DNA of 54,075 nucleotides, filler included, from Sluysia triapertura (taxonomy: Eukaryota), in assembly GCA_046118255.1 (NCBI GenBank). It is 4 parts of 4 records of this genome, joined end to end, with 100 filler letters (N's around TTAATTAATTAA, not from the genome) between each part and the next. Parts side by side here need not be neighbours in the genome. Positions count along the whole stretch, not along the records: positions 1 to 12,867 come from JBJNIA010076606.1; 3 more parts are not named here. The stretch is one strand, 5' to 3'. The translations under genes were made by a program, and so were the position numbers. The notes beneath the pieces were generated by a model. The model was not told where the DNA came from, ran no database searches, and saw only the letters and a program-made list of their open reading frames with translations. Each line of letters begins with the position of its first letter. Positions within the stretch are counted from its first letter, which is position 1. Of this stretch, positions 1 through 54,075 are shown piece after piece.

Positions 1-1453
1 TTTATTACTGAAGATTATAAATTCTGACTTTTCTTCATTGATTTTCAAGTATTTATTTCCAAACCATTTTATCAATTGGTAGTAAATTTCAGTCAATTAT
101 ATAAGTTTAGCTTAGATATAGTAATAGGAACTTCATCTTTACAACATAAGACGTTTACTGTAACCGTCCCCTGTTCAATTTATATTTTGTTGTAAGCTAA
201 GTGTTAAGAAAAAATCACATGTATGTTGGCATAATGTACAAAGTTTGATAGATATATCCAGCTCATCAAATAATTTCAAATGTAAAGCTCAAATTCATCA
301 TTATAGGTCTAATGAATTTTTAACAAACATTACATCCAAATATATGACAACAAATGAAAAAATCCACATATTACAAAGTTTTTAAAGCTTGCATTCTTAT
401 TTTTAGGACTAAAGTTTTTTATTTTTATTGAAATTTTTTAGTATGAATTTCTTGGTCAATAAATGCTTTTTACATTTTTTCTCTTTTGATTTAGTAACCA
501 AAAATTTGTGAACTATCGAGCTTCGGTCGACCTAAATTGTTCTTTTTAAAGGCTTTAAGTGCTATCATAATTTGAATTTCTATATTAATAAGAATACGTA
601 TTTCTTAAATTTTCTAATTAAATTATTACGTTACTGTTAATCTTGTGTTTTAAGCGTCTAAGTTCCATCACGATTCTTTAATCATTAAATGCAATTCTAA
701 ACTTAATTATCATACATTAAAATTAAACATGCGCAATAATTAAGTCGAATTTCCATCATCTAAATACTATTTTATCCCATAGCACATAAATCAATGAAAT
801 AGTTTAACATTATCTTCTGCTTTAGGAAAGTTGATTCAATAAACTCGTGGCAAACACTGAATCTTACATTTGCTTAGTAATGACTAAAATTTATATAATT
901 TAATTGAGTTATAATTGATTGCTATAATGGATGAATTTATATTGAATTATAATTATGTACTTTCTGATAAAGTTTATAATATATTGAGATTCAACTCATT
1001 TATAACTGTACTTCTTCCGAATGCCTATTGGCTTATTAAAATTTAATTTTTTGAAAATGACATTACCCAATGAAACATAAGAATGATAATATTGATAATT
1101 AAAATTACAATAATAATAATAATAAAAGAAATAAGAAATGAGAATCTCAGTATAATATAAAATATAAATAATTCTGCGACTTGACGTCATTTATTGTCGA
1201 TTTGTAAAATAAAAAATTAATCAATCTAATAATTTCGATTAAGAAGAACTCTGGAAATAATTTACAATTTCGAACTACACATTGTTACTGTATTTTAATG
1301 AAAATATAAGCGTGTCTCTATAATGGAATATGTAATGGAATAATAACCATCTATCGTACTAGCCCTCTACACTACAATTTATTATTAAAAATGACGTATT
1401 AATTAATGAATCATAAGGGTAACGTTAAAATTTAGATTAAGAATGTTGTGTAA

Positions 1454-1987
1454 CCCATTCGCTGCCAACCTCGAATATACACGTGACACTTTCAATATAC
1501 AACTTGTGGAGATCTTGCAAACCTTTTATGGCCACAAACATAAATACATACAAGTTTAAAAACTTGAAAAAAAGCTATAAATTGTTTTGACAAAAATTCT
1601 ACTTTATTAGTTTGTTATTTCCCAACTAATAATTTATTGATATGCACTACTTCTAACCCTACAAAACTACACTGCTTACTCATGAGAAATGTTAGAGTCA
1701 AATTGTTCAATATTACATGATCCGGTTATCTCCGAGACGTTTTTTAAGTATTTTTATACTTTCATCTATTTGTGTGATTTACGATTTGTTTTTTATGCTT
1801 AAACGTGTGCAAATAAGAAAAAGGATACCGAATTCTGTTGCATTCCCATTGCCAACCGCACGAGTATACTCGTGTTTAATTTTTATACATGTAAATGATT
1901 ATTATTTATGACAAAATATGTGCATTATTTATCTTGAAATAATAAAACTTAGATAAACGAACAACTTCATACAATTCAGCGAATGGG
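1454..1987. mobile_element. piggyBac-type MITE (about 534 bp)
   Basis: Perfect 11-bp TIR CCCATTCGCTG (1454-1464) / CAGCGAATGGG (1977-1987). Flanks are GTAA (left, one mismatch) and TTAA (right). The subterminal motif GCCAACC..CGA(A/G)TATAC(A/T)CGTG recurs at about 1464-1485 and 1851-1874, including the palindrome CACGAGTATACTCGTG. No ORF. Confidence 0.8.
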
Positions 1988-2830
1988 TTAATGTAATTGC
2001 ATATCTTTCATTCATTCTTTAATAACGTTTTTTATATAAAAATCATGATTTTTATAAAAAATCAACCAATGACAATTTTAATAATAATAAACCTATAAAA
2101 AGTACAAATTATGACTTAATGTTTATAGCAGTATTTCCAAAATAGAACAGTATGAAATATTAATAATCACCAAAAAACGAATGATTATATATATTTTGTG
2201 ATGGCAGGAATAGAACCGAATGTTTTGAAACTATTACAGATAATCATTATGTATAATTTGAGAAAAATGTGCAAATCGTTAAGCAAAAAAAGACTTCTGG
2301 ATCCATATTGAAAAAAGTGATAAGAATTGTTAAATTAAGTGTCATTAAGTAATGACGTTATCAAAGAGGTTCGTTTCATTTAATAAAAGAATAGTTTCGA
2401 AGAAAATCGTAGAAATAATCATTATCCAGTTAACGTCTTAGAAATATTCCTTCACTTAGCACATTCTATGCGATTTTGGGACACTTGTGCAAGAAATAAA
2501 TTTTTCAGTTGTTTACCTTATGATAATTTATTTATTATAATTTCTAACGGTTGCCACAATCACCACTAATTCGTAAAATCCGAGTTTTTTCGACTTCGCA
2601 GACTAGCGATACTATGTCCAGAATGTTCTTCCTTCTGTTGATACAATTTAATAAGCATTATAAAGATACGATATAAACTTCTATTTCATGCTCGCTATGG
2701 AATATTTCATTTGCCCATATAAAAGATTGTAAATATAAAAGATCACAAAAAAATTGTTTATCGTAAATAAACAAAGAATATAAAATATTATATAAATATT
2801 AATACTAATACAACCAGGGCCATTATTATA

Positions 2831-3308
2831 TATTGGTGGCCAAATTATTAGACTAAGACCATTTTTGTGATAAAATTCAACTATTAATCAAAAGTGTATA
2901 AAAACATTGTCAATGTAAAATGTTGAAAAATAACTATTTTCTCCAAAAAAATTCTGATGAAAGTAAAATAATAGATAAAAATACTGAGATCCAAAACATA
3001 CAGAACTTTTATTCATGTAAAATGTGATAACACAATTTACTACAAATCAAATATGTACAAACTTTTGTTGTATCAGTACTTTGTTTGCCCTCCTTTGTTA
3101 TCCAATAATTTCCTGATCATTAAAGGCACATGCCACGGATGAGCTTGGATCACAAGTTTTTAATCATGGTTTCAATAAGTCGACAATCTCTCACAGATTT
3201 TCTATGGGATTCGTGTCTGAAGAGTTTCGACGCCAGGGGAGCAAATATTAAGAAAACTAAAGAAAAACAAATTTTTCCTATTTTAGTCTAATAATTTGGC
3301 AACCACTG
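2831..3308. mobile_element. Tc1/mariner-type MITE, copy 1
   Basis: About 26-bp TIR (consensus CAGTGGTGGCCAAATTATTAGACTAA) at both ends with TA flanks (2829-2830, 3309-3310). The interior aligns in reverse orientation with 34599-35045. Confidence 0.85.
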
Positions 3309-4321
3309 TATGATAAAATACTATCTTTCTCTCTGATCGTTTCAGTGTTTTCTAAATTTTAGTTTTATATTCGAAATACGTCACAAATAAACAAATTAAT
3401 AGGTAACAAACCATCTGTTGTCGCATTGTAAATACTCAACTGATTCATTCTAGTTCTAGTTCTCATTTCCATTCCGTCGGCGTTTAAATTAAAATTAATT
3501 AATTAATTTGCAAATTTCTACTTCCCTGCGTAACCATAGAAACACGTCTTAACAAATCGAGTAACTCTTTGGCACCTGTCGTATCCAACCGACCATGCTA
3601 AATCACTAATATAAAGTAATAAGAAGTAATATGGAAATAGGAAACGGGAAACGGATAGTTATTTGTAGAATCTAAAAGAACGTCAAAATTATAAAACGTC
3701 ACATCAAATTCTATGATAAACATGTGCTCTTTTGGCCACAACAAATCTACAAATGTGTCTATGAAAATGAAAAAATAATAATGATTTGGATAGGCTAAAC
3801 AATACATGCTAAGATTATCGAATGAAGATTCACTGAAAGACAATTCTTTTTAATATAATAGTAATGTTGGCAATCAACGAAATAAAGCTACTACTAATAA
3901 AAGTAGTAGTACAATAAGATCAAGATAATGACGATGCCTTTTAACAGGAAATTACTTTCTCAGTTTAACCAATTTTCTCAATTCATATTTTGACTTTTCG
4001 TATAATAATAATTGTTAAATTTATCCAGCTCATCCTAGATCTAAATGTGCACAGCTGATACACAAAATGGTGATAGAAAGTGTTATCAAAACCTTGTAAA
4101 TATCAATAGAAAAGAACATTAAATATAAGAAAATGTTTGTACATGTTTTATTGGATTTTTTCATATATCATTTCTTTTTTGAAGTAATACTTTCTGTATT
4201 ATTGATTTCGGACACGATTGACATATTAATACAAATGATATTGATAAGGGTGAACGTGTATCCCATATATTGATTTACCGAATTATTATTATCATTATTG
4301 TTTTTAAATGAATTTATATCA

Positions 4322-5723
4322 TTAATTTTTTCGATCATTATTATTTTTAATTTTATTATTTTTAGTATTACTTTTACTACTTTTAATTTTATTATTGTTA
4401 CTATTTTTACCATCCAATAACAATTCCGCTTCATCATTATCCTCCAATGAACTATTACAACTGTCTTCAACATGCACATAAATTTGTTTATCAACCGCCT
4501 CCAATTCGCGATGATAAAAGTAATTGAAATTCGATACTATAACTGGGACTGGTAATGCAATCGTTAGCACTCCGGCAATGGCGCACAAACTACCGACTAA
4601 TTTGCCCCACATAGTAACAGGACGCATATCACCATAGCCAACCGTAGTCATTGTAACTAAGGCCCACCAGAATCCATCGGGAATACTGCGGAAATATGTC
4701 GTTTCTACGTCAGCTTCAACGAAATAAACAGCACTTGAAAACAAAATCACACAAATCAATAAGAAAAACACCAACATTGTCAACTCTTCGATACTGGCTC
4801 TTAATGTTTGACCTAAAATTTGTAGCCCTTTGGAATGACGGGATAATTTGAATATTCGAAAGACACGAACTAATCGAATTATTCTCAAGATGGCCAATGA
4901 AGTGGTTTGGTTTTGTGAATCGGGATTATCTAGTATAACTCGTGTCAGTGTAATAAAATAAGGCAAAATCGATACAAAGTCAATTAAATTCATCATATTT
5001 TTCATGAACACTAACTTCTGTGGCGATGACACAAATCGAATGAACAGTTCCCATGAAAACCAAATTATACAAAACGTCTCAATGAAAAAAAACGGTTCAC
5101 TGAACGATGGAATATCATTATCTTTAATTATTATATCGGTGTGGTTAGTAATATTGTCATAGTCGTAAGTTACTTGATACTGCTGAAATGCAGGCAAAGT
5201 TTCGACACAGAAAATTATTATTGATACAATAATTATTGATACTGAAAACACAGCCATTAAGCGAGCGCAGAGTGAACTTTCGGGATATTCAAGAAGTAAC
5301 CAAATGCGTTTTTGAAGTGCATTTACCGGCAACACTTTCACTTGTTCTTTAACATAACCCTCGTCCATTCTATAACGATCAATAGCATCTTCACCTAATT
5401 CGTAGAAATTAATTTCCTCCAAAAACGTCTCCATGGTAACATTAGATGGTCGTCTTAAATTACCACCGCTTTGATAAAAATATAAAATGCCATCAAAACT
5501 GAGTCTATTTCGGTCGAAAAAGTATTCATTTCTGATTGGATCATAATATTGATTACGTTTTTTCGGATTACCTAATAATGTGTGTGGGAATTTGTCTAAT
5601 GTTAGCAAGCGAGTTTCGAATCGCATACCGCTAACATTAATTACAACGCGTTCTGAACTACGGAAATGATTAACTGTAGTACAATCACCGTCTTGAATGG
5701 TTTTGATTCCGAATTCATTTTTT
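4322..5723 (-). CDS. KCNA: Voltage-gated K+ channel, Shaker/Kv1 subfamily (large coding exon; 5' exon not identified)
   Basis: T1 domain ([38 protein letters not shown]), S1-S6, S4 [25 protein letters not shown], filter TMTTVGYGD and S6 [17 protein letters not shown]. The frame stays open upstream of the ORF-track ATG (5626) to a TTTTCAG acceptor just above 5723. Confidence 0.96.
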
Positions 5724-6742
5724 CTGAAAATAATTTATCTAAATTTTATTTATTGACAATAGTAAGTAGATAATTTATTTAAAATATACATTGTCAAATT
5801 TTATTAATCATCATAATTTATACATTGCTAGAAACACTACTTTTATTAGTGCTGTGGTTTTTCTAACACGTAACCCGCGGCAAAATATTTTTAGCAGGTC
5901 CGATCACAGTGAACGTATAGTGAACTTAATCAAAAAATCTGCTAATCTATTTAATGCTTATTAAATACCCAAAACGTCTTTTTACACAATTTTTATAAAC
6001 AATACTTATCATAATATAATTAACAATGAAATAAAACCACAAATCCAAAACTTTATTATTTACATATTCACTGGTTTACAAAAATTGTGCAATTTTAAAA
6101 TAAGAATGAAGGAAAGGATATTATAGTCTTTACTCCTCAGTATATCTGGAAAACTTAACTTTTTCTTTTAAAAATTAAATTTACTTGTATTTTAAGATAT
6201 CAATTTTCTTAATCAAAATTAGTATCACTTTACAAAAAAGAACTTAGGTAACATGGAATTGGTTGATGAAAATTTTATCTAAATCGATCGCTAAAATCCT
6301 TGAAAATCCAATTGAACCAATATTTTCAAAATGGCGATTCTCATTAAACCGTTGCTAGTTTAAATATACTAGTCATCAGCCAATGAGAATCGATGGAATA
6401 TTCTATAACATTCTAGAAGCTTCTGTTCTATTTCAGAAAAATAATTTCTTTTTTGGAATGTAATTATTTTGTGATTTTATATGATTTTAGATGGTTGTGA
6501 TGACAATCTAACATTAATAAATATTGTTTTCCTGCCTCGCAACTTTGAATTTATCATTGACTAATGGAAAGGTATTTAAAAACAAAAATATAGTTTTTTA
6601 AAAGCAGCAAGTTCATTTTCTTCCAATGAATTACAATATTTTCTGAACGTTACAAAGAGAGATCTTGTCAATTGTTGGGGTAAAAGGCCTAAAAAGTGCC
6701 AAGTAGTATAATTTAATATATTGAAAATGAAATTGTTAGACG

Positions 6743-6814
6743 GGGCTGATAGCTCAGTGGTAGAGCATTCGCACTGAGCATCGAAGGTCCCGGGTTCGAT
6801 CCCCGGTTAGTCCA
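6743..6814 (+). tRNA. tRNA-Ala-derived gene with non-canonical anticodon arm
   Basis: Acceptor GGGCTGA/TTAGTCC with G3:U70 and A73; D arm GCTC-AGTGGTA-GAGC (A box); T arm CCGGG-TTCGATC-CCCGG (B box); TTTT at 6815-6818. The anticodon arm TTCGCACTGAGCATCGAA does not fold as a 5-bp stem with a 7-nt loop around AGC. Confidence 0.85.
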
Positions 6815-7279
6815 TTTTACGAAGTCTAACAATATTAATTAATAAATTAATATTTATAAATCGTTCATCGAGTTCCTAACTTAGACAAAAACTTAAAATT
6901 AGATTGAATCATTTTAATCATAATTAATAGATTGATTATACTTTCAACCCATAACTTAAAATTAAAGACTTTAACTAATCTATTTGCAATTAAAGTTAAC
7001 GTCTACTAAAAACGTTAATTAACGTAATATCGAGGTTGATTTTACGACATATTATTATATACATTTGTTTTTTATCTAAAATATATTGACTACATTATTA
7101 TTATTCATTTTTTTTCTGTACAACTGTTCTATTTCTAATTGATATAATCGTCTTTGTTTTATACAATTGTGTTAATTTAGTATTTAGTTATTTATTAATA
7201 AATAGTTTTAGTGTATCTTTTCTTTAATTTTAAGTAAGTAATTACACTACGTTACTTGTCCGGAAAGTTAAGGTAATAG

Positions 7280-7695
7280 CTATAATTAGTAAAGCGACAG
7301 AATTAGAAATAGCATAAAAAACCTCCAAATTATTGTTTTTCTTTGAAGCTGCAAAATCTGGGTGCTGGTCTTTCAGTGAGTGGGTCCAGTATCGCAGAGA
7401 ACTCACGTTTAGAATAAGTCTTAATTTAATTTAATTACTTTCATAACCAAAATTTCTACATATTGTAAAACGATTTTACGAACAATTCAAAACAAATGTC
7501 GAAGTGCAATTTGAAATGTTCGAAGATCATCAATGATGACTTCGGTGTTTATTGTATTCTTGAACAGTTTCCATAACTAAAAAATCTGTGAAGAAATTGG
7601 TTTATTTGGACAAGGAAAACGAAGCTTCGTATGAAAGACATAATTTTACTTAGTCATAATATAATTATCCAAGGGTTTCTCGAAGGGCCATGTTT
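7280..7695 (-). pseudogene. Degenerate hAT (Buster/GTF2IRD2-like) transposase C-terminal relic
   Basis: Frameshifted fragments NMALR, SKIMSFIR(K)LRF and LRYWTHSLKDQHPDFA...FGGFLC resemble the hAT LQG/KI..F..KL and FW...YP.L...FGSTYLCE dimerisation motifs; many stops. Confidence 0.45.
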
Positions 7696-10295
7696 CTATC
7701 AATTCAAAAATTTAGGTCTGCTTTTTAAAATACCATTTGATGGTAGTTTTGTTTTTTGTGTTTAAAAATTTGTTACGTTATTCTCCTTAATAAAGTTTTG
7801 ATGACATATTACAAGAAAAATTTAATTTATTTTTACAAAAACACTATAATACAATTTTGTAATGAAATTTCAATAAAGTACTGTCGCTTAAAAGATACTT
7901 TTGTTGCAACTTTAAGGACCTTATGTCCATTTAAAATTTTAATACTATTTTGAATTTTTAATGAAAGTAAAACCACACCGACCAATTTATATAACATGTA
8001 ATAGTAATTCCTGCAACAATGTATTTTATTTTAGTAGTTGTCATATTAATATGCCAAGATTACTACCTATTATTAACGAAAAGTGAAAATGAGTAAGAGA
8101 AAGAGTTATAAAAGAAAGTTAGTGAAATTGAGGTGTTTAATGGAAACTTTCATTTAGTTTTATTTTTTGGATTATAAAATGTTAATTTAGTAAATTTTGA
8201 TATGAGTGATCCATATGTTCTTTAGCTGTCAAGATTGGCGTGTTGTGGAGTGTTAAAATTTTGCGTAACGGTGCTGATCACCACATATTGGATTGGAGGT
8301 AAACTCCCTAACATTTTAACCTGTTGAATTTATGATCGTATGTTATTTAATGAATCCACATGAATAAAAAAATTTAGAAGGTTTGCATTTATAGTTGAAT
8401 ATAAATTCAATAATGATTAAATCAAATTAACAATGAATGACTGATCAAATGATAAAACTAAGAGCACAACCAGAATTTAGAATTAAAGGTTTCTAATACT
8501 TTAATTTTATAATTGATGAATTTTAACAAGGATTGTAGCCCTTATTAAATCAGGCGAAATAAAATTACAAAGGATATTTGAATAGTATATATAGTATATA
8601 AACAAATAAAACAGGATGGCGTCGAATTACTTAGATCTGCTAAAATTAATATTACAAAATCTGAATTTAAATAATGAAACTAATTTAATTGCGAGCATAA
8701 TTGAAACTGTCATTTGTTTATATACCAGTTTTTATCCAATCACGTTTTATTACGTTAAAATAAAATTATTTTTATCTTTAATACTTACTTTTGTAAGTAA
8801 TGATTCGAAAACATTAATTTTATTATATTTTAATATATATTAATTACTCATTATTATTTTCTTGCTTTAGTAAGTAGTTAATATTTTTAATTTTTTGATT
8901 ATAATTTATTATTATTGCGTATAGTATTATTATTTTGAGAGAATTTTATGGTAGGTTCACAGGTCAATTGAGAATCACAATGAAAATATCTAAGCTGGAA
9001 TAAAAAGAGGACGCAAATAATATAATAACGATCAATAAGATATTTTATCAGTTCGGTGTAATATTTATAAAATTCTAAGTAGAATAATAAAAATTTGAGA
9101 GTGCATGTCAATAAATTTAATTTATAAAAAATAATTTTAGTTTTAATTTCGAAATACACAACATTGTACCGGTTTATTTATTGCTTTTTAAAAAATCAAA
9201 TACGAATAAATTGACAAAATATTTCTAGTATTTAATATAAATTAATTTTTTATTTTAAATATTTTTATTACTTAACATTACTAATATTATTAGTATTTAA
9301 TAATGGTAAAATAAAGCATCGAAATGTTATATGATTAATATGTTTTAAACAAAGCGTAGAATTTAATTGGTTGTTTTCCTCATCTCACATTGTTTACCAC
9401 ATATTTGTTACTCTTATTCAAAAAACACAAAAATATAAAGCATGTGTGTAGTCAAAATGTAAATAAACATCAAAAACATTTTAAATGATTAATATTTGAT
9501 AATGGTTTGATAAATCATATTGTTATAATTGACGTTTTTTAAGTTTTATATAATATATAAAATAAAGAAATAAAAACAAATTTGTAAAAATTAAATATAT
9601 TTAATTATGCATATATGATACGTTGAAAGGGTTTAATATTTTATTATTAGAAGAAATTATTACAATCATCAATAACTATAATTCATACTAGTAATGTTAA
9701 TACATTACTGGTAATTTTTTAAATTATTTCTTGAGTTATTTATGCATGTTCAAATATTATCTTGGTACAATACCATCATCATCACGACTCTTGATTTTGG
9801 GAAATTCATGATCCTCAATTATTATTAAAAATTCTCTCTGTTTCTATATTAATCTTTCATTCTGAAACTTTACTGTCGAAGTGTGAGCTCATACTACAAA
9901 TATTTTTATTTTGCGCTGGAATATTGTACCATTACTCTCTTAACAACATTAAAAAATTCGTTACCTATCTCATCATAAACTACTTGTCAATTTTTAGTTA
10001 TACCAAAATGGCTGAACTTTTTATATTTAGACAAAATATGAATGTGTCATTCCTCTAATAATAAATATAGTAATAATGATAATAATTTAATAATAATAAT
10101 AATAATATAACATAATATTTACTTATTCTTTAAATTTCTTAAATTTTCTTCAGTTTTTTAAATCTACTTTAATTTTTAAATCTCAAATTTATTTAATTTA
10201 GATTTCGTAAGATTTCAGTACTAATAAACATAATAACCATGTAACTGTTATCATTATTATTATTTCTTTTATTCTTTTTTATACGAACACACTCA

Positions 10296-10850
10296 ATGAA
10301 ATTAAAACGAATAGCAACAAAAATTCCATTAGTCGACAAGCAAAAGAAAGCAGCTGCTTTAATTTCTCAATACTCGCCTGGTTGTAGTATTGATTTCTAT
10401 GTTGATAATAATATTTATCTTGTTGGTGTTGAAGATGGAACAATTCATAGATGCTCATGCCCATATAATGAACAATATCTAGATAATTATTTCGGACAAT
10501 CAACTCCAGTTTATTGCATCAAGTGGTCTCCATTTTTATCAGATGTCTTTTTAAGTTGTTCAGCTGATTGGACAATTAAATTATGGCAAACAGAGAGAAA
10601 TAGGTCAGTTCTGAATATACAAACAAAAGGAAAAGCCGTGAATTCACTTGCGTGGTCTCCAACTAGTTCAATCTTGTTCGCATGTGTTTATGAGTTATAT
10701 AGTGAAGTATGGAATATTGCGATATCAACTTTGGATCCAATTGTCACTGCGGAATTGTGTCCAATATCAGTTACTTTAACCACAGTAACATTTTCTGATT
10801 TCGGTCAATGCTTATTAGTTGGAAATAATGAAGCTAATGCTGATGAATAA
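10296..10850 (+). pseudogene. DNAI4: WDR78/DNAI4 (axonemal dynein intermediate chain) C-terminal WD40 fragment, truncated
   Basis: MKLKR...ALISQYSPG..IYLVGVEDGTIHRCSCPYNEQYLDNY.G..PVY.IKWSPF.SDVFLSCSADW...ISTLDP...CLLVGNNE matches the WDR78 C-terminus. Homology ends at about 10831. The upstream pyrimidine tract ends in AT rather than AG, and no upstream exons were found. Confidence 0.8.
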
Positions 10851-11561
10851 TGAAAAGCTGCCGCCTAGTTTACCTATGTCAGAAGCTGTTTTGTGGAGAA
10901 ACTATGGTCTTACCAATGTTATTCCTATCATTTCTTTGGGACTTACTTTACAAACTCAAGTATTTACTGCGTCAAATTCAATTTGAAATGGAAACAGCAA
11001 ATATATGACTATAGTCATTCGAATTTCAACCTCTATTTTTTGTTTGTGTTATTGTTTAGTAGGTATATTTGGATATTTAAAGTTCTCAAATTTTAAACCA
11101 AAAATAAGTGCCGATTTGTTATCAATGTATCCCGAATCATTTAGTTCTTTTTTCATGAAGGTGGGATTCTTAGTGTCTGTCGCTATATCATATCCTTTCA
11201 CTGTGTTTCTAGTTAGAACTAGCCTTTATAGTCTTTTATTTATTAAGTCAACTCAAATTGATTTACCTAATCCAGAATCTTGTGTTGTGTTATATCCGAT
11301 AAATCATTTTTTTGAATTACTTTAGGAATTATATTTTCTTCTTTATTCATTGGTTTTATTGTTAATACTATTGAAGTTGTTCTAAGTTTAACTGGATCAT
11401 TGAGTGGTTCCATAGTTTTATTTATTTTACCGTCTTTAATTTATATAAAAAGTAAACCATTATCAGAATATAGAATTATTGGAAATTTCATATTCTTGTT
11501 TGGTGTTGCAGTTCTAGCTTTGTCCTTTACAAATTCATTTGGTTTTCAAATTGTAAAATAA
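10828..11561 (+). pseudogene. SLC38A10: SLC38A10-like amino-acid transporter, 3' half, with an in-frame TGA and a frameshift
   Basis: LWRNYGLTNVIPIISLGLTLQTQVF..SI*NG..M...VGIFGYLKF...GFLVSVAISYPF..F.VRTSLYSLLF, then a 1-nt frameshift near 11313 into ITLGIIFSSLFIGFIVNTIEVVLSLTGSLSGSIVLFILPSLIY. TGA at 10984-10986; terminal TAA at 11559-11561. Confidence 0.78.
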
Positions 11562-11837
11562 AAAAATGAATTCTAGTTCAAACTTGTTGCAAAAATTAAA
11601 ATGCAATTTCCAATATATTATATTGGGTACAATGAACAATATGCTTTATTTTTATTTATATTACATTTTCTTTTCGTTTTTGGAATTATCAAGATCAATT
11701 TGTTTATATCTTATTTTTATGTTAAATTTTTATAGTACAAATTACACATAAATATTAATGCATTTTTTAAAAAGTAATATTTAAAAAAAATCAATATTTT
11801 CATGGCAATATATAGCCAATTTTGCTGTCGGATACTA

Positions 11838-12383
11838 TTATATACTATTGGAAATTTTTGGTGGTTGATTAAAATTACTTTTATGTGGGATAGTATATCG
11901 ATCATCATTGTCGTTATTTGGAGGTAGGCACGAATATCTGCATTTGTTTGACAAAAACATAATAATTACTAATATAACTATTGATAATGTCGCCGCCAAT
12001 ATTAATATTAATAGAGCAGGATCACTTTTTAACATTTCCGATAGTGATAAGTATTTCCGTGTTCCCCTTGGTGCAAAATGTAATTGTTCTAATTTTGACG
12101 GTGCTACATATATTCTAGTTATAATATGTCGTTAATCATTGTGTAAGAAACCCGAAAATCTAGCTATAGGATTTACTAGGTTTTTAATGTAATATTCTTG
12201 CACGTTCCATGAGCTAAAATTATGTCGTGACGGTTTAAGGCACATAAACCTTACATGAATATCGTTTTGCAATACCTTGACTCTAATTTCGATGTCATAA
12301 TTACGAAATTCAAGATATTCAGTTTTATAAATTTGTACATCATATATATTGCATTGTACCGTGATAATCATTATAGTTAACAT
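11838..12383 (-). pseudogene. Orphan single-pass (type I) membrane protein ORF interrupted by one TAA
   Basis: ORFs 12132-12383 and 11838-12035 are in the same frame, separated only by TAA at 12134-12132 (linker RHIITRIYVAPSKLEQLHFAPRGTRKYLSLSE). Hydrophobic N-terminus (MLTIMIITVQC) and a TM segment ALLILILAATLSIVILVIIMFL. Confidence 0.5.
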
Positions 12384-12867
12384 TAAAGTTATTAAATTTT
12401 TATTTGTTATATGTATGCGTAATTTTCTACTAAAGTCAACTACATGTAGTATAATCCATAATACGTGTACTACTATAAGAATTACGGAAATAAAAAAATA
12501 GCTTATACGTTAAGGTAATTATATTATGAAATGTGTCGCTTGACGAAATAACATCATCTTTGAATTCGGAAATACAATTGTTCATTGATTTATTGCTGTT
12601 ACATTTTGTACAAAATTTCTTAGTATTGAATTTCTTTGATAATATTGTAGTGGTAAACCTCATAAGTTAAGATTAAAACAAACCTTCTTAAAACAACAAT
12701 ACTCACTACAACATCTTTCAAACATAAACATCCAACAATAAATTAATCCATATCTTAACATTCCCAACTCAATAAACTCTTACATTCATGTCAACAACTC
12801 AAAACACTCACTCATTAAATACCTTATCAAACAATTCACAACATCCATTCATCAAACACTTCATCAA

Positions 12868-12967
12868 NNNNNNNNNNNNNNNNNNNNNNNNNNNNNNNNN
12901 NNNNNNNNNNNTTAATTAATTAANNNNNNNNNNNNNNNNNNNNNNNNNNNNNNNNNNNNNNNNNNNN
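12868..12967. other. Artificial assembly linker (44N-TTAATTAATTAA-44N)
   Basis: Six-frame stop spacer centred in exactly 100 nt; identical structure at 30181 and 43111. Confidence 0.95.
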
Positions 12968-12975
12968 AACTCTAA

Positions 12976-13870
12976 TTGTATAGTTTTTTTTGTTGTGGAA
13001 CATACATAGCTACAAATAAAAAATTCTCTTATTGTTTTCGTATATGTTTAAGTTATAAAATGATCTATGAAAGTCTTTATGGACCTTACTGTTTTCATAA
13101 ACCGACCCGGTGTTACGAAACACCCATAAGTGACATAAAAATAAACAGAGACCATGAGTTCAGTAACATCTTTTATAATATCTTTCATAATAACACCGCA
13201 ATTAAGTCACATATCAATCTAATGAAAGCGGTTATCCCGAAAGATAAATTCATCGTCTTGTGTAATATTAAATCTAACCTAAGATCAACGAGGTCTCACG
13301 AAGTATTAAGATGCGTCAAACTATTGTATCATGAGATAAAAGTAAACAAGATTGTTTTTAATCACAAACAATTGACGCCCTCCACAGTCTACCAAAACTC
13401 ATACTTCACTACAAGTATCTTCTTAATAAATTTGGCTGCAATACAACAAGACTAGTTAACTTCGGGGAGACTTAATATCGTTTTAATTTGTACAAATAAA
13501 TAGTCTTTCTGAATAAATTCATTTGGAGCAAATTAAACCGAAATCTTTCAATCATCACATATAAACAAAAATAAAGAGATTCTTAGATGTAAAGTTAAAA
13601 TTGTTAGTAAAAGTATGAATATATTAAATGACGAATTTGTAAATAGAAGTTGAACGTATAAGTAAAATTTTGTCAACACTTAAAGTCAAACAAAAAAATG
13701 AAAACTCGTTAATGCTTATGATTTTGAATTAAAACATCATCGGAAGCATGTTATTGACAAGCAACTATCGGAATAGATTGCTCGATTTTCTTCTCGCATT
13801 CGATTGTGGCGTTTGATATGGTCAGAAGTTGTTATACTAATCTACAGTACTGAATCATGAAGATAAAAGT
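12976..13870 (+). pseudogene. Coding-like region of unknown family (159-codon ORF followed by broken frames)
   Basis: Long ORF for this composition, continuing as stop- and frameshift-interrupted protein-like frames (e.g. NILNDEFVNR, YDFELKHHRKHVIDKQLSE*IARFSSRIRLWRLIWSE). No recognisable motif. Confidence 0.3.
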
Positions 13871-14321
13871 AAGAAGTCACATTTTATGTACTAATTTGTT
13901 ATGATTCCTCCTATTATATATTGTTTTTTATTTATTCATCCTCCCCGTTCTATTTAATAAAATTCTTTTAATAAAGTTTTGTAAAGTTCTCAATTCTAAT
14001 AATATAAGTTTGACAAATAATCTAAAATTCAGTGTCTTAAAATAATCAATTCCAATATTCAAATTAATTCAAGAGTGTCTATAATCTCAACCCAAAAAGG
14101 TATAAGACCAGGTATAGTAATTGAAATAAATTTCTGCCTAATTCTATGAAATGCTCTTAATGTTTAAATAAACCTTAGACATCCTTACATACAACTCAAT
14201 TTTTAAAATGTTTAACGAAACTGATTTATGTAAAAAATATCAAACGACTAATAGTATGATTTAAAGTATGAATTTAAAATGTTACTCAGAAATTACTTTC
14301 ATAAAGAGGAAATATATACTA

Positions 14322-14810
14322 GGGTTAGGTTGCTCAAGTCGTACCACAAACTAAGGCGACAACAGCATATAAGTCAGCAATTAAATATACATCTGAGTGA
14401 GCTAAGTTGTGTGACATATTACTATTTACCGTAAGCAAGCCCCGTTGTAAATTTTCTCATCAAATAAGTTTATTTCAATTTTCTTATAATTTTCTAGATA
14501 TGTTTGGTAGTTAATCTTGCAAGTAAATTATGTTTCATATTAAACATAAGTTCAGTAGAATTTACCTAATTATTTGGTCGAAACGAAATCATATTAATTT
14601 TATTCAATATTAAGCAATGTTTCGTTTGAAATAGGTGGTACGACTTAAGAAACTTAGTTGTACCGAAGTAAGTTTTTAAAGAATTAGTTATAATATATAA
14701 TACCAATAATAACAAAGTGTTGAGTAACACATTTAATTTCTATTTATTTGATAAATCCTAAGTTTTATACAGTTCTTTTCTTAAGGGGTATGACCTCAGC
14801 AACCTTACCC
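14322..14810. mobile_element. TA-flanked MITE (pogo/mariner-superfamily-like)
   Basis: Imperfect 26-bp TIR GGGT(T/A)AGGTTGCT(C/G)A(A/G)GTC(G/A)TACC(A/C)C (21/26 match), TA on both sides, and a third partial TIR copy at about 14634-14657. Confidence 0.7.
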
Positions 14811-15414
14811 TAATTTATCTCTTTGAATTAAACTTGAAAACACACAATATTATGAAACTTCAATTAAGATTTCACCATAACGAAATTACCCAAAGTAAAT
14901 ATTCGTACAGATTTCTATTAAATATAATTAAAATCTTAGTTATCACACTATTAGTGATTTCTTAATTCATACTAAAATCATCCTTACGAGTAAATGTATA
15001 AGTTAAACAAAGTGAAAGCTCACTTGAAGATGCATAATCATGTCAATCTTCTTATGAATTTATTAAGCTATATAAATGATACTCCTCCACTTTCAACACA
15101 TTCTACTCAGTTTAATTTCAATTGATTCGAAATAGTAACAACTATTTTAGTGTACAGTTCTGTTGCATTGGCCACGATTCTTAAACAATCTAGATCATGT
15201 TTTAATTACTATTCTGCTTGGTCAAGGACACTTTGCTGTGCGTAATTTCTACTCATTCTGTAACATCATTTAATTCCTATTCATAAATAAAGAAAATCTA
15301 TTAATTTTCTTAGATTCTTACGTTAACCAGATTTTTTTTGTTTTTTATTGATATATCTCTGAAGTATTTTCAAGATATGTTTTGATCGACTTTATCTTCC
15401 AGAGTATTCTATAA

Positions 15415-15711
15415 CTCTTTGAAGAGCGGAATTTTAGAAAATAAAGAGTCATGTTGCACAAGAATATTTTTTAATACTTTTTTTTACAAAAATGAGTTAT
15501 TTAAATAAGTACAAATATAAAACTATGAAAAATAAAAATTAAAATTGAAAAATTAATTGTAGGCATCCGTTGCTAAACATATTATCTTATATTTACGGTG
15601 GGTGCAATATTAAACCGCTGTTCTAGTAGGAATTTAAAATGTTCAAGATTGTATAGAAAATATCCCACCGTGCATTATTTGTAACTTTTAATCCCACCAT
15701 GCCTCAAAGAG
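15415..15711. mobile_element. piggyBac-type MITE (degenerate)
   Basis: Ends CTCTTTGAAG / CCTCAAAGAG flanked by ATAA and TTAA; repeated subterminal TCCCACC(G/A)TGC motifs. Confidence 0.5.
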
Positions 15712-15889
15712 TTAAGATAATTGAGTAAAATTGTACAATTTTATTTAGATTTTTAGATTTAATTAATATTTAGTAGTGGATTATGATATTTAGGTATGCG
15801 TTTCATACTATGATTTAGCTTTGAAACAGTCAAACCACTTTTATTATTTGATCATTGTAAAATTAAATGATATAAATTAAAAATTTTAC

Positions 15890-16083
15890 CTTCCATATCC
15901 CGAAGGAAATGTTACTACATATTCTTCATCATATTCTGGTAAATAAATCTTAGTATTACCGATCATTTCCACTCCAATACTAAGCCCTAAGAATTTAGAT
16001 TTTGTCCATAAATGACCGTTTAATTGAATTTTATTTTCCCGATGTTCTGCATAAAATGCAGATATTGGTGGGTGATGAGATAC
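15890..16083 (-). CDS. OSBPL9: OSBP-related protein 9-like, exon 4 (last one present in this segment)
   Basis: TTTCAG acceptor; [14 protein letters not shown]...[16 protein letters not shown]...[15 protein letters not shown]; GTAAAA donor. Completes the EQVSHHPP fingerprint with exon 3. Confidence 0.93.
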
Positions 16084-19000
16084 CTGAAATTATTATTTTA
16101 TTTATGTAATTATGAACAAAATTAATATTATTTAGAAGATGTTTACGACTTTCAATAATAATAGAATTTTATTTGAATAATACTATATTATGTACAATAA
16201 ACATAAAATGTACAATAAATATATTATAAATAATAAATATATTAAAGATAATTAGAATGGGTACGTATTAATCCTGTCAGTTTCATATCAAAGTATATCA
16301 GTTATTTCAAAATGGTCAGCAAACTTAAAGATCTTTAGAAACATCTAGTAAGTGATGGATTCGGTAAGATTATCTGAGATGCAGAATGAAAAAAATATTT
16401 GAAATTAATTGTGAATAAATAGAAAATACGTCCAAATCACATCACCAATGATTTGATCATTTCTTTAGTTTTTATAAACATCATGTTTATCGTTCTTGTT
16501 AGATTTAAGGTAAGTGATTTCATACAATAACGTTTTTGTTTAATTATTTTTATAGGAATCAGAAGCTGGTTAAAGAAAAATTTTAATAAAGTAAATAATT
16601 ATAGTGAAATTAAAATAATATAAAATAAAAATGGGTAACATATATTTTACTTTCACAAGTCAAACTAAATAAAGTTAATTAAATGGAAATAATAATGTGC
16701 AAATGAGGATCATAAGAGTTAAGTTTCAAATTTAAAGCAAAACAATCTAAAATCCAATATTTTTAGTAAATATTTAAGTTTAGAGAAATAACATATGGTT
16801 CTTAGCATTATTTCAAAGACTAAACAATAGAATAATCCTAATTTCCATTAAGTTATTTATTAAATTGAAATTAATTATTGTTGAATTGAAATTCATTAAC
16901 TGAATTGCTTTCAGTATGAAATGACTAAATTTATTAAATAATAAATTCCTCGGAACACTATAAATCAGATTCCACAAGTTTAATAAATAGCCGTAATCCT
17001 ATAGCTCAATTTTTTAAATTTCATTTTTTTCTTTTATAACTTATATCGTCGGGGATAAATTTAGTTTCTTAAAACTTATATATAATTTTTGATGCTTTAA
17101 GTACCGATTAGAAATTCAAAACGTAAAAAACAGAAATAAACACATCAATAGTCAATTATAAAATAAGAAATTCATATTAAATTAGTGAAATATCCAAAGT
17201 AATCAGTAGAAAATTTTTGTATAACATTTTATTTATAATAAATTATAGGATAAAATGCTAAACAAATTAAACATATCGTTTCAGAAAAATTAAGATTGAA
17301 TTTAAGTCGTGAAAATGAATTGGAATCAAATATTCTACATTTTATAAAATTCATTTTATGTGACGTAGATTGAAAAATATCTTCACAACTCGAGAATGAA
17401 TACATTAAAATATTAAAAAATTAAAAAAGACTGGAACACAGCAAAGTTTATACACTCAAACAGGAAGTCAAAAATGAGTCAAATACCAGCATCAGAAAAT
17501 CGAAAAAAGACGACTTTATTAAAATGGAAATGAAAACTAAGAAACACAAATGATCACAAACCAATACAACTAAAAAATGTATATATAAGTGGACAAAAGC
17601 TTTTATAGAAGAAAATTTAAATAAAATTTACATAAATTAGTCATGTAATAGAATTTAACTATAGAAAATGTATTATATAACGAAATTGCAAAATTAATTG
17701 AATATAATATAATTGTTAATAAAAATTTTACATTATTCGATTAACTCAAATTAAGTTACTCAGATGTTAATAAATTTATTTATTAATTTTAATTTAAGTA
17801 TTATGATTACGTTTCACTTTATAATGCGATACGCAATTTTTAATTTTATAGAAATTCGTTTAATCAAATTAGTTTCGTAATCACTTTCCAAAATATAGAG
17901 ATTAGTTCAGGACTTGTCTTGATGGTAGAGATGTAAGTGTAAATTCTGATTAATATTTAATGCTTTGATTTTTATATTTAGAAATGAATTAAACTTTTAA
18001 AACATTAGGACATTTTACATAAATATAGATAAATATAAATACACTTAGGTCACACATATAATATTAGAATTACATTTAACATATTTTAATTTTAATTACT
18101 TAGTATTGTGATTACTGTGTTACTGTCCACAATTAAACAAATAACCACTTGTAGAACTAATCGAGATAATACCAAATTAACCACTATTGACTTTTTACAA
18201 ATATAAATTCCAAATCAATTAATTTCAGTTAGTTACTATTAATTTTACAATTTGACATGTTAAAACTTCACCTTATATAGTATTTTTCATTGATATTATT
18301 CTATGGTCAATAAATTTTTTGAATCCATTTTATAATTTTTATAATTTTATAATGTTGGTTTCAACACATTATAATTTATTTTTTCAAACTATATTATGTG
18401 CTGGTTTGCTGGTATTCGTTTTATGTATATTTTTCATTCATATCCATCCGGTTAATCAGATAGAGTACTATCTGATAATGAAATATGGAAGACTGCATTC
18501 TGGACTTCGTGTATTTATTCTTGTTTTCTTTTATTTATTTCTTAAAATTAAGTGCATCTTTGATATATTTCTTTCTTAATTTCAGAACTTTTATGCTGTT
18601 TCTTTTAAGGATATTAAGATTATTCGAATGATTTGGTTTTATTATATTAAGTTTTAATTTAATTATATTTCTCCTATGGTAGTGATTGTTTGTCCCAAAT
18701 CTAATTGTATTTGGTTTCCATTATAAATCTTAAAAATAATACAATTCGATAGACTAGAATGTATATTTGACCATACCATATTGAAAAATCTAAACCAGTT
18801 AACAATTGTTATCGTTTAACTTTGTTATAAAATCAAATTACTTTTACCTTCGATATCTTTAGCTTGCAATGTTTCGAAAATGGAAACTAACTTAAATAGT
18901 ATGTTATATTCATCATGATAATTGATAATACAAAAATAGCATTTATTTATTAAATACTGAAAATTGTAGTGCGAAATTATTCTTAATTTATAGTTTGCAA

Positions 19001-22000
19001 TAATATTGTATCTAAATAATGTAAAAAATAATGCAGTTTTATCTTTAAAGTACTGTCATGTAATTTTTGTACAAAGGTAATAAATGTAATTCTTATAGAT
19101 AATATATGTAAATTTTATGCAGTTTTAATTTAAATAAAATTTTATAATTTTATAAGAAAATAGTTTTTAATTATAATTATAATATTATTATTGTATTATT
19201 AATTTATATTATTATTAATTTGATATCAATATACTTATTACAATATTATTAAAAATATTATTATTATTACTGTATTAAAATTATTATCATCATTATCATC
19301 ATTTAGTACAATAAAAAATAAAACGATAGATAAGGTCAATGACTGTATATTCATACTGAATATAAATAGCGTTTAAAACACGCTTCATTTCAGACATTTA
19401 ATCACATATATAAGTTAAGAAATTTTGGTTGTTGATTTCACATTTTAATAGTTATTTTTAATTTGATACAATTATTATGAATTCAAATATTTTAATATAA
19501 AAAATCTGTTCTCAAAACTTGACAAGGACAAATTATTGTTTTTTTGTTTATTTTATTGATACGTTAGTTTATTTAAATTGTTAAGATGATTGATTTTAAA
19601 AGATAAAGAATAAATTATACGTTAAACTCAAAGTAATTTTAGTAAAATTTATTTATGCAAATAAAATTCTTTTAATATTAGAAAACTTATTGTGATCAAT
19701 AATATTTAAATTTTATATCACGATTGAGTTTAAACAGTAACATTATCAATTTTTATTCCTTACTTAAACATTACAGCGCTACATAATTACGATAATAATA
19801 ACATTTTTGAGTATAAATAAATTATCCGAATATTTTGACATTATAATATTATTGACTTTTGTAATTTTAAATCCGAACATTTTTACGCTATTGATTTTTG
19901 TATTTCATAAATTAGTTATTCGAATATTTTGACTTTATGTAATATTGTTAATTTGTTTGTTAACGATTATTATTTTATAACTTTATTAATAAATCATTAG
20001 AATCTTATTAAATATTTACTTTTTTGGATATTAGTAAGAGATTCTTCACGTTAATTAATCAACTTTTATAGTTATAAAATACTCGAATTATACTAAATTT
20101 TAATTCATTTATAATAATTTATTAAATTTAAAAACAGATCATTTTAGATCAAATATAAACTCTTAAAAATAATATCGTTATATAACGGAACTAAATCAGT
20201 TCAACCATATATATAAATTAGAAATTAATAAGATAGTAAACGACAATTTTAGAATGCGTAACAAAAGAAATCCCAGGTAAAATAAGCCGTTTTTGGTACT
20301 TTAAAGATATCACATAAAATAATTATTAAAAATTTAACATAAATATTTATTTATTTAATAAATTTTTATTTTTATTATACTATATTGTAAATCACTTTTG
20401 TCCATTGTTTCAAAGAATTATACAAAGAATTAAATATTAATTTCGATTATATTCAATTATTTTTCAAACTTTGGAAAAAAGGTAAACAATTTATAAAAAA
20501 GTAATAGCGCAATAGAAAAGGAAATATTTTGGGATTCTAATATTAAAATTTAGTTTTACCAGTGTCGTTAACGATATAAGATAATTTTTGACCCTATAAA
20601 TTTATTAAGTAAAACAAACAAAATAAAGCTTATAGGGAAGCCAAGTGTATGTTTTAAGTCGTTTATTTAAACAAATTTCATTTATTAAAGCACCAACAAA
20701 ATAAGTTTTCTACAACACAAATTAAATGTTGAATCTGTTATTTACACGGAGTTCCTCTATTTATTAAAATTAGTTTTATGAATTAAATTATTTATTTAAT
20801 GCCAATTTTTGTAATTTAATCATTAATTTTAGACAATTATTAGAAAAATCATTTTTAGAAAGATTTGTAAGTTTCAATGCGTTTAATTGAAAGAAATCAT
20901 TTCAACACATATTCGTCTGCAGCCACGGTTGGAATAACTCATTTTTATAGTTTTAATTTAATAATTTCTTTATATTGACTTATAAATGATTGTGATATGA
21001 ATGAACAAATTATGAGACTTATGCATTAGCATTTTCTATTTCAAATAATTCTTAAATAACCTGTCTTGTAAATACATTTGAAGATCAAGAGTTTTTTAAT
21101 ATCTTTGTTTCTTTCTGGGTTAAACATTCAATTAGATCAAGAATGTTGAAAATATTTGCATTTTCTGGGATAAAGCGTCTTACGAATTTTGTTTTCCCGT
21201 ATTTGATATTAAATTAAAAAATTTACAAAATACAATGTTAATTTTATTATATTTCAAGTTAAAATTAATAATTTATTACAAAACTCAATTTTTTCAAGTT
21301 TTCTTATAAATCAATTTTACAGGTTATCTGTGCAAATATTTGTTAGGATATTTTAATAACTTTTAATGCCTGTAATAGAAAATAAAATATTCTTCAAAGC
21401 TCAAGATTTGGGGACAAGATGTTGAATGAGATTCGAATAAAAAATCAAAGCTTTAGAAAAACTAAAAGACATGATACTAAAATAAAAGAAATTATTTATT
21501 ATTTAACGAAATGTTCAATAAAAATAATTTATTAAAAAAATTTATTTCATTTTTAAAAATAATTTTGAGCAATTTGATAATCATAATGCTTAAAAAAATA
21601 AATAAGAATCACTTTAAATTGAGATTACATTAAGATAAATTCACGTTAAATTCAAATTGTACAGAATAGTTATTTTAAATTGAGATATCAAAAAATTAAC
21701 TTATTCAGACAAAATAACTATTGTAATTAATATTATTATAATTTATTGGTATAATAAACAATAGTTCATAATGTATGTTGTAATTTATATTGTAATCGAC
21801 TAAAATTTATTTGTATAATGATTTTTAAGTTAGTTGTATGAATAAAACGATTTATTGTAACAATGTATTATGGATTTACAATTATAATCTAATTCTACTA
21901 TAAATATCAACTACAATAGTCTGACGCAACACAAAAAGCATCAAATCATTGTGAACAGTCCACCAGAATCCAGTTCGATTAACAATTAGTTCCTGGCTTC

Positions 22001-22406
22001 TATTATTGATAACATTAAATGGCCGTCGATTGATTAATTATTTTCCATTTTTATATTTCGTAAGAATGTTTAGTTTGAAGTTAAAAACATTATATCATAT
22101 TTTTAAATTTTAAATATTTTAAATATTTCATTTAAATATTTTTGATGTACCAATAACTCAATTACATTGTAATATTTTATTATTCTGTGAATAAAATTAT
22201 TTTAGTTTAGTGTTATTTATTCCTTTAACAGACTAATAAACGTTACAAGGGATTTGAGAACAGGGTAAGATAGAATTTGTTGAAAATTTTATTGAAAAGA
22301 GAAAATTTATAGTATATTGATACAGTAACACAATTGCCCAAAGAGTAATTGATAAAATAAGAACAGATAAATTTGTAAAAGTTTCCTTTTGAAATAGACT
22401 ATTAAA

Positions 22407-22465
22407 AAGCACTTTCATCTTGAATATCTGAGACGAGTATTCGAATTCATACTTTCAGATAAAGT
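22407..22465 (+). repeat. Short dispersed repeat, copy 1 (copy 2 at about 33303-33360)
   Basis: AAGCACTTTCATCTTGAATATCTGAGACGAGTATTCGAATTCA versus AAGCACTTCCATCTCGAACAGCTGAGACGAGTATAAGACTCA. Confidence 0.55.
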
Positions 22466-23672
22466 AATTCTAATATATTAATATAGAGTATAGATTTTGT
22501 TTGAAGTTTACATTAACAGTAATAATTTAGTCCTTCGAATTTTGACTTACAATTTAAGATTCTAAAATTTTAATCATACAAAGCATACATAACTATTCAT
22601 TAGCTATAAAATAGAGAAGTTTCGACAAAACTACTACCAAAGATAAAGAGTTCATTGGAGCACATTCACATGCACAACTTTAAATTTAATTAATGATTTA
22701 AATAATGAAATCAACTTATTTTAGCAATACCTAGATATTTGAATAGTTTGAAAATTTAATAGTAATTATATTATTTCACGTAAATAATGAAATAATAATT
22801 TAAATTTAAAATAAAACTTAATAAATGTTAATAAGAGTATTAAGAATTTTAATACTCTTAAGAAAAATCTAAAATCTGAAAATAAGAAATAGACACTACA
22901 AAAATTTACTTAGAAAATAAAATAAGATGAAGATGGAATATTAAAAATTGAAGAAAGGAACCTACCATTCTTAATTTGTCAAAAGGAAAAGGCTCAAATA
23001 TATAATATATTGGTATATAATAATATATAATATATTGGTTATATAGAAATGAAAAATAACCACTGGTATATATGAATTAATGCAAATCAGCAAAGTCAAT
23101 AAAAATGAATATATGATTAACGTTACAGTATAAGATGAAATTAAAACTATTATGTGGAAGAAATTATTATTGGCCATAACATTGAAAATACTACATAAGA
23201 TGGTATTTTTCAATTAATAACTAAATATTAATTATATAATATATATAGTACAAAAATGAAAAAAGTTGATTGGTAGAAGAAAGTTCTAATAGCATTGTGA
23301 ACTTAAGTAATTGATTAGACTTATTGTGAAATTATATGATCCAATTAATTTCATTCAATTTAAATGAATCATGTGATAAAATATTCTGAAAATTAAATAA
23401 CCTATTAAGGGAGTAATTCAATTATTATGTTTTCGTGTTTAAAGTTAAAACATTTGATATTTGAATTTCAAAGTGAATAAGAATCATTGATTATTGACTA
23501 ATTTTAATTAATTTTAAAGTTTCACTAACTTATTCTAATTAAAAAACGTAATATAAGTTTTATTACAATAAATAGAAATAATTTAAATTTGCAACTTTTG
23601 ACAAAGATTCTAAATAGACCAAAAAAGAAAGTAAAAAATTACTTAGTTTTATAAAACTTTCAAGAAACTAAC

Positions 23673-23830
23673 TTGCTCTGCTAAAAAAAGTACACCGTTA
23701 CTTGGAGCCCAATCGAATAAACCGGAACAAACAGATTTGTCTACTTTTTGACCAGATTTACTTTCTGATTCATTGGTGGTTTTTGACAAATTCGATTTAG
23801 ATATATCCCAATAACATCTGAATATTTCAC
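23673..23830 (-). CDS. OSBPL9: OSBP-related protein 9-like, exon 3
   Basis: TATAG acceptor; (G)EIFRCYWDI...GLFDWAPSNGVLFLAEQ; GTTAGT donor. Phases are compatible with exons 2 and 4. Confidence 0.92.
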
Positions 23831-24137
23831 CTATAATACATATATATAATATAATATAATTATTGTATAATATAATATAATTATATTATTATTATTAACA
23901 TACGATGAAAAGCATACACTGAATTCCCGCATATTCTGCTGAAATTATCCAAGTTAAAAATTAATTACCGCGGTACCGAAAATAAGGCAGGGTTTATATT
24001 AATTTTCACTCCAAAATATGACACTAAGGTTTATTTTTCTATTTTCATTTATCGAAGAATAAAGTTATAATGTAGAGAATTAAGGAATTTCTAAATATAC
24101 AAAAAACATCAAAACCGATCTACATGAAAACTGTAAA

Positions 24138-25245
24138 TCATTCAAAAATCACCATGTCGTCATCCTCTGAAATATCTTGCAGGTCACTGGATTCTATAGT
24201 TTCTGCGGAGTTTTCATTTAACTGAATTTCCTGCCGAATTTTTGCACCTATTCTGTCACGTTGAGTAATAAAGGTAGCTTGCACATAATGCATTCGTAAC
24301 ACAAATGAAAGTATCTCAGAATGTATTGTAATTTAAAGCACCTGACATTTTATGTAGAGAATTAAATTTATTAAAAGCTTGCAGCAAAATTTTATTAGAA
24401 TTAATAAAAAATATGCTTCACAAGTGGAGGATTCCTAAAAATTTTCCACGCGTATCCTTATGGATTATAAGAATTTAACTTCACCTGGAGAAACTGGAAT
24501 CTGAAATTACATACATTTGAATATAAAAGTTCATTTAATGTTTGTTTCGCAATAATTTATATCGAATTCGGCATCAACTGATTATATTTTGGTAATTCCG
24601 GAACTATTTACGTCTAATTCATGTTTCTCTAAATTAGTTTCGTAACTACTTTAGCCACAATTTCAGGGCTCGATTTATTATTTGTTTGACTTTTGCATTC
24701 ACCAAAATTTTCTTCTACTTCTTCATTTGATTTTTCCGAACTTGAAGCAACGTTCAAATTACAAGATACATATTCTTGAATTGGTTTGTTATTTTGAGTA
24801 TCGTCGGACAACCATTCATCATAACCTGGCCAACATATACCATTATTGGCTTCTTTTGTGTTATTCTTTTGCACTGTAATTTCTTCTCTTTCGTTGCTTG
24901 ACTTTATTTTATAAAAGTTAGATCCAATCTATCTCTAAGATTCTATCCGTCCTCTTCCACGTGAAGATATTGTAGAACTTATCCACTCCCACGTTCACAT
25001 ATATATTTTTGATTATTGTTATTGCTTTTATTTCTGATATTTTTACTTAGACCTAAGCTTTTTCAACTCCGAAGTACGATAGAAAGTAATTGTAGTAATA
25101 AAGTAGTAAAGGTAGTTGTAATAAAGAAGTGTTGTAGTGGAAGAAAGTGTTAAATCAGAAAAGTCGAGATTAAAGTTGATTAAAAACTTGTCTTTAAGGT
25201 GTTGTAAAATTTCATTATCTTTTTGTTACTGTTGATGCTGTGTCA
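24138..25245 (-). pseudogene. Probable PHAX-like pseudogene nested in OSBPL9 intron 2
   Basis: Broken frames give, in order, TSELKSLGL, ERGVDKFY, NLRDRL(G), SPEIVAKVVTKL.EKHEL, SPGEVKFL and an acidic end DISEDDDMVIFE*. This order resembles PHAX motifs (TELGILGM, RGVESY, VKDRLG, VA.EI...L.E.K.DL, TPGGVFL). Many stops and frameshifts. Confidence 0.4.
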
Positions 25246-26728
25246 AAAGATTTTAATATTTTAACTATGTTTTAATATTTTACTATATTTACGAGTTTAC
25301 AATTGAATTTTTAAGTTTATTTTGTGTCAATTTGCACTAAAACTTGGACCACGACATATATTACATGGTAAAGAGAATACAATTGAACTTAATCTGTCAA
25401 TAATATCTTATCTTCATAATCATAAATTGTTTATTTCCTTTATTCCTTTTTGGAGACAAACAATTATGATTTGTCTTGGCTGTAACGTTTTGTCAAATGT
25501 AGCATTTCCTAATATGTAGCAGAGTTGCAACCAAAAGTTTTCTCTGAAATTTAATCGTTTATATCAATAATGAGACGTTCTATGATCTTTCTTTTCGCTG
25601 ACAAATTGTCACAAACATTTAATCAAACTTATTATATAAGAACTAATAATCAAATTTTTATTCATTTTCTCTATTTTAAATTATATTTTCATCTATAAAA
25701 ATATAAAAAATCATAAGTTATAAAAATTAAAAACAGTGAGTTCGTAGAATAATGATTTTATAATTATATATTTATGGCTTCAAAATTTATTGGAGGTAAT
25801 ACATCAAAATAATGGAAAATTCATTATTATTCATCCATTAAATCTCAAACACGCAATAAAATTAATTAATAATGAAGTTTTTCAAAAATTTGAAACTGCC
25901 ACCGGAATCAGTAGATCAAATAAGTAGATCAAATAAGTAGATCAACACAAAAATATCAAAATTTTAAATTGCAAAATACGTAATGTAAAATACAAAATAT
26001 GAATAAAATAAAATTCATGTGTACTAAAAATTTCTAAAAATGTGTTCCACTTATTTAACACAGGAATATAATTAAAATAATAAGTTTCTGTATAAATAAC
26101 AAAAACTAATTTGGTTTATATTATTTTCTTGAATTCGTTATTTGAATTATGAAATTAAATTAGTTTCAATCAAGGCCAGGAAATCTGGACTAATAACTGA
26201 GCCAAAAATATATTAAATTTTTCAAGAGCCACGAATAATTTTTTTATTAAATATTAATACAAATACAAAATATTTAAATAACAATACAATAATACATAAT
26301 ACATGTTTATTTTTTATCTGTAATACTAAATTCTAAAATGGTATTATTAAATTTATTATGCTTGCTAAAATTATTATGGTTATTAATTTTATAAATTTTA
26401 AAGAAATATTACTAAATGTTAGGATACCACTTAAGGCGGTCCATAGATGTACACTTATTAAATATTAAGTTTTCAATTATAAACAATACAAACACACTGA
26501 TTATATTGTAATTATGGTAAATGCGCAGTTTTTGATCTAACGATCATTTCCCAAATTCTGTTGTGAAATTCAATTTTGAGAAAAATGCTTCACATATAGA
26601 GCCCTAAAATATTATAAAAGAGCAACCGATTGCCCATTATAGGTTTAAATAATGCATAAGAAAAATATAAATATAACAATATGAATTTATAATTAAAATA
26701 ACAATATTGTTACATGCAATAGACCAAC

Positions 26729-27010
26729 CTAAAATTGGATTATAGGGTTTTTTTGCAACAGAACTTTTACGACCAGCATGAAATGCTGATAGATACCATT
26801 TAAGACAAGCAACAAATCGAGACTGAGGACTAGTAGCTAAGGAGATATTAACCCAAAGGTCAGGGTGGGCTAGAAAATCAGCGTACATTTCCAAAGTGCT
26901 ACGTTTCTCCAAAATAAATGTTGGTAAAGTAATCTTTGTAAGATCCATACCGATTCGGAGTTGACTGAGGATATATGTAATAACTGAATCATGATTTTGT
27001 ACAGAGCCCA
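26729..27010 (-). CDS. OSBPL9: OSBP-related protein 9-like, exon 2
   Basis: TTGCAG acceptor directly after an (ATT)n tract; [52 protein letters not shown]...[25 protein letters not shown]; GTTGGT donor. Confidence 0.95.
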
Positions 27011-27014
27011 CTGC

Positions 27015-27061
<47 letters not shown>

Positions 27062-27075
27062 TAATAATAATAATA
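27015..27075. repeat. (AAT)n microsatellite at the 3' end of OSBPL9 intron 1
   Basis: About 20 AAT units with one GAT interruption. Confidence 0.9.
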
Positions 27076-27981
27076 GTGCGATATAAATCAAAATTAAAAT
27101 TTTAATAAATTAAAAAACATTTCAGTAAGCTTAAAATAAATATCTTCGTATTAAAACAAACTTAAAATGTCAAAGAATCCAAAACAAATCACAAAAATAA
27201 GATTCGAAAAGTAAAAAATATTTGATTTTAAAATAGAAATCCAAAATTAGTGCAAACCAATACATAAAAGTATATAAATGAATGTATTATAAACGAAAAT
27301 TAAATAATAATAAAATTAAATAAAAACAAAATCACTTAATTAAAGAAAAAATAATGACCATATTATAAAAATTAGCAGAATTATTATATAATGAAGACAA
27401 TATAATGGTAGAAAATGTGGTATCTCTCTACAAAACTTACAATTTTATTGTTTTCAGCATACTAAAAACATTATACAGATTATTTATAATCTCACACATC
27501 AAAATTCTTTCAACTTCTCACTTTACATCACAATTTTTATATTTTATTAAGAATGTATTATGTGAAACTATCGCTGGTTGTCCAAGATGCAAGTCATTCG
27601 ACCATAAATAATCGTTAAAAATTTATTAAACTTTATGTTATAAATAAAATTTTAGAATTTTGTCATAAACATTTATTATACGAACATTTTCGTAAAAATT
27701 TCCTAATCATTTTTCTTCTTAATTTATTCCAAGATAATTATAAAATTTTAATTTCAAATAAATATAATTATTTCTTAATAATTGTTGAACTATTCCCCAA
27801 ATTATTAAATAATTTTTTTAAAAATTAAAAATTATAGCGTAGTATTCTTTAAAATTAAATGTTAAAAATTACATGTTTCCTTTACAATATTATTAAGTAA
27901 GACGTACAATCTACTCCTATAATCATCGTATTTAAACGAATCAGTCATTTTTATTACATAATATTTAAATAAATAACTAAC

Positions 27982-28111
27982 ATTCCTCTTCTTCGTCATC
28001 GTACAATTCATCATAATTAATGCTGCTAGTATTGTTACTAGGAGTTGCTAAACAGACTACTTTATTTGATCCATTCAAATCCTCAGTCTGATTCGTTACT
28101 GATTCTTCCAT
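27982..28111 (-). CDS. OSBPL9: OSBP-related protein 9-like, exon 1 (putative start)
   Basis: MEESVTNQ...INYDELYDDEEEE plus phase-1 GTTAGT donor joins in frame to give EEEELGSVQNH, matching the acidic segment before the ORD in ORP9 proteins. A TTTAG just upstream of the ATG may be an acceptor for a further exon. Confidence 0.75.
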
Positions 28112-30180
28112 TAATCTAAATATATAAATCATTTTAATTATCTCTAATCTTTAATAATTAAATATATTAGTATTTAAAAATTTTATGATAATTAAATAAC
28201 ATTGTTCCACAAGTTCACATTAATGTTATATAACTATATAAAATATAAACTACTACTCTTAAAATATAACATTAAATAAAATCCCAAACTTTGAATTATT
28301 TTAATAATAAAATGTATAAGTCGATTATTCTTATTTTTGATAACTTTAACTTTTATTTATTTTATGTTGCAATTACTTAACATATTCTCTGCCAATTACG
28401 AGTTATCTAGGAGGTAGGAGTTCGTGTTTAGTTTTCCGTAGCGAACGCGTTAAAACATATGCGAATTTTTTTATTCAAATGCTTTTCTACTTGATAATTA
28501 AGTATGACAAGTTCAGATTTGTAAGCGACATGTTAATTTGGCGTTGGACTTGTAAGTCAACAATAGAATGTGATATTTTCATCAACATTTCAGAAAAAGT
28601 TAAAACAAGATAATGGTATTTCACGAAATTCAATTGATGTAATTACTTAGTTACTCGAATTAATTTTGTAGATTCGTTTAATTCAATTATTAAAACTGTT
28701 GACTATCATTTACCATGCGTTCCAATTCACTTAGATATGAAACAGGAAGTTTTAAAGAAATTATTCGATTATTATACAGTATCGGCAAAAAACTTTGTAG
28801 CATGAAACGTAAAAAAAACGTAAGAAATCACTTCATCTTTTTAGCAATTTTCACTTGCGAATATCCTTACTTACCGTAAACAAGAATTATTTCACGTTAT
28901 ACTTCAGTCAGTTCTTTTCTTTCGCTATTATAAACAATTGTTTATACAAAAATGTAATCAATTTTTTAAACTGTCTTTAAATGAAACTAAAACTAAAATA
29001 TTTAGATATTATAATAATATCTAAGACTGTTTAATCTAATAAAATTAAAAATATACCATTTATTTAGTCGAGAGTTTGTTTTATTAGGAATCAAATTTCT
29101 TGAGATAAATCAGAAATTCAAACAAACTGAATAAAACATAGTTATTGAAATAATAGTTTATACTTTAAAATAAAATATTGTATGATAAAAATATTGACAT
29201 TATGCCTTATTGTAGCTTTATCTGTATTAATTTTAAATATGGTATCCTGTTACAAACTTTTTGTAGAAATTGTATTTACTGTAGTACTTCTAGTTACATA
29301 ATATTAAAGATTGTTGAAAATGAACATGTGTTATGGCTCATTTAGTCAATTAGCTGCATAATTTTAGATCAGTTGCCTCAACAAGGTCAGAAGAAGCTGT
29401 ATTTCAAATTCTTCATTTAATGAGTAAAGTTGTTCAGATTCCAGTAACATTAAAAAATAAGTCCTTTAAAAAAAGCCACAAACCCTATTCAATAAGCTGT
29501 ATATATAAATGTTTTAATTTTGACCAAAATGGACATTTCATGAATAATTAATATTCCATGTATATACAAAGAAATTTTTTAAAGACCTGATTGCTATTTT
29601 AATAATATAACTTCTGCTTTGCCTCTAGAAAAGTTTGTCCGCCACGAACTAATAAATTTCAAAATTCTGAATGTTACATCTTTATGATATATTCGATGTT
29701 GTTGATAATATATATGTAACCTCATTTGTTGTGTAGTTGATACTTATTTTCTTTATTCATTATTGAAGAAAACTAGGTCCAAGATAAATGATAATTTTGA
29801 AAAATTCGATCTGCATCCTAAAAGTCATCTAACTTCATTCAATAATTATATACTAGCATTTTTTAACAGCATGTTAAATTTCTATAACTGAATTCATATG
29901 TTAAATACCCATATTCATATATTCAAATCATATTTTTTTATCAAATATTTTTGACTCTTTGAAAAATTTCATTTCGAAATTGCTAAACAGAAACAGGTGG
30001 AGTATGATTAGTATAAATAGAAGTTTACCAGTTATAAATGAATACACATTTATTGACAACATATTTATATGTTAATAATATGTTTATATGTTAATGGAAA
30101 CGCAATATCTCAATGTAAATAATAAATATACTATAAATAATCAATACTATGTAAGTAAAAATCAATAATTAATATTATAT

Positions 30181-30280
30181 NNNNNNNNNNNNNNNNNNNN
30201 NNNNNNNNNNNNNNNNNNNNNNNNTTAATTAATTAANNNNNNNNNNNNNNNNNNNNNNNNNNNNNNNNNNNNNNNNNNNN
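30181..30280. other. Artificial assembly linker (44N-TTAATTAATTAA-44N)
   Basis: Same structure as 12868-12967. Confidence 0.95.
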
Positions 30281-30282
30281 AA

Positions 30283-31479
30283 TCAGAAGATAAACCAATT
30301 ATTTTACGAAACGAATTAATATTTCATACTGGATATCCTAATACAACATATGCATTAGAAATTCCAATTGTGTCGGATAATATTACACCGATAATTGTAG
30401 ATAAGAGTCAAAATTCATTTGATATGGATAGCATGCTTTTTATACGAGATGAAATTAAAGCAATTGTCCAGTCTCTAAAAGGGTTGGAGTTATTCAAGTC
30501 GTTGTAGTACTATCTTCTTTATCCATTTGATATTAAGGAAGATCCCATCAAAATAAATAAAAGAGATTCTATTTCTACTGGTGAAAAATCATTGGAATTT
30601 GAAGGATTATCAGAAAGTGATTACAATGAGCTTCAGGAAGATTCTGAAAAATCAAGTCTAATAAATGGAAAAGATAAAATTCCTGTGGATGATGAAAGTA
30701 ATAACGAAAAACCGACGACATTATATATCAATGGTGAAGATCAAATTTTATCGACAAGCAATGACTACCAACGCAAGATATCAGACCATGGTTCATGTTC
30801 GTTTAATGCAAGCTTATCAGACAATGATGATGCTATGAATCTACTTAGTAATGAAGTATTTGCAAGTGTAAAGATTCACGATATGTTTGATTTTATGAAT
30901 AACCTTGTTAGTATTAATTTCATACATTTATGTGATTGTTATTTAGTTAATAAGCGATTCAGCTGGACCATTCAAGTGCAACAAGGCGATCGATGGAAAA
31001 ATGAGGCCAAATTTGGAGAAACGAAGAATATAATCGATGTCTTAATCACAAATAATTTTAGTGTTCAACTTTTTAAATTGAATTGTCTAATAAAGTATTA
31101 TACCAAGAGTTTTGTACTTATAATTTATTATTTAAATAGTGAGATATTTTGTTTATGTTCAGACAAAATATATAGAAATAAACTAGTTACTAATCTAATT
31201 ATCAAATCGTTTTACAACAATGATAAATTTAAGCAATCCTATAAAATTTCTGAAATAAGCAGATTTAAATATATCAAAATGCTTGATAAAACATTCTTGA
31301 CTTCAAGTCTGATTCCACCTATGAGTATAACTGATCTAGACGGACACGAACTAACTTCCGATGTACGAGATTATCTTACGAAGTTATTACATAAGAATAT
31401 ACTTTCCAGACCAGGCCTTAACTTTAAGCTACATACTAACTATGAGCCCTCAAAACAAACTAAAACTTTAAATTTATAA
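30283..31479 (+). CDS. Orphan ORF of about 398 codons (5'-truncated by the linker) with one internal TAG
   Basis: The frame is open from the segment start to TAA 31477-31479 except for TAG at 30505-30507. An acidic low-complexity stretch is followed by a globular-looking region; no recognisable domain. Confidence 0.5.
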
Positions 31480-31554
31480 ATTAAATTTACTAAATCACCT
31501 TTAAAATGGTGTGTAATATTACTTAATAATTTATGGTGGGGTATTATCCACAAT

Positions 31555-32250
31555 ATGGTGATAATAATGATATTAGTGATAGTAGTAATAGTGATAATAA
31601 TAATGAAATAGTAATGATAATAATAATAATAGTGATGATGATAATGACAACAATAATGATAATAAAAATAATGACAATAGTGATAATATTGATAATAATA
31701 ATCATAATAGTAATAATGATGATAATAATGATAATAGTAATAGTGATAATAATATTAATAGGATAATAATAATAATAATAGTAATGAAAATGATAATAGT
31801 ATAGCGATAATAATAATAATGATAATAATAACGATAATAGTAATAGTGTTAAATATAGTGGTTATATTAATAGCGATGTAGTAATGATAATGGTAATAAT
31901 AATAATAGTAATAATGATAATAATGATAATAGTAATAGTGATAATAATATTAATAGGATAATAATAATAATAATAGTAATAAAAATGAAAATAGTATAGT
32001 GATAATAATGATAATAATAACGATAATAGTAATAGTGATTATATTAATAGCGATGTAGTAATGATAATAGTAGTGACAATAATAATAATAATGATTATAG
32101 TAATGATAATGATAATAATAACGATAATAGTAATAGTGTTAAGAATAGTGATTATATTAATAGCGATGTAGTAATGATAATAGTAATGACAATAATAATA
32201 ATGATTATAGTAATGATAATGATAATAATAATCATAATAGTAATAGTGAT
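31555..32250. repeat. Compound (AAT/GAT/AGT)n low-complexity array with higher-order duplications
   Basis: Blocks such as AATATTAATAGGATAAT...AAAATGA.AATAGTATAG recur at about 31750 and 31945, and ATATTAATAGCGATGTAGTAATGATAA recurs at about 31864, 32041 and 32154. Confidence 0.85.
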
Positions 32251-32608
32251 AAAAGAAAATTTTCCAGAAATGTTTGAAGAAACCATTAGTATCTCTGTGA
32301 AACAAGTTGTAAATGCCCCATGGCCACTGTTCATAATATCATGATATCCCATTCAGAATAAACGAATATCATTAAATTCATTAATAAACGAATATCGAAA
32401 TAAATAATTATTATTATTATAGCAATAAACATAGCAATAATACCATTTCATCTTCACACACCATTTGTACATTTGCTACATAAATTACTTCTAATATCCA
32501 AGAAAACATTGACAAGGGATTAATCTTATTTCATTGTTTATTTGAAAATTATTTTAGTAAATAAATTAGCTACTCACTAAAATAAACAATTCAACTCGTA
32601 ATAATTAC

Positions 32609-32893
32609 CTTTCCATTTCAGCTTTTTCCAAATACTGACTTGCCAATTCATAAGCTTTATCCCATATTCCGGCGTCACCGTACATCTTCACTGTTTCATG
32701 GTAACACTGTCCTTTCAATAAATAATGCTCGGCTCGATCCCACTTTTTCGTATTGGCCATATGTTGACCTAAACTTCGATAAAATTGAACATATTCTTGT
32801 TGTTTGCCACAACCTTCTTGATTATCCAATATTGCAGCTACTTTTTGCCACTGTCGTGCATTTACTGCTGCCGTTAGTGCTTTAGTGTACGAA
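32609..32893 (-). CDS. IFT172: Intraflagellar transport protein 172, internal exon (downstream)
   Basis: TTCAG acceptor; (G)SYTKALTAAVNARQWQKVAAILD...MYGDAGIWDKAYELA; GTAATT donor; joins the upstream exon in phase 2. Confidence 0.9.
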
Positions 32894-33302
32894 CTGAATA
32901 GTAAAATAATCATTTCCGAAAAATAATACAAAAACAACAAGACTAATATACTAGATATAAATTATCTATCTGGGTAATTTATTTGAATTTATTTTATTAT
33001 TTTGATTTTAAGTAAATTATTTTTTTGAGAGAATTCCTCTTTAATTATTTACAGTAGTTCTAAACATTTTGTTTCTTGATTAATTGATGAAAAATAATAA
33101 GTAATTAAAATTTAATAACATTATATCCGATTAAAATCATTTTAAATTATGATTAGAAGTAATTTAATATTAAAATTTAAAAGCATTTTAAATTAAAATT
33201 TCATAATCATTAAAAATTAATATCAAATTTATATCAATATTCATACTAAAAATAAATATTGTATTTAAAATTTGTAAGATTTTAAAGAATAAATTGTTTG
33301 TT

Positions 33303-33360
33303 AAGCACTTCCATCTCGAACAGCTGAGACGAGTATAAGACTCACTATATCAGAGATAAA
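33303..33360 (+). repeat. Short dispersed repeat, copy 2 (see 22407)
   Basis: Aligns with 22407-22465. Confidence 0.55.
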
Positions 33361-33931
33361 TATTTTAAATCGAGTAAAACTTTTAAATAAACTAAGCGAA
33401 TTAATATTAAGTAATTAATACATAATTATTGACACTGATTAGGAACGTATATAGCTAAAAAGAACTCAACGTACAACAATTCTACATAGTATTATAAACA
33501 CATAAACTTTTACATAATTTTTACATACCGTGAAATATTTAAGAAAAAGGTTACGTTGTTCCTGTTTCAGAAATATTATAGTGAATGAGTACATATTTTG
33601 CAATAGATATTATTATATTTATTAATAATATTACACAATTATAAATTAGTTTCTGTTGGGGAGTCCTCTTTTTATTTGACTGTTTATTGGGCTAATAATT
33701 TTCATTTATTCACAGATTTTAGAATTATTTTCGGAAAATAAATAGTTGAATTTTTGTGAAAGCTTCAACCTTGGTTATTATTACTTTATTTTTATTAACT
33801 ATTATTTGTCTCATGCTTTGAATTACTGATAGTCAATAATCCTCTTGGTTATTTACTAAATATTTAACTAATTCTTCTGATAATTACTTTTTAAAATTTC
33901 ATTTTTTATAAATTCTTCATCTTCGACTAAC

Positions 33932-34395
33932 CCACTCTCAATAAAGTGTTGTATTGCGGCATCTGTTTGTTGCATTTTAATTAAATAATTACCCCACTCT
34001 TCTTCTAATCGCAACACGTCACCAGGAAACGAATGTCTCGCCAATTCTACTGCTTTCTGAAAAACGCATCCTTTTCTGTAGCATTTCATAGCTTCATTAG
34101 GATTATCAATGTGTTCATACAACTCACCGGCTTTATCATACAATTCTAAACGCATCAGTGCTTGTGCTATTCGACCTATTAATTCCATATTCGACAATAA
34201 ACCTCGATTAGATATAACAAGTCTGGCTGCTCGAATAGGACTGCCACTTTTTAAATACAAACCAATGGCTTCCAAGTAATTTCCTTCACGTTCTTGAATT
34301 TCACCGGCTTTCCCCAATTGGTTGGTGCTCATTAGCCAATCACTGTAAGATTTACGTAAAGCATTTTCAGTTGATTGACCTTTAAGATGAGCTAC
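33932..34395 (-). CDS. IFT172: Intraflagellar transport protein 172, internal exon (upstream)
   Basis: ATTAG acceptor; VAHLKG..LRKSYSDWLM.T.Q..KAGE..E.EG....AI.LYLKSG.P.RAARL...LYDKAGELYE...CYRKG..F.KAVELAR..FP.DV..LEEEWG.YL....Q.DAAI.HFIE; GTTAGT donor. Confidence 0.94.
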
Positions 34396-34598
34396 CTAAT
34401 ATAAAAATAAAACACTTCTAAATCAGAAATTAAATGAAATAAAGAACATCTTCGAGATACTAAAGATCGAATTTGTTTACCAGAATTCTGACGGATCCAT
34501 TAATTAGCTAACCACATCAAATAATATAAGTCTAACCTTCATTCGCAACAGTTGTTAAGTAAAAACAAAATAAATATAAATTACGAAATGGCAATGTA

Positions 34599-35045
34599 CA
34601 GTGGTGGCCAAATTATTAGACTAAAACAGGAAAAATATGCTATCCTGGCCTGGAAAATCTCCATACATGAATCACACGTGGGAGATTGTCAAAAGGAGAG
34701 TTTCTACCCATAAACAAACAACCATTGAAACTCAGATAAACTTGTGCCTTTAAGGATCAGAAAATTATTGGATAACAAAGGAAGGCAAACAAAGTACTGA
34801 TACAACAGTTTGATTTTTAGTAAATTGTGTCTTATCATTCTACATGAATAAAATTTCTGTATGTTTTGGATCTCAGTATTTTTATCTATTATTTTACTTT
34901 CATCAGAATTTTTTTGAAGGTAGTTATTTTCCAACATTTTACATTTTCCATGACAATGTTTTATACACTTGTATTCATAGTATCCTTGAAAAATCTTGAA
35001 TTTTATCACAAAAATGGTCTTTAGATAATAATTTGGCAACCACTT
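34599..35045. mobile_element. Tc1/mariner-type MITE, copy 2 (inverted relative to 2831-3308)
   Basis: TA-CAGTGGTGGCCAAATTATTAGACTAA at left and degenerate ATAATTTGGCAACCACTT-TA at right; the interior matches copy 1 (e.g. TTCTGATGAAAGTAAAATAATAGATAAAAATACTGAGATCCAAAACATACAG). Confidence 0.85.
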
Positions 35046-35914
35046 TAAACACAATGAATGATATTGATTATACCATGTATTTAATTGTAATTAATTTCTA
35101 ATGTATATTATACAATATGAATAAACAACCAAGATATTAAACAATAATAATTAAAATGAAAATTAACGGAAAATTCAGTAGTTTACTAATTAAAATGAAT
35201 AAAGTTGACTCAGCTAAGTTATGTCTTTATTTGAAAGTATTTATAAATGTAACTCAACAGTAAGATTAATACAAAATCTCAATATATTCTTAATTATCAC
35301 AATAAATTATCAAATACTCTTTTATAACAATATAATCTACTATAACAATTATAAATTACTACCTTATGCACTAAATCTATAAAAATCCAGAGGGGACACA
35401 ACACGATATATGTTGACGCCCGTATTAACAATAATAAAATAACGATAACCTTAACAAAAACAAAAATACTCTTTTTAAAGTTTGATAAATTGCTGAAGTG
35501 TTTATCACAAATGTGTTGAGTCAGAGTCCCTAACGAAAATAAAAGTTTTCCTCCGTTTGTTCAGCTATCTTATTTTATTACAGAAATTTGATTGTTTACA
35601 TATGAATTGGAGAATCACTTAGGAGATTGAAAATTTGAAAAGACGGAAGTTTTTGAGATAATGAATTTTTTAATAATGAGCGCCAACTGAATAGTTTATA
35701 AAGAAATATGGGACATTTTCAGAAATGAATTTTTAATAATGAACAAGAAAAATGCTTGAAATTACAAATTACTTTAGTACTTTTTACATTATTTAATGAT
35801 CATACAGTAACTGTTTATAAATTACATTTCATTTCAATTGTTAATTTTTGAACATTTTTTGAAGATTTCGATTTTGTTAATTTTAAAAAATTTTAAGTTA
35901 TTGTAGATCAAAAA

Positions 35915-36330
35915 ATGCCCATGGTAACTAATCGAAAACCAAAAAGAAAAAGATATTCAGTTGCAGAAAAACAGGCCCTTGCAAATTATAAGATAGAAAA
36001 TAAATTGGTAACGTAGGCATCTCTTGTCAATAAATTTAAGATGCCGGCTGGAACGAAATTGTCAACTACCTGGAGAAGTACAAATCAGAGTATGAAAAGA
36101 TGATTGCGGACAATAAAAGTATCATTTCAAATATAATGACGCACGAAATATATTCGCCCCTGTACGATTAGATGTCAAGAAAGATAAAGTTGAACAATAA
36201 AATAAGAAACTTAATGCTGGAAGAGATGGAACTAAAAATTGTCAAAAAATTAGAACTGGAGAATTTTAAAGCATCCAGCACATGGATATCGAGATTCAAA
36301 ATATCATACGGAATAATGTTTAAATTTTAA
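35915..36330 (+). pseudogene. Tigger/pogo (CENP-B-type) transposase N-terminal relic
   Basis: KRKRYSVAEKQAL...T*ASLVNKFKMP.GT (psq-type HTH), then after a frameshift LYD*M...KKLELENFKASSTWISRFKISYGI (CENP-B HTH, FKAS.GW..RFK.R.GI). Two TAG stops and one frameshift. Confidence 0.8.
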
Positions 36331-38318
36331 AAATTTAACAATTTAAAATAATTTGTTAATATTAATAATAAAAGCTCAATAATTTTATTACATTTTTATC
36401 GTTTAAATAATAAACTCTACAATTTTATTGTCAAGAAATAAAACTTTATACAACTGCTCGGATTTATTATATAATATAAAAAATAAAAGTTCTCAGACAC
36501 AATAGTTGCAAAGTTAACACAAAATTCTTAAAGTCAGCACAAGTTTCTGGAAGTTATAGTATTGGAACATTTTGGTTGCTCAATAAATCAAATTAAATTT
36601 TGGAAAATTCATCGATCGAATCTCGACATCAAGTGGTTATCATCGAAATTGGTAAACATCATAACGATTGTCATTCAATTCATTACTAACAGTGACATTG
36701 GACAATTATTAAATAAAATATATCCATTCAATCGTAAGATTTTTCTTGATAAAATCTGTCCTATAATTTTTAGGATTAATATCTTACGTAAAATTTCATT
36801 AATTATTTTTACAAGCCAAATATTATATCTGGCTCAATCTTAAATTGCCAAAGTAAAATTTTGTGATTAAGTGGAAAAACTTAATTTTTAACTTGTTATT
36901 ATTATTATTATCATCATATTTTGTTTATATTGTTTTTATTTTATTTTATTTTATTTTTATCTTTTAAATAACTAAAAGCTAATTGAGTGTATAAATATTT
37001 TAAAATCAGTTAAGGAAATTATAAATAAGTAAAGATATTTATATCTGTTGGGTGAACGTCTAAAAAAGAGCAGACATTCATTTATAATAATTAAAAAAGA
37101 CATTCAGTTGAAACACTTACTTGTGACTCTATTAAATTATTTGACATTTATAACATTGCCAAGATTAAGGAACTATTTTTCGTAGTATTATCATTAAAGA
37201 AAATCCTGAAGCAGTGTCTTGTTCGCATATAAATCACCGACTTCAGGCGAACACAAGGAAAGCATAATTATATTTGCTAGAATCTATTATTAAAGAAAAA
37301 CACGATAGGAATAACACTTAGGGAATCCCCGTAATTATTGGAAATCATCGTTTAAAAATACATTTAGGGATTTCCCGATTTTTTAAAGATTTTATTTTTT
37401 GACATTTTCTACTGTGCAAGTATAAGTTATTAAATTGTAGTTTGATTTTTTAATTAATAAATTATTAATTTTGTTAATTTAAATTTGAAGATTTAAGAGG
37501 ATAATTAATTGATGATAGATAAAGATTTTAAGATTTAAGGTACTCATATTTAATTTATTTAAGTTTTTAAAACTCTGTTAAGGAATTTGATTTAATTTTA
37601 ATCCATTACTCAAAACGCAACAAATTTTAAAGTGCCCATAGTTATTTTAATTTCAGATTTAGTTTTTAATATATATATTATTTAATTGTTTCTATTTAGA
37701 AAAGTGTAATATTATTCATTTTGGGGTTAGTATTTATATTGATTATGCCTTAAAAATATATTTTTGGGAATATTATTGTTGCATATTTTCAAATTATTAG
37801 CTATGATAAATCAATATTATCTTAATTAGCTTAAAAAGAATCTTAATAATTTTGTAATCACTATATCAAGTATAAATTTTCAGTAATTCTCTTACTTTGA
37901 TAATAATAAGTATTCCCACAAAAATTAAAATCAATAACAATACAGTAATTTACTGTTAAACAAAAATCAAAGTACAAATTATTATTAGTATTACGAATCT
38001 CCACTAAACAAACTAAAAAATGACTAAAATGATAAAATTAATAATAGCGTTTATAATAATATTAAGAATACTACAATATAACTAAAGAAACCAAGAGTGA
38101 CGCAACAGACACTTGTAGATAATAATTTAATGTAAAAATTGTAGATTCAAAATAATTTTTATCTATATTTTAAAAGTTTGAAATAATTATTTATCTTTAT
38201 ATCTTTAACACGTAGTAAAAATTCTACACAAATAAATAGTTTATAACTCAGTGAAAAGAAATTTAAATATTTTAAAAATCTTTTGTGAAGAAGCTTGCTA
38301 TTTGAAATACATAATTTG

Positions 38319-38550
38319 TTGGAATTGAAATTGTTTATTAATTAACTTGGTATTCGAAGACCTCTTTATCTGGAATTGATACTAGAGTGAATTATAAATT
38401 GGATCAGTTGGAATCAAAGAACAATTAATTATCGTTTGAAATCTTGGAATAGTCATTCAAGGAAAAATTATTCATCTATTGGAATTGATATTACTTGGAA
38501 TCGCTACCGAGGAATTTCGATTATTATTGGAAAATTGGAATCAACCTATA
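38319..38550. repeat. Degenerate (TGGAAT) clustered repeat, probably a MITE relic
   Basis: About 10 copies of T(T/C)GGAAT-like motifs within 230 bp. Confidence 0.35.
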
Positions 38551-40048
38551 AAAAATTAACCGTAACCTATTTATGTTAAGATTTATACAGTAATCCACTG
38601 TATCAAAATTAACTTCAAAACACATTAATTTTACACACCCAAGTATTCACCAGGGTTAAAATCATTTTACAATTATATTTTAATTTGTTTAGGAGCAATC
38701 CTAAAGCTATTAAAATAATTTATTGTGAATAATCATAGTTTGATTCAATAAAAATTCATAGAATACGTTACGTATTACATATTTTGTTTTTGATTTTTGA
38801 GTTAATTGTCAAAGAGTTAAAGGATAAAAATATTTGTTAAAATTATAGACCATCCATTGTTAGATAGTGAGGATTCTTTCGTAGTATTGACATATACCAA
38901 TCCTATAACTAAGTCTTCCGTGAGATATAAAACTTAGATTATAGGCGAACCCGTTTTAACGTAGTTTTTTATAATTGTCAGATAAGTTTTTAGATAAAAT
39001 ATGAACAAATTGAACGAGAGATTTGAAAATTGGAACAATAAAATTTTCTACAGCAATACCAACGGATATTAATCTATAGAATTGTTGACCAAAATACATT
39101 TACCAAATATTTGGGGTTTTCTGATTGAAAACATAAAGTACTTCATTTTCCATATTTTTGTTTACTAATGTTTCAAAGAACTTAAGAAGGTAAAGTACGC
39201 ACTAGAATAATTCTCCTAAAATCTACAGAACTTAATACATCTATCGAAATAGAATAAATTGATACCACTCTTTTAAGACAACGATATTTTCATACTAAGT
39301 TCAAATTTGATTGTTCCTGTAAAAATTGGTAAATTCATAAGATATATTAAGGCAAAATGATTAATTCATATAATTTAATATTCTCATTGAACCAAAGAGA
39401 TGTAAGATGTATATAATGTTTCGTAAATAAGTAAAACGTTTAGATGCTGTGTAAAAGTAGATGATGAATGTGCGTTGATATACGTTTCTGATGGAATAAA
39501 ATCATGGGTAATTGTTTGGGCCACCACAATTAAAATGCATATCACATTGGTAATGTGTATTACTTTGTATTATTCAGTTATCTCCACCTTACAAATTAGC
39601 ATTTGTCCGTATTTGTGAGTATTCACTTTTTGAAGATACTAATTTCAAACTTCACCTTGTTGTTTGATGTATTTTGCAGTTATTTTGATATTTATGCAAA
39701 TATTTCTTAAGTATTTTTAAATGTTTTTGATAGTTTTGAGTTATAAGTAGATGGTGACAAATATTTTAATATTATAAAATAAGTGCATTATGATTTTATT
39801 TAAACTGTTTATTTTCAAATTACTTTCAAATTTATTTACATTTATAAATGTACTTAAGAAGAGTGACATCTTTTAAATGCATAAATAGGGTTCTCGCATA
39901 ATAATTTTAATGATAATTAATGTTATTAATATTCCTCACTTATTGGTAAATAGTAATAATTACTTTTTCAATGATGACGGTATTAATTTGAACAATTAAT
40001 TTATAATATTAATTAAAATTATTTTTAAAATTATTTTAAATTATTATT

Positions 40049-40440
40049 ACGACACAGCAACGTAAGTCGTGGACTATAAGTGAATTCGCTAAGTAACTAG
40101 GTAAGCTAAGTCGGTTTCCCGAAAAATACAATCAGCATGTGAAAGTGATGAAATGAAACTCTATATCAACAAGATTTGACAAAGAGGACCACAAGAACTG
40201 TTGAATAAAAAGTCTATTTTTGTGCTTCATCACTTCATATCCATGAAACACATGGCTTGTTTGACAATAATTTCGGAAGTGTCAGTTACATTGTTAGTAT
40301 AATAAGCTTTTCAAGCAAGTCATATGAATGGGTCATATTTTGAGATCATTTTGAAGTCGTTCAAGAAGCTAAGAATTTCAAGGATGGAGTCATCTACAAG
40401 GAAAACGAATAGTCAAAAGTTGTTCACATTTTATATGACT
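40049..40440 (+). pseudogene. pogo/POGK-type DDE transposase relic
   Basis: Frame reading DEMKLYINKI*QRGPQELLNKKSIFVLHHF resembles the pogo W.DE..MKLW...VW.RRP..LL.K.SLLVWD.F motif; multiple stops. Confidence 0.5.
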
Positions 40441-54070: not shown

Positions 54071-54075
54071 TATTA

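Follow-up and report, generated by a model that had tools for sequence, protein, structure and literature searches.

A tRNA-like gene with an enlarged anticodon arm as a probable young copy of a very abundant tRNA-derived repeat in Sluysia triapertura

The tRNA-derived SINEs of flatworms and other animals carry a tRNA-like head with internal Pol III A and B boxes, reach very high copy numbers and are organised as a head, a body and a tail that derive from the Pol III transcript. The Sm-alpha SINE of Schistosoma stems from tRNA-Gln-TTG, and thousands of its copies have been called tRNAs or tRNA pseudogenes by tRNAscan-SE (PMC2770079). A different arrangement is seen in Helenus (TRIMp3), a group of miniature, non-autonomous LTR retrotransposons in which each LTR contains a tRNA-like sequence, and which has been described from Mollusca, Brachiopoda, Nemertea, Arthropoda, Chordata and Ctenophora; both solo LTRs and tandem arrays are known, and the largest reported family comprises 5,575 LTRs (Kojima 2024, PMC10886601). 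Alanine tRNAs and their natural and engineered anticodon variants offer another comparison. Their recognition by AlaRS depends on the G3:U70 pair and the A73 discriminator whilst the anticodon is not read, and alanine tRNAs that bear foreign anticodons mistranslate (PMC9976931, PMC10543346, PMC12084884). The 5′ half of human tRNA-Cys-GCA has been printed (PMC8413832) and is compared below.

The locus described here lies at 6743–6814 of the window, by which is meant the whole stretch of Sluysia triapertura DNA that was analysed (assembly GCA_046118255.1; 54,075 nucleotides including filler, with positions 1–12,867 taken from JBJNIA010076606.1). We consider it likely, at roughly 80%, that a very abundant tRNA-derived repeat of an AT-rich animal genome is represented at this locus by a young copy with only slight mutations. 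With the tRNA-derived SINEs it shares a tRNA-like sequence, A and B boxes, a very high copy number and the tendency of tRNA finders to report an odd or undetermined tRNA type; with Helenus it shares conserved A and B boxes in a tRNA-like sequence, a short unit with non-tRNA sequence on both sides, and a disagreement between isotype and anticodon; and with alanine tRNAs it shares G3:U70 and A73. The features of the locus, all on the plus strand, are as follows.

6673–6742 (+): AT-rich 5′ part of the repeat unit, common to the family, with GGTAAAA and TATAAT motifs (from depth; start approximate)
6732–6741 (+): left arm of a perfect 10-bp inverted repeat that brackets the gene, ATTGTTAGAC (inverted-repeat search)
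6743–6814 (+): tRNA-like gene, 72 nt, with an 18-nt anticodon arm (Rfam RF00005, 51.1 bits; ARAGORN tRNA-???)
6750–6760 (+): Pol III A box, TAGCTCAGTGG (read directly; the 17-mer 6750–6766 is unique in the window)
6768–6785 (+): non-canonical anticodon arm, 18 nt, with a TTCG/CGAA 4-bp stem around 10 nt or a mismatched fifth pair
6772–6779 (+): loop segment CACTGAGC, exact reverse complement of D-arm positions 6752–6759 (inverted-repeat search; used in the minimum free energy, or MFE, fold)
6793–6803 (+): Pol III B box, GGTTCGATCCC (read directly; a 14-mer unique in the window)
6815–6818 (+): TTTT Pol III terminator, adjoining the discriminator (read directly)
6819–6833 (+): 3′ trailer of the unit (depth falls away past ~6833; joints at 6831/6832)
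6824–6833 (+): right arm of the inverted repeat, GTCTAACAAT, with CA at 6830–6831 (inverted-repeat search)

Outside the anticodon arm, the gene has the anatomy of a tRNA. The RF00005 tRNA model matches 6743–6814 (+) from end to end (model positions 1–71) with 51.1 bits against a gathering threshold of 29 and an E-value of 1e-8. Read directly, the acceptor stem comprises seven pairs between 6743–6749 and 6807–6813 (G1-C72, G2-C71, G3.U70, C4-G69, U5-A68, G6.U67 and A7-U66), the D arm occupies 6752–6766 (GCTC-AGTGGTA-GAGC), the T arm 6790–6806 (CCGGG-TTCGATC-CCCGG), and the variable region is 4 nt long. The A and B boxes are perfect, and neither the 17-mer of the former nor the 14-mer of the latter recurs elsewhere in the window, where chance would give 0.01 and 0.07 occurrences, and the tRNA part is 58% GC, as against ~25% in its surroundings and ~26% in the window as a whole. 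The initial annotation had proposed that the acceptor, D and T arms, the A and B boxes and the TTTT were intact, that G3:U70 and A73 were present, and that the anticodon arm had been rebuilt, and these observations are borne out: the first by direct reading and the Rfam score, the second by the G at 6745, the T at 6811 and the A at 6814, and the third by an arm that consists of TTCG, CACTGAGCAT and CGAA, giving 18 nt instead of the usual 17, with 10 nt in the region of the anticodon loop where the Rfam model has 9. The same arm can be folded with a five-'bp' stem that includes a C.U mismatch and closes an 8-nt loop, ACUGAGCA. ARAGORN finds the gene but a 7-nt loop does not fit, so that it is named 'tRNA-???' with a two-letter anticodon, and in the drawing a 6-nt loop is closed only with the help of two non-pairs. 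In this arm, where a C sits 3′ of GAG, no 5-bp stem was found that closes a loop of 7 nt containing U33 and a purine at position 37; nor does such a loop present any of the alanine anticodons AGC, UGC and CGC, this copy having GAG and the family majority GCG in an 8-nt loop.

The abundance of the unit emerged from run X1 (contigs, 736 Mb), the sole public run that holds 5650–7850 and one that may be the assembly's own sample. Contigs of this run were aligned to 5650–7850 at a likeness of at least 90%, and their summed k-mer depth was used as a rough measure of copies. In all 11,352 contigs aligned, 1,560 at 99% likeness or above and 3,942 at 95–99%. The unique flanks are covered by perfect long pieces at a contig depth of ~16–26 (~20x), and the organism is therefore present in run X1. 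Against this baseline of ~20, summed depth reaches 2.0 million over 6686–6759 and 1.25 million over 6760–6833, with 0.14 million in the preceding bin (6612–6685) and 7.4 thousand in the following one (6834–6907); it stands at 1.5–1.9 million at 6714–6734 and steps near 6680. Depths of more than a million mean that the gene, together with ~60 nt upstream and 19 nt downstream, is a very high-copy repeat unit. Within the X1 contigs, the joint that runs back into the unit lands at 6673 and joints leave it at 6831/6832. The unit is thus about 155–160 bp, extending roughly from 6673/6680 to 6833, and is made up of a ~60-nt AT-rich leader, the 72-nt gene, TTTT and a trailer of ~15 nt. Taken at face value from the summed depth of this one contig run, its copies number roughly 10^4–10^5 equivalents. 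There are hundreds of distinct loose ends and all the joints shown are at single-copy depth, which suggests that most copies are dispersed or lie in irregular clusters and do not form a regular satellite. Exact-string and repeat searches of 12.9 kb of the window found no further copy, and a frequency of one per 12.9 kb is compatible with ~10^5 copies if the genome measures several hundred Mb (X1 itself comprising 736 Mb of contigs).

Searches of sequence collections returned no further copy of the unit. Neither the odd arm nor, as a separate pattern, the acceptor/D...T/acceptor frame gave an exact-pattern match in metagenome or genome contig collections, and a 27-nt pattern that runs from the 5′ acceptor strand through the D arm into the anticodon stem gave none in viral contigs. 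When the antisense ORF at 6716–6832 was used as a protein query, a word-index search yielded no candidates and an exhaustive search gave only generic antisense-tRNA ORFs. The best match in that search is an observation in its own right: on the 14.77-Mb chromosome CP149427.1 of an unrelated eukaryote (GCA_041937105.1), canonical tRNA-Thr(CGT) genes recur at least 50 times in a perfectly regular tandem array with a period of 204 bp, tRNA-Met genes come next, and the array has been annotated as a spurious antisense ORF of 1,893 aa.

The letters of the X1 family separate what is common to the unit from what is particular to this copy. No variant amounting to at least 10% of family depth was listed at 6735–6771 or 6786–6891, so that members of the family have in common the acceptor stem (with G3, U70 and A73), both the D and the T arm, the terminator and the trailer; at the same 10% level the rest of the unit in the window matches the family majority. 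The variants cluster in the anticodon arm, at 6772 (C/A, ~54/46 of family depth), 6777, 6781 (T/G, ~52/48) and 6785 (A/T, ~50/50). At 6777 the window has A where C accounts for 518,800 of a depth of 523,400 (99%), the window's A being kept in ~4,600, and at 6714 it has T where nearly 100% of the depth has G. The family majority reads ACUGCGCA, keeping the 8-nt loop with the anticodon GCG in place of GAG. The enlarged arm, G3:U70 and A73 are thus traits of the whole family, whilst 'GAG' and the unpaired 31:39 are confined to this copy or a minor subfamily, to which the depth that keeps A at 6777 indicates that the window copy may belong. Both of its private changes, at 6714 and 6777, are from G:C to T:A, which fits the AT-biased decay of a young copy; the GC-rich, intact look of the gene is likewise explained by the youth of the copy and does not require selection. 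The near-equal C..G and A..T forms at 31:39 (~50/50) were considered as evidence of compensatory covariation and rejected, because the variants at 6772 and 6781 are unphased and the consensus of the loose ends reveals one abundant subfamily with an unpaired stem, in which A stands with G.

Folding of the bare, unmodified RNA distinguishes this copy from its family. The loop segment and the D arm form an 8-bp helix that the initial annotation had missed, and because 6772–6779 complements 6752–6759, the computed MFE structure of 6743–6814 is a D/anticodon hairpin at -28.6 kcal/mol, compared with -21.0 for the cloverleaf. Substitution of the majority letters into the 6743–6814 copy, which permits a comparison of structures and is not a full-length consensus of the element, gives cloverleaves as the MFE folds, in which a 5-bp stem closes an 8-nt loop (-26.4 kcal/mol for the C..G form and -24.2 for A..T). 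It is the window's own combination of C..T with A at 6777 that flips the preference to a hairpin that is not a tRNA. On these models the copy is predicted not to be a working decoder, since it would misfold, the D-arm strand pairing with the anticodon loop. A template-switch origin of this complementarity was considered and is unneeded: in the family the D arm and the loop already match in 7 of 8 letters where 6772 is C (6 of 8 where it is A), and a single substitution completes the helix.

The arm bears a closer resemblance to Cys-GCA than to Ala-AGC, either of which may be related to the ancestor. A run of 21 consecutive letters, ATAGCTCAGTGGTAGAGCATT, is identical to the 5′ half of human tRNA-Cys-GCA (as printed in PMC8413832). 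By contrast, the acceptor stem is unrelated to that of tRNA-Cys-GCA, the discriminator here is A where that of Cys is U, and the anticodon is not GCA. One variant of the family arm (TTCGA, A, CTGCGCA, TCGAA) can be aligned with a Cys arm of the form TTTGA, CTGCAGA, TCAAG if a single additional nucleotide and several substitutions are allowed for, and the A..T form of the family arm fits such a Cys-GCA arm better than it fits Ala(AGC). Unlike alanine tRNAs, the locus has an 18-nt arm with an 8- or 10-nt loop, lacks an alanine anticodon both in this copy and in the family majority, and exists at the copy number of a repeat. Its fourth acceptor pair is C4-G69, where animal tRNA-Ala usually has G4-C69, and its T arm equals a T arm typical of animal Ala-CGC/UGC, a possible lead as to descent.

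The surroundings hold several other features. An intronless Shaker/Kv1 ORF of 434 aa lies at 4322–5626 (-), ~1.1 kb from the tRNA-like gene, with BTB_2 and Ion_trans domains and an N/K-rich tail; it starts at T1 profile position 9, so its true start may be upstream, and within it, at 4529–4642 (-), there is a full-length match (90.2 bits) to the Rfam potassium-channel RNA editing hairpin. Its best named relatives, at 63–70% identity, are from trematode, monogenean and macrostomid flatworms and from molluscs, which places the AT-rich genome among the spiralians and probably close to the flatworms. No identical protein was found in the protein collections searched, where the nearest (75% identity) comes from a 1.7-kb contig without flanks. 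A second and unrelated high-copy repeat, which may be a MITE, occupies 6316–6470 (summed depth 6e4–1.2e5 compared with ~20); it contains an inverted repeat (6331–6346 / 6382–6396), and at 6386 and 6400 the window departs from the majority letters of this second family. The segment 5798–5945 is also repeated (summed depth ~1.1e4), and between the two high-copy repeats, at 6538–6611, the contig depth in run X1 is ~6 against a single-copy value of ~20. Exon-like ORFs for fragments of a WD40 beta-propeller (10296–10850, +) and an Aa_trans transporter (11005–11325, +) are probably parts of intron-containing genes.

As to what kind of repeat this is, the locus resembles SINEs in that its tRNA-related head contains the two Pol III boxes and, in the one contig run, its copies are numerous and dispersed. 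The proposal in the initial annotation that it might be a young SINE head therefore came closest: a young copy of a high-copy tRNA-derived repeat is what it appears to be, but the layout is not that of a classical tRNA-SINE, which is contradicted by the TTTT immediately after the head, by the lack of any body or tail downstream and by the ~60-nt 5′ extension that belongs to the unit. One possible identity of the unit is a solo LTR left by a miniature, tRNA-bearing LTR element of the Helenus type. A candidate unit running from TGTTGG at 6673 to CTAACA at 6831 has TG/CA ends and five of six terminal letters inverted, its boundaries being taken from depth bins and one joint, and in a single X1 contig 6831 is linked to 6673 by 34 nt that have a TGG-like start and a purine-rich end, as a PBS plus a PPT would. 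That joint is present at single-copy depth only and no high-copy internal region is evident; moreover there is no 4-bp target duplication (CAAT at 6669–6672 against ATAT at 6832–6835), the window holds one unit and not the two-LTR structure, and the copy number is one to two orders of magnitude above that of the largest reported Helenus family. A MITE-like DNA element may also be considered. The gene is bracketed by a perfect 10-bp inverted repeat, one of at least 9 bp being expected in only 3–6% of comparable flank pairs, and two contigs show a second unit that starts from 6733/6734 at a distance of 1–10 nt past 6831/6832. Here the difficulty is that the conserved 5′ part falls outside the inverted repeat and that no clear target duplication was found; ATTGTTGG at 6671–6678 is similar to the left arm, with 7 of 10 letters matching at 6671–6680. 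Lastly, the gene may have spread with its flanks at the DNA level, or the copies may be clustered gene copies.

The functional readings of the locus fare less well. The initial annotation derived the arm from Ala(AGC) and proposed, amongst other roles, an Ala-charged Leu(CUY) mistranslator, a GAGC quadruplet +1 suppressor or a non-ribosomal alanyl donor. Both 'AGC' and 'GAG', however, stem from the single copy-specific C-to-A change at 6777, so the derivation fails, and it is extremely improbable that the single locus is a selected mistranslator or quadruplet frameshift suppressor. The CU-GAG-CA and GAGC letters are there, as are G3:U70 and A73, but GAG is one change from, and like GAGC is absent from, 99% of family depth; near-identical copies are very numerous; the copy has a mismatch at 31:39 and a pyrimidine 3′ of the anticodon; a non-tRNA fold is favoured by about 7 kcal/mol; and ARAGORN assigns no anticodon. 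A locus that is one of very many near-identical copies does not look like a dedicated alanyl donor either. Two more ordinary explanations had been named as well. That the locus is a single unconserved pseudogene does not agree with its very high copy number, and an assembly error that hides a canonical arm does not apply, given that the enlarged arm is found family-wide in the X1 contigs. A weaker form of the latter, in which the odd arm at this locus is a mosaic of collapsed repeat copies, draws on its position within a repeat of more than 10^4 copies and on the fact that, among the X1 contigs listed, no unique one bridges 6247–6835; it is nonetheless very unlikely, as the A at 6777 is kept in ~4,600 of 523,400 depth and so exists in reads, and as the enlarged arm of the family is not an error.

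A role for the family as a whole is harder to dismiss. Apart from the extra loop nucleotide the family cloverleaf is complete, and with a terminator of its own the unit is more gene-like than most SINE heads, a layout that may leave room for a family-wide RNA function. Thousands of copies might then be transcribed by Pol III as functional tRNA-like small RNAs, charged by AlaRS through G3:U70 and either non-decoding or weak quadruplet/+1 readers, with the window copy possibly impaired. It agrees with such a role that G3:U70 and A73 show no variation at the 10% level, and neither do the helices (loop size excepted), the two Pol III boxes or the terminator, that the majority-letter versions fold as cloverleaves, and that AlaRS needs only an acceptor helix with G3:U70, alanine tRNAs with foreign anticodons being able to mistranslate. 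The uniformity is equally expected from a very recent amplification, though, and no functional tRNA gene family comes near 10^4–10^5 copies; within the unit, variation is greatest in the anticodon arm; and the loose-end consensus reveals an abundant subfamily whose stem is unpaired. We therefore regard functional small RNAs as an unlikely explanation of the family. The broader proposition, that the family is either a Helenus-type tRNA-bearing LTR element that occurs in a new lineage and at a record copy number, or the source of an abundant, expressed and alanylated tRNA-like RNA that is non-decoding or quadruplet-reading, in an AT-rich spiralian genome, we would call rather unlikely.

If the favoured reading of a young repeat copy is correct, a unit with leader, tRNA-like gene, terminator and trailer would have been multiplied, and the enlarged arm, G3:U70 and A73 would have been inherited by all copies; this copy, or a minor subfamily, would then have gained the C-to-A change at 6777 and the unpaired 31:39. 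Judging from the promoter and terminator, each copy could be transcribed by Pol III into a tRNA-sized RNA of ~72–76 nt. Alanylation of the transcripts is conceivable because AlaRS reads only the acceptor helix, and the 8-nt loop would be expected to decode poorly or not at all.

It is the family, rather than the single copy, that is the object of interest: it is of a known kind, a tRNA-derived repeat, with an unusual, gene-like layout of the unit. In this genome tRNA finders will report tens of thousands of 'undetermined' tRNAs, or of 'Leu/Arg-like' tRNAs 'with Ala identity', and such calls represent a repeat family to be masked and not oddities of the genetic code. The family could also throw light on the spread of tRNA-like Pol III units that lack a SINE body.
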